A DNA stretch of 48,875 nucleotides from Phycisphaerae bacterium (GTDB lineage: Bacteria > Planctomycetota > Phycisphaerae > UBA1845), in the NCBI GenBank assembly GCA_029260255.1, contig JAJDDR010000046.1, forward strand, positions 1 to 48,875, in the 5' to 3' direction. The position numbers and the translations under genes are program-made. Position 1 is the stretch's first letter. Each line of letters begins with the position of its first letter. Under the pieces are notes generated by a model. The model did no database searches and had not been told where the DNA came from. It saw nothing but the letters and a program-made list of their open reading frames with translations. Positions 1 to 48,875 of the stretch are shown here, in pieces.

Positions 1-312
1 CACCTCGCTCGACAGTGCCGACAACTCGGCACTACCGGAATGGGTGCGCTTCTCCGGTGCCACAGGGGTTGCTCCTTCCGCCACGGTGGCTCGCCCTGAG
101 CTACGTCGTACGCTAGCGTCGCGCTGTGGCACTCGCAAGCAAGAAACGTCACTTGTAGCCGTTATTTCTACCATGTCGCGTCCGCCGCAGCCGAGCACGG
201 CACCTTCTCGGTAGGTGCGGGTGTGCAGGATGACGCCGTCGGGACCCAACTCGCGTTTGACCTTGGCCAACGCCTCGCCCATCGTTTTGGCACGGAACTT
301 CCTAGGATTCAT
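1..312 (-). CDS. flhF: Flagellar biosynthesis GTPase FlhF, N-terminal 104 codons only (gene runs off the left edge of the window)
   Basis: Absent from the ORF track because it is open to the window edge. My reverse-strand translation from ATG at 312 reads MNPRKFRAKTMGEALAKVKRELGPDGVILHTRTYREGAVLGCGG..., with no stop down to nt 1. This is the typical FlhF N-terminal B-domain signature. The start overlaps the flhA stop (302-304) by 11 nt, and the position after flhA fits the conserved order. Confidence 0.75.
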   Translation of the reverse strand, partial: MNPRKFRAKTMGEALAKVKRELGPDGVILHTRTYREGAVLGCGGRDMVEITATSDVSCLRVPQRDASVRRSSGRATVAEGATPVAPEKRTHSGSAELSALSSEV

Positions 313-2419
313 CGCTCACCACCACCATGCCGCGTGTCTCGATCCCGACCCCGCGGACAATCTCGTTGTAAGACAGCACCGGCACATGGGGCAAAGACCC
401 CTCCATCATGCGACGTACCCACAATCGAATTCTGGGAGCACAGAGGACTATAGGGGTTTGCCCTTCCATGCTCGGAATCACGCGTTCGATTTCGGATCGG
501 ATCGACTCGGCGATCCGGTTTTGGAGGTTCGGCGGCATGGCCCAGAACGTGCCGCGTTCGTTCGTTTCGAGATGCGCCGCGATGGTTTCCTCGAGCACCG
601 GGTCGAGCGTGATGCAGGCGACACCACCGTTGGCGTTTCGATAAAGTTCGCAGATGGTTCGAGCGAGCGCCGCCCGGACGTATTCCACGAGCACGTCGGG
701 GTCCTTGGTGCGTGGCGCCCAGTCGCCGAGTGTCTCCAGGATGGTCTCGAGATCTCGGACGGGCACACGTTCGCGCAACAGAAGTTGCAGCACCTTCTGG
801 ACTTCGCCGGGTTTGATGACCTGCGGGATGATCTCCTCGATGAGTTTCGGCGAGCGTTCTTTGACGGTGTCGAGCAGGCGGTTGACCTCGTTTCGGGAGA
901 GGAGTTCGTCGGAGTGGCGTTTGATCGTCTCGGTGAGGTGCGTCGACAGAACGCCCGACGCCTCGACAACGGTGTAGTTGCGTTGCTCGGCCTGGGTGCG
1001 CGCGTCTTCGGCGATCCAGACGGCCGGAAGTCCGAAGGACGGTTCGGTGGTGTCGACACCGTGAACCCGGTCCGAGACGGTTCCGGAATCGATGGCCAGC
1101 AGATGTCCGGGCAGCGCTTCTCCCTCCGCAATGCCGTTGCCCTTCATCTTGATGCGGTAGCCGTTGGGCTGGAGTTGGATGTTGTCCCGAATCCGAACCG
1201 GCGGGACGACGACGCCAAGCTCCTGCGCGATCTGTTTGCGCATGTTGGTGATTCTGTCGAGCAGATCGCCGCCCTGCTTGCGATCCACGAGTCGGATCAG
1301 CCCGTAACCCACTTCGAGTTCCATGGGATCGGGCAGGATGAGTTGTTCGGGGCGATCGGCCGGCATCGCTTCCTTGCGTTTGGCCGCCACCTGACTCGCG
1401 GCGGCCGCTTTCTGCGATCGGCTGACGGTGACGCCGATGGCGATGGTCGCGCCGGCCAGTCCGATGAGCGGCAGCTTGGGCAGCGGCGTCATCGCGAGCA
1501 CGAGGAGAAAAACGCCGGCCAGCCCCAGCGCGATAGGCTGATTGGTAAGCTGCTGGACGAGCTCGGTTCCGAGATTGTTGCGCGACGCGGACCGGGTCAC
1601 GATGAGTGCGGCCGCGATCGAGATGACGAACGCGGGGATCTGTGACACGAGCCCGTCACCGATGGTGAGCGTGGTGAAGACGCTGAGCGTCTCCATCAGG
1701 TCCATGCCCTCTTCCACCATACCGACGTACATGCCGCCTAGAATGTTGACGAAGGTGATGATCAGACCCGCGATGGCGTCGCCACGGACGAACTTGCTCG
1801 CTCCGTCCATGGCACCGTAGAAGTCGGACTCTCGCGAGATCTCGTCGCGCCGTTTCCGCGCATCGGCTTCGCTGATCATGCCTGCGTTGAGATCGGCATC
1901 GATGGCCATCTGCTTGCCCGGCATCCCATCGAGTGTGAATCGCGCGGCGACCTCGGCGATGCGCGTGGCACCCTTGGTGATCACGACGAACTGAATGATG
2001 ACGATGATGGCGAAAATGACGACACCGACGATAAGCGAACCGCCCGCCACGAACTCTCCGAAGACGCGAATGACATGACCCGCCGCCGCCGGTCCTTCGT
2101 TCGCGTTGGTGAGAATCAGACGCGTCGTCGCGGTGTTCAGCACGAGCCTGAAGAGCGTCATCGCCAGGAGCACCGACGGAAACGCCGAGAACTCCAGCGG
2201 TCCGTCCATGTACATGACGGTCATCAGAATCACGGCGCCGAGCGTGATGTTGGCCGCCAGCAGGAGGTCCATCAGCGCCGGCGGAAGCGGCACGAGCATG
2301 ACGAAGATGAGACACAGCGAAAAAATGGGGAGCAGGGCCGACGAATGCCGCCCGATGGCCTTGACGAGGTCCTTCGGTCTCAGGTCGCTCAGATTTGCAA
2401 CTCGGTCGCGTGCTGTCAC
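302..2419 (-). CDS. flhA: Flagellar type III export gate protein FlhA
   Basis: 705-aa ORF with a polytopic N-terminal membrane domain carrying the FHIPEP-type stretch VITKGATRIAEVAARFTLDGMPGKQMAIDADLNAG, and a large cytoplasmic C-domain. Flanked by flhB and flhF. Confidence 0.97.
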   Translation of the reverse strand: MTARDRVANLSDLRPKDLVKAIGRHSSALLPIFSLCLIFVMLVPLPPALMDLLLAANITLGAVILMTVMYMDGPLEFSAFPSVLLAMTLFRLVLNTATTRLILTNANEGPAAAGHVIRVFGEFVAGGSLIVGVVIFAIIVIIQFVVITKGATRIAEVAARFTLDGMPGKQMAIDADLNAGMISEADARKRRDEISRESDFYGAMDGASKFVRGDAIAGLIITFVNILGGMYVGMVEEGMDLMETLSVFTTLTIGDGLVSQIPAFVISIAAALIVTRSASRNNLGTELVQQLTNQPIALGLAGVFLLVLAMTPLPKLPLIGLAGATIAIGVTVSRSQKAAAASQVAAKRKEAMPADRPEQLILPDPMELEVGYGLIRLVDRKQGGDLLDRITNMRKQIAQELGVVVPPVRIRDNIQLQPNGYRIKMKGNGIAEGEALPGHLLAIDSGTVSDRVHGVDTTEPSFGLPAVWIAEDARTQAEQRNYTVVEASGVLSTHLTETIKRHSDELLSRNEVNRLLDTVKERSPKLIEEIIPQVIKPGEVQKVLQLLLRERVPVRDLETILETLGDWAPRTKDPDVLVEYVRAALARTICELYRNANGGVACITLDPVLEETIAAHLETNERGTFWAMPPNLQNRIAESIRSEIERVIPSMEGQTPIVLCAPRIRLWVRRMMEGSLPHVPVLSYNEIVRGVGIETRGMVVVSDES

Positions 2420-2451
2420 GGGGTTCCTTATTCTCGTTGGCGTTGCGGTGT

Positions 2452-2477
2452 AAGAAGGCGGGTGGAACCCGCCCTAC
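2452..2477 (-). repeat. REP-like 26-mer GTAGGGCGGGTTCCACCCGCCTTCTT (read on minus strand) in the flhB-flhA spacer; self-pairing GGCGGG/CCCGCC hairpin
   Basis: Identical 26-mer occurs on the plus strand at 40876-40901, and a 1-mismatch 21-nt copy at 40912-40932. Lies in the 62-nt gap between the flhB stop (2482) and the flhA start (2419). Confidence 0.7.
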
Positions 2478-2481
2478 CGGT

Positions 2482-3564
2482 TCACGCAACGGGTACGGGC
2501 GCCGGACCCATGCTTCGTCCGCTCATTTCGTAGATGTACGCGAGCACCTCGGCGACCAATCGGTAGAAGCGCTCGGGTATTTCCTGCCCCACTTCCACCT
2601 CAGCGAACAGCATCCGCGCCAGCTGGGGCTTCTCCACGATGGGCACGCCCGACGCGGTGGCGATGTCGCGGATCTTCTGTGCCAGGTAGTCGGCACCCTT
2701 GGCCACGACCTTCGGGGCGGCCATCGACTGATGGTCGTAGCGAATGGCCACCGCGTAATGCGTGGGGTTGGTGACGACGACGTCCGCCTGGGGTACCGCG
2801 GCGCTGACGCGGGCGGCCGCGAGTCGCATCTGCACCTCTCGCCGCCGCCGCTTGACTACGGGATCGCCCTCCATACGTTTCATCTCTTCTTTGACTTCTT
2901 CCTTGGTCATCTTGAGTTGTTTCTCGTGTCGATAGCGCTGGTAGACGTAGTCGACCAGCGCGAGCACGAGCAGCACCAGTGTGAGTTTGATGCCGACCTC
3001 GAAGACGAGTTTCGCGGCGAACGGAAAGAGATAGGCAAAGTCAAGCCCGTGGGAGTGGAGGAGCTTGTCCAGAATGCCGCGAACGAGCAGCCACGCCACG
3101 CCGATGATGATCGACAGTTTCACTACGTTTTGGGCGAGCTGCACCAGCGAGTGGGGCGAGAACAGTCGTTTGATCCCGTTGATCGGATTGAGTTTGTCGA
3201 GCTTGGGCATCAGGGGCTCGAGCGTAAGCAGCCATCCAACCTGCCCGATGAGCACGGCGAGTCCCACCACCAGCATGGCGATCATCAGCGGAGCGAGCGC
3301 CTTGGCGACGTCGATGACGGACAGCGACGCCAGCACGAGCGCGGCGTCCAGCGTGGCGTCACCGTTGCCGGCGAGCGCCGAGCGCATAACGGCGAGCATC
3401 GTCCGCCAGATGCCGCCGCCGAACAGCGCGAGCCCGACCAGCGCGCCGAGAAGCATGACCGCGGCGTTGAGCTCTTGGCTCCTGGCGACCTGCCCCTTCT
3501 GACGCGACTCCCGGCGGCGTCTCGGGGTTGGTGCTTCAGTTTTGTCGCCGGCATCATCCGCCAT
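2482..3564 (-). CDS. flhB: Flagellar export apparatus switch protein FlhB
   Basis: 360 aa. N-terminus is KTEAPTPRRRRESRQKGQVARSQELN, followed by four TM segments and the autocleavage motif NPTH (VVTNPTHYAVAIRYD). Confidence 0.95.
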   Translation of the reverse strand: MADDAGDKTEAPTPRRRRESRQKGQVARSQELNAAVMLLGALVGLALFGGGIWRTMLAVMRSALAGNGDATLDAALVLASLSVIDVAKALAPLMIAMLVVGLAVLIGQVGWLLTLEPLMPKLDKLNPINGIKRLFSPHSLVQLAQNVVKLSIIIGVAWLLVRGILDKLLHSHGLDFAYLFPFAAKLVFEVGIKLTLVLLVLALVDYVYQRYRHEKQLKMTKEEVKEEMKRMEGDPVVKRRRREVQMRLAAARVSAAVPQADVVVTNPTHYAVAIRYDHQSMAAPKVVAKGADYLAQKIRDIATASGVPIVEKPQLARMLFAEVEVGQEIPERFYRLVAEVLAYIYEMSGRSMGPAPVPVA

Positions 3565-3743
3565 GCTCGCGTTTGCTCCTCACTGCGGTGTCTCAGCCGG
3601 ATAGCATTTTTCCGAGCCCCGACCGCAAGGGAGGGGGCACGCGGAGACACGCTTGGTACCGCTCCCTGACGGTCGCGGCTCGGTTCAGGAAAACAACATC
3701 ATCTCTGAGACACTGCGTCAGAGTCTCGTCTCCCATCCGCGGT

Positions 3744-4529
3744 TCATCCGGCACCGGTCGTTACGACCACGTCGCGAAACATCACGATCGTGTCGACGAC
3801 GGCTTCGTTGATCAGATCGAACGCGTAGGGCAGCGCCAGCGCCGCCATCGTCAGACCGGCCAGCACGCGCACCGCAAACCCCACGGTCAAGACGTTGAGC
3901 TGCGGGATGGTCCGCGACAGCAACCCCATCGTCAGCGACGCCATGAAAAGCGTGATCACCGCCGGGGCGGCCATTCTCATGGCCAGCTTGAACGCGCTGG
4001 TCAGCAATGTTACGAGAAGCGGGAGGAACGACTCGCTCATGCGGAACCCCGCGGGGGGAATCGTGCGGTAGGTGTCGAGCAGGGCGGCCATCATGGCGCG
4101 ATGCCCGCCGATGGCGAGGAAGACCATCAGGGTGACGAGAAAGTACACCTGGCCTACGATGGTGGTCTGGTCGTCCATCATGGGATTGATGACCCGCCCC
4201 AGTGCGATGCCCGCCTGTTGGGCGATGATCATGCCGGCGAGTCGCGTTCCGAGAAAGACGAACCCGACACTCATTCCCAGAATCAGCCCGATCAACAACT
4301 CGCCGAACACGCTGACCAGAACCTCGCCGAGCGGCAGGTTCAGCGGCACGCGCGGCAGGACGATCGGCGCGATCATCAGCGACACCACGAACGCAAACCC
4401 CGCCTTGACACGGGCGGGAACACCGGTGCTGCTGAAAATGGGCGCGGTCAGCGTCAGTCCGCCCACGCGGAAGAGGATGAGCAGAAACGGCGGCAGCAGC
4501 AGCGTGATGTCGACGGCGCGTGTGGGCAT
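3744..4529 (-). CDS. fliR: Flagellar export apparatus protein FliR
   Basis: 261-aa polytopic membrane protein located between fliQ and flhB. The hydrophobic profile and position are typical of FliR. Confidence 0.88.
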   Translation of the reverse strand: MPTRAVDITLLLPPFLLILFRVGGLTLTAPIFSSTGVPARVKAGFAFVVSLMIAPIVLPRVPLNLPLGEVLVSVFGELLIGLILGMSVGFVFLGTRLAGMIIAQQAGIALGRVINPMMDDQTTIVGQVYFLVTLMVFLAIGGHRAMMAALLDTYRTIPPAGFRMSESFLPLLVTLLTSAFKLAMRMAAPAVITLFMASLTMGLLSRTIPQLNVLTVGFAVRVLAGLTMAALALPYAFDLINEAVVDTIVMFRDVVVTTGAG

Positions 4530-4599
4530 TGCGGACAGTTACCTCGCGACGGAGCGTTTCGATCCCGATCGGACTCCCCTGGGAGATCGCGCTTCGGAA

Positions 4600-4857
4600 T
4601 CAGGGAAGCGAGCCGAACATCTCCTGTGCATAATTCAGCATGCGGTTGGCAATCCACGGGATGAAGTAGGTGGCCGCGACAACCATGGCCGCGATCTTGG
4701 GCACGAAGGTCAGCGTCTGCTCCTGGAGTTGGGTGACGGACTGGAAGACCGAGATCACGAGTCCGACGGCCATTCCAATGAGCAGGATGGGCGCGGACGT
4801 CGAGAGCGCCATGAAGAACGCCTCACGTCCAATGTCCAGTGCGGAGCCGAGTTCCAT
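4600..4857 (-). CDS. fliQ: Flagellar export apparatus protein FliQ
   Basis: 85-aa two-TM protein, MELGSALDIGREAFFMALSTSAPILLIGMAVGLVISVFQSVTQLQEQTLTFVPK..., located between fliP and fliR. Confidence 0.92.
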   Translation of the reverse strand: MELGSALDIGREAFFMALSTSAPILLIGMAVGLVISVFQSVTQLQEQTLTFVPKIAAMVVAATYFIPWIANRMLNYAQEMFGSLP

Positions 4858-4894
4858 CGCAGTGTCCTCCTTCGGTCGCCAGCGCCGTGGCGCT

Positions 4895-5743
4895 TCAGAC
4901 GACGACCATGCTGTCGAAACTGTACAACAACGTTTGCACGATCAGATGCCATCCGTCCGCAAGGACGAACAGGAGTATCTTGAACGGCAGACTGATGAGC
5001 ACGGGCGGTAACATCATCATGCCCATCGAAATCAGGATCGAGGCGATCACCATGTCGATCACGAGGAACGGCAGGTAGATCCGAAAGCCCATGACGAACG
5101 CGGTCTTCAACTCGCTGAGGATGAACGCCGGCACGAGCGCGGTTGTGGAAACGTCTCCGAGCACGAGCGGTTGGTCGGCCGCCACGGACTTGCCCGTCGC
5201 GTACTCCTGAAAGAGGTAGATGTCCTCGTGGTTGTTGCTCCGATCGATCTGCCGGAACATGAACTGTCGCATGTGCCCGACGGCCGTTTCGGTTGCGACG
5301 CGTTGGGACATCTTGTTGCTGAGATAGGGCTGGAGTGCGTCGGCGTTGATACGGCTCCACGTCGGTCCCATGACGAGAATGGTCATGAAGAGCGAAAGCC
5401 CGAGCAGAACCTGCCCGGGCGGGAGTTGCGGCGTGGCCATCGCTTGCCTGAGTAGGGATAGCACCACGAGGATGCGCGTGAAGCACGTCGTCATCACCAG
5501 GATGGACGGCACGAGGGTGAGCACCGTCATCAGGACGAGGATCTGGAGCGTCACGCTCACGCCCTCGGCGTCTTTGGCCGAAGGGAGCACGCCGCGCAGG
5601 TCGGGGACGTTGTAGGGATTGTCGAAGGACGCGGTCGACGACGCGTCCTGCCCGTGCGCGACCCCGGGCGCGCAGAGGGCGGCAACGAGCGCCGCGCGAG
5701 CGGTCCACCGCAAGAGGCACTTTGAGCATCCATGCTCGGTCAA
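4895..5743 (-). CDS. fliP: Flagellar export apparatus protein FliP
   Basis: 282 aa. Has an N-terminal signal-like segment, then conserved FliP blocks (LTLVPSILVMTTCFTRILVVLSLLRQAMATPQLPPGQVLLGLSLFMT; FRIYLPFLVIDMVIASILISMGMMMLPP). Confidence 0.95.
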   Translation of the reverse strand: MTEHGCSKCLLRWTARAALVAALCAPGVAHGQDASSTASFDNPYNVPDLRGVLPSAKDAEGVSVTLQILVLMTVLTLVPSILVMTTCFTRILVVLSLLRQAMATPQLPPGQVLLGLSLFMTILVMGPTWSRINADALQPYLSNKMSQRVATETAVGHMRQFMFRQIDRSNNHEDIYLFQEYATGKSVAADQPLVLGDVSTTALVPAFILSELKTAFVMGFRIYLPFLVIDMVIASILISMGMMMLPPVLISLPFKILLFVLADGWHLIVQTLLYSFDSMVVV

Positions 5744-5786
5744 AACGCGCTACTCCTCAGCGCTGCCGCGGCGCCCTCCGGGCGCC

Positions 5787-6617
5787 CTATGCGACACCGG
5801 AAAAGGTGTCAGGATGATCCTTGGGTGAGCGCCCCGTGCGTCCTGCGGGCGAATCGCTCCCGGCCCCTCTTGATCCGGAGGTGCGACTGAACGATCTGAG
5901 CGTGCTCAACAATCCCTTGAGGTCCTCCCGCGTGCGCGCCACCTGGCGGGCGGAGTGCGCAGTCGGCGAAAGCGCCGACTCCACGTGCGCGGTCATCTCC
6001 CCTTGTTCGCCGGCGAGAACGTCGTCGAACGGCAACACGCGCTTCCTGCCAACGTCGCGGCGTAGCTCGGACCTGAGCGCGGCGGACTCCTCGGCGTCTT
6101 CGACGAGGTGAAGCGTCGTCATTCGATCCGCGGTAATGCCGACAAAGGCGAATCGGCGGCCCATCTGAACGAGTGCAATGCTCTGTTTGGGTGAGACGGC
6201 CACCCGGCTGAGAACACTCAAGGCACGCGCACCAGGCGCCTGCGCCGACCCGATGAAACGTCGCGCGAAGAACGCCGCGACCATGACCAGAGCCAGAACC
6301 ACAACCAGCGACATCAGTCCGCTGCGATACCATGGGCGTTCGTTCCGGTCCGCGTTCGCGCTGAATCTGCGGATCGGTATCTGCTTCGTCTCGAACTCCG
6401 GCGTCTGCCGATCGGTCTCCACGGCATCGACACCGACAGGTTCCTCGCCTGCGATCGGTTCGATCTGCAAAGCACCGTTCGGCGACGTATCCAAGACCGG
6501 TCCACCCGGAGGCTCGTCGCCCGCGGCGGCGGTTACGGCGAAGCACGCGGCGGCGAGCACCGTCAGGCATGCCCGAAGCGCGCAGCGGTAAATGTCCGAG
6601 TCAGGCAACTGCGACAT
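5787..6617 (-). CDS. fliO: FliO/FliZ-like flagellar export protein
   Basis: The track ORF (5787-6785) would overlap fliN. The internal ATG at 6617 (MSQLPDSDIY...) gives 277 aa with a signal-like N-terminus, one TM (LMSLVVVLALVMVAAFFARRF) and a FliO-type block SVLSRVAVSPKQSIALVQMGRRFAFVGITADRMTTLHLVED. Sits between fliN and fliP. The start is uncertain. Confidence 0.6.
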   Translation of the reverse strand: MSQLPDSDIYRCALRACLTVLAAACFAVTAAAGDEPPGGPVLDTSPNGALQIEPIAGEEPVGVDAVETDRQTPEFETKQIPIRRFSANADRNERPWYRSGLMSLVVVLALVMVAAFFARRFIGSAQAPGARALSVLSRVAVSPKQSIALVQMGRRFAFVGITADRMTTLHLVEDAEESAALRSELRRDVGRKRVLPFDDVLAGEQGEMTAHVESALSPTAHSARQVARTREDLKGLLSTLRSFSRTSGSRGAGSDSPAGRTGRSPKDHPDTFSGVA

Positions 6618-7614
6618 TTCGCGGTCCCGTAACGATTTCACTGATGCGAACGCAGAAGTTGTCACTGAGGACAAGGACTTCACCCCGCGCAACGAGCCGC
6701 CCGTTGACGACCACGTCGACAGGGTCCCCCGCGAGGTTGTCGAGTTCAACGACGCTGCCTTCTGCGAGCTTGAGGACATCCTCAATGTACATGTGCGTGC
6801 GCCCCAGCTCGATCTGCACGCTCAGGTTGACGTCACGAAGAATGGAGATATCGCGCGAGTCATCGCCGGTGGCGCCTGCCGCAAAATCGGGAAGGTCAAC
6901 CGCCGTGGGTGCGGGTACTTCGGGGGCCGGGGCGGCTGCGTCTTCACCGGCGGCTTCGGCGAGGGCGGCGGCCATCGCGGCGGCCTCTTCGTCAAACGGC
7001 CGCCCCGCGGAATCGAGTCGCGTGTCCGGCGCGGCTTCCGCCGTGGTCCCTGCCAGGGCTGCGTCGATGTCGGCTTGAGATAACTCCCCATCACCGGCCG
7101 CTGGCGCCGGTGCTTCTGCCGCCTCCGACGCACCCTGCAACGCCGCGTCGATGTCGGCCTGGCTCAACTCGCCGGTGTCACCGGCGGCGGGGGGCGTCGT
7201 GTTCGCCGCGTCCGGGGACACCGCGTTGAGCAACGCGTCTATGTCGCTTTGATCGAAAGCACCGGAGTCCGCCGCGGGTTCGGCAGCGTCGGGCAGGGGC
7301 GGTGACGGAGCGTCATCCGGTAGGGCGTTCATCGCCGCGTCGATGTCGGCTTGGTTGAGAACCCCTGACGCGACCGGCTGTTCGCCCGATGGCGTGTCCT
7401 CGCCACCTGTGGAGTCCTGCGAATCCACGTTCCCAGCGTCAGGACCGCCGACATCGGCACCACCCGCGTCCGGCGAATCGGACTGCGCGTTCATCAGCGC
7501 ATCGATCTCGTCCTGGGGAGACGATGCTGCCGAGTCCGGCGCGCCCGCGGGCGGGTCTTCCGCCGGACCCTGCCCGGGCTCCTGCGGGTCCTGGTTCTGT
7601 GGATCGTCGGTCAT
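6601..7614 (-). CDS. fliN: Flagellar motor switch protein FliN with a ~240-aa acidic N-terminal extension carrying five LSQxDIDAL-type repeats
   Basis: The C-terminal ~85 aa form a FliN/SpoA domain (DISILRDVNLSVQIELGRTHMYIEDVLKLAEGSVVELDNLAGDPVDVVVNGRLVARGEVLVLSDNFCVRISEIV). The N-terminal extension is D/E/P/A-rich with five recurrences of xxQxDIDAxxNA. Confidence 0.9.
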   Translation of the reverse strand: MTDDPQNQDPQEPGQGPAEDPPAGAPDSAASSPQDEIDALMNAQSDSPDAGGADVGGPDAGNVDSQDSTGGEDTPSGEQPVASGVLNQADIDAAMNALPDDAPSPPLPDAAEPAADSGAFDQSDIDALLNAVSPDAANTTPPAAGDTGELSQADIDAALQGASEAAEAPAPAAGDGELSQADIDAALAGTTAEAAPDTRLDSAGRPFDEEAAAMAAALAEAAGEDAAAPAPEVPAPTAVDLPDFAAGATGDDSRDISILRDVNLSVQIELGRTHMYIEDVLKLAEGSVVELDNLAGDPVDVVVNGRLVARGEVLVLSDNFCVRISEIVTGPRNVAVA

Positions 7615-7653
7615 ACGCCTGCTCTATCGACGTGAAGCCGCATCCAAAACCAC

Positions 7654-8187
7654 TCAAAGGTTGGTGCGTGACTGCAGCATTTTTGAGATGAGAACCTTCG
7701 AAATCAGCTCCCGTCCGCCCAGCAAGTTGTTCAGTTCCAACTGAAGCTGGCGCTTGATCAACTCCAGCGCCGGATCGTTCAGATGCGCGGGGTCGGCCGA
7801 TCGAATCACCTCCTGCACGCGGTCTTTAATCGACGCCTCTCGCGCCTTCACGAAACGGTCGACCGTCTCAACGTCTTCCGTCGCTACCAGCGCTGCTAAC
7901 TGCAGGTGATAGACGAACAGCTTGCCCTCTTTTCGGTTGAAGGCATCGACCGAGCAGAGCTCGACCTCCGTCTCCTTGTCCAGATTGAAGGGATCGCTTG
8001 TCGCCAGATCGTCTTCGGCCGCGAGCGTGGACTCCGGGGGATCCGCCACGAAACTCATGACCGCGAAGATCAACGCGCCTTCGCCGAGCATGAGCCCGCC
8101 GACGATGGCGAGCGTCTTGAAACGCCCCTTCTTTTGGCCGGCGCTTTCGTTGAGTTCCTCATTGCGGTCGGGTTCATTCTTCGCCAT
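7654..8187 (-). CDS. fliL: Flagellar basal-body-associated protein FliL
   Basis: 177 aa with a single N-terminal TM (LAIVGGLMLGEGALIFAVMSFV) and a FliL-type C-domain (LFVYHLQLAALVATEDVE...IKDRVQEVIRSADPAHLNDP...LKRQLQLELNNLLG). Located downstream of motB. Confidence 0.85.
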   Translation of the reverse strand: MAKNEPDRNEELNESAGQKKGRFKTLAIVGGLMLGEGALIFAVMSFVADPPESTLAAEDDLATSDPFNLDKETEVELCSVDAFNRKEGKLFVYHLQLAALVATEDVETVDRFVKAREASIKDRVQEVIRSADPAHLNDPALELIKRQLQLELNNLLGGRELISKVLISKMLQSRTNL

Positions 8188-8935
8188 AGCGCTCCTCCCG
8201 TTCTTCAGTCTGAACAGGTCTGCCGGAATAATCGCCCACGACCGCCTCCGTCACGACGATCTCCACGCGCCGGTTCAGCGCCCGCCGCGCCTCGGTGTAG
8301 GCTTGGGCGACCAGCGGTTCGCTGTCGCCGACCCCGACGATGCGCAGCCGCTGCGGACGGATGCCGCTGCGCTCGAGCGAGTCGGCCACAGCCCGAGCGC
8401 GAGCGATCGACAGGTCCATGGCATCGCGGAACGGCGACTCCGGCGGCAGCGGTTCCAGGGTCGCGTGCCCGCGAACGCGAATAATCGTGTTGTGCCCGAC
8501 GACCTTCGCCGCCAACTTGGCGATCAGGTCGGCGGCCTGCGGTTTCAGTTCCGCGCCGAATCGATCGAAACTGATACGTCCGCCGACCTGCAGGCTGATG
8601 CCCTCGCGAACGTTGGTGACGCGGAACACGCGTCCGTCGATGCCCTCTTCGTCGGAATCGCCCTCGTGTTTGACGCGATCGGGCAGGGTGATGTTGTTCA
8701 ATTGCTCGACCAGACTGTTCTTGCTGGTGCTCATTATGGGCACGACACCGATGCTCCCGTCGTAGCCGAAGGCCGCGCGGATGGAGTCCATGACCTCCTG
8801 AAACCTCTGGTCCTTCTTCATCTCGCTCATCGACACCAGGATGACGAAGAAGCACAGCAGCAGCGTCATCATGTCGCCGTAGGTCACCATCCAATCCGGC
8901 GCACCCTGCGGAACTTTCTTCTCTCTCTTGGCCAT
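8174..8935 (-). CDS. motB: Flagellar stator protein MotB (OmpA-like C-terminal domain)
   Basis: 253 aa. N-terminus is GAPDWMVTYGDMMTLLLCFFVILVSM, which includes the conserved plug/Asp region. The C-terminal OmpA-type block is RARAVADSLERSGIRPQRLRIVGVGDSEP...NRRVEIVV. The stop overlaps the fliL start by 14 nt. Confidence 0.92.
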   Translation of the reverse strand: MAKREKKVPQGAPDWMVTYGDMMTLLLCFFVILVSMSEMKKDQRFQEVMDSIRAAFGYDGSIGVVPIMSTSKNSLVEQLNNITLPDRVKHEGDSDEEGIDGRVFRVTNVREGISLQVGGRISFDRFGAELKPQAADLIAKLAAKVVGHNTIIRVRGHATLEPLPPESPFRDAMDLSIARARAVADSLERSGIRPQRLRIVGVGDSEPLVAQAYTEARRALNRRVEIVVTEAVVGDYSGRPVQTEEREERYGEE

Positions 8936-8946
8936 CGCAAGCGTCC

Positions 8947-9726
8947 CTAGGCGGCGGCTTTGTCTTCCTCACCGGGTCCGCGCAGGCGGTGGGGAAGGAA
9001 CGTCTTGAGTTTCTGCTCCACGATTCGCGGGTTGTCCCCCGCTTGAATCGCCATGATCCCGCGGATGACGATCGACTTGAGCAGGAGTTCCTCCTGGCTC
9101 CGCACGCCCAGCTTGTCGGCCAGCGGCAGGGCGAACATGTTCGCGATCATCGAGCCGTACAGCGTGGTCAGCAGCGCGACCGCCATCGCCGGACCGATGC
9201 TCGACGGATCGTCCATGCCGCCCAACATGATGACCAGACCGACGAGGGTTCCGATCATGCCGAACGCCGGAGCGTACTTGCCGAGCGACTCGAGCAAACC
9301 CTTGCCGTCCGCGTGCCGGTCGGAAAGCGAATCGAGTTCACTGATCAGCATCTGCTCGACCAGCGTCGGGTCCGTACCGTCGACGGCCATCTGAATGCCA
9401 CCGACGATGAACGGGTCGCTGATTTCCGCGACGACGTTCTCCAACGCCAGGATGCCGTCGCGACGCGCCACCTCGGCATATCGGACCAAATCCGTAATCA
9501 GGGTGTTGGGATCCTGCGGCTTGGTGAAGACCGTTTTTTTGAGCACCGAAGCGAGCCCGAGAACGTTCTTGAGCGGATAGCACATCAAGACCGCGGCCAC
9601 CGAACCGCCGCCCACGATGGCGAAGGACGCCCCGTCGACGAAGGTCAAGAGGTTGGCCTTGGACATGATCGCCCAAAGGACCAGGGAGACCCCGGTAACC
9701 AGACCTATTAGGGTTGCGATATCCAT
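8947..9726 (-). CDS. motA: Flagellar stator protein MotA
   Basis: 259-aa four-TM MotA/ExbB-type protein (MDIATLIGLVTGVSLVLWAIM...; PAFGMIGTLVGLVIMLG; ALLTTLYGSMIANMFALPLADKL). Lies directly upstream of motB. Confidence 0.92.
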   Translation of the reverse strand: MDIATLIGLVTGVSLVLWAIMSKANLLTFVDGASFAIVGGGSVAAVLMCYPLKNVLGLASVLKKTVFTKPQDPNTLITDLVRYAEVARRDGILALENVVAEISDPFIVGGIQMAVDGTDPTLVEQMLISELDSLSDRHADGKGLLESLGKYAPAFGMIGTLVGLVIMLGGMDDPSSIGPAMAVALLTTLYGSMIANMFALPLADKLGVRSQEELLLKSIVIRGIMAIQAGDNPRIVEQKLKTFLPHRLRGPGEEDKAAA

Positions 9727-9846
9727 ACGCTTACCTCACTGAACGCGCGAACGACTCATCGCCTCCAGTAACCTGTGATATCGTCGTCCAGCGTCCGCGC
9801 CTTCACGGATGCGTGGAATCCACCGGTTGAAAACCGGTGCCACGGG

Positions 9847-10041
9847 CTAGACGACCTGGAAGTTCCGGACCCGTCGCGCGTAGTCGATCGCCTTCTCCAC
9901 CACGTCCTCGACCGACTCCAGCACCATCAGGTGATCACCGTTGATCAGCGTGATGAGCGTGTCGGGCGTGGATTCGATCATCTTGATCAGGTCGGCGTTG
10001 ATCACGACGCTCTTGCTATTCAAACGTGTCAGAAAGACCAT
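9847..10041 (-). CDS. flbD: Flagellar protein FlbD
   Basis: 64 aa, MVFLTRLNSKSVVINADLIKMIESTPDTLITLINGDHLMVLESVEDVVEKAIDY, a typical FlbD sequence. Sits between flgE and motA as in Firmicutes and spirochaetes. Confidence 0.85.
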   Translation of the reverse strand: MVFLTRLNSKSVVINADLIKMIESTPDTLITLINGDHLMVLESVEDVVEKAIDYARRVRNFQVV

Positions 10042-10081
10042 ACACGCACCCGCTTCACGCTGACCCCGCCGATCGGGGCGA

Positions 10082-11776
10082 TTATCTGACGAGTAGCATC
10101 AACTCCTGCAACATATCATCCGCCGTCCGGACCGTCCGACTGGCGGCTGAGAACCCCGTCGAAGCCGTGATAAGACCGATAAGCTCGCGCGACAGATCGA
10201 CGTTGCCGAGTTCCAACTGCCGCGCGTTGACCCTCCCGGCCGACCCCACAAGCGGGGCACCGATCACCGCCGCCCCCGAATTCGCACCGACGGCGAAGGT
10301 GTTCTGACTCTGTGCGATGAGCCCCTGGTTGTTCGAGAACGTGGCCAGCGCAACCTGCCCGAACACCTGCTTCTGCCCGTTGTCGAACGTTCCGCTGATG
10401 ACCCCTTTCTGATCGACTTCAAACGCCGTGAGGGTGCCGGCCGGGAATCCGTCCTGCGACGCCATTTGAAGTTCCGACTCCCCGTCGGACGCGGTCAGGC
10501 TCGTCAGTCCGGAAAAATCGACACTGAACGCCAACGGCGTCACCGCGCCGGTCGCCGACCGGGCGATCGAAAGGTCCGATCCGTCGGCGGACACGAACCG
10601 CCCATCCTGGTCGAAGCTGATCGTGCCGTTGCCGATGAACGCGCCCGGATTGGTGTCGCCGGCCGACTCCGCGGTAAACCGCCAGACGCTTCCCGCGTCG
10701 GTTTCCGATTCGCGAACCAACCGCAAACGCACTTCCACGGGCGTCCCCAGCGAATCGAACGTCAGAAACGTCGTGGTCAACCCCTCGCCCGTCGCGGGCG
10801 TCGTGCTGAACGCGAAGGGCGCCGCCCCGTTGGTGCTGTTGCGAACGGACGTGGCGCCGAGGTTCAGCGCGTTGATGTCGCCGGCGTTCGAACGGATGAC
10901 AAGCGCTCCGACAGGGGCGCTCACTCCATCACCAATGGTCACGCCGGGCGATCCGACGGCCGTGTCGCTCGCGTCGATGCCGAGCGCCGTCTCCAGAAAC
11001 GACGCAAGCTCGCCGAGGGTCGAGCCGTCGGTGCCGACCACGAACGACGCCCCGGGCAGATCGATATCTCCCTTGCGAACGTGCGAGAGCTCAATGACGT
11101 CCGCGTCCGCGAACTGAGACGTCCCGCCGGCATCGACAAGGGTGGCGAGCGATGTCGACGCGACGGCGGGAGAACCGTCCGCGAGCGTCAACGGCGCGGA
11201 TACCGACACCGAGCCGGAAGTCGCAACGTCGCTGCCGGCATTGAGGTTGCCGACCATCACCGCATTCGTGGTCGCGCCGGCGTCGGACGTTACGCCCAGC
11301 GGAATCTCGATGTCTCCGAGGTTCCCCGTATCAATCGTGCCGTCGTCGGACGCGGCGAAACCCTGCACGTACGATCCGTCGGGCGCCGTGAGGAGGTTCT
11401 CCGTATTGAGGTTGAAACCGCCAGCGCGCGTGTACACCTGCGTCTGAGCCGGGTTCTGCAGCACGAAGAAGCCGGCGCCGTCGATGGCCATGTCGGTCAC
11501 CACCCCGGTCTGCTCGGTCGTTCCCTGCGTGAAGTTTTTCTGAAGGGTCGCCACGCCGCTGCCGTACCCGATCTGCGACGGATTGGTTCCGCCCTGGTTC
11601 TCATCCGGCGCGGTTCCCCCTTCAAGCGTCTGCACGAACAGCGTCTCGAAGAGCGTTCGTGAGGACTTGAACCCCGTCGTGTTGAGATTGGCGACGTTGT
11701 TACCGATGGTGTTCACCGCAACCTGGTTGCTCTTGATTCCAGTAAAGCCCGTCAATATCGCGTTGGTCAGCGACAT
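10082..11776 (-). CDS. flgE: Flagellar hook protein FlgE
   Basis: The track ORF extends to 12016, but the conserved rod/hook N-terminus starts at the internal ATG 11776 (MSLTNAILTGFTGIKSNQVAVNTIGNNVANLNTTGFKSSR), which is preceded by GGGAGG. The C-terminus is SNVDLSRELIGLITASTGFSAASRTVRTADDMLQELMLL. Length 565 aa. Confidence 0.93.
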   Translation of the reverse strand: MSLTNAILTGFTGIKSNQVAVNTIGNNVANLNTTGFKSSRTLFETLFVQTLEGGTAPDENQGGTNPSQIGYGSGVATLQKNFTQGTTEQTGVVTDMAIDGAGFFVLQNPAQTQVYTRAGGFNLNTENLLTAPDGSYVQGFAASDDGTIDTGNLGDIEIPLGVTSDAGATTNAVMVGNLNAGSDVATSGSVSVSAPLTLADGSPAVASTSLATLVDAGGTSQFADADVIELSHVRKGDIDLPGASFVVGTDGSTLGELASFLETALGIDASDTAVGSPGVTIGDGVSAPVGALVIRSNAGDINALNLGATSVRNSTNGAAPFAFSTTPATGEGLTTTFLTFDSLGTPVEVRLRLVRESETDAGSVWRFTAESAGDTNPGAFIGNGTISFDQDGRFVSADGSDLSIARSATGAVTPLAFSVDFSGLTSLTASDGESELQMASQDGFPAGTLTAFEVDQKGVISGTFDNGQKQVFGQVALATFSNNQGLIAQSQNTFAVGANSGAAVIGAPLVGSAGRVNARQLELGNVDLSRELIGLITASTGFSAASRTVRTADDMLQELMLLVR

Positions 11777-11842
11777 GTCATCCGGCCTCCCGCAATGCCG
11801 GCTGCGGCCGCTCGCGTTCGCGGGCTGTATCCCAAGACGGGC

Positions 11843-11858
11843 AGCAATTCGGGTGCCA
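11843..11858 (-). promoter_or_regulatory. Candidate sigma-54 (-24/-12) promoter for flgE
   Basis: The minus strand reads TGGCACCCGAATTGCT, against consensus TGGCACG-N4-TTGCW. GG and GC have the exact spacing. The predicted TSS is ~55 nt upstream of the flgE ATG. A sigma-54 activator gene is in the same cluster. Confidence 0.55.
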
Positions 11859-11880
11859 TGGCCACGCTTGCGTGGCCATG
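11857..11880. repeat. 24-nt GC-rich palindrome CATGGCCACGCTTGCGTGGCCATG (11-bp stem)
   Basis: Perfect dyad read directly from the sequence. It abuts the -24 element of the flgE promoter candidate and overlaps it by 2 nt. Confidence 0.85.
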
Positions 11881-11899
11881 CGCCCTGAAGCTGTCGAAC

Positions 11900-11923
11900 C
11901 ATGCCCACGCAAGCGTGGGCATG
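11900..11923. repeat. 24-nt GC-rich palindrome CATGCCCACGCAAGCGTGGGCATG (second copy, inverted, with a compensatory stem change)
   Basis: Its reverse complement differs from the 11857-11880 copy only at stem position 5 and its pairing partner at position 20. Centre-to-centre distance between the two copies is 43 bp. Confidence 0.85.
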
Positions 11924-12045
11924 CCACCCAGAATGGGACGCACTCGTGTTCGCGCGGACCGTGCCGGTTCGTAACCTCCATGTCAGCGCCCTCCTGGCAT
12001 CAAAGCACCGAGTCACTCCGAACTCGGGTTACACACAGCATTTCG

Positions 12046-12648
12046 TCACACGGCGGCGAGCAGGTCGCTCGTGTTCAGTTCCTCGCCGGTGTCGAGTTCC
12101 AGCACCGTGCGACCGCCGTCCTCACGACGGAAGCCGGTCACGATGCCCTCGATTACGGCGGAAGGATCGTCTTCGGTCGGGCTGCGCCCGCGGACAAGTC
12201 GCCCGAGCAGCGACTCCGGTGTCGCGTTCGGGTCGGTCACGGACCGCAGCCGATCGATGGGCAGCGTCTCTCCGCCGTCGAGATGCAGCGTCGCCTTCCC
12301 CGCGTCGTCGAATTCGACGCGTGTTACTCTGCCGGAAACGGCCAAGAGCCCCGTCGATGTATTGCCCGACACGCCGCTCACTTCCTTGCCGATCAACGAC
12401 GCCGCGGCCGTGTATCCCTGATGCCCCGTAAGCGTTTGCAGCGTCTCGGTCAGCGTCGTCGAGAGTTGAATCTCCCTAATCGAGGACAACTGCTCCAACA
12501 GGGCTTGGTTATCCGTCGGTTCGAGCGGGTCTTGATTCGTCAACTGCGTAATCATCAACTCGAGGAAGTCGCTTGCGCCCAGGTTGCCCATCGCGCCGGA
12601 CGACGCGCTGCCGGCCGCTGAGCCGGGTGCCACTGCTTGAAGTTCCAT
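12046..12648 (-). CDS. flgD: Flagellar hook capping/assembly protein FlgD
   Basis: The internal ATG at 12648 gives 200 aa: MELQAVAPGS...LGASDFLELMITQLTNQDPLEPTDNQALLEQLSSIREIQ, the canonical FlgD N-terminal block. The upstream part of the track ORF is Arg-rich junk. Confidence 0.9.
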   Translation of the reverse strand: MELQAVAPGSAAGSASSGAMGNLGASDFLELMITQLTNQDPLEPTDNQALLEQLSSIREIQLSTTLTETLQTLTGHQGYTAAASLIGKEVSGVSGNTSTGLLAVSGRVTRVEFDDAGKATLHLDGGETLPIDRLRSVTDPNATPESLLGRLVRGRSPTEDDPSAVIEGIVTGFRREDGGRTVLELDTGEELNTSDLLAAV

Positions 12649-12685
12649 GTCGTGTTTCCTTTCTCCCGCGCTTGCGGCGTCCGGA

Positions 12686-13954
12686 TCAGATCCGGATGTC
12701 CAAGCGCAACTCGTCCACAGCCTGCAACGCGCCGAGGTCACCCGGCGGCACGTCGCCGAGATCGTCGGCGTCAACCGTGCCCAGCGAAGCCACGCCGTCC
12801 GGCGTGAGTTCATGATCGCGCCCCCGCCGGCGTTGGTCCGCGCGCGATGGAGATGCCCGTCGCCCGCCGTCATCACCCCACGCGGCGTTCTCCTGCCCGT
12901 TGGTCGCGGGACCGTGAATCTCCAGACGCCGGATTTTCACGTCCTGCTGCTCCAGCGCAGAGCGAAGCTCATCGACCTGCGACGCAAGGACGCCGCGAGC
13001 CCGGTCCGTCTCAGCCGCCACACGAACCTGCAACACATCGTTCTTCAAGTGCATCCTAACGCGAACGTGCCCCAACTCCGGAGGGGTGAGTTCGATGCGT
13101 GCGACCGTCTCCTTGCCGCGAGCCCCCGCCTGAATCACCTTCACGATGCGGTCGATGGTCGTTTTCTGTTCGGGCGCCTTCGTGCCCCGCGATGACGCGC
13201 TCGCTCGGCGGGCGCGCTGATCGTCCGCGGGCTTCTCGGACGTCTTCGCTCGCACCTGCATGCCGGTATCGTTGGCCGGCTGCACGCCCGCTCGACCGGT
13301 CGCGCCGGAAGCGCGTGACACCGCAGCCACCGTCGCGGGTGATTGAGGTGTCACCGGCGTGGCACGTAGCGGGAACACCGCCTTCGTCGGCGGCGCAACC
13401 GTCGCATGAAGTTTTGGATGCGATACCTCGGACGCCGAGCGACCGGCGCGCGTTCCCACCGTATCCACGGGCGACGACCGTTCGTGCGGGACCGCCGGCT
13501 GCGGCGGCTGACGAATCGCATCCGAGCTCGCGCGATCGGTTGCCGGACGCGGCGTTCCTCCCTCCGAACGCGCGCCCTGTTGCGACCGGTGCTCCGCGGT
13601 TCGTGCAATCGCCGTATCCTGCGCCGGCTTCGCACGCGCAGACGTGGCATCGTCCGGCGGCTGCGACCCTGCGATACGCGACCCCGTCGGCCTGCGCGCG
13701 GCGCGGTCGCCGGCGCGAAGTTCCGACAGGCGGTCGGCGCGCGCGTCCGGCGACACGCGCGCACCGGCGCCCACCGGATCGGTTTGCAGATTCCCGAGGC
13801 GATCGAAGCTGAATTCACCGGCCGATTGCAGGACGCGCATCACCGCATCGAAGCCCGCCGGCGGCGGCGTGTTCGCGGCGTCCCGGTCCTGACTGCGTCG
13901 CGCGGTATCGTCGCGCGGCGTGGCGGGCACAGGTTGTACTGCTGCAATCGACAT
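12686..13954 (-). CDS. fliK: Flagellar hook-length control protein FliK-like
   Basis: 422 aa. The N-terminal two thirds are P/A/R-rich and low-complexity. The C-terminal Flg_hook-type block is ARIELTPPELGHVRVRMHLKNDVLQVRVAAETDRARGVLASQVDELRSALEQQDVKIRRLEI. Positioned before flgD. Confidence 0.78.
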   Translation of the reverse strand: MSIAAVQPVPATPRDDTARRSQDRDAANTPPPAGFDAVMRVLQSAGEFSFDRLGNLQTDPVGAGARVSPDARADRLSELRAGDRAARRPTGSRIAGSQPPDDATSARAKPAQDTAIARTAEHRSQQGARSEGGTPRPATDRASSDAIRQPPQPAVPHERSSPVDTVGTRAGRSASEVSHPKLHATVAPPTKAVFPLRATPVTPQSPATVAAVSRASGATGRAGVQPANDTGMQVRAKTSEKPADDQRARRASASSRGTKAPEQKTTIDRIVKVIQAGARGKETVARIELTPPELGHVRVRMHLKNDVLQVRVAAETDRARGVLASQVDELRSALEQQDVKIRRLEIHGPATNGQENAAWGDDGGRRASPSRADQRRRGRDHELTPDGVASLGTVDADDLGDVPPGDLGALQAVDELRLDIRI

Positions 13955-13965
13955 TGACGAATCCG

Positions 13966-14634
13966 TTACGTTCCCTTTCTCGGGTCAGCCTTGGTGTCGG
14001 ACTTCACGTCCACCAGGAGTTTCATGACATTCGTCATCTTCACCTGTTGGTTCTCGCTCTTTGCGGCTTCGACGATCTTCTTGACCTTTCTGGTGTTGAG
14101 ATCGAAGAGGATGCGCGCCGCGTCAACGTCGCTCATGGCCATGATCTGCTTCAACGCTACCTTGGGCGAGAGCTGCGAGATGAGCTCGACCTGCTTGGCA
14201 TACCCGGCGACCGACTCGCGCTTCGTTCGCGCTTCCCGCTCGGTTTTGTCGCGCTCGACAAGCTTCTCGAACTCCTCGCGTCGGCGATCGACATCGAGCC
14301 GCGCGGCGTTGATCAGTTTGAGACGCTGCTCGATCTGCGTTCGATAGCGCTCCGCGTTGCGCCAGGCGACCTCATCCTTGACCCGCTGGTCGTCGGGCGA
14401 AACGCCCGCCCGCGCCGCCCTTTCGGCAGCGCCGGACTCGGAGTCGGACGTCGCGTCCGCAGTAGCTTCACCGCCGGAATCACCCTCGCCCTTCAAAACC
14501 GCCAGGGCGGCACGAGCGCGCTCGGCATCGAGCTTGCCAGTGGCTACGAGGTATCCTACGCCGCCGCCGATCGCCAGCAGATGCACGAGCGCCAACGCCG
14601 CGACCAAGTTGTACGTCTTGCGAATCGCGCCCAT
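13966..14634 (-). CDS. Flagellar operon protein with MgtE_N-like domain (YlxF/FlbB/MotE-like)
   Basis: 222 aa with an N-terminal TM, a coiled-coil, and a C-terminal block LISQLSPKVALKQIMAMSDVDAARILFDLNTRKVKKIVE that resembles the MgtE intracellular N domain. Occupies the ylxF slot between fliJ and fliK. Confidence 0.6.
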   Translation of the reverse strand: MGAIRKTYNLVAALALVHLLAIGGGVGYLVATGKLDAERARAALAVLKGEGDSGGEATADATSDSESGAAERAARAGVSPDDQRVKDEVAWRNAERYRTQIEQRLKLINAARLDVDRRREEFEKLVERDKTEREARTKRESVAGYAKQVELISQLSPKVALKQIMAMSDVDAARILFDLNTRKVKKIVEAAKSENQQVKMTNVMKLLVDVKSDTKADPRKGT

Positions 14635-14643
14635 GACTCCGAA

Positions 14644-15123
14644 TCAGCCTCCCACCAATGCCGGTCGCCCCGAGTTGCCCCTGCGTTCGCAGAGGTTCGA
14701 TGCAATCTCGTCCTCTTCAAAACGCTCGCGCCGCCGGCGCGCGGCGTGGTACTCGGCGAGGCGCCTCTCACGCAGCTTCTCGATCGCCTTCCGCTCCGTC
14801 GCGCGCCGGGCGAGTCCCATGCGTTCGTCTCGCAGCAGCGACGCCAGCCCGTCGATCTCGGCACACTGCTCGCCGATGCGCCGTTTCAAATGGGCGCGCC
14901 ACCGTTGCCCCTGCAGGACCGACGCGACATCGATCGCCGGGCGATCGCAGTCACGTCGAGCTTGCGCCATCGCATCGTCAACGCGGCGATGCAGTTCCGA
15001 CAGCGCTCCCCGACTCCGCTGGATTTCCCTCACGCGCCGGGCAACAACGCGACGCTGCTCCTCCTCACGCCGTTTCCGTAAGTCCAAGAGCGCCGCCAGC
15101 CGGAATTTGAACCGTTTCGCCAT
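14644..15123 (-). CDS. fliJ: Flagellar export chaperone/stalk protein FliJ
   Basis: 159-aa Arg/Glu-rich coiled-coil protein starting MAKRFKFRLAALLDLRKRREEEQRR. Located immediately downstream of fliI. Confidence 0.72.
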   Translation of the reverse strand: MAKRFKFRLAALLDLRKRREEEQRRVVARRVREIQRSRGALSELHRRVDDAMAQARRDCDRPAIDVASVLQGQRWRAHLKRRIGEQCAEIDGLASLLRDERMGLARRATERKAIEKLRERRLAEYHAARRRRERFEEDEIASNLCERRGNSGRPALVGG

Positions 15124-15132
15124 GATCGATAC

Positions 15133-16497
15133 CTACGCCGCCGCCGGCTCCGCCGCTGACCCTTTGAGCCGCGCCTCGGCCGATACGATTTCGTCGCAGA
15201 CCGCTAGGAGCATGTCGCGCGTCCGCTCCGGATCAGCCCCCTCGTCCCCCAACTGCCGAAGGAAGTCGTCGATACGCGGCTTCATTTCGACGGCCAGGTC
15301 AAAGTGTGGCGTCGTCCCCTTGGCGTACGCCCCGATGTTCACCAGATCCTTGATATCCTCCCACACGGCCAGCACACGCCGGACGGTCCGCGCCGATTCC
15401 CGATGCCGCTCGTCCACCACGTCGACCATGACGCGGCTGATGCTGTCGAGAACCGAGACGGCCGGGTAGTGCCCCGCGTTGGCCAGATCGCGACTCAGCC
15501 AGACATGCCCATCCAGAATGCCGCGCACCGCGTCCGACACCGGTTCATTGATGTCATCCCCCTCAACCAGCACGGTGTAGATTCCGGTGATGCTGCCGCG
15601 CTCGGTGCGCCCCGCGCGCTCCAGAAGCCTCGGAAGCGTGGAAAAAACGCTGGGTGTGTAGCCCTTCGTCGCCGGCGGCTCACCGACCGCGAGGCCGATC
15701 TGCCGCAGCGCCATCGCCGTCCGCGTGACCGAGTCCATTAAGAGCAAAACGTCCTTGCCACGATCTCGGAAATACTCCGCGATGGCCGTGGCGACGAAAC
15801 ACGCGCGCACCCGCAACACGGGCGACTCGTCCGACGTGCTGACGACCATCACACTCTTGCGCAACCCCTCTTCGCCCAAGTCCTTGCGAATGAAGTCGCC
15901 CACCTCGCGACCCCGCTCACCAACCAGCGCGATCACCGTAACGTCGGCGTCCGTGTTGCGCGCGATCATCCCCATCAGGACACTCTTGCCCACGCCGGTT
16001 CCCGCGAAGAGCCCCATCCGCTGACCACGCCCCAGCGTGTGCATCGCGTCGATCGACCGAATTCCGGTGGACAGCGGCTCGTCGACCGGTGTTCGCGCTA
16101 AAGCGTGTGGCGGTTCACCGTAGATCGAGCAGCTTCGCTGGACCGGTATCGGTCCCTTTCCGTCGACCGGCTTTCCGAGTCCGTCGAGCACGCGCCCGAG
16201 CAGCATGTCGGAGACCCCCAGCAATTCGATCGACGGCGCGCTGACCACGGAATCACCGGCCGCCGTCCCCAGCGGGTCGCTCATCGGCATGAGCATCGTT
16301 CGACCGTCACGGAACCCGACGACCTGGGCGTGGACCGGCTCGCGCCGCTGCGGAGTGATCGTGCACGCCGCGCCGATCGGCAGCGGAAGCCCCTCGGCGA
16401 CGATAATCAGGCCCGCAACCTCGACGACGCGGCCCGTGACTCGAAGGAGCCGCGCGTCTTCGAGCAGGTCGTGCTGGTCTCCGAACAACGAACTCAT
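15133..16497 (-). CDS. fliI: Flagellum-specific ATPase FliI
   Basis: 454 aa. Walker A is GLFAGTGVGKSVL and Walker B is VLLLMDSVTR. F1/T3SS-ATPase blocks run throughout. The start overlaps the fliH stop (ATGA). Confidence 0.97.
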   Translation of the reverse strand: MSSLFGDQHDLLEDARLLRVTGRVVEVAGLIIVAEGLPLPIGAACTITPQRREPVHAQVVGFRDGRTMLMPMSDPLGTAAGDSVVSAPSIELLGVSDMLLGRVLDGLGKPVDGKGPIPVQRSCSIYGEPPHALARTPVDEPLSTGIRSIDAMHTLGRGQRMGLFAGTGVGKSVLMGMIARNTDADVTVIALVGERGREVGDFIRKDLGEEGLRKSVMVVSTSDESPVLRVRACFVATAIAEYFRDRGKDVLLLMDSVTRTAMALRQIGLAVGEPPATKGYTPSVFSTLPRLLERAGRTERGSITGIYTVLVEGDDINEPVSDAVRGILDGHVWLSRDLANAGHYPAVSVLDSISRVMVDVVDERHRESARTVRRVLAVWEDIKDLVNIGAYAKGTTPHFDLAVEMKPRIDDFLRQLGDEGADPERTRDMLLAVCDEIVSAEARLKGSAAEPAAA

Positions 16498-17234
16498 GAA
16501 CCGTCACCTCCGTCCGAGGTGCCGTTCTCTTCTCCCCGGTCACCGAGCATGAGATCCGCCACTTGATTGAATTGACCGTCCAGGGTCGCGTCCACGTGTG
16601 CGCACGACGACCGGAGCACGCAGCCGCCGGGCTCGATGGACTCGTCCTCCACGATCGTGGTGTGTCGCTTGCAGGCGAAGCCCTCCGCCAGCCCCGCGGC
16701 GTAGCGCCGCATCGCATCCGCGTCGATCGGGTTGACGCGAATCACAATGTCCGTCGACGCGTCAATATGCCCGAGCGCCTCCTCGGCATTCGCGACGACG
16801 ACGCTCCGGTCGACCGCACCGGCGCGCTTGATGACCCGCTCGGCGATCGCCACCGCGAGTTCCAGCGCGTCGCGCTTCGCCCGCTCGAGCAGGTCGTCCT
16901 TGTTCGTGTCGAACGTGGCCGCCATGTCCTCCAGCGCCGAGAGCAACGACCGCTGTTCGGAGAGAAACCCCTCGCGCGAGGAGTCATACGCCCTGTCATG
17001 CCCGTCGCGTTCGCCGGTCGCCTCGCCCTTGGCAAAGCCGTCACGGTAGCCGTGCTCGACCGCCTCCCGCCTGCGGCGCGCGACCTCATCCTTCGCCGCC
17101 TGGACCACGCGGGCCGCCTCGACGCGCGCTTCGTGGACGATGCGCTGTGCCTCGGCAACGTGGTCTTTCAGCGCGAGCGTACCCAGACCTCTCATGGTCC
17201 GACCGCTACCGTCCGCCTTGATGACCATTCCCAC
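16494..17234 (-). CDS. fliH: Flagellar assembly protein FliH
   Basis: 246 aa, charged and coiled-coil in the N-terminal half, with a FliH/V-ATPase-E-like C-terminal part. Lies between fliG and fliI and is translationally coupled to fliI. Confidence 0.75.
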   Translation of the reverse strand: MGMVIKADGSGRTMRGLGTLALKDHVAEAQRIVHEARVEAARVVQAAKDEVARRRREAVEHGYRDGFAKGEATGERDGHDRAYDSSREGFLSEQRSLLSALEDMAATFDTNKDDLLERAKRDALELAVAIAERVIKRAGAVDRSVVVANAEEALGHIDASTDIVIRVNPIDADAMRRYAAGLAEGFACKRHTTIVEDESIEPGGCVLRSSCAHVDATLDGQFNQVADLMLGDRGEENGTSDGGDGS

Positions 17235-17259
17235 GCGGAGCCTCCCGTCCAGGATCGCC

Positions 17260-18297
17260 TTAGACGATCATCTCCTTCTCGCCGCCCCGACCGCTGATGA
17301 TGATCTCCCCGGCGTCCTCCAGGCGTCGAACCACGTCCACGATCTTCTGTTGCGCACCCTCGACGTCGGCAACGCGGACCGGGCCCATGTACTCCATATC
17401 TTCCTTGATCAACTGTGCCGCACGCTCGGACATGTTCTTGAAGATCTTGTCGCGAAGCTCCGGCGTGGCAGTCTTCAGAGCCAGCGACAGCTCGTCGTTT
17501 TCGACTTCCTTCAGCACCGACTGGATGCCCTTGTCGTTCACCAGCATGATGTCCTCGAAGATGAACATCAGACGGCGAATCTGCTCGACAAGGTCCGGGT
17601 CCTCGTCCTCGAGACCTTCCAGGATGCTCTTCTCCGTCGACCGGTCTGCGAGGTTGAGCATCTCGGCCACCGATTCGACACCGCCCACCGTTCGGAGGCT
17701 CTGCGACATGATGCCCGAGAGCCTGAGTTCCAGACCTTGCTCGACCTCCCTGATTACGTCGGGGTTGGTCTGATCCATGTTGGCGATGCGGCTGACGACC
17801 TCCAACTGCTTCGCCTGCGGCAAACCGGCCAGGATCGCGCTCCCTTTGTTCGGCTGCAGATGCGCCAGGATCAGGGCAATGGTCTGCGGATGCTCGTCCT
17901 GGATGAAGGTCAGCAGATTGTCGCCGTCGGTGCGGTGCAGGAAGGCGAAGGGCTGTTTGTAGACTTCCCCCTCGATAATCTGGAGGATGCGCGTGGCCTC
18001 GTCCGCGTTGAGGGCCTTCTGCAAGATCATCCGCGCGTACCCGACGCCGCCGTGCTCCATATGGTGGGCGGCCATCGCCAGGCTGTAGAATTCTTCGATG
18101 ATCCGGCTGGTGGTGTCCGGATCGATGGTCTCCAGGCTGGCGATCTCACGGGTCAGGTGCTCGACCAGTTCCGATTCGAGGTGGCCCATGATCTTCGCCG
18201 AGGCTTCGGCTCCGATCGTCACCAGGAGCATGGCCGCCTTTCTCAATCCGGAGAGTCCCGAACCGGCTGAGGCAGTCGGTGTCCGTCCCTGTTCCAA
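17260..18297 (-). CDS. fliG: Flagellar motor switch protein FliG
   Basis: 345 aa with conserved FliG blocks (GLRKAAMLLVTIGAEASAKIM; EDPDLVEQIRRLMFIFEDI; ALKTATPELRDKIFKNMSERAAQLIKEDME). Confidence 0.96.
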   Translation of the reverse strand: MEQGRTPTASAGSGLSGLRKAAMLLVTIGAEASAKIMGHLESELVEHLTREIASLETIDPDTTSRIIEEFYSLAMAAHHMEHGGVGYARMILQKALNADEATRILQIIEGEVYKQPFAFLHRTDGDNLLTFIQDEHPQTIALILAHLQPNKGSAILAGLPQAKQLEVVSRIANMDQTNPDVIREVEQGLELRLSGIMSQSLRTVGGVESVAEMLNLADRSTEKSILEGLEDEDPDLVEQIRRLMFIFEDIMLVNDKGIQSVLKEVENDELSLALKTATPELRDKIFKNMSERAAQLIKEDMEYMGPVRVADVEGAQQKIVDVVRRLEDAGEIIISGRGGEKEMIV

Positions 18298-18354
18298 CGT
18301 GGTCGCCTCCGTGCGTCGCGGTCATCGCCGTCTGACGCGTTGCCATTCCAATCG

Positions 18355-20022
18355 CTACTCGGTCGCCTCTGCCCATCGACGCAGCATCTTCGAGACCGCC
18401 TGCGGGTCATCGTCGATCAACTTCGTGACCTGCTCGGTCAGCTGCGCCGCGCGCAGCATGTCATCACTGAGCTCTCGCGCCTCGAGCATCGACTCCTCGG
18501 TCGGAAGAGCCCTTCCCACGGAACCGGCGTCGACGGTCAGCGGCTCTTCGCTGTCGTGATCGGCCGACGTTGCCGCCGCGATCCGCTTGCCGTACAGTTC
18601 CGCCGCATCACGCGCCGAGCGCTTGGCCATTCTCGAGAGCATTATCAGACCCATGACGGCCAGCAGTGCCAGCCCGCCCTGCGGGGCGTACTCCGACACC
18701 ACCGCCGTCCACTCCGAGCCGCCCGCCCGGCTCGCAGCCGAGGCGAGCGAACCGTCCGGCAGCAGCGTGACGGCGGGTTCGAGGTCCGGGAACAGTGACA
18801 CGGTAATGTCATCATCGAACTCGGCCATCACGATGTTCTTGACGGCCGCGAGTATCCGCTGCCTTTCCACCGCGAACCGTGCGGTGACCTCGTCGTCGGT
18901 CGGCGGCTCCTCGGTTCCCTTGATCTTGCTCAGTACACTGGACACATAGCTGTGCGGGACCCCGATGCTCGCCGTCGTGCGGCGCACGGCGAAGGGCAAC
19001 TGTTCGGTGGTCACCCGCTTGGCAAGCTGTTGGTTCTGGAATTTGGTGCTGGTCTCGTCGCTCGTATCTCGCCCGCCCTGACTCCCCGACGGAAGTGATT
19101 GCCCCACGTTCGGACCCACGCCCGTCTCGCCGGACGGTCCGCCGGTCTGCATCTCCGACGCGTTCGTGGTCTCCTCCGAGACGGCGGGCTCAGCGTAGGA
19201 GTTTTCCAACGTGCTGGTGCGCGCGGTATCCAACTGCACCGACACCGCGACGCGCACGCCGGGGATGTACGACAGTTGATCGGCGACCTTCTTGACCAGA
19301 TGGTCCTCGTGCCGCTTCTTCTCGTCGAGCTGTCCCGCCGCCATCGCATCCTCGGGGCTGGGCAACTTGAATTCACGCAACGTCGACGCGTCGATCACGG
19401 AAACGTTGTGCGGAGTCAAACCCGGTACGGCCCCCGCCACCAGCGCGGCGCACGCACGGACCGTCTCCGGACCGATCGCTCGCCCAGCCGCCATCGTCAC
19501 CGTTACCGAAGCCGTCGGCACCACGTTCGGCGCGTTCACCCGCCGCTCCGACGTATCGGTGATGAAGACGTCCGCCGACTTCACCAGACCCGACGACACG
19601 AATACCTGCGCGAGTTCGTTCTGAAGCGCTACGCGTCGCCTGAACTGGTTCTCCGCCGCCGGTCGAAACGGGGAATCGTCCTCGATCAGCCGCGCGAACG
19701 TGACACTCGTATCGGCCGGAAGCGCACCGGCACTCTGCAACGACCACAGAAGCCCGCGCCGCGCACTCGGCGAAACCAAGATGTGATCGCCGGCGATCTT
19801 GTATTCCCCCAGCGGCAGGCTCTGCTGCGCCAGCACGATCTGGTCCGCCGTCATCGGCTCTTCCAGAAGGCGAACGTAGTCGGGCTCCGCCGACCACCGC
19901 AGGAGCCAGAGAAGCGAGCCGACGATGACGACCGCGCACAGCCCGATGGCCAATCTCTGCGAGGCGGTCAGGTCCGCAAGCTGCGTGTTGATCTTGGCGA
20001 TGACTTGTTTGAATGGGTCCAT
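18355..20022 (-). CDS. fliF: Flagellar MS-ring protein FliF
   Basis: 555 aa with an N-terminal TM (LAIGLCAVVIVGSLLWLL), a YscJ/FliF periplasmic region, a second TM (GGLALLAVMGLIMLS) and a C-terminal FliG-binding tail. Confidence 0.93.
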   Translation of the reverse strand: MDPFKQVIAKINTQLADLTASQRLAIGLCAVVIVGSLLWLLRWSAEPDYVRLLEEPMTADQIVLAQQSLPLGEYKIAGDHILVSPSARRGLLWSLQSAGALPADTSVTFARLIEDDSPFRPAAENQFRRRVALQNELAQVFVSSGLVKSADVFITDTSERRVNAPNVVPTASVTVTMAAGRAIGPETVRACAALVAGAVPGLTPHNVSVIDASTLREFKLPSPEDAMAAGQLDEKKRHEDHLVKKVADQLSYIPGVRVAVSVQLDTARTSTLENSYAEPAVSEETTNASEMQTGGPSGETGVGPNVGQSLPSGSQGGRDTSDETSTKFQNQQLAKRVTTEQLPFAVRRTTASIGVPHSYVSSVLSKIKGTEEPPTDDEVTARFAVERQRILAAVKNIVMAEFDDDITVSLFPDLEPAVTLLPDGSLASAASRAGGSEWTAVVSEYAPQGGLALLAVMGLIMLSRMAKRSARDAAELYGKRIAAATSADHDSEEPLTVDAGSVGRALPTEESMLEARELSDDMLRAAQLTEQVTKLIDDDPQAVSKMLRRWAEATE

Positions 20023-20238
20023 TCGGGTGCCGGTACTCCGTCGCTACGACTCTCGTTCCATCGCGTTGACGTCACGCGTAAATGCCACGTCCGCTCTCCC
20101 TCGTGTCGTGTCTCAGACACGACGGCGTTTTCCTGAACCGAGCCGCGACCGTCAGGAAGCGGTTGTGCGTGTATCTCCACGTGTCCCCTCCCTCACGGTC
20201 GGGGCTCGGGAAGAAAGCCACCTGCGCGAGACGTGGCA

Positions 20239-20556
20239 CTAGACGCGCATCTGCTGAACTTCGCGGTACGCCTCAACAAGCTTGTTCCGAACCTCCATCA
20301 GCAGATCGAACGCGATCCCGGCCTTGTTCGACGCGGCAAACACCTCGGCCACGTTGTCGCTCTCACCGGTGAGCAGCCGCTGAACACCCGCGTCCGCCTC
20401 GGTCTGAAGCTTGTTCACTTCGTCCAGCCGTTCGTAGATGAACTCCGCGAACGACTTCGACGGCGCTCCCGGCGCCTGCGGGGTCGATGGTGTTCCTCCC
20501 GTGCCGCCCAACCCGGGTACGACGGGTGACATGCCGGTACTCAACGGATCAATCAT
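20239..20556 (-). CDS. fliE: Flagellar hook-basal body complex protein FliE
   Basis: 105 aa. The C-terminal block is LLTGESDNVAEVFAASNKAGIAFDLLMEVRNKLVEAYREVQQMRV. Located after flgC. Confidence 0.87.
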   Translation of the reverse strand: MIDPLSTGMSPVVPGLGGTGGTPSTPQAPGAPSKSFAEFIYERLDEVNKLQTEADAGVQRLLTGESDNVAEVFAASNKAGIAFDLLMEVRNKLVEAYREVQQMRV

Positions 20557-20575
20557 CGGATCGTCCTCTCACGAA

Positions 20576-20989
20576 TCAGGCCAACAACCGCAAGGATGCC
20601 GCCGCCATCGACTTACTCACCTCCATGACCGACACGTTCGCTTCGTAGGCGCGTGCCGCCATCATGGCGTTGACCATTTCCTCGCTCGGGTCCACGTTGG
20701 GCATGAACACGTAACCGGCGTCTTTGCCCGTCGCGACCGCGTGGGGGTGCGAAGGGTTGTATTCCTTGCGAAACGCGGACGCGTCGCGCACAACCGACGA
20801 AACGTGAACGCCCGGTGCGTGCTTGCCTGCCGCCGGGTTGCCTTCGGCGAAAAGCGCGATGCGCCTGCGAAACGCGGTACCGTCGGCCCCCCCCGTCGTG
20901 AACGCGTTGGTCAGGTTGCCGGCGATCACGTCCAGGTTCGTTCGCTGGGCGACGAGCCCCGACGTGCTGATATCAAGTGCCGTGAACAT
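20576..20989 (-). CDS. flgC: Flagellar basal-body rod protein FlgC
   Basis: 137 aa, starting MFTALDISTSGLVAQRTNLDVIAGNLTNAFTT and ending YVFMPNVDPSEEMVNAMMAARAYEANVSVMEVSKSM. Confidence 0.94.
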   Translation of the reverse strand: MFTALDISTSGLVAQRTNLDVIAGNLTNAFTTGGADGTAFRRRIALFAEGNPAAGKHAPGVHVSSVVRDASAFRKEYNPSHPHAVATGKDAGYVFMPNVDPSEEMVNAMMAARAYEANVSVMEVSKSMAAASLRLLA

Positions 20990-21017
20990 GGTTCTCTTTC
21001 AACTCCTTGCGGGTTCG

Positions 21018-21464
21018 CTACAGTTGCCCGCGAATCGCCTTCCGCATCCCGGAGAAGTAGCCCCTGAGGATCGTTGTCGCCATTTCGTACATCATTCCGT
21101 TCTGCGCCAAATCGGACATCATGTGCTCGATGGACGCATTCGTGCCGTCGTGAAACAGCACGTTGCGCGAAGGCTCGGTTTCCGGCGTTACTTCGAGACG
21201 CCCATCAGCACGGCTGCGAAACTGCCTCGACCCGCCCACGACGAACGGCTTGTTCGGGTCGCCGCCCTTCTTGGTCAACGCGCGGCGGAGTTCCTTGCGA
21301 AAGGCGTCCGCGTCGAGTTGCTTCGCCTTGTATCCCGGCGTCTGCCAGTTCGCGACGTTCGCCGCCAGCATCCGCTGTCGTGCCTCCGAAAACGCCAGCG
21401 TGTTGATCAACGCCGGTGTCGCACCTCGGTTGGTCAGGTTTTCGAGAATCATGAGCTCAACCAT
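21018..21464 (-). CDS. flgB: Flagellar basal-body rod protein FlgB
   Basis: Conserved stretches are RQRMLAANVANWQTPGYKAKQLD and SIEHMMSDLAQNGMMYEMATTIL. The start is ambiguous: GTG 21491, ATG 21464 or ATG 21452. I list ATG 21464. Confidence 0.85.
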   Translation of the reverse strand: MVELMILENLTNRGATPALINTLAFSEARQRMLAANVANWQTPGYKAKQLDADAFRKELRRALTKKGGDPNKPFVVGGSRQFRSRADGRLEVTPETEPSRNVLFHDGTNASIEHMMSDLAQNGMMYEMATTILRGYFSGMRKAIRGQL

Positions 21465-21521
21465 CCGTCGCCCGAACCGGGGCGTACGCACCGAATGCCG
21501 TAATGACCCATCCCGTCAGTC

Positions 21522-21537
21522 TGCACTTGCCATGCCA
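21522..21537 (-). promoter_or_regulatory. Candidate sigma-54 (-24/-12) promoter for the flgB operon
   Basis: The minus strand reads TGGCATGGCAAGTGCA, with GG and GC at consensus spacing. It lies in the 150-nt gap between the sigma-54 activator gene and flgB. The predicted TSS is ~20-47 nt upstream of the flgB start candidates. Confidence 0.55.
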
Positions 21538-21642
21538 ACGCCGCCGAACGCCGTTCCACGAACACGCGCGACCATCAAGGCCGCGCCCGATCGGCAATTC
21601 CTGCGCCCCCACGCGCCGGATCGCGCACAAACCGACGCCCCG

Positions 21643-23034
21643 TCACCCGACCGCCACCGGCATCTCCGCGTCGACCGTCGCCGCGTCCTGCTCCCGCCAT
21701 TGTTTCAATTTCAAACCCAGCGTCCGCACACCCATGCCCAGCAGCTTGGCCGTCTTGACCCGGTGCCCGTCGAACTGCTTCAGCGTCCGCTCGATCAACC
21801 GCCGTTCCATGTCCTCGAGCATCCGACCCGGACGAAGCCCGGCGGAGGGTCCCGTGTCCGCGCCCTCAGATCCCAACCACTGGTTGACATCCTCGCGGCG
21901 TATCGCGGCGCCCGTCACCGTGGCGACCGCGCGCTGGCAGATGTTCTCCAACTCGCGAATGTTCCCCGGCCAGCCATACCGGCGCAGCGGCTCCATCGCC
22001 TCGGGCTCGACCACCAGAGGCGTCCGCCCCATCTGCCTCGCCATCCGACTGAGGAAGTACTCAACCAGCATCGGAAAATCCTCGTGTCGCTCGCGCAAGG
22101 GCGGCAAGGACACCGGCAGCACGTTCAACCGGAAGAACAGGTCCGCACGAAAACGCTTCTTGGCGACCCACGCGCCCAGACTGCGGTTTGTCGTCGCGAT
22201 CACGCGGACGTCGGCACGCTGCGTTACGCTACTCCCCACACGCTCGAACTCGCCCTCCTGCAGCACACGCAGCAACTTCGCCTGCAGCGGAAGCGCCATC
22301 TCGGAAACCTCATCCAGCAAGAGCGTCCCGCCGTCGGCCAACTCAAACCGCCCGCGCCGCATCCGATCCGCGCCGGTGAACGCGCCACGCTCGTGGCCGA
22401 ACAACTCGCTCTCCAGAAGGTTGGCGGACAGTGCCGCGCAGTTGACACAGAGCATCGGGCGATCACACCGCGGAGAGCCCTCGTACACCGCCGCGGCCGC
22501 CAGCTCCTTGCCGGTGCCCGACTCGCCGGTGATCAGGACGGTCGCGTCGCTTGCGGCGTACTGATCGATCTGCTGACGGAGCCGCGCCATCTCGGGACCG
22601 TTACCGACCATGCGGCGGTCCTTGCGAAGATCGTGGAGCGACGTCCGCAACGCCTCATTCTCCGTGCGAAGGCGCTGGTGCAAAAGGGCGCGATCGACCT
22701 TGATCTCGAGACTGTCCGCCTCGAACGGCTTCTGCGCGAAATCGACCGCGCCGAGTCTCATCGCCTCCACCGCCGTCGGCACCGAACCGTAGGCCGTCAT
22801 CACGATGATCGGAACGTCGCACTTCGCCTCGCGCACCGCCCGAATCAGACCCAGCCCGTCCAGCTTCGGCATGCGCAAATCGGTAAGAACGAGATCGAAG
22901 CACTTGGCGTTGATTCGCTCCGACGCCTCCACGGGATCGGCAAACGTGGTGACCACATGGTCAGCCCGCTCCAGTGCCGCCGCGACCGAATCGCGCATCA
23001 CGGCCTGATCATCCACAACACAAACGCGCGCCAT
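21643..23034 (-). CDS. Sigma-54-dependent response regulator (NtrC/FlrC/FleR-type bEBP: receiver + AAA+ + Fis-type HTH)
   Basis: 463 aa. The receiver domain reads VVDDQ...DLVLTDLRMPKLDG. The AAA+ domain has Walker A GESGTGKE, the GAFTGA loop (ERGAFTGAD) and LLLDEV. The C-terminal HTH is TAKLLGMGVRTLGLKLKQW. Confidence 0.94.
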   Translation of the reverse strand: MARVCVVDDQAVMRDSVAAALERADHVVTTFADPVEASERINAKCFDLVLTDLRMPKLDGLGLIRAVREAKCDVPIIVMTAYGSVPTAVEAMRLGAVDFAQKPFEADSLEIKVDRALLHQRLRTENEALRTSLHDLRKDRRMVGNGPEMARLRQQIDQYAASDATVLITGESGTGKELAAAAVYEGSPRCDRPMLCVNCAALSANLLESELFGHERGAFTGADRMRRGRFELADGGTLLLDEVSEMALPLQAKLLRVLQEGEFERVGSSVTQRADVRVIATTNRSLGAWVAKKRFRADLFFRLNVLPVSLPPLRERHEDFPMLVEYFLSRMARQMGRTPLVVEPEAMEPLRRYGWPGNIRELENICQRAVATVTGAAIRREDVNQWLGSEGADTGPSAGLRPGRMLEDMERRLIERTLKQFDGHRVKTAKLLGMGVRTLGLKLKQWREQDAATVDAEMPVAVG

Positions 23035-23061
23035 CAGTGTTAAGTCCTCAGTTGTCAGTAG

Positions 23062-23943
23062 TCAGTTGTCAGTCTTCGGTTTTCTGTTTTCCCCGTTTGG
23101 CAGCCACAGCGTAAACACCGCGCCGCCCCCGTCCCGCCGGGCGACGTCCACCCTGCCCCCGTGCGCTTCGACGATGCCATGCACGATCGCCAGCCCCAGA
23201 CCGGTTCCCGAGTCCTTCGTCGTGAAGAACGGATTGAAGATGCGCTCGACGTGCTCCGCGGATACACCGGGACCGTCGTCGGCGATCTCGACCCGCGAAA
23301 AACCGTCCCCGCCGTCGTTGTGCAGCGTAATCCACACGTGACCATTTCCGCCGGCCGCGTCGATCGCATTCGACAGCACGTTCAAGAGCGCCCGCTGGGC
23401 CTGCGCCGGTTCGACGACCGCGACGACCAACGATTCCGGCACGTCCAGCGACACCGAGCAACCCCGTTCGACCCGTCGTGGTTGGAGCAACGCGACGACT
23501 TCCGCCATCATCTCATTGAGCGCGACCGGACTGCCCTGCGGGTAGTGCGGATTGGAAAACGCGAGCACGTCACTCACGACGGCATCGAGATGCCGCCCGG
23601 CCGACACGATACGCTCCGCGAGCCTGCGCGACTCCGACTGCGAATCCAACTCCCGTTCGAGCAGCGTGGCGTACAGCAGAATTCCTCCCAGCGGGTTGCG
23701 AACCTCGTGCGCAACGCCCGCCGCCATCTCGCCCAACGCCGCCAACCGCTCGCGCCGGCGCAGCTCGCGGTCCTTCTCTTCGAGTTGTTCCGTCAGCCGC
23801 CGCACCTCGTCGATCAGCACGTCGTGCGACACCTTGAGCTTCTCGGTGACCCGGTTGTAGGAGTCGATGATCCCGCCCAGTTCAACCTCCAGGCCCGTCA
23901 GCCGACCACCGTTCATCGCTCGATCCGCTATCGCCGTGTTCAT
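23062..23943 (-). CDS. Soluble histidine kinase (NtrB/FlrB/FleS-like), partner of the sigma-54 regulator
   Basis: The internal ATG at 23943 (MNTAIADRAM...) gives 293 aa with no TM segment. It has a coiled-coil, an H-box LGEMAAGVAHEVRNPL, an N-box LLNVLSNAID, and G-boxes DDGPGV and GTGLGLAIV. Its ATG overlaps the upstream gene's stop (ATGA at 23940-23943). Confidence 0.87.
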   Translation of the reverse strand: MNTAIADRAMNGGRLTGLEVELGGIIDSYNRVTEKLKVSHDVLIDEVRRLTEQLEEKDRELRRRERLAALGEMAAGVAHEVRNPLGGILLYATLLERELDSQSESRRLAERIVSAGRHLDAVVSDVLAFSNPHYPQGSPVALNEMMAEVVALLQPRRVERGCSVSLDVPESLVVAVVEPAQAQRALLNVLSNAIDAAGGNGHVWITLHNDGGDGFSRVEIADDGPGVSAEHVERIFNPFFTTKDSGTGLGLAIVHGIVEAHGGRVDVARRDGGGAVFTLWLPNGENRKPKTDN

Positions 23944-24455
23944 CGCGTCTCGTCCGTACGATCGATGTTCGCCGCCACCGGCGCGCGTTTCCCGTAAGCA
24001 CTCAGCATGGCGCCGTGCGTTGAGATGCCCCCCAACTCGCGCGCCACCTTCTTCTTGCGCACCTCCAGTCGGCGTACATCCCGACCGTCGGCGGCGATGA
24101 TGTCCCGAAGGTGCTTCTGGATCCGCCCCAGCACTTTCGCACAGTGCGAGCGCCGCTCCGGCGGGAGCTCGGCACCGAATCGTTCCCAACGCTCCGGCAG
24201 AGGTCCGATTCGTTCCGCGACGGCCGACAACCGCTCGGTCAGTTGCTGCCTCTCCGCCAGCAGCGCAAGCAGCGGTGTTGGATCCTCACCGGCCACCAGT
24301 TCACGCTGTTTGTCCACCAGCCGTGCCAGACGCTCGTACAGACCCAGCTGGTCATCCAGCAACTTCGTGAACGCATCGGCGGATAGCGCCTGTTCGGTTG
24401 CGGCACCGTTGCCGCCGTGCCCGCCCGCTCGTGGTTGTGTCGCTGATTCCGCCAT
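23940..24455 (-). CDS. FlgN-like putative flagellar chaperone (hypothetical)
   Basis: ATG at 24455 (MAESATQ...) gives a 171-aa all-helical protein (LLDDQLGLYERLARLVDKQRELVAGEDPTPLLALLAERQQLTERL...) whose heptad pattern resembles the FlgN family. Translationally coupled to the kinase. The family assignment is tentative. Confidence 0.45.
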   Translation of the reverse strand: MAESATQPRAGGHGGNGAATEQALSADAFTKLLDDQLGLYERLARLVDKQRELVAGEDPTPLLALLAERQQLTERLSAVAERIGPLPERWERFGAELPPERRSHCAKVLGRIQKHLRDIIAADGRDVRRLEVRKKKVARELGGISTHGAMLSAYGKRAPVAANIDRTDETR

Positions 24456-24465
24456 GGCGTTCTCC

Positions 24466-26889
24466 TCAGAACAACTCCGATTGCTGAACCCAGTTGAAAT
24501 ACTCGCGCCAGTCCAAACGCGACTCACGTCCGATCCCGTCCGAGAAGGTCTCCTCCGGCATCGTCTCGACGAGATACAGCGCCCGACGAACGGCCGCCGC
24601 CGCCTCGGCGCCGTCGCCTTGGAATACGTGACAATTCACAATCTGAATGTACGCCGCCAACGCCGTCGTCGTGCCCTTGTAGATCCACGCGGCGCGTTCG
24701 TACTGCGCCAGCGCGTCCTCGTACTCGCCCAACTCGAAGTGGCAGTCCGCCTGATACAAACGAGCGTGCCGAAGATAGATTTCGTCCTGAGCAGACGACT
24801 CACCCGCACGACTCGACTCGAAATCCGCGATCGTCTGTGCGAACAGCTCCGCCGCCTTCCGCAGACGGTTCTTCTGCTCGACGGCGATACGCTCCCGCTC
24901 CGCCGCAAACGTCGCCTTCTCGTAGTCCTCTTTCAGCGCCAGACCGCTCTGGCGATAGCAATCACCCAGAAGGAATCGCGCACGCACGGCGCGCTCGTCG
25001 TCAGGATACCGCTCCATCGCCTCCTCGAGCGCGGGAATCGCCCGCTCGAAAGCCCCGTTGCGGTTCAACAGATCGCCTATCAAGAACAACGCATCGGCGT
25101 ATTCCGGCGCGCTCGGCGTGAAAACATCAGAGTCTTTGAGGATCGTCCGTAGTGTCTTTTCCGCCGCGTCCGCGTAGTCCTTGCCCATCGCCAGGTAACA
25201 CCGCGCCAGCGGAATCAGCGAGCTGCCCGCGTCGGGCGTCCGGGCGAACCGCCGCAGCGCCTCTCGGTACGTCTCGACCGCCTCGTCGAATCGGTTCAGC
25301 AGTTGTTGCGCCTGGCCCCGGTACCGAAGTGCCCGGGCGACATAGGGACTGGACGGCCGGAACTGGATGAACCGGTCCATCGCTTCGATGATCAGTTCGA
25401 GATCACCGCTCTCGTGTACGCGATCCGCCGCGGCCCACGCCGCCGTTGAGCGACGCCCCTCCGGCAACGAACCCATCTCCGCGATGCGCTGAACCGCGTC
25501 GGAAGACTCCAGCAACAGGGATCGAGCCTCCGCGCGCAACCGCTCCGTAGGGTCGTCGCCCCCCGCAGGGTCTGCGTCCGCCTCCGCGCGCCGCGATCGC
25601 GCCACCAGCGCTTGCAAGTCCGACAGCCGCTCCAGAAGCATGGCCCGTCGCGTCGCGTCTCCCGACTCCCGCACCGCAACCGCCAGCCGGGCAAAGCCCA
25701 ACGCCGCCTCCGTACGCCCCTCGCGACGTAGCCTCTCGCTCACAACGGTCAGCGACGCCTCGATGACGTGCGGGTTCAGATGCCGGCTCGGCGGCAAACG
25801 ACGCACGGATTCGATCACATCGCCGTAACGATCGGACGCCTCATCGAATCGCTCGAGCGTCACCAGCGCTTCGGCCATACCCAGATTCGCCGCCGCCGAA
25901 TAGACCGGCGAAACCGCCGACACAACGACATCCTTCAGAAAGGAGATCGCCTCCAGAGGACGCCCTTGCGCGTCACGCCCCAGCACCAGGCGGCCGAGCA
26001 GCCACCCCGTTCGCGCGAACAACTCATCGCGCGGACCCAGCCGCTCACGCAAGTGACGCACACGCATCTCCGCATCGTCGGCGTCGCCCACGCGATGAAT
26101 GGTGTAGGCCTCCAAGTATTCATGCCACCGCGGCCACGCACCGTCGCCGAACAACGGTCGCGTGCGCTCCAGCAGGGCGCGAGCGGCGTCGCCTTGCCGC
26201 TCGTCACACAGCAGGTCAAGTTCGTGCTCGACCGCCCACGCCACGATCTCCGGCCTGTTCGACGCCTCGGCGATCAAGGTGTTCAGCTCCGCATGCGTAT
26301 CCGCCGCCGACTGCCGGCCGTACTCCATCCGCAGACGCGCCGCACGCCACCGCAGACCGACGTCGGCCGGCGACTGCCTCTTGATCGCCGCATCGTAGTG
26401 CGCGATCGCGGTCCTGAAATCGCGGTTCCACTCGTGCGCCTTGCCAAGCAGCACACGGTCGCCCGTCGTCAGCTCAAAACCCCCGTCGACGGCGAAGGCG
26501 TAATGCTCGATCACCGCCCGACCGACCGACGCGACGCGCGCACCCGCACGCTCCGCACGCAGAAGCCGCGCACGCCCCAGATTCGCGTGGACCGGCGCCA
26601 GGTCCTGCGGGGTCTTTCTCGGCGCAAGGAACAACTGCTCCGCGACGCCGATCGCCGACGTGTACATGCCCTCGTCGACGAGCACCGGAAGCTGTTTGAG
26701 AAGGTCGTCGAAAGGAATCTTGGCGACGGGAGTGCGGTACGTCGCAATGGAAACGCCGAACGCCACCAGCGCAAGGGCCAACGCCGGGATCTGCCACTTG
26801 CCCGTCAGGCGCTGGCGAGCCTCGGCCCATTTTGGCTCCGGACCTGCCGGCTGAAGATTGTCGCTCATCCTGAGCTCGCGCGTAGTCAA
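24466..26889 (-). CDS. Membrane-anchored TPR-repeat protein (807 aa) heading the flagellar cluster
   Basis: One N-terminal TM ([20 protein letters not shown]) is followed by many TPR-like A/L/Y/R-rich repeats along the whole length. An alternative start is ATG 26868. Same strand as the FlgN-like gene and 10 nt upstream of it. Confidence 0.75.
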
Positions 26890-27193
26890 CGCGGATCCTC
26901 CTGATCACCAATCCTGCGTCCGGCCCTGCCGGCTATGGCTCCGGCTCTGCCGGCGTCGCATCATGTTGTCGGCGAAAACCTCGCAACTTCTGATGCCCAT
27001 TCAAACACCGCGACACGCGATTCGGATCCGCCGCGCCGAAGATTCGCTTAACTGCATTGGCAACCAATGCCGCGCGAACCGAACGCCCCGACCCAAACGA
27101 TTCCACTCCGCGCGAATCTGCCGTATACTCCTCGCTTCCGACGATCACGGACCGCCGGCGAGTTCCAGTAAACTTCAGGTAGGGACAACACCG

Positions 27194-29935
27194 ATGACGG
27201 ATGCGAGCGACCACTTCAACGCCGAAGCAACATTGGAAACCAAAGGCGGAGACGTCACGCTCTTCCGCCTCGACGCCTTGACCAGGCAAGGCATCGGACA
27301 CGTCGATAAGCTGCCGTTCAGCATCAAGATCCTGCTGGAAAGCGCCCTGCGAAACATCGACGGCCGCCAGGTCTCCGAAGACGACGTCACCCGCCTCGCC
27401 GCATGGAACGCAAAGCAACCCGGCAGTGCTGAAATCCCCTTCAAGCCCGCGCGCGTCATCCTACAGGACTTCACCGGCGTCCCCGCCGTCGTCGACCTCG
27501 CAGCCATGCGCGACGCCGTCGCGCAGCTCGGTGGCGATCCCAAGAAGATCAATCCGCAGCTTCCCGTCGATCTGGTGATCGATCACTCCGTCCAGGTCGA
27601 CAGCTTCGGCTCACCCGACTCACTCGCTATCAACGCTGAAATCGAGTTCCAAAGAAATCAACAACGCTACGAGTTCCTCCGGTGGGGACAGACCGCTTTC
27701 GATAACTTCCGAGTCATCCCCCCCGCAACCGGAATCATCCATCAGGTCAACCTCGAATACCTCGCCCACACCGTATACGCCGTAAAACACGACGGCCGAA
27801 CCGTCGCCATGCCCGACAGTCTCGTCGGCACCGACAGCCACACCACCATGATCAACGGCCTCGCAGTGCTGGGATGGGGCGTCGGCGGGATCGAAGCCGA
27901 AGCAGTCATGCTCGGTCAGCCCATCTGCATGGTCACACCCGAAGTCATCGGATTCCGCCTCACCGGCTCGCTTCCACCCGGCGCGACGGCCACCGACCTC
28001 GTGCTCACCATCACGCAGATGCTCCGCGCCCACGGCGTCGTCGGAAAATTCGTCGAGTTCTTCGGACAAGGCCTCTCACGCATGAGCCTCGCCGACCGCG
28101 CCACAATCGCCAACATGGCCCCCGAATACGGCGCCACCATGGGCTTCTTCCCCGTCGACGGCGAGACGCTGCGATTCCTCCGCCAGACCAATCGCCCGGC
28201 CGATCTCGTCGATCTCGTCGAACGCTACACCAAGGAGCAAGGGCTCTTCCGCACCGACGACACCCCCGATCCGGAATTCACCCAGGTCCTCAAACTCGAC
28301 GTGTCGACCATCGAGCCCAGCCTCGCCGGACCCAAACGCCCGCAGGACCGCGTGCGCCTCGCGGACATGAAGTCCACCTTCCGCAAAGCGCTCCAAGCTC
28401 CCCTCAACGAGCGCGGCTTCGCACTCAGCGAGCACGACCTTCACCGCACCGCCGTCGTCGCTGAACCGCGACCGTCAGGGAGCGGCCTATCCCGGGACCC
28501 CGCCCCCCCGACGGAATTGCGCCACGGCTCCACCGTCATCGCCGCCATCACCAGTTGCACAAACACCTCGAACCCCAGCGTCATGATCGGCGCCGGCCTC
28601 CTCGCCAAGAAAGCCGTCGAGAAAGGCCTCTCCAGCAAGCCATACGTCAAGACCAGCCTCGCCCCCGGATCGCGCGTCGTCACCGAATACCTGAAAGCCG
28701 CCGGCGTCCTGCCCTATCTCGAGAAGCTCGGTTTCAACGTCGTCGCCTACGGCTGTACCACCTGCATCGGCAACAGCGGCCCGCTGCCCGAACCCGTGCG
28801 CGACGCCATCACCGAAGGCGACCTCGTCGTCTCGGCCGTCATCAGCGGCAACCGCAACTTTGAAGGACGCATCAACCCGCACGTGAAAGCCAACTACCTC
28901 GCCTCGCCCCCGCTCGTCGTCGCCTACGCCATCGCCGGCACCGTCGACATCGACCTGAACACCGAACCGCTCGGCACCGACTCCAATGGCCAACCCGTTT
29001 ACCTCGAGGATATCTGGCCAACGCATGACGAGATCAAGACCGCGGTCGACGCATCGGTCACACCCGCTCTATTCGCCGAGCAGTACGCCAACGTCTTCGA
29101 CGGCAACGATCGATGGAACGCCGTCAAAGCCCCGACCGGTGACACCTACGAGTGGAGCGACGACAACGACTACATCCAGAACCCCCCGTTCTTCACCGGC
29201 ATGAAGAGCACCCCGGACCCCATCGCCGCCATCACCGGCGCCCGCGTGCTGGTCATGGTGGGCGACTCGATCACCACCGACCACATCTCCCCGGCCGGCG
29301 CCATCGCGCCCGACTCACCCGCCGGACGCTACCTCCAGGATCGCGGCGTCAAACCCACCGACTTCAACAGCTACGGCTCGCGCCGCGGCAACGACCGCGT
29401 CATGACGCGCGGCACGTTCGCCAACGTGCGGCTCCGCAACCAACTCGCCCCCGGCACCGAGGGCGGCGTGACGACCTACCTGCCGACAGGCGAGCAGATG
29501 TCGATCTACGAAGCATCAACGCAATACTAGAACACCGGCACACCCCTCGTCGTCCTCGCCGGCGCCGAGTACGGCACCGGCTCCTCGCGCGACTGGGCCG
29601 CCAAGGGCACCATGCTCCTCGGCGTCCGCGCCGTCCTGGCCACCTCATTCGAGCGCATCCACCGCAGCAACCTCGTCGGCATGGGCGTCCTCCCGCTCCA
29701 GTTCGCAGACGGCACCACGCGCGAGTCGCTCGGCTTAACCGGCCTCGAGACGTTCGACATTCAGATCGACGACAACCTCAAACCGCGCCAAGACGTCGAA
29801 GTCATCGCCACTACTCCCGACGGCGAGAAGAAGACACTCACCATGACCGCCCGCATCGACACCCCCATCGACGTCGACTACTACCGCCACGGCGGAATCC
29901 TCCACATGGTCCTCCGCAACCTCGCGAGGACCTGA
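27194..29935 (+). pseudogene. acnA: Aconitate hydratase AcnA, full length but interrupted by a single in-frame TAG at 29528-29530
   Basis: ATG 27194 ([11 protein letters not shown]...). The Fe-S ligand motifs are [10 protein letters not shown] and [11 protein letters not shown]. Track ORFs 26858-29530 and 29612-29935 are in the same frame. Reading through gives ...[60 protein letters not shown]..., colinear with aconitase. Confidence 0.85.
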
Positions 29936-29952
29936 CACTCGGAGTGAAACCG

Positions 29953-30285
29953 ATGACCACGCCCAGGAAACTCTTCTTGGTAAGTTCGCTGATCGTTGGA
30001 GCGCTGTGCATCGGCGGAGCGTGGTACAAGATCCAACTATCCGGAAGTGCCTCTCACGTGCATTTCGTCCTGCCCGACGGATACCGAGGCGTGTTCAAAC
30101 TGGTCGAGGATCAGGAGGGTGGCGTATACGTCCCAAACATCGGCAATCGTTACGATTACATTGTCCCACCCAGCGGGTTGCTTCGCGTCACCTCGATGGA
30201 GCCGTTCGACTGGAGCGGAATCGTGCGGGTCACCCTTGTTCCGGGGCGGGAACGGGGGGTAGTCGGGACGGCGCAGTCGACCTAG
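29953..30285 (+). CDS. Hypothetical small membrane-anchored protein (110 aa)
   Basis: ATG 29953 is preceded by GGAG. The N-terminal TM is LFLVSSLIVGALCIGGAWY. High GC3. Located between acnA and kdsC. No recognisable family. Confidence 0.5.
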   Translation: MTTPRKLFLVSSLIVGALCIGGAWYKIQLSGSASHVHFVLPDGYRGVFKLVEDQEGGVYVPNIGNRYDYIVPPSGLLRVTSMEPFDWSGIVRVTLVPGRERGVVGTAQST

Positions 30286-30327
30286 AATGCGGACCACTTG
30301 TGACGGAACCGCGGATTGAACGTTGTG

Positions 30328-30828
30328 ATGGACTTTGGCGACATACGGCTACTGGTACTCGACGTCGACGGCGTGCTCACACCGGGCGACGTCGTCTTCG
30401 ACGACAATCGCGTACGTGTGATGTCGTTCGACATACACGACGGCTGCGCGATCAAACTGTGGATCAACGCCGGACACCACGTCGCGTTGTTGTCGGGGCG
30501 GCGGTCGACGATCGTGCAGTGCCGCGCGGCGGAGTTGGGAATCGAGACGATTCGTCAGGGTATCGGCGACAAGGCCGTCGGGCTCAAGGCATTGCTGGAA
30601 GAGATGAACACCGTCGCGAAGGCGACGTGCTACGTTGGTGACGATCTGCCGGACGTGCCCGCGCTCTCGGCGTGCGGGTTTGGCGTCGCGGTGAAGAACG
30701 CGGTTCCCGCGGTGAAGCGTCATTCGGACTACGTGACGCGGCGTTGCGGCGGGTCGGGCGCGGTGGCCGAGGTGATCGAGCTTGTGTTGCGTAAGCAGGG
30801 ACGCTGGGTTGAACCGTCGTGCGAGTAG
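30328..30828 (+). CDS. kdsC: 3-deoxy-D-manno-octulosonate-8-phosphate phosphatase KdsC (HAD superfamily)
   Basis: HAD motif I is LLVLDVDGVLT, and DIHDGCAIKLW and YVGDDLPDVPA are KdsC-type blocks. The track start is TTG 30316. I prefer ATG 30328. Confidence 0.85.
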   Translation: MDFGDIRLLVLDVDGVLTPGDVVFDDNRVRVMSFDIHDGCAIKLWINAGHHVALLSGRRSTIVQCRAAELGIETIRQGIGDKAVGLKALLEEMNTVAKATCYVGDDLPDVPALSACGFGVAVKNAVPAVKRHSDYVTRRCGGSGAVAEVIELVLRKQGRWVEPSCE

Positions 30829-30835
30829 CTGAATC

Positions 30836-33800
30836 ATGAGGGTGTACCGCGGGAACATTACGGTCCGTCGCGCGCATGCGGTCGTTCGCTCGATGATTCT
30901 GGGAATGTCGACACTGGCGATCATCGGCGTGCTGTTCGCGGTGTATCAGTATTCGACGGGTGTGAATGAGGTTGAGGACTCGGACGTTCGCCAGCCGACG
31001 TTTGACCCGCCCGCGCTGGCGACGGCGCCGCCCCAAGCGGGCGCGGTGATGATCGACGAGCGCCCGCTGGGCGAGGGCGGCAAGTTCGTTATCGTTCAGT
31101 ACGAGCCGGGGAGCGATCGCGCGCGTCTCGAATTGGAGAGCACGGGCTGGAGGCCGACCGGAGATCGGGACGGCGAGTTTCAACAAATCGAGGTGGATCA
31201 GCCTGACATTCGCATGCTCACGCCGAACGGGCAGCGTATCCGTGTGCGGGCGGATGCCGGGCTGCTCTACGTGATACGGAGCGGTCAGAACTCGATGGAT
31301 CCGCGCCGCGGTGAGCTCGTCGGCAACGTGCAGATGGACGTGGACCGCATGCCGGAGGCCGAACGCCTGAAGTTGCCGGAGGACGAACGGGACGCGGAGC
31401 CCGATGAATCACGCATGATCCGGCTGAGGTTCGAGTCGGTTTCGTTTGATGTTGACGCGTCCCGCCTGGAAACGGACGGGGCGTTCACGCTGCGAATGGC
31501 CGAGGCCGGTGCGGAAGGCAGCGGGCTTCGCCTCACGTACAACGAGGTCGATCGGCGCGTTGAGCACTTCGAGATCGTCGAGGGGGGTTCGGTTTGGGTG
31601 CGGGGCGCTGACACCCTGTTCGTACGGGTCCTGCCGGGCGATCGGTCGACGGGAGACGGCCACCTCCCGCCGGCACCGGTTGGCAACGAAGTCGCGGCGG
31701 ACGAGCCGATTGAGCAGGCTGTCGTTGACCAGGAAGCGCCCGACACGTACGTCGCCGAGATTGAGGACGACGTGACGATCCTCAAGTTTGAGGGCGGGGA
31801 GAACATACAGCGATTGAGCGCGGACCTGGTTCGGGTCCTGTTCGACTTCGGGCGGCAGCAGCGTGAGCAAATGCGCACGGGGCGGTCGACGGCAAACACG
31901 ACGGACGGCACGGCCGCCGCCGCCGCGGACGAGAGGACGGAACCCGCGAGCTCGGAGGATCGGGTGACGCTCACCTGGTCCGGACGGCTCACGGTTCGCC
32001 CGCAACAGCAGGAGACTCCGTCGGAACCGCTCGACCCGGATGTGCAGCGATTCCGGATGGTGGCCACGGGATCGGAAGTTCTGCTGGCCGATCGGCTCGG
32101 CAAGGTGACCTGCCGGAAGATTGAGGTACACAGCGAAACGAACGACGTGTGGATCAGCGGACTGGGTGATCGCGTGGTCTTCTCTCATGAGGAACACGGC
32201 ACGCTGGTCGGCGGCGACATGTTCATCGACCGCGAGTCGGGTGTGGCCCGCATGTCCGGTCCGGCGCGGTGGGTTGGTTCCGTGGCTTCGGCGACCGGGG
32301 AGGGCGCCTCGGAAAGCACCGACGTCATCGATGTGCGGTTCGAGGAGTCGGCGGCGATGGTGATCGGCAGCTACGTCGAGCGGATCGTCCACCCGGTGAG
32401 CGGCGAGGCGCGTGAGAAGACGAGGAGCTACATCGAGACGGCGACGCTGACCGGCGACGTCGTGCTCAAACGCGGTGGGGATCTGATCGCGGGCGACACG
32501 GTGACGCTCGCGTTCGACGAGCCGCAGCGAGCGAGCGCGCCGCCGATGGATCTGACTGCGCTCGACGCAAACGGCAGCGTACTGTTGGTAAGCGGCGACG
32601 ATCGCGTGACGTGCAACGATCTTCGGATGACGTTCTCCCGCGGGGCGGATGGTCGTCCCGTTCCGCGGACGGCGACGGTGCGCGAGAACGTCGTTATCAC
32701 GCAGGGCGAGTTGCTGGTGACGGCGACGGACTATGTCATGTTGGAGATGGCGTCCGTATCCCGGCGTAGCGCGGCGAATGACGACGCTTCGTCCGACGAT
32801 CGGGTCGACAGCGGGTACACCGTGGGGATCGAATGGCTCGCCGCCGAGGGCGCCGTCACGGTGTCCGATCCGTCGCGTGGATTGGATCTCAGCGCCGAAT
32901 CGCTGGTCGCGGAGTTCGCAAGCGGTGAGATCAGCGTCGTGCGCGTCACCGGTCCCGACGGCGGCATGGCGTTTGTTGCGTCCGACGACTATTCGATTCG
33001 CGCGCATCGCATCGACGCGGACGTAACCGGCAGCAACGCGGACGTGTTCGGGTCCGGCGAGGTGCGACTGATCGCGCGGCGCGGTCTCGACGGGACGGAG
33101 TTCGATACTCCGATGCCGATCGAAGTCTCGTGGAGCGAGGCGATGTCGTTCCGCGGGAACCGCAACACGGCGCGCTTTCTGGGCGATGTTCACGCAGTGA
33201 GTCGCAGGCAGTCGGCGTCGACTACAACGAATGCGCTGCCGCAGATGGAGACCGTCACGGTCGATGCCCAGGAGTTGGTCATCGATCTCGCCGACGTCGA
33301 GCCGGAAAGCGAGCAAGTCGGCCCGGCGCCGCGGTCGGTCGGCACGCCGCTCATCGACGACGACGGCGAGGGCGACGAAACCGCCGGTCCGAGATTCAGC
33401 AAAGAGCCGGTCTACATCGTGGCGTCGCGCGGAGTAGTTGCGGTGTTTACCACCGTGGACGCGCTGCTCGGTCGGGTCACCAATCGAGCCCGGTTCGAAT
33501 CGGACAAGCTCACCGTGGATCTGCGTGCCGAGCTGTTGAACGTCCCGCAGGCCGGGTCACTCTTGATCGAGAACTACGGCCCCGACGGAGAGCCCGCGGC
33601 AGAGAAGACGGACGAGGCGTCGTTGTTCGGCACGGACGAGCCGTCGCAAACGTACATCTCCTGGGCGGGTTCGCTGTCGTACCATCAGGGTCGGCATCGC
33701 GCGGATTTCCGCGAGCGCGTTCATCTTGATCACCGTCGGGGACGCGAGATGGTGTTGTCGAAAGACCATCTTGCGAGCCACGGATTCCAGGCCGACGCGG

Positions 33801-34174
33801 ATCCAGACCTCGGACGCCGGACCCAGTTGGATTGCACCTCGCTGGTGGTGGAGTTTGCCGGCGAAGACCATTCCGATTCCCGCGCAAGCATCGGGAGCAT
33901 GAGCATCGAAGAGCTGCGCCAGCTCGAAGCATCCGGCGGCGTGTTGCTGGTCGACGATTATTTCACGGTCAACGCCTATCGCATCGTGAAATACGAGGAC
34001 AGCGAATTGCTGCGCATCTACGGTACGCCGGCGCGCCACGCGGAGATTTACGGTCGCGACGGGGACGCAACACAGTTCCAAGCGCTCGAATTCGCCTATG
34101 ATCTCGAAACGGGTCGCATCGACGCCGTCACGCCGCAGGTACGGGGACGCCGACGGGACCACGCCCCGCGTTGA
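30836..34174 (+). CDS. 1112-aa N-terminally anchored envelope protein, LptC/LptA (OstA)-like repeats (function inferred)
   Basis: Single N-terminal TM (MILGMSTLAIIGVLFAVYQY). The rest is beta-rich and acidic, with recurring 'partial step then G-N/D-V-x-hydrophobic' segments (ELVGNVQMDV; RENVVITQGELLVTATDYVMLEM; FLGDVHAVS; GGVLLVDDYFTVNAYRIVKYE). Lies immediately after kdsC, as lptC/lptA do in proteobacteria. Confidence 0.55.
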   Translation: MRVYRGNITVRRAHAVVRSMILGMSTLAIIGVLFAVYQYSTGVNEVEDSDVRQPTFDPPALATAPPQAGAVMIDERPLGEGGKFVIVQYEPGSDRARLELESTGWRPTGDRDGEFQQIEVDQPDIRMLTPNGQRIRVRADAGLLYVIRSGQNSMDPRRGELVGNVQMDVDRMPEAERLKLPEDERDAEPDESRMIRLRFESVSFDVDASRLETDGAFTLRMAEAGAEGSGLRLTYNEVDRRVEHFEIVEGGSVWVRGADTLFVRVLPGDRSTGDGHLPPAPVGNEVAADEPIEQAVVDQEAPDTYVAEIEDDVTILKFEGGENIQRLSADLVRVLFDFGRQQREQMRTGRSTANTTDGTAAAAADERTEPASSEDRVTLTWSGRLTVRPQQQETPSEPLDPDVQRFRMVATGSEVLLADRLGKVTCRKIEVHSETNDVWISGLGDRVVFSHEEHGTLVGGDMFIDRESGVARMSGPARWVGSVASATGEGASESTDVIDVRFEESAAMVIGSYVERIVHPVSGEAREKTRSYIETATLTGDVVLKRGGDLIAGDTVTLAFDEPQRASAPPMDLTALDANGSVLLVSGDDRVTCNDLRMTFSRGADGRPVPRTATVRENVVITQGELLVTATDYVMLEMASVSRRSAANDDASSDDRVDSGYTVGIEWLAAEGAVTVSDPSRGLDLSAESLVAEFASGEISVVRVTGPDGGMAFVASDDYSIRAHRIDADVTGSNADVFGSGEVRLIARRGLDGTEFDTPMPIEVSWSEAMSFRGNRNTARFLGDVHAVSRRQSASTTTNALPQMETVTVDAQELVIDLADVEPESEQVGPAPRSVGTPLIDDDGEGDETAGPRFSKEPVYIVASRGVVAVFTTVDALLGRVTNRARFESDKLTVDLRAELLNVPQAGSLLIENYGPDGEPAAEKTDEASLFGTDEPSQTYISWAGSLSYHQGRHRADFRERVHLDHRRGREMVLSKDHLASHGFQADADPDLGRRTQLDCTSLVVEFAGEDHSDSRASIGSMSIEELRQLEASGGVLLVDDYFTVNAYRIVKYEDSELLRIYGTPARHAEIYGRDGDATQFQALEFAYDLETGRIDAVTPQVRGRRRDHAPR

Positions 34175-34673
34175 GCGCAACGATCCTAACATCAATGCCG
34201 GAATGTTATTAGATCGATTCTGTTTTTGTGTGGAATTGTCGCTTGCCTCGCGGATCGGACGTTGAATAATCGATAGAGGCAGGAGTTTTCCTGTCTCACC
34301 GCAGTGGGTCCGCAGTTTCCAGTGTTCTACTGGGAACGGTAGCCCGCGGAGTTGTCCGTCGAACGAACAGCCACCCCTCAAAAACGCTGGGATACGGCGA
34401 TGTTTTCATGGTTTGTCATGGTGCTATCCGGACGGCGTTGGGTGCCCTGCGCTCGATCGCTGAGACTCGGGGGAAGGAGTCTGCCGGGTGGCTGTACCGA
34501 CGTGGCTATCGGGGAAGGCGACGTCAGACCGTCGTTCGAGGAGACAGGGTGACCGATGCGCGGTGGCCGGGTGACGCACGCGTCGCCGGGTCCCGCGCGT
34601 GATCCCATAGCTTACGGTTCCGGCAACGCAGCCGGGGGAGCGAAACGCTGCTGGCTGCGGTCCGGGCCGATTC

Positions 34674-34715
34674 CCGCCGCGGGAGGCCCCCACATCTCCC
34701 GTGGCGGCTTTTTTT
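34674..34715 (+). terminator. Rho-independent terminator 80 nt upstream of the lysA start
   Basis: CCGCCGCGGGAG-gcccccacat-CTCCCGTGGCGG forms a 12-bp stem with one G-U pair. It is followed by CTTTTTTT. Confidence 0.75.
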
Positions 34716-34794
34716 GCTCTGGTCATCAACGATCTCGGTCGTGGGCGTCGCGGCCTGTCGGCGGTTCGGTCGACCGGTTACCATCCGCTCCGCG

Positions 34795-36075
34795 ATGGAC
34801 TACTTCAGCTACGCGCGAGACGAACTATTCTGCGAAGACGTGCGTGTCGCGGACATCGCCGCGGCGCACGGCACCCCGGTATACGTCTACTCCCGTCAGA
34901 CTTTTCTCGATCATCTGGACAGAGTCCGTAGTGCGTTTTCAGAGTTGAACACCCTGGTCTGCTACTCGATCAAGAGCTGCCACAATCTCAACATACTCCG
35001 AATTCTCGAGGAACATGGCGCCAGTTTCGACGTCGTGAGTGTTGGTGAGCTTCGGCGCGCGCTTGAAGTTGACGCGGACCCGTCTCAGATAGTCTTCGCC
35101 GGCGTCGGGAAGACCGACGAGGAGATCGGCTTTGCGATCGACGCGGGTATCGGGTGGTTCAACGTCGAGAGCGAACAGGAACTGGAGCGGGTCAACCACA
35201 TCGCGGGAAAGCTGAACCGGACCGCGGGGTGCGCGCTGCGGGTCAACCCGGACGTCGATCCCAAGACACACCGCTACACGACGACGGGTAAGAAGGAAAC
35301 CAAGTTCGGCGTCGATCTCGAACGCGCTCGCCGGGTGTTCGCCGAATTCGGAAACCGCTCGGGCGTCGACCTCCGCGGCATCCACATTCACATCGGCTCG
35401 CCGGTCAACACCGTGGATCCGTACGTGCGGTCGACGCAGAAAGCGGTTGCGTTGATCGAGTTGCTTCGCGGTGACGGGCACACCATCGACACGTTGAACA
35501 TCGGCGGGGGTTTCGGCGCTCACTACACGGGCGACGAGGCGCCGCCGGCCAAGAGCTATGCAGATGCCGTCGCCCCGATCCTGCACGGTACGGGTCTGCG
35601 GCTCATCCTCGAACCGGGCCGCTCGATCGCCGCCAATGCGGGCATTCTGGTCGGGCGAACCATCTTCACCAAAGCCGGGGGCGACAAGCGTTTTCTCATC
35701 ACGGACGCTGCGATGACCGAGTTGTTACGCCCGGCGCTCTACGACGCGTACCACTTCGCCTGGCCGGTCAAACCGCCGTCGGGCTTTGCGCCGGCGCACC
35801 GAAGCGCGGACCTCAAGCCCGCCGGCAGCGTGCTGGTCGACGTCGTCGGTCCGGTTTGCGAGAGTGGCGATTTCCTGGCGAAGGATCGCTGGTTGCCGCC
35901 GATGGAGCGTGGCGACTTGCTGGCCGTGTTCAGCGCGGGGGCGTATGCGGCGGTGATGGCCAGCCGATACAATTCCCGACCGCTGGCGGCCGAGGTTCTG
36001 GTCGAAGGCGATCGGTTTCGTCTCATTCGACGGCGGGAGACGTACGACGACATGGTCCGACACGAGCGCGTCTGA
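34795..36075 (+). CDS. lysA: Diaminopimelate decarboxylase LysA
   Basis: ATG 34795 (MDYFSYARDELFCEDV...). The PLP-Lys block is VCYSIKSCHNLNIL. Other motifs are HIHIGSP, NIGGGFG, EPGRSI and VGPVCESGDF. Length 426 aa. Confidence 0.95.
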   Translation: MDYFSYARDELFCEDVRVADIAAAHGTPVYVYSRQTFLDHLDRVRSAFSELNTLVCYSIKSCHNLNILRILEEHGASFDVVSVGELRRALEVDADPSQIVFAGVGKTDEEIGFAIDAGIGWFNVESEQELERVNHIAGKLNRTAGCALRVNPDVDPKTHRYTTTGKKETKFGVDLERARRVFAEFGNRSGVDLRGIHIHIGSPVNTVDPYVRSTQKAVALIELLRGDGHTIDTLNIGGGFGAHYTGDEAPPAKSYADAVAPILHGTGLRLILEPGRSIAANAGILVGRTIFTKAGGDKRFLITDAAMTELLRPALYDAYHFAWPVKPPSGFAPAHRSADLKPAGSVLVDVVGPVCESGDFLAKDRWLPPMERGDLLAVFSAGAYAAVMASRYNSRPLAAEVLVEGDRFRLIRRRETYDDMVRHERV

Positions 36076-36087
36076 CTCGCCGGGTCT

Positions 36088-36296
36088 CTACGGTCGCTGG
36101 AGTCTCGTTTCAAGTTCGTCGGCCGGCGTGAAGTTCCAGACGCGGCCGACCTTCTTCTTTTCGAGCAAACCGCGGTCGGCGAGATCGACGGAGTCGACCG
36201 TGACTTTCTCGCGCGATCCGAGCAGGTAGCGCTCCGTCAGTGGTCGGTTTTCACCTTGCTGATTCGCTCTGTCGTGATGAAGTTGTCGAGGACCAT
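36088..36296 (-). pseudogene. Possible small winged-helix DNA-binding protein gene split by a frameshift
   Basis: Two adjacent high-GC3 reading frames. The first is ATG 36296 MVLDNFITTERISKVKTDH* (stop 36237-36239). The next frame reads ...LTERYLLGSREKVTVDSVDLADRGLLEKKKVGRVWNFTPADELETRLQRP* (stop 36088). The junction lies at an AAAA run. The rest of the 194-aa track ORF has poor codon bias. Confidence 0.3.
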
Positions 36297-36665
36297 CGGC
36301 TCGCTTCCGTCGCGGGGCTATCGGCCGGCGCCGAGCTATTGGCACCCATCGGTTCAAGACAGAGCGACTTAACGGACCATGCACGACCGGCGTCGACGGC
36401 GCCTGGGCGAGGCATTCGTCGCGAATCCCAACAATGGGAGCGCCGCCACCGTCCGGGGTGATCACGCCACGTCGAATCCGGCAACGAATGAAGCCTCCTG
36501 TGATGACCGATGGGTGGAAGGTGCGCTGCGTCGACGTTTCACTCCGACACACCCCGCGCTGGGTTATCGGATGAGAGCGGCGGCACTTTCTCCTACGCGG
36601 TGAACGCGGCAGCGCTTCGCGGGCCGGAACAAAAAAACTCGAAGATCGCAGAGGAGTAGCGCAAG

Positions 36666-38654
36666 ATGTCACTATTCGGTGACCGCGGAATCGGAGCGAA
36701 GATCGGACTCGGGTACGGCATCGTCACCCTGGTTCTGATCGGAGCGGTGTCGACCACCTTATGGCAGGTCGATCGTACGGCTGCTGTGACCGATCGCGTG
36801 GTCGACTTGCGGGCTCCCACCGCGCAGGCCGGCTTGGGGATGCTCAACGGAATCAACCACTCGCTGGCGGCACTACGCGGTTGGATGATCTTGGGCAAGG
36901 ACAAGTTCAAGGAGGAGCGCGCCAAGGCATGGTCGGAGGAGATCGAGCCGTCGATGGCCGTCATGAAGGAGTTCGCGGCCAATTGGACGGACCCGAAGAA
37001 CATCGAGCGCCTGGCGGTGATCGAGGCGAAGCTCGGTGACTTCAAATCGTTCCAAGGGGAGATCGAGGAGATTGCCCAGACGGTCGAGAACACGCCGGCC
37101 ACGAAGATCCTGTTTGAGCAGGCCGCCCCGAAGGCGAAGATTCTGGCTACGAACATCACCAAGATGATCGATCTGGAGGCGGAGCAGGGGGCTACGCCGG
37201 AGCGAAAGGCCCTCTTGGGAATGATGGCGGACGTTCGGGGAACACTCGGCTTGGGGCTCGGGGCCATTCGCGCCTACCTGCTTTCAGGGGACGAGAGTTT
37301 CAAACAGCAGTTCGAGAAGCTCTGGACCAAGAACACCAGGCGTTTCGGCGATCTTTCCGCACAAGTGGCGCTCCTGACGCCCGAGCAGCGTGAGGCCTAC
37401 GACCTCTTCGCCAAGACCCGCAAGCAGTTCGACCCACTGCCGCACGAGATGTTCGAGATTCGCGGAAGCGATGAGTGGAACCTGGCCAACCGATGGCTCG
37501 GGACGAAGGCGGCGCCCACGGCGTTCGCCATCAAGGAGAGCCTCGATGGCATGATCGTCAGCCAGCGGCAGCTCATGACAGCCGACATGGCTGAGGGCAA
37601 GCGCCTGACCGCGTTTCTCGTCAACGTCCAGTGGATTCTGCTGATCGGAGGCGTGATCCTGTGTGCGGTGCTCGGGACGATCATCACGCGCTCGATCACG
37701 AAACCGATCAATCGAATCATCGCCGGTCTCAATGACGGTGCCGATCAGGTGAATGACGCGGCGGGGCAGGTGTCCAGTTCCAGCCAGTCACTGGCGGCAG
37801 GGGCGAGCCAGCAGGCGTCATCGCTCGAGGAGACGAGTGCCGCACTCGAGCAGATGGCAGCGATGACCCGAACGAACTCTGAGAACGCCAAGCAAGCCAA
37901 CGAGTTGACGGCACAGGCACGTACCGCCGCCGAGAGCGGTGACGGTACAATGGGCCAACTCAACGAGGCGATGACGGCGATCAACGAGGCGTCCGGGAAG
38001 ATCAGCAGTATCATCAAGGTGATCGAGGAGATCGCCTTTCAGACAAACTTGCTGGCGTTGAACGCGGCGGTCGAGGCGGCCCGCGCAGGCGAGCACGGCA
38101 AGGGTTTCGCCGTGGTGGCGGATGAGGTGCGTAACCTGGCGCAGCGCGCCGCGGAGGCGGCCAGGGAGACGACCGGTCTGATCGGCGACTCGGTGAACAA
38201 GGCAAGGGAAGGGACGAGCATCGCCGGTAAGGTCGGATCGGCACTCACCGCGATCGTGAGCGACGTCTCGAAGGTCGCCGACCTCGTGGACGGCATCACG
38301 CGGGCGAGCGAGGAGCAGGCACAAGGCGTGGATCAGGTCAATTCCGCGGTGTCGGAGATGGACAAGGTCACGCAGCAGAATGCGGCCGGCGCCGAGGAAT
38401 CGGCGTCGGTGGCGGAACAGATGTCCGCGCAGGCCTCGGTCGTCAAGAGTACCGTCGACGATCTCGCAACATTGGTCAGAGGACAGGGGGGCGCGTCCGC
38501 GGGGCACCACATCGACAAACGTCCGGCGCGGCGGCCCGCGGCGAAGCGACCGGCGGCGGCGTACGCGAATCGTCCCAAGGTTGCCGCGGGGTCCAAACCC
38601 GGTCATGCGGAGGAGTTCATGTCGCTGGACGATGGGGGTCTCTCTGAGTTCTGA
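36666..38654 (+). CDS. Methyl-accepting chemotaxis protein (4HB/CHASE3-like sensor, HAMP, MA domain)
   Basis: 662 aa with two TM segments and HAMP ([14 protein letters not shown]). The highly conserved signalling hairpin is [48 protein letters not shown] lies 12 nt upstream of the ATG. Confidence 0.95.
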
Positions 38655-38874
38655 GCCGGCAGGGCATTTTGAGCGAATCGTGCGGTGCTGCACATCGCTC
38701 CTCAATTGCGAGAAACCGGCGTCGTCACCGCGCGGACGTTATCTCCGACGCCGTCCCGACACCCGACTCGCCGCAACCCCCGGCCCGCGCCAATCGACAA
38801 ACGGTTCGGCACTGATCGTCTCGCCCGCTTCCACAGAAGCCGAACCCACACCTTGACCGATACGTACTCTTGGT

Positions 38875-39807
38875 ATGACCAGACGGGGTTTCGTAATCGC
38901 CGGTGTGTCCGCTGGTGCGTTTGTTCTGCTGGGCTGGACTGGCTTCATCGTGGCGCAGCGGCGGGCTCATGCGCTGCCCACCGTCGATTTCTGGGCGCAT
39001 GTCGACGGACCGAGAAAGCCGTGGCAACCGGTCGGCCGAATGGACACTTCACGGATCCCAGAGTCATCGGGCATCGTGGCCAGCCGACGGTATCCGGGCA
39101 TCTTCTGGACGCACAGCGATTCGTTCAACTCTGCGGCGATTTTCGCGGTGACCGAGGACGGGACGATCGTCGCGCGCATCAATGTGAGCGCACCGAACAG
39201 CGATTGGGAGGACATTGCGGTCGATGACGCGGGGTTCCTGTACATCGCGGATGTCGGAAATAACTTCCACTTCGACGCCCACCGGTATATCTACAAGATC
39301 CCCGAGCCGAACCCGCACAAGGACGCAGGCAAGACGGTGGCGCCCGTAGCCTCCTACGCGCTATCGTACCCGAAGAAGCCGTTTGACGCCGAGGCGTTCT
39401 TTGTCCGGGACGGCAGGATGTACCTCGTAAGCCGCCACGACGAGAAACGCGCGAGAATCTACCGCCTCGACCCGGGAGCACGCGATACGGTAACACCCAC
39501 GGAGATTGCGGCGCTTCGCGCCTATCGGGCGAACGGCGCGGACGTGTCAGATGATGGCACTTCGCTTGCAGTCTGCACGACGCGCGACACGTGGATCTAC
39601 CGCGTCAACAAGGACATGGCGCCTGTCCAAAGCGCGCGGCCGGTGATCGTGCGCTATCCCGACGACCAAGTTGAAGCATGCACCTTTGTCGGCAACGATC
39701 TGATACTCACCAACGAGAAGGGACAACTCTTCCGTATCACCGACGATGACATCAGGAACAAAGTGGTGTTCGTTCCGCCGAGCCTGGTGCCGCCCGACGC
39801 GCCGTAG
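38875..39807 (+). CDS. Hypothetical secreted/anchored beta-propeller-like protein (phytase-like / SdiA-regulated-like fold suspected)
   Basis: 310 aa. The N-terminus MTRRGFVIAGVSAGAFVLLG is Tat-like or an anchor. Further motifs are ESSGIVASRRYPGIFWTHSDS and NSDWEDIAVDDAGFLYIADVGNN. The function is not established. Confidence 0.65.
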   Translation: MTRRGFVIAGVSAGAFVLLGWTGFIVAQRRAHALPTVDFWAHVDGPRKPWQPVGRMDTSRIPESSGIVASRRYPGIFWTHSDSFNSAAIFAVTEDGTIVARINVSAPNSDWEDIAVDDAGFLYIADVGNNFHFDAHRYIYKIPEPNPHKDAGKTVAPVASYALSYPKKPFDAEAFFVRDGRMYLVSRHDEKRARIYRLDPGARDTVTPTEIAALRAYRANGADVSDDGTSLAVCTTRDTWIYRVNKDMAPVQSARPVIVRYPDDQVEACTFVGNDLILTNEKGQLFRITDDDIRNKVVFVPPSLVPPDAP

Positions 39808-39812
39808 ACACG

Positions 39813-40601
39813 CTACTCTTCCGTGACGGTGATGAGGGTGTCCGGTTTCGCCGATTGTCCCAGCCCGAAGTGGACCTGCGGATGAACGGCGGTGAACGCA
39901 CTGGTCGTGGTGAGCACCTCACCCACGAGCGCGAGGTCGCCGGCGGTGGCTTCGACCCGGGCGCCAATGCCGAAGCGATTGGACCGCGTGCCGACAAGCC
40001 GGATCGTGATCCAGTGGTTGTCGCCCCCGGACTCGTTGAGCAGGCAGACGAAGGTCTCTTCGAGGTTTATGAAGAAGAACGCGTTGCTGCGACAGATGTC
40101 CTCGCGCCCGTCGCCGTTGTTGACGAACAGGTCCACGCCGCCGGGAATCTCCTGCACGGACAGTATATCGAGCCACCCATCTTCATTCACGTCGGAGAGG
40201 TGTACCGACCAAGTGGGCACGTGGTACTCCACATCAGCGGTTTCGGGCGCGAGACCGCGAGCGAGCGAGCCCGCGATTCCCGCGCGGTCGGTGAGGTCCT
40301 CGAAAACGGGAACCCCGTCGGTCACGCCGACGTTGTGCAGGAGCATGTTCGGCGTATCGGGCAGATTACGAAACAAGGGCGAAGTCGAGATCGGTGATGC
40401 GGTACCGCCCGATGTACAGATCCAGCAGCCCATCGTTGTCAAAATCGCCAACGCCGACGCCGGCGGCGGGGAGAAGCTGCTACCCGTGATGTCGCGCATG
40501 GCCGCGGCGGTTTTGACGCTGCTTACCGTCATTTGCGTGTCGCACGCCGCGGTCAGAGCAAAGATTGGCGCCAACATTCCCGGAACAAGCATGTGCTTCA
40601 T
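39813..40601 (-). pseudogene. Decayed CRTAC1 / ASPIC-UnbV + FG-GAP(VCBS) family gene (at least 2 frameshifts, truncated)
   Basis: The ORF frame gives a signal peptide (MKHMLVPGMLAPIFALTAAC), NMLLHNVGVTDGVPVFEDLTDRAGIAG, DVNEDGWLDILSV, LFVNNGDG and an UnbV-like NHWITIRLVGTRSNRFGIGARVEA...HFGLG. The canonical FG-GAP repeat VGVGDFDNDGLLDLYIGRY is readable only in another frame (40369-40479), bounded by stops. At ~260 aa it is far shorter than the usual ~600. Confidence 0.55.
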
Positions 40602-40827
40602 CACGCAACCCTCGCAAACCGGTGTTTCCCTGAATCGTCCGCCCGGCCGCCCGCGGTCACCGGGGGCAACGCGGTCGATGAACCGCATTATCAGGGTCAT
40701 ACCATCGGATTTCCCGGTTGTCGGCGGTCGGACGGCGTTTCCGCGTGACATCGCCGCGGCTTTACGCCAGCCAGCCGGAAAACGGAAAAATCACCCATCT
40801 TGCCAGCATCGAAGGCGGGGGGTGCCG

Positions 40828-40992
40828 CTGGTTCACTGGTTCACGGGTGTGACCATTGATTGTGGCATGCCAGGGGTAGGGCGGGTTCCACCCGCCTTCT
40901 TCCTCGGTTGCGGCGGGTAGAACCCGCCCTACGGCATGTCCCTGACCAATGATGCCACAGAGAATGGTCACACCCCTGGTTCACTGGTTCAC
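40828..40992. mobile_element. MITE-like element: 131-nt composite palindrome flanked by 17-nt direct repeats
   Basis: The direct repeat CTGGTTCACTGGTTCAC is at 40828-40844 and 40976-40992. The terminal inverted repeats are GGGTGTGACCATTgatTGTGGCAT (40845-) and ATGCCACAgagAATGGTCACACCC (-40975). The core holds two inverted REP-like copies, GTAGGGCGGGTTC...GAACCCGCCCTAC (40876-40932). No ORF. Confidence 0.5.
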
Positions 40993-41010
40993 CCGTGGCG
41001 TTGTCGGGGC

Positions 41011-41038
41011 TTGACAGTCGTCGTGCCTGATGTACACT
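41011..41038 (+). promoter_or_regulatory. Candidate sigma-70-type promoter for the RNA-binding protein gene
   Basis: TTGACA (41011-41016), a 16-nt spacer, then TACACT (41033-41038). This would give a ~165-nt 5' UTR before ATG 41210. Confidence 0.4.
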
Positions 41039-41209
41039 ACAGGGTAGTTGGTTCGTCGAACGAGGCACATCCTTGATCTTGGTTCACCAAGCCCGGATAG
41101 CTCAGCCAGTATCGTCCACCTACCTTCAAGGCCGGACTGTCGGCCGCTTTCACATACGACCCTGAAAGAGAAAACGCGGGTCGTGCAGGCCATCGACACG
41201 GAGTAAGCG

Positions 41210-41566
41210 ATGGGCAAAAAGCTGTATATTGGAAACCTCAGTTACGATGTCACGAGTTCTGATCTGGAGGCAATGCTGTCTCCGCACGGCACGGTTCAGA
41301 GCGCCGAAGTCATCACCGATCGATCGACCGGTCGGAGCAAGGGGTTCGGATTCGTCGAGATGAACTCGGACTCGGAGGCTCAGGACGCGATCTCCGCACT
41401 GAACGGTCAGGATCACGGCGGTCGTGCGCTGACGGTCAACGAGGCCAAGCCTCGTGAGCCGCGCGCCGGCGGCGGTGGCGGTGGCCGCGGCGGCTACGGT
41501 GGTGGTGGCGGCGGCGGTGGCGGCTATGGTGGTGGCGGTGGCGGTGGTCGCCGAGACCGCTACTAG
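41210..41566 (+). CDS. RRM-type glycine-rich RNA-binding protein
   Basis: 118 aa. RNP2 is KLYIGNL and RNP1 is KGFGFVEM. The C-terminal GGYGG-rich tail is encoded by (GGY)n. Confidence 0.94.
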   Translation: MGKKLYIGNLSYDVTSSDLEAMLSPHGTVQSAEVITDRSTGRSKGFGFVEMNSDSEAQDAISALNGQDHGGRALTVNEAKPREPRAGGGGGGRGGYGGGGGGGGGYGGGGGGGRRDRY

Positions 41567-41614
41567 ACCGGAGCGGGTTCTCACCCCGCTTGCCGAGTTT
41601 CGTTGAATTCCTGC

Positions 41615-41647
41615 GGGCCAGTCGTTTTCGACTGGCCCTCCTTTTTT
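41615..41647 (+). terminator. Rho-independent terminator after the RNA-binding protein gene
   Basis: GGGCCAGTCG-tttt-CGACTGGCCC forms a perfect 10-bp stem. It is followed by TCCTTTTTT. Confidence 0.85.
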
Positions 41648-41719
41648 GGCTGCCGAACGGGTGGGCCGGGGACAGCGCGCACGATTTGTGTTCAAATCAG
41701 TACATCAGGAGGTCGCTCT

Positions 41720-42070
41720 ATGAACATCCGCGGAATGGTATTTGTCGGGTTCAACAGACGCGTCGCCGCGCTCGATCGGGACACGGGGACGACCCTCTGG
41801 CGGTGGGAAGCTCCGGAGGGCAGGGGCTTCGTGTCGCTGTTGCTCGACAACGATCGACTCTTCGCCGCCGTCAACGGTTACACCTACTGCCTCGATCCCA
41901 CCAACGGCCAGCAGCTCTGGTTCAATCCGATGAAGGGCTTCGGCATGGGCACGACATCGATCGCCACGGTCGGGGGTAACACCGGGCACGCAATTCTCGG
42001 ACAGGCGGCCGCAGAGCAAGCGCGAGCCCGCGGCGCCGCGGCTGGTGGCGGAGCCGCCGGAGCGTCGTAG
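41720..42070 (+). CDS. Small PQQ-like beta-propeller-repeat protein (116 aa), hypothetical
   Basis: ATG 41720 is preceded by AGGAGG. The repeats VFVGFNRRVAALDRDTGTTLWRW and LFAAVNGYTYCLDPTNGQQLWF are PQQ/BamB-type blades. The C-terminal tail is Ala/Gly-rich. Confidence 0.6.
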   Translation: MNIRGMVFVGFNRRVAALDRDTGTTLWRWEAPEGRGFVSLLLDNDRLFAAVNGYTYCLDPTNGQQLWFNPMKGFGMGTTSIATVGGNTGHAILGQAAAEQARARGAAAGGGAAGAS

Positions 42071-42226
42071 CGAATCGCGTCGTGTCCGCGTCCTGACCGG
42101 TCCACGACCTGACAAATGTTTTACAATACTCTGACAGCGATCTGACCACCTCCTCTTCGCTCGATCGTACGATTTGAGTGTGCGGTGCGCGACTCGAAAG
42201 ACGATCAAAGAAGAAGGAGTTTTGCG

Positions 42227-43591
42227 ATGAACAGATCTCGAATAGCCCTGGTTGTTATCCTGCTGCAGGCACTGTGGGGTGCGCAGCCGAACGTTCATGC
42301 CCGGGAGGCGGCGCTCGACGTTTCCCTGGCTCATCCAACATTGCTGGCCGGAACGCCGCAGACGACTTATCTGAAGGTCGGGCTGACGGGGTTCGCGATG
42401 TCGGCGACGGAGAAGCGGCCACCCGTCAATGTCGCGCTGGTGCTGGACAAGTCCGGGTCGATGATCGGCAACAAAATCGCCCAGGCCAAGGACGCCGCGA
42501 TCCGCGCGCTCGACCGACTCGATGCCAACGACATCGTGTCGGTGGTGGTATACGACTCGACGGTCCGCGTGGTCGTTCCGGCCACCAAACTGACCGACAA
42601 GCACGCGGTTCGTCAGGCCATCGCGCGCATCGACGCCGGCGGCAACACCGCCTTGTTTGGCGGTGTCAGCAAAGGCGCCGCCGAGGTCCGCAAGTTTCTC
42701 GACGGCAAACGCGTGAACCGCGTCATACTGCTCTCGGACGGTTTGGCGAACGCCGGACCGTCGACGCCGAGCGATCTCGGGGAGTTGGGCGCGTCGTTGA
42801 TGAAGGAGGGCATCGCGGTTTCGACGCTCGGTCTAGGCCTCGACTACAACGAGGACCTGATGGTCGAACTCGCCCGTCGCAGCGACGGGAACCATGTGTT
42901 CGTGGAGCAGGCCACCGAACTTGCCGCCGTCTTCGACCGCGAATTCAATGACGTCACCTCGGTCGTCGCGCAGGACATCACCATCACAATTCACTGCGCC
43001 GCGGGGATCCGCCCTGTGCGCCTCCTGGGGATTGACGGTGAGATCAACGGGCAGGACGTGGTTGTTCGGCTGAACCAACTCTACAGCGAGCAGGAGAAAT
43101 ACGCACTTCTCGAGGTCGCCGTTCCGGGATCGGAAACGGCGCAGGTCCGGCCGGTCGCCGATGTGAGCGTGTCCTATGCCAACATGGAAACCAAGACGAC
43201 CGACCGGCTGACGGGTGCGGTCAGCGCACAGTTCGACTCGTCTCCGAGTATTGTCAAGGAACGCGTGAATGCCAAGGTGATGACTGAATACGTGTTGCAG
43301 ATCGCCAACGTGCGAAACGCGCAAGCCCTGGTCTTGCGGGACCAAGGGAAGACCCGGGAAGCGCGAGCCTTGCTCGAATCGAACGCCGCATACCTCGGTG
43401 ACCAGGCGGCGGAGCTGAAGTCGGACAAGCTCCAGCAGCGGTGTTCGGACAACACGATTCAATCGAAGAACCTGGACGCGAAAACGTGGAAACGAACGCG
43501 CAAGGACATGCGTGAACAACAAATCGAAGACGCTCGGCAACAGGGTCCGATGCAACAGGAACAACCCGCGTCAAAGGATCCGGACTGTTGA
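42227..43591 (+). CDS. Secreted von Willebrand factor type A (vWA) domain protein
   Basis: ATG 42227 is preceded by AAGGAG. The signal peptide is MNRSRIALVVILLQALWGAQPNVHA. The MIDAS motif is VLDKSGSM, with downstream GGNTALFGG and ILLSDGLAN. The C-terminal ~150 aa are helical and charged. Confidence 0.9.
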   Translation: MNRSRIALVVILLQALWGAQPNVHAREAALDVSLAHPTLLAGTPQTTYLKVGLTGFAMSATEKRPPVNVALVLDKSGSMIGNKIAQAKDAAIRALDRLDANDIVSVVVYDSTVRVVVPATKLTDKHAVRQAIARIDAGGNTALFGGVSKGAAEVRKFLDGKRVNRVILLSDGLANAGPSTPSDLGELGASLMKEGIAVSTLGLGLDYNEDLMVELARRSDGNHVFVEQATELAAVFDREFNDVTSVVAQDITITIHCAAGIRPVRLLGIDGEINGQDVVVRLNQLYSEQEKYALLEVAVPGSETAQVRPVADVSVSYANMETKTTDRLTGAVSAQFDSSPSIVKERVNAKVMTEYVLQIANVRNAQALVLRDQGKTREARALLESNAAYLGDQAAELKSDKLQQRCSDNTIQSKNLDAKTWKRTRKDMREQQIEDARQQGPMQQEQPASKDPDC

Positions 43592-45180
43592 CGCGAAAGT
43601 ACCTCGCCCTCTTTTGGCTGATTGTGTGCTTGCCGCTGGCCGTGATCGTTGTGATCGGCTGGCGGCTCGCACGCGATGAGCACGGCATGGCACGCCAGCG
43701 CCTGCGCGAGGTGATGCTCGTCAGGCTGCACGACACGGCGCTTGTCGTGTCGGACTACTTTCAAAGACGCGAGCGCCGGCTGGACACGCTGCTGGAGTCG
43801 GTCAGCCTCGATCCGGATTCGCTGCGACAACTCGTTCGCCGCGAGCCCCACGTCGGTCAGGTGTTTGTGTTGCAGGCGAACGGCACACTGCTGCATCCCG
43901 ATCCCGGTGGACAACTGAACGACGCCGAACGCCGGTTTCTCACCGACTCGCGGGACATGTTCGCGCACAACGATCTCCTGCGCGCAGTGACCGGAGGCGA
44001 CGACGGTGCCGCGCCCGCTGCGAGCGGCTGGGTCGTACGATTCTGGGGATCGGGGCTCAACATGGTGTACTGGCGACGCCTGCCTTCGGGGAAGCTTGCC
44101 GGCGTGCTCATGCAGCGCGCCCGCTGGATCGCAGACCTTATCGCCGTGCTTCCGGAGACGGCCGACGCCGCGCGGTCCAGCGAAAACGAGTCGTGGGAAA
44201 CGCGCATTCGGCTGATCGATTCCAATGGGCGGGCGGTCTACGAATGGGGGTCGTTCGAGCCCGACAACGGCGCCGCCCCGTTCCAGGAGTTGGCCCCGGC
44301 GTACCCGCTGTCTTCGTGGCGATTGCAGCACTTCGTCGATGAGAGCGCGTTGGCCACAGTCGGAAGAGGCGCGTACTTCAACTTCATCACCGTCCTGGCG
44401 GCGACCGGGCTGGTCCTGGTGATGGCGGGTGCGCTGTTCTACCGCGAATACAAACGGCAAGTTCGCGAGGCATTGCAGCGCGTCAGCTTCGTGAACCAGG
44501 TGTCCCATGAACTGAAGACACCGCTGACCAACATCCGGATGTACGCCGAACTGCTGGAGAGCGACCTCCAAGGGGAGTGTGCCGAGCAGGACCAGGCGCC
44601 GCGCGATCACCTCAAGGTAATCGTCGAGGAGAGCCAACGGCTCAGCCGCCTCATCGGCAACGTATTGACGTTCGCTCAACAGGAGCGCTCGCAACTCATC
44701 CTGCATCCGAGAGCGGCCGTCGTCGACGATGTCATCGCCACCGTCATACAGCGTTTTGATCCGGCGTTGCGCCGCCGCGGGGTGGAGGTCGTTTTTGAAC
44801 GGTCGGCCGGAGCGTTGGTCGAGGTTGATGTAGACGCGCTCGAGCAGATTCTCGGCAACCTCCTGGGCAACGTGGAGAAGTATGCGGCCACCGGCAAGCG
44901 TCTGGAGGTCGTCAGCCGCCAGGCGAGTGCCGACACGGTGATCGTTCTCAGCGACGACGGACCGGGGATTCCCGCGCGTCACCGCGAGCGTGTGTTCCGA
45001 CCGTTCCAACGCTTGTCGAACGACATCGCCGACAGCCCGGGCACCGGGATCGGTCTGTCCATCGCCCGGCAACTCGCGCGACTTCACGGCGGCGACCTCG
45101 TTCTGGTTCCCTCTGCGCGCGGGGCTACGTTCGAGGTTCGTCTCGACACGCCGCGCAACGAAAGTGAGGCGTCCGCGTGA
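43588..45180 (+). CDS. Membrane sensor histidine kinase with a ~250-aa periplasmic domain
   Basis: The TTG start overlaps the vWA stop (TTGA). TM1 is LALFWLIVCLPLAVIVVIGW and TM2 is FNFITVLAATGLVLVMAGALF. The H-box is VSHELKTPLTNI, the N-box is LGNLLGNVEKYA, and the G-boxes are DDGPGI and GTGIGLSIA. Confidence 0.9.
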   Translation: MTRKYLALFWLIVCLPLAVIVVIGWRLARDEHGMARQRLREVMLVRLHDTALVVSDYFQRRERRLDTLLESVSLDPDSLRQLVRREPHVGQVFVLQANGTLLHPDPGGQLNDAERRFLTDSRDMFAHNDLLRAVTGGDDGAAPAASGWVVRFWGSGLNMVYWRRLPSGKLAGVLMQRARWIADLIAVLPETADAARSSENESWETRIRLIDSNGRAVYEWGSFEPDNGAAPFQELAPAYPLSSWRLQHFVDESALATVGRGAYFNFITVLAATGLVLVMAGALFYREYKRQVREALQRVSFVNQVSHELKTPLTNIRMYAELLESDLQGECAEQDQAPRDHLKVIVEESQRLSRLIGNVLTFAQQERSQLILHPRAAVVDDVIATVIQRFDPALRRRGVEVVFERSAGALVEVDVDALEQILGNLLGNVEKYAATGKRLEVVSRQASADTVIVLSDDGPGIPARHRERVFRPFQRLSNDIADSPGTGIGLSIARQLARLHGGDLVLVPSARGATFEVRLDTPRNESEASA

Positions 45181-45863
45181 AAGTACTGCTGGCAGAGGAC
45201 GACCAACTGATTCGCGACGGTCTGACGGAGATCCTGAGCCGCGAAGGCTACAGCGTCGTTCAGGCCGGCGACGGCGAAGCCGCATTGACGTTGTTCCACT
45301 CGGAATCTCCGGATTTCGTGTGCCTCGACATCATGATGCCCAAGATGAGCGGCTATGAGGCGTGCAAGAAGATGCGCGCCTCCCGGCCGGGCGTGCCGAT
45401 CATCTTCATCAGCGCCAAGTCGGAGGAGATTGACAAGGTCGCCGGACTGGAGATGGGCGCCGACGACTACATCGTCAAGCCGTTCGGAGTGAAGGAAGTG
45501 GTCGCTCGCATCCGCGCCGTGACCCGCCGCTGCTACGCGGAGGGACGGAATTCGACCGAAGAACGCAGTTTTGCGATGGGTGATCTGGCGGTGTTCCCGC
45601 GCGAACTCCGAGCCCGTCGCGGTGACACGACCATCGATCTGAGCCTGCGCGACATCAGAATACTGCGGTTGCTCTGCGAGCATCGCGGGAAGGCACTGGC
45701 CCGCCACACGATCTTCGATCATTGCTGGGGGGAGATGTACTTGCCGAATAGCCGCACGCTCGATCAGCACATCTCGCAACTCCGCAAGCGTATCGAGTTG
45801 TCGCCGAAGTCGCCCAAGATCATCCACACGGTGCACGGCGTGGGCTACCGATTCGACGGTTGA
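45177..45863 (+). CDS. OmpR/PhoB-family response regulator
   Basis: The GTG start overlaps the kinase stop (GTGA). The receiver domain reads MKVLLAEDD...FVCLDIMMPKMSG...DDYIVKPF. The winged-helix C-terminus ends IHTVHGVGYRFD. Confidence 0.93.
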   Translation: MKVLLAEDDQLIRDGLTEILSREGYSVVQAGDGEAALTLFHSESPDFVCLDIMMPKMSGYEACKKMRASRPGVPIIFISAKSEEIDKVAGLEMGADDYIVKPFGVKEVVARIRAVTRRCYAEGRNSTEERSFAMGDLAVFPRELRARRGDTTIDLSLRDIRILRLLCEHRGKALARHTIFDHCWGEMYLPNSRTLDQHISQLRKRIELSPKSPKIIHTVHGVGYRFDG

Positions 45864-45939
45864 ATGCGGCGCCGGTTTGCCGTGCGGTTCCCGTGCGGTT
45901 ACATTGGCTTCGAGCGAGCATCGGGCAATCGACTCAACG

Positions 45940-48108
45940 ATGTGGAGGTACGCAGCGATGGAGAATCTACGCACTGGTCGGCTCGGAACGGGTGTCGGGC
46001 TGATCGTCACTCTCCTTGTGTCACCGATGAGCGCGCAGCGCGCGACCGCTGCGCCGCCGGCCACGCGGACGGTGAACCAGGTCGACGTACTTCACGGGGT
46101 CAAGGTCGCGGACCCGTATCGCTGGCTCGAGAACGAGACGGACCCCGAGGTCACGGCCTGGGTGGAAGCGCAGAACGCACACGTGCGATCCTACGTCGAC
46201 CGCTTCGCCGAACGCACGGCGATCGCCTCGCGGCTCGAAAAGCTCAACTCCGCGGTTTCCGATTCCGCACCGAGCGTGGTCAACGGGCGGTACTTCTTCA
46301 ACCATCACGAAGGGCTGAAGAACCACTCGGTGCTTTACGTGCGCGAAGGAAGCCACACGGCCGAGGCGAGGGTTCTGCTGGATCCGAACACGTTCAGCGA
46401 AGACGGCACCGTCGCGTTGGATTGGACGAGTATCTCGCCTGATGGAAAGCTGATCGCGTACGGCAAGAGCGCAAGCGGCGACGAAAAGAGTACGCTGTAC
46501 ATCAAGAACATCACGACCGGCGAGCACCTGCCCGACGTCATCCCCCACACGCGCTACTGCGGCATCGCTTGGCGCGCGGACGCGCGGTCTTTCCTCTACA
46601 CACGATATCCCGCACCCGGATCCGTGCCGGCGGGCGATGAGAGTTACCACCGCAAGGTCTACGAGCACCGCCTGGGCAACGACTGGCAGAAGGACCCGCT
46701 GGTCGTCGGCGATCTTTCGACCAAGGAGGAGATGCTCAACCCGTACACCAACTCCACGGATGACTGGGTGTTCCTGTCGCGCTCGGTGGACTGGGCCAAG
46801 AACGATCTCTACTTCAAGCCGGCCGGTGACTCCGGACCTTTCCGCCCGATCGCCGTCGGGCTCGACGGTCAGGTTTCCGCCGATCTCATCGAAGGCAAGC
46901 TGTTCATCCGCACCAACGTCGACGCGCCGCGTTACCGCATCGTGACCGCCGATCCCAAGGAGCCGGCACCGCGACACTGGCAGACGTTGATACCCCAGCC
47001 GGCGCGCGGCAGTGTTATCACTTCCTTGTCGGTCATCGACCGCAATCTCGTGGTGTCCATGCGCGAGAACGCACATTCGCGCATCGTCATCTACGATATC
47101 GAGGGCAAACTCATCGACGAGGTCAAGTTGCCGACGCTCGGATCGATCGGCGGCATCTACGGTGAATGGGATAGCCGCGAGTTCTTCTTCTCGTTCAGTT
47201 CGTTCGCCTACCCGCCCGCGAACTTTCGTTACGATCTGCGAACGCGCACGCTCGAGTGCATCGGTCGCATGAGTATCGACGTGGTTCCCGATCGTTACGA
47301 GACCAAACAGGTGTGGTACACGTCGAAGGACGGCACCAAGGTGCCCATGTTCGTCGTGCATAAGAAGGGGCTCAAACTCGATGGGCGAAACCCGACCCTG
47401 CTGTACGGCTACGGCGGGTTCGACATCAGCTTGACGCCCCGGTTTCGCAAGGATCTGTTTGTCTGGCTCGACCGGGGGGGCGTCTACGCGTCGGCCAATC
47501 TCCGCGGCGGCGGCGAGTTCGGCAAGGAGTGGCATCTCGCCGGGCGGCGCGAGAAGAAGCAGAACGTCTTCGACGATTTTGTAGCGGCCGCCGAGGCGCT
47601 CATCGAGTTCGGCTACACCGATCGGGATCGCTTGGCCATTCACGGCGGAAGCAACGGCGGGCTGCTGGTCGGGGCGTGCATGGTGCAGAGACCGGACTTG
47701 TTCCGCGCCGTCGTCTGTGCGGTACCGCTTCTGGACATGCTGCGCTATCACCATTACTCCATCGCGCGGCTGTGGATTCCCGAGTATGGGTCGGCCGACA
47801 ACGCCGAGGAGTTCAAGTGGTTGCACGCCTACTCGCCGTATCACCACGTCAAAAAGGGCGTCACGTATCCCGCGACGCTGTTCATGACCGCGACGTCTGA
47901 CTCGCGCGTGAACCCGCTGCACGCCTGGAAGATGGCCGCACGCGTTCAGTCGGAGGGCAACGGTGATCGCCCCATCTTGCTGCGTACCGAATCCAAAGCC
48001 GGTCACGGCGCGGGCAAGCCGCTTCGCAAGCGCATCGAAGCCGACGTAGACCGCTGGGTTTTCCTGATGAGCGAACTGGGCATCATCACGCCTTCGGCAA
48101 CCGACTGA
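45940..48108 (+). CDS. Prolyl oligopeptidase (S9A family serine peptidase), secreted
   Basis: The signal-like N-terminus has ATG 45940 or 45958 as possible starts. DPYRWLEN is the POP N-terminal motif. The catalytic Ser is in IHGGSNGGLLVGA, the Asp in TATSDSRVNP and the His in KAGHGAGKP. Confidence 0.93.
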   Translation: MWRYAAMENLRTGRLGTGVGLIVTLLVSPMSAQRATAAPPATRTVNQVDVLHGVKVADPYRWLENETDPEVTAWVEAQNAHVRSYVDRFAERTAIASRLEKLNSAVSDSAPSVVNGRYFFNHHEGLKNHSVLYVREGSHTAEARVLLDPNTFSEDGTVALDWTSISPDGKLIAYGKSASGDEKSTLYIKNITTGEHLPDVIPHTRYCGIAWRADARSFLYTRYPAPGSVPAGDESYHRKVYEHRLGNDWQKDPLVVGDLSTKEEMLNPYTNSTDDWVFLSRSVDWAKNDLYFKPAGDSGPFRPIAVGLDGQVSADLIEGKLFIRTNVDAPRYRIVTADPKEPAPRHWQTLIPQPARGSVITSLSVIDRNLVVSMRENAHSRIVIYDIEGKLIDEVKLPTLGSIGGIYGEWDSREFFFSFSSFAYPPANFRYDLRTRTLECIGRMSIDVVPDRYETKQVWYTSKDGTKVPMFVVHKKGLKLDGRNPTLLYGYGGFDISLTPRFRKDLFVWLDRGGVYASANLRGGGEFGKEWHLAGRREKKQNVFDDFVAAAEALIEFGYTDRDRLAIHGGSNGGLLVGACMVQRPDLFRAVVCAVPLLDMLRYHHYSIARLWIPEYGSADNAEEFKWLHAYSPYHHVKKGVTYPATLFMTATSDSRVNPLHAWKMAARVQSEGNGDRPILLRTESKAGHGAGKPLRKRIEADVDRWVFLMSELGIITPSATD

Positions 48109-48252
48109 CCGCGGCGGTATCAGCAACGTATCTGTATCGCGTGGGCATGATTCGACCGGCGCGCCCGGGGTCCACCCTGGACCGCGGAGGCACGGTGCGT
48201 GCCTGCGGTCATCGCAATGCGCAGGTGTGTGTCGCCCAGCCGGGCCGAGTCT

Positions 48253-48276
48253 GGGAGTGCCACTTATGTGGCACTC
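48253..48276 (+). terminator. Perfect 10-bp hairpin ~145 nt downstream of the peptidase gene (weak terminator candidate)
   Basis: GGAGTGCCAC-ttat-GTGGCACTCC is followed only by TTGT, so there is no real U-tract. Confidence 0.3.
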
Positions 48277-48875
48277 CTTGTGGGACAAGCGGGATTCACC
48301 CGCCCGATCGCGTAGCGGTCCGTGTCCGTGTCGGTGGTGCGTGTGTCGCTCGGAGGTGTCGGCCGCCCGGCGGCGAAATTGCAGTGTGACTGGCAAATGG
48401 GTTCGTTTCGTCAATACGGCGTGTCGCATCAGGGCGGAATCAGCGTTTTGGGGCTCGAAATGAGGTTTTCGGTGCCTTGAGGCGGTTGTGTTCGGTGCGT
48501 GGACTCGTGTCATGGCGTGCGCCCCGTGCTGTTTTTGGGGAGAACCTCTGGTCGGCGGCCGGTGTGTTCGGAGCGCCGGAGCGGCTGTCTCCCTACCTAT
48601 ACAAAGGACGCGGGGGGGCGGTTTTTTCCGTGGGATTTCGGAGTGCCCGTGTTCCCGGTCGAAAAGGGCGGTTTTCCGGTGGCGGTCGCGGCGGGTGTGA
48701 CTGTCTTCGTTGGCGCGGTTGAAATAATCATGCCCCAATAGTGTTCGGCACTCAGATTGCGTTGTGCATAGGAACCCTTGACCGACGGCTCGCGGCCACG
48801 AATTCGCGCCACACTTTACTTGCGCTCGCGCCGCCAATCGCGCACAATCGGGGACATGGCGGCAAAGCGCAAGAA

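Follow-up and report, generated by a model that had tools for sequence, protein, structure and literature searches.

The gain and the cooperativity of the bacterial flagellar switch are set by the number of CheY-P molecules held on the motor and by the place where they are held. To our knowledge, this question of capacity has been studied almost only in Escherichia coli and Salmonella, in which each FliM carries a single docking peptide. The enteric FliN has an N-terminal tail of about 50 residues that contains no EIDAL motif. CheY-P docks on the N-terminal segment of FliM (FliM_N; LSQxEIDALL, MGDSILSQAEIDALLN in E. coli) and then acts on FliN, and the disordered N-terminal region of E. coli FliN (FliN_N) modulates the binding of CheY-P to FliN_C (PMC6700473). 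The closest described counterpart of the protein reported here is FliY of the Bacillus subtilis and Thermotoga maritima type, which is encoded after fliL/fliM and before fliO/fliP, has a CheC-like phosphatase domain in addition to a C-terminal SpoA domain, and bears one EIDAL-type peptide within a flexible stretch at its N-terminus. In Firmicutes the peptide is found on both FliM and FliY. FliY shares the EIDAL element through which FlhG binds either FliM_N or FliY (PMC12826062), and FlhG is thus another known ligand of the motif, one overlooked in an earlier note on the DNA analysed here. Helicobacter and Campylobacter, which have two separate FliN-family genes (FliY and FliN) with single motifs, illustrate that the C-ring make-up and the EIDAL carrier differ by lineage (PMC6946799; PMC12826062).

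Here, we report a FliN with five EIDAL-type peptides from a planctomycete of the class Phycisphaerae. The DNA analysed, referred to as the window, is a whole contig of 48,875 nucleotides. In contrast to FliY, which has one peptide and an adjacent fliM, this FliN has five, its gene does not adjoin fliM, and the phosphatase domain is absent; the FliY-type solution of a docking peptide on a FliN-family subunit hence exists without that domain. A search of the open-access full-text literature found no paper describing multi-copy EIDAL motifs on FliN, an absence that is weak evidence, and the layout is common across the phylum. We know of hardly any work on planctomycete motility at the molecular level.

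The FliN protein and its disordered tail

The fliN gene (positions 6601..7614, minus strand, stop codon included) encodes 337 residues that translate into a long tail followed by a SpoA/FliN domain. This domain, residues 259-328 (6631..6840, minus strand), was assigned by Pfam as FliMN_C (PF01052, 76.9 bits, E=1.2e-21, cut-off 23.8) and the protein passed the NCBIfam threshold for fliN (TIGR02480, 97.7 bits, cut-off 84.05), so that the normal C-terminal FliN/SpoA domain read from the sequence in the earlier note stands. In the AlphaFold2 (AF2) model a beta-rich fold covers residues 266-327, and Foldseek matched the SpoA domain, and that domain only, to T. maritima FliN (1yab, 56% identity) and to the FliN chains of Salmonella C-ring cryo-EM structures (49%), with E about 1e-5. 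The best NCBIfam match was the FliY model NF005995, which covered the last 91 residues only and scored 112.5 bits against a cut-off of 218. The FliM model TIGR01397 reached 30.6 bits against 219.6, on the SpoA part only, and the FliM middle domain (PF02154, with its GGXG motif) is absent, no Pfam FliM match being obtained. No CheC or CheX domain was detected by Pfam in FliN even at E<=10; as positive control, P0135 gave a CheC match of 74.5 bits. On the evidence of Pfam, AF2 and Foldseek we accordingly rejected the idea that the tail conceals a CheC-like or FliM-like domain.

The protein is the FliN of its operon. It is the only fliN-family gene in the window, unlike the paired genes of Helicobacter and Campylobacter, and its 3' end overlaps the start of fliO by 17 nt (6601-6617; fliO at 5787..6617, minus strand, Pfam FliO 43.9 bits, TIGR03500 58.2 bits). 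The conserved operon, this overlap and the strongly conserved SpoA domain argue against a stray paralogue. PF28396 was flagged on some FliN homologues; it was considered as a model of the N-terminal motif and rejected, as it describes SepQ_C, a relative of SpoA.

The tail in front of the SpoA domain is acidic, disordered and about 250 residues long, much longer than the enteric one, and begins with an MxDDPQN start common to the homologues. Its composition is strongly biased: the N-terminal 258 residues contain 24% Ala, 15% Asp, 12% Pro and 9% Gly, and Lys, His, Trp, Tyr and Cys are all absent. Only isolated helices were predicted by AF2 in residues 1-250. Within this tail the motif x-Q-x-[DE]-I-D-A-[AL]-[LM] recurs five times, and translation recovered all five peptides at the positions first reported for them. 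Copy 1 (SPQDEIDALMNA, residues 32-43, 7486-7521, minus strand as for all copies) is the most FliM-like, with E at the D/E position and L-M after A, and its AF2 helix is only three residues long. Copy 2 (LNQADIDAAMNA, residues 86-97, 7324-7359), copy 3 (FDQSDIDALLNA, residues 120-131, 7222-7257), copy 4 (LSQADIDAALQG, residues 150-161, 7132-7167) and copy 5 (LSQADIDAALAG, residues 178-189, 7048-7083) each coincide with a predicted helix, at residues 88-96, 122-131, 152-162 and 180-188, respectively. Mean pLDDT in blocks of ten residues was 67-83 at these four motifs (67 and 72 for residues 81-90 and 91-100 at copy 2, and 83 both for residues 121-130 at copy 3 and for residues 151-160 at copy 4) and fell to 38-57 in the flanks, several stretches being below 50.

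Chance is ruled out as the source of the five-copy array. When the N-terminal region was shuffled 200,000 times, the core Q-x-[DE]-I-D-A-[AL] was absent from 199,822 shuffles, occurred once in 177 and twice in one, and three or more copies were never obtained. A six-frame scan of the whole window for the core [DE][IV]D[AS][LAM][LMF] returned only the same five places. Between copies 4 and 5, 13 of 17 residues are the same, nucleotide identity is 63% and eight codon differences are synonymous; since the two differ mainly at synonymous sites, it is the peptide on which selection acts. Tandem Repeats Finder (TRF) found no tandem DNA repeat across the motif array in this gene; the single weak row that it gave lies outside the motifs, at 6957-6985, and is a GC-rich stretch of 29 nt with period 12. 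Codon divergence and TRF together thus led us to reject recent DNA duplication as the origin of the repeats in the window.

A second conserved element follows the array (RLDSAGRPFDEEAAAMAAALAEAA, residues 199-224, 6943..7020, minus strand), identified from the homologue alignment and AF2, and it too sets the tail apart from that of enteric FliN. The pattern D[SA]xG[RK]P[FL]D was present in 85 of 120 homologues. In an alignment of 54 sequences D201 was invariant and G204, R205, P206, D208, A211, A212, M214, A216 and A217 were at least 90% conserved, and a helix was predicted at residues 209-224 with pLDDT about 75.

Likeness to the FliM docking peptide

The peptides had been proposed to be of the FliM/FliY docking type, and alignment agrees: residues 2-17 are the only part of E. 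coli FliM that can be aligned to the repeats, with 69% identity to copy 5, and nothing else in FliM matches the tail in the planctomycete loci. The core S-Q-x-[DE]-I-D-A-x-L is common to the FliM peptide and the FliN copies, and both lie in a disordered segment with about two helical turns predicted. All five copies retain Q, [DE], I, D and A of LSQxEIDALL, and at three to four further positions they are identical to it or conservatively substituted. The FliM peptide differs in being carried by FliM, whereas the motif in the window is on FliN and in five copies (0-6 in relatives). The consensus of the array is G-x-[LFVI]-S-Q-[AD]-D-I-D-A-[AL]-[LM], in which the residue before Ile is D instead of E in 88% of copies and the second residue after the invariant Asp is Ala instead of Leu in 55%. 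One hydrophobic contact is lost in this way, and affinity could be lower or specificity changed.

These two departures from canonical FliM_N lend some weight to the view that the likeness to the CheY peptide is superficial and that the repeats bind another partner or play a structural role, as in fold-back on SpoA, recruitment of the export apparatus or a polyanionic brush. When a two-repeat segment was compared with the PDB, the second match was a PKS docking-domain construct (GEPSQADLDALLS), which indicates that amphipathic acidic helices of this kind are used in other, unrelated docking systems too. The best match, weak as it was (E=0.49), and the only flagellar one, was nevertheless the N-terminus of Salmonella FliM (residues 5-35), and a disordered tail on a C-ring subunit is exactly the situation of FliM and FliY. 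Another partner or a purely structural role thus seems decidedly unlikely.

Our preferred reading, held with middling confidence, is that of a FliY-like FliN without a phosphatase domain, on which a multivalent EIDAL-type array would dock CheY-P at the C-ring base, and perhaps FlhG as well. FliN is a rotor subunit whose acidic, disordered tail presents five short linear motifs, each of which would act like the N-terminal peptide of FliM or FliY by capturing phosphorylated CheY on its alpha4-beta5-alpha5 face. CheY-P is the ligand suggested by motif similarity alone. Captured CheY-P would then be held on a flexible tether beside the FliN/FliM base of the C-ring. The Salmonella ring contains about 34 FliM and about three FliN per FliM, and at this stoichiometry the number of docking sites would be of the order of 500 per motor. 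So many sites would raise the local concentration of CheY-P and its rate of rebinding, and could in turn alter how sensitive switching is, or its gain, or how CheY-P is buffered; the altered cooperativity and the CheY-P sink put forward in the earlier note are consequences that we infer only. The MinD-like ATPase FlhG may use the same peptides during assembly. If each of the roughly 100 copies of such a rotor subunit carries three to six docking peptides, the stoichiometry of docking would change about ten-fold.

Conservation and turnover of the array

The architecture is not limited to a single organism. It is common within Planctomycetota, and flagellar proteins of other phyla contain comparable arrays. 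Between one and six motif copies, most often three, were present in 117 of the 120 best homologues, a list gathered through shared five-residue words and so favouring motif-bearing proteins; three had no motif. In the less biased set obtained by a scan of genome contigs for FliN, at least one copy was found at 22 of 27 genome loci. Over 305 instances of the motif, at a median spacing of 30 residues, Q was conserved in 98%, D/E in 99%, I in 95%, D in 99% and A in 97%. In the 54-sequence alignment the motif positions were at least 90% conserved and the linkers were not; in the window protein this applies to Q88 and I91 of copy 2, to Q152, D154, I155, D156 and A157 of copy 4, and to Q180, I183, D184 and A185 of copy 5. 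Purifying selection thus maintains the peptide sequence of the motifs, and the linkers are drifting.

Copy number varies from zero to six across the phylum and changes by tandem duplication of motif-plus-linker units. One relative (L004) carries a fresh duplication of 78 nt in 3.9 tandem copies with 91% match. The FliN of Pirellulales has one or two variant copies (IDQDEIEALL), and in some clades FliN starts straight with the motif (MDQNEIDALM…), like a FliM. At four loci (L024-L027) the disordered FliN tail is present without the motif, and these tails, together with the three motif-less homologues, indicate that the array is dispensable for motor function. This range of zero to six copies among close relatives constitutes a natural series for the effects of valency on switching, on CheY-P buffering and on FlhG-dependent assembly.

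Variable copy number, the fresh duplication in L004 and the biased composition of the tail are also what would be expected if the repeats had no function and had merely been left by replication slippage in a D/E/P/A-rich region. Such low-complexity drift is refuted by the pattern of conservation and its probability is negligible: the motif positions are 95-99% conserved and the linkers are not, identical peptides are written in different codons, the window gene shows no TRF repeat across its array, and variant copies persist in Pirellulales, which is another order. Drift had been named in advance as the outcome that would undo the proposal, and it fails because the peptides are conserved in relatives.

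The fliM slot, FlhG and arrays on other proteins

Apart from the lack of fliM between fliL and fliN, the operon as a whole is arranged in the Firmicutes/spirochaete manner. The order fliL-fliN-fliO-fliP-fliQ-fliR-flhB-flhA is shared by the window and the 20 related loci that span the region. In the window fliL (7654..8187, minus strand, Pfam FliL 25.3 bits, cut-off 24.6) ends 39 nt before the fliN start at 7614, in agreement with the spacing first reported, and this gap (7615..7653), the slot of fliM in Firmicutes- and spirochaete-type operons, contains no fliM. As the earlier note had claimed for this locus, fliM is missing from the slot, and so it is at every related locus with both genes; wherever a related locus includes fliL, this gene is the immediate upstream neighbour of fliN, and a single Pirellulales locus lacks fliL and is arranged differently. 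Four metagenome loci (L082, L084, L088 and L107) show the canonical order fliL-fliM-fliY-cheY-fliO.

No fliM was found among the 2,330 ORFs examined. Searches of the window and 28 planctomycete loci by tblastn with E. coli FliM (a query checked against Salmonella 8umd) and 13 diverse FliMs gave only SpoA-to-SpoA and N-peptide matches, and an HMM of 13 FliM middle domains gave nothing there either (best E=1.5). For the source genome these searches covered the one contig that makes up the window. The best 80 FliM loci from a metagenome scan with a FliM alignment included none that looked planctomycete, to judge by gene order and neighbouring genes: fliM adjoins fliN or fliY in most of them, and their flagellar neighbours are about 40-55% identical to the proteins of the window, except for two FlhA/FliG fragments at 65-71%.

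The array might then compensate for a FliM that was relocated and has no docking peptide, or that is missing, making FliN the primary or only CheY-P receptor. The slot without fliM at every related locus with fliL and fliN, the absence of a FliM middle domain from the window and 28 loci, and the clades whose FliN begins with the motif as FliM does are all in keeping with this. FliG (17260..18297, minus strand; Pfam FliG_N/M/C and translation) retains, however, the EHPQ motif (…IQDEHPQTIAL…), which contacts the GGXG motif of FliM (PMC6700473). Because FliG keeps this FliM-binding motif, FliM is probably encoded elsewhere in the genome, and fliM is listed in two Phycisphaerae genome papers (PMC9119077, PMC13514998). 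Lineages with a motif-less FliN, and the peptide on both FliM and FliY in Firmicutes, also speak against compensation. A Firmicutes-type FliY with three internal motif copies in its linker is moreover encoded in the same cluster as a canonical FliM that itself bears the motif at its N-terminus, a coexistence that favours an accessory over a compensatory role. Compensation is accordingly very unlikely. As for the chemotaxis proteins, a receptor gene is present in the window, the two genome papers list cheA/B/R/W (PMC9119077) and cheY as well (PMC13514998), and no stand-alone receiver gene (CheY) was found in the DNA examined.

The array might also dock mainly FlhG, alone or instead of CheY, and so couple C-ring assembly to the number or position of flagella. 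The precedent is the binding of FlhG to the EIDAL peptide, on FliM (FliM_N) in polar flagellates and on FliY in Bacillus and Geobacillus, and flhF-flhG-fliA follow flhA in most Phycisphaerae loci; in the window the start of flhF was found at the contig end (157..309, minus strand, tblastn with FlhF of the relative L006, 51% identity, E=2e-9). Of the loci compared, about ten have both flhG and the motif, two have the motif but no flhG in the slot, one or two have flhG without the motif and one has neither. Those without flhG between flhF and fliA are the closest long-contig relatives (L003/L028 and L013), in which FliN still has three to four copies and flhG could be elsewhere, whereas L026 has flhG and a motif-less FliN. 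Many copies per subunit are also hard to justify for an assembly checkpoint. We regard FlhG as the main ligand as a tentative and rather improbable alternative to an array that docks CheY-P with FlhG as a possible second ligand.

Arrays of the motif are not confined to FliN. FliL-like membrane proteins of other phyla carry 10-20 copies and are encoded immediately after flhF-flhG-fliA, a position that fits docking of FlhG. Five of the six array proteins whose neighbourhood was examined (P0121, P0122, P0131, P0125 and P0146) are encoded in flagellar gene clusters, which argues against a merely superficial likeness to the CheY-docking peptide; the sixth, P0140 of Acidobacteria, has no flagellar context and speaks for it. 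The recurrence of arrays on flagellum-associated proteins of other phyla suggests a more general, undescribed design principle. The EIDAL-type peptide might be a portable, multivalent tag of the flagellar base, multiplied independently on unrelated motor-proximal proteins to form a polyvalent CheY-P and/or FlhG layer round the rotor, and FliN could then be the main CheY-P receptor in Planctomycetota, where fliM left the operon; this wider proposal is speculative and rather unlikely. Another array protein is encoded next to flgO.

The FliN tail and its peptides

The fliN gene (6601-7614, minus strand) is an ORF of 337 codons whose product matched a known domain only at residues 259-328 (Pfam FliMN_C, 76.9 bits), and which scored 97.7 bits against TIGR02480 (fliN), over the model cut-off. 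Translation recovered the five tandem peptides of the EIDAL type that the earlier note had read in the N-terminal tail, at residues 32-43, 86-97, 120-131, 150-161 and 178-189. Residues 1-258 contained 63 alanines, 39 aspartates, 30 prolines and 23 glycines and were devoid of K, H, W, Y and C. In 200,000 shuffles of this composition the motif Q-x-[DE]-I-D-A-[AL] never reached three copies, and a six-frame scan of the 48.9-kb window found the motif core at the five FliN sites only.

An AlphaFold2 model made with a 54-sequence alignment predicted a disordered tail with short helices exactly on the motifs, at 88-96, 122-131, 152-162 and 180-188 (mean pLDDT of 67-83 over 10-residue blocks); beyond these, only residues 209-224 (a helix) and 266-327 (the SpoA fold) were ordered. 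Foldseek matches in the PDB were confined to the last 70-90 residues (56% identity to FliN of T. maritima, 49% to FliN of the Salmonella C-ring). Neither the model nor this search gave a CheC-, CheX- or FliM-like fold, in agreement with the absence of any Pfam match in the tail even at E≤10.

Residues 2-37 of FliM are the region of the CheY-P docking peptide, whose motif LSQxEIDALL binds CheY-P on the alpha4-beta5-alpha5 face. It was through these residues only, and on the FliN repeats, that E. coli FliM aligned to the planctomycete loci (the query was checked against the Salmonella structure sequence, 716 bits). Among all PDB sequences the best match of a two-repeat segment was Salmonella FliM residues 5-35, with E=0.49, which is not significant alone, as would be expected of a motif of 10 residues. 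Compared with the FliM peptide, the motif string of which is given in PMC6700473, the planctomycete consensus departs at two positions: E is replaced by D in 88%, and the first L following D-A by A in 55%. The window FliN retains this L in its copies 1 and 3. By every test the window protein was a FliN: it was not a FliM, nor a FliY, having no CheC domain and a score of 112.5 bits against 218. FliY is distinguished from FliN by additional EIDAL and CheC-like elements (PMC12826062), and in action the window FliN may be likened to the N-terminal part of FliY. The peptides of the array are very likely functional docking motifs.

The repeat segment had 2n5d, a polyketide-synthase docking-domain construct (GEPSQADLDALLS), as its second PDB match; this is probably coincidental, but a reminder that docking by acidic amphipathic helices is found in unrelated systems too. 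A second strongly conserved tail element, RLDSAGRPFDEEAAAMAAALAEAA, occupies residues 199-224 (6943-7020, minus strand), and its D[SA]xG[RK]P[FL]D core was found in 85 of the 120 best homologues. This element, which includes the predicted helix at 209-224, may bind another protein of the motor or the export apparatus, or may fold against the SpoA domain.

Position of fliN and the fliM slot

A single long minus-strand flagellar operon fills the first 21.5 kb of the window contig (63-65% GC) in the order flgB, flgC, fliE, fliF, fliG, fliH, fliI, fliJ, a ylxF-like ORF, fliK, flgD, flgE, flbD, motA, motB, fliL, fliN, fliO, fliP, fliQ, fliR, flhB and flhA, after which only the first codons of flhF remain. 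Since fliN starts 39 nt from the fliL stop and its 3' end shares 17 nt with the start of fliO, the gene is an integral member of this operon, within which it is probably translationally coupled. The 39-nt gap also bears out the earlier reading that fliM is missing between fliL and fliN. The best FliN homologues and related genome loci came from Phycisphaerae and other Planctomycetota metagenome-assembled genomes, and fliN directly followed fliL in every related locus with both genes, Phycisphaerae and Pirellulales alike. Unlike this planctomycete order, four Firmicutes-type metagenome loci had the canonical fliL-fliM-fliY-cheY-fliO, with one EIDAL peptide each on FliM and FliY.

No FliM middle domain was found in the window, covered to 41 kb upstream of fliN, or in 28 related loci, covered to fliA and dapF downstream, either by tblastn with 14 FliM queries or by an HMM search of 2,330 ORFs (best E=1.5). 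FliG of the window retains the EHPQ motif, which contacts FliM (PMC6700473), and fliM is listed in Phycisphaerae genomes, in gene lists produced by automated annotation (PMC9119077, PMC13514998). Together, these observations favour a FliM encoded elsewhere in the genome, the searches here having covered the window and related loci.

Directly upstream of flgB-flgC-fliE, a sigma-54-dependent response regulator (receiver, AAA+ and HTH_8) and a histidine kinase (21643-24189, minus strand) look like a flagellar regulator pair of the FlrB/FlrC type. Between fliJ and fliK, an ORF of 222 aa (13966-14634, minus strand) with a weak MgtE_N match and no other was kept at the same position in all related loci at 25-45% identity, the place that ylxF holds in the B. 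subtilis fla/che operon.

Conservation and copy number of the array

The motif was borne by 117 of the 120 best FliN homologues (one copy in 22, two in 32, three in 43, four in 12, five in five and six in three), a list skewed towards motif-bearing proteins because its candidates were gathered via 5-residue words in common. A fairer sample is that of the 27 genome loci, found partly via SpoA-domain patterns, 22 of which had at least one copy. The motif-bearing tail is conserved in relatives, contrary to the low-complexity drift that the earlier note had named as a refutation, and the architecture is not peculiar to this organism. Four Pirellulales loci encoded a FliN with 1-2 variant copies (IDQDEIEALL, LGQNDIEALF), while the FliN tail was disordered and motif-less in five of the 27 loci (L024-L027 and similar). 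Among these, the FliN of L025 has 129 aa only and that of L026 (9536-10249) carries another tandem repeat, HEPGQDAV(G/T)DATP(P/L)TS, three times in its tail.

Over 305 instances, with a median spacing of 30 residues, the logo read G-[EG]-[LFVI]-S-Q-[AD]-D-I-D-A-[AL]-[LM]-x-[GA], with Q at 98%, D/E at 99%, I at 95%, D at 99% and A at 97%. In the 54-sequence alignment, copies 2, 4 and 5 were at least 90% conserved at their motif positions, and the linkers had no consensus. Copies 4 and 5 have 13 of 17 residues in common; five of these are encoded by identical codons and eight by synonymous ones, and the nucleotide identity is 63%. No tandem repeat across the motif array of the window fliN was reported by Tandem Repeats Finder, its sole row in the gene being a weak, GC-rich stretch of 29 nt with period 12 at 6957-6985. 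This codon divergence and the lack of a spanning DNA repeat rule out recent duplication as the source of the window repeats and indicate that the peptides are kept by selection. Across the clade the array is conserved and under selection. Its copy number changes by tandem duplication, and the fliN of the related locus L004 shows a recent expansion at 259-565, a 78-nt motif-plus-linker unit being repeated 3.9 times at 91% identity in near-identical units with a 26-aa period.

Databases label the array-bearing proteins simply FliN, and no description of multi-copy EIDAL arrays on FliN was found in the open-access literature. A Phycisphaerae-type operon with a three-motif FliN, in a layout nearly identical to that of L008 and L010, was also present in L007 (JANQQE010000011.1, 892 kb), a bin titled 'Alphaproteobacteria bacterium' and for these reasons probably mislabelled.

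Candidate ligands and arrays on other proteins

FliN of the window is a C-ring subunit whose disordered, polyanionic tail carries five conserved, helix-prone EIDAL-type peptides, each of which would capture one CheY-P and/or FlhG. The Salmonella ring has FliM1:FliN3 in about 34 units (PMC6700473), and at this stoichiometry some 500 docking sites per motor would hang from the C-ring bottom. They would adjoin the equivalent of the FliN surface to which, in E. coli, CheY-P passes once it has first docked (PMC6700473). Local CheY-P concentration would be expected to rise and rebinding to be faster, which would alter sensitivity or buffering; phosphatase activity would not be expected because there is no CheC domain.

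CheY-P is the default ligand, since the motif is the CheY-P docking peptide, the window holds a chemoreceptor gene and che genes are reported for Phycisphaerae (PMC9119077, PMC13514998). The chemoreceptor, a methyl-accepting chemotaxis protein with 4HB_MCP and MCPsignal (36666-38654, plus strand), shows that chemotaxis input is present in the organism; no stand-alone cheY was found in the window. FlhG, the MinD-like regulator of flagellar number, is a serious alternative or additional ligand. In polar flagellates it binds FliM at the N-terminus, and its partner in B. subtilis is FliY (PMC12826062); in most Phycisphaerae loci flhA is followed by flhF-flhG-fliA. Yet L003/L028 and L013, the nearest relatives with long contigs, have no flhG in this slot, only a 96-aa ORF between flhF and fliA (about 18190-19100 and about 17990-18900, respectively), while their FliN has 3-4 copies; L026, conversely, has flhG and a motif-less FliN. 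The correlation between flhG and the motif is therefore weak in both directions, and we lean towards CheY-P as the main ligand.

An exhaustive phmmer search with the FliN tail alone (residues 1-258) against 1.84 billion representative proteins gave 43 proteins at E≤0.001, mostly planctomycete FliNs along with several other array proteins. These were of several kinds, so the peptide has been multiplied several times on flagellar-base proteins. A FliY with CheC and SpoA domains (P0146/P0135; L114, 6001-7692), occurring in many samples, lacked an N-terminal copy but carried GKLDQSAIDALLNGGG three times within the linker between its domains. The canonical FliM of the same locus (3844-4995) keeps VLSQSQIDELL at its own N-terminus, with cheY between the two genes. 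Arrays can thus coexist with a motif-bearing FliM, which argues for an accessory, valency-tuning role and disfavours strict compensation. Two bolder readings seem unlikely: a motor with a peptide-less FliM in which FliN is the chief CheY-P receptor, or a general polyvalent layer of such arrays round flagellar motors.

Four proteins (P0121, P0122, P0127 and P0131) combined about 10-20 copies of [IV]SQxDID[RSAQ]LL with one TM helix and a C-terminal domain, by the sequence likeness of which they were grouped, P0122 and P0131 also by their identical gene neighbourhood. In Pfam this domain gave a weak FliL match, below threshold, in P0121 and P0127 only, and P0122 and P0131 had no match; no description of the family was found. 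In each of the three that were looked up, all from non-planctomycete bacteria, the gene lies directly after flhA-flhF-flhG-fliA and before fliK (P0121, L109 8001-10406; P0122, L110 7001-8554; P0131, L111 3420-5147). One Acidobacteria array protein (P0140) had no flagellar context. Similar arrays with a TM helix were joined to TPR repeats in P0123 and P0141, and P0125 of Thermodesulfobacteriota (L113, 2448-4496), whose gene adjoins two flgO genes, combines an LDQxDIDxL array and a TM helix with bacterial Ig domains.
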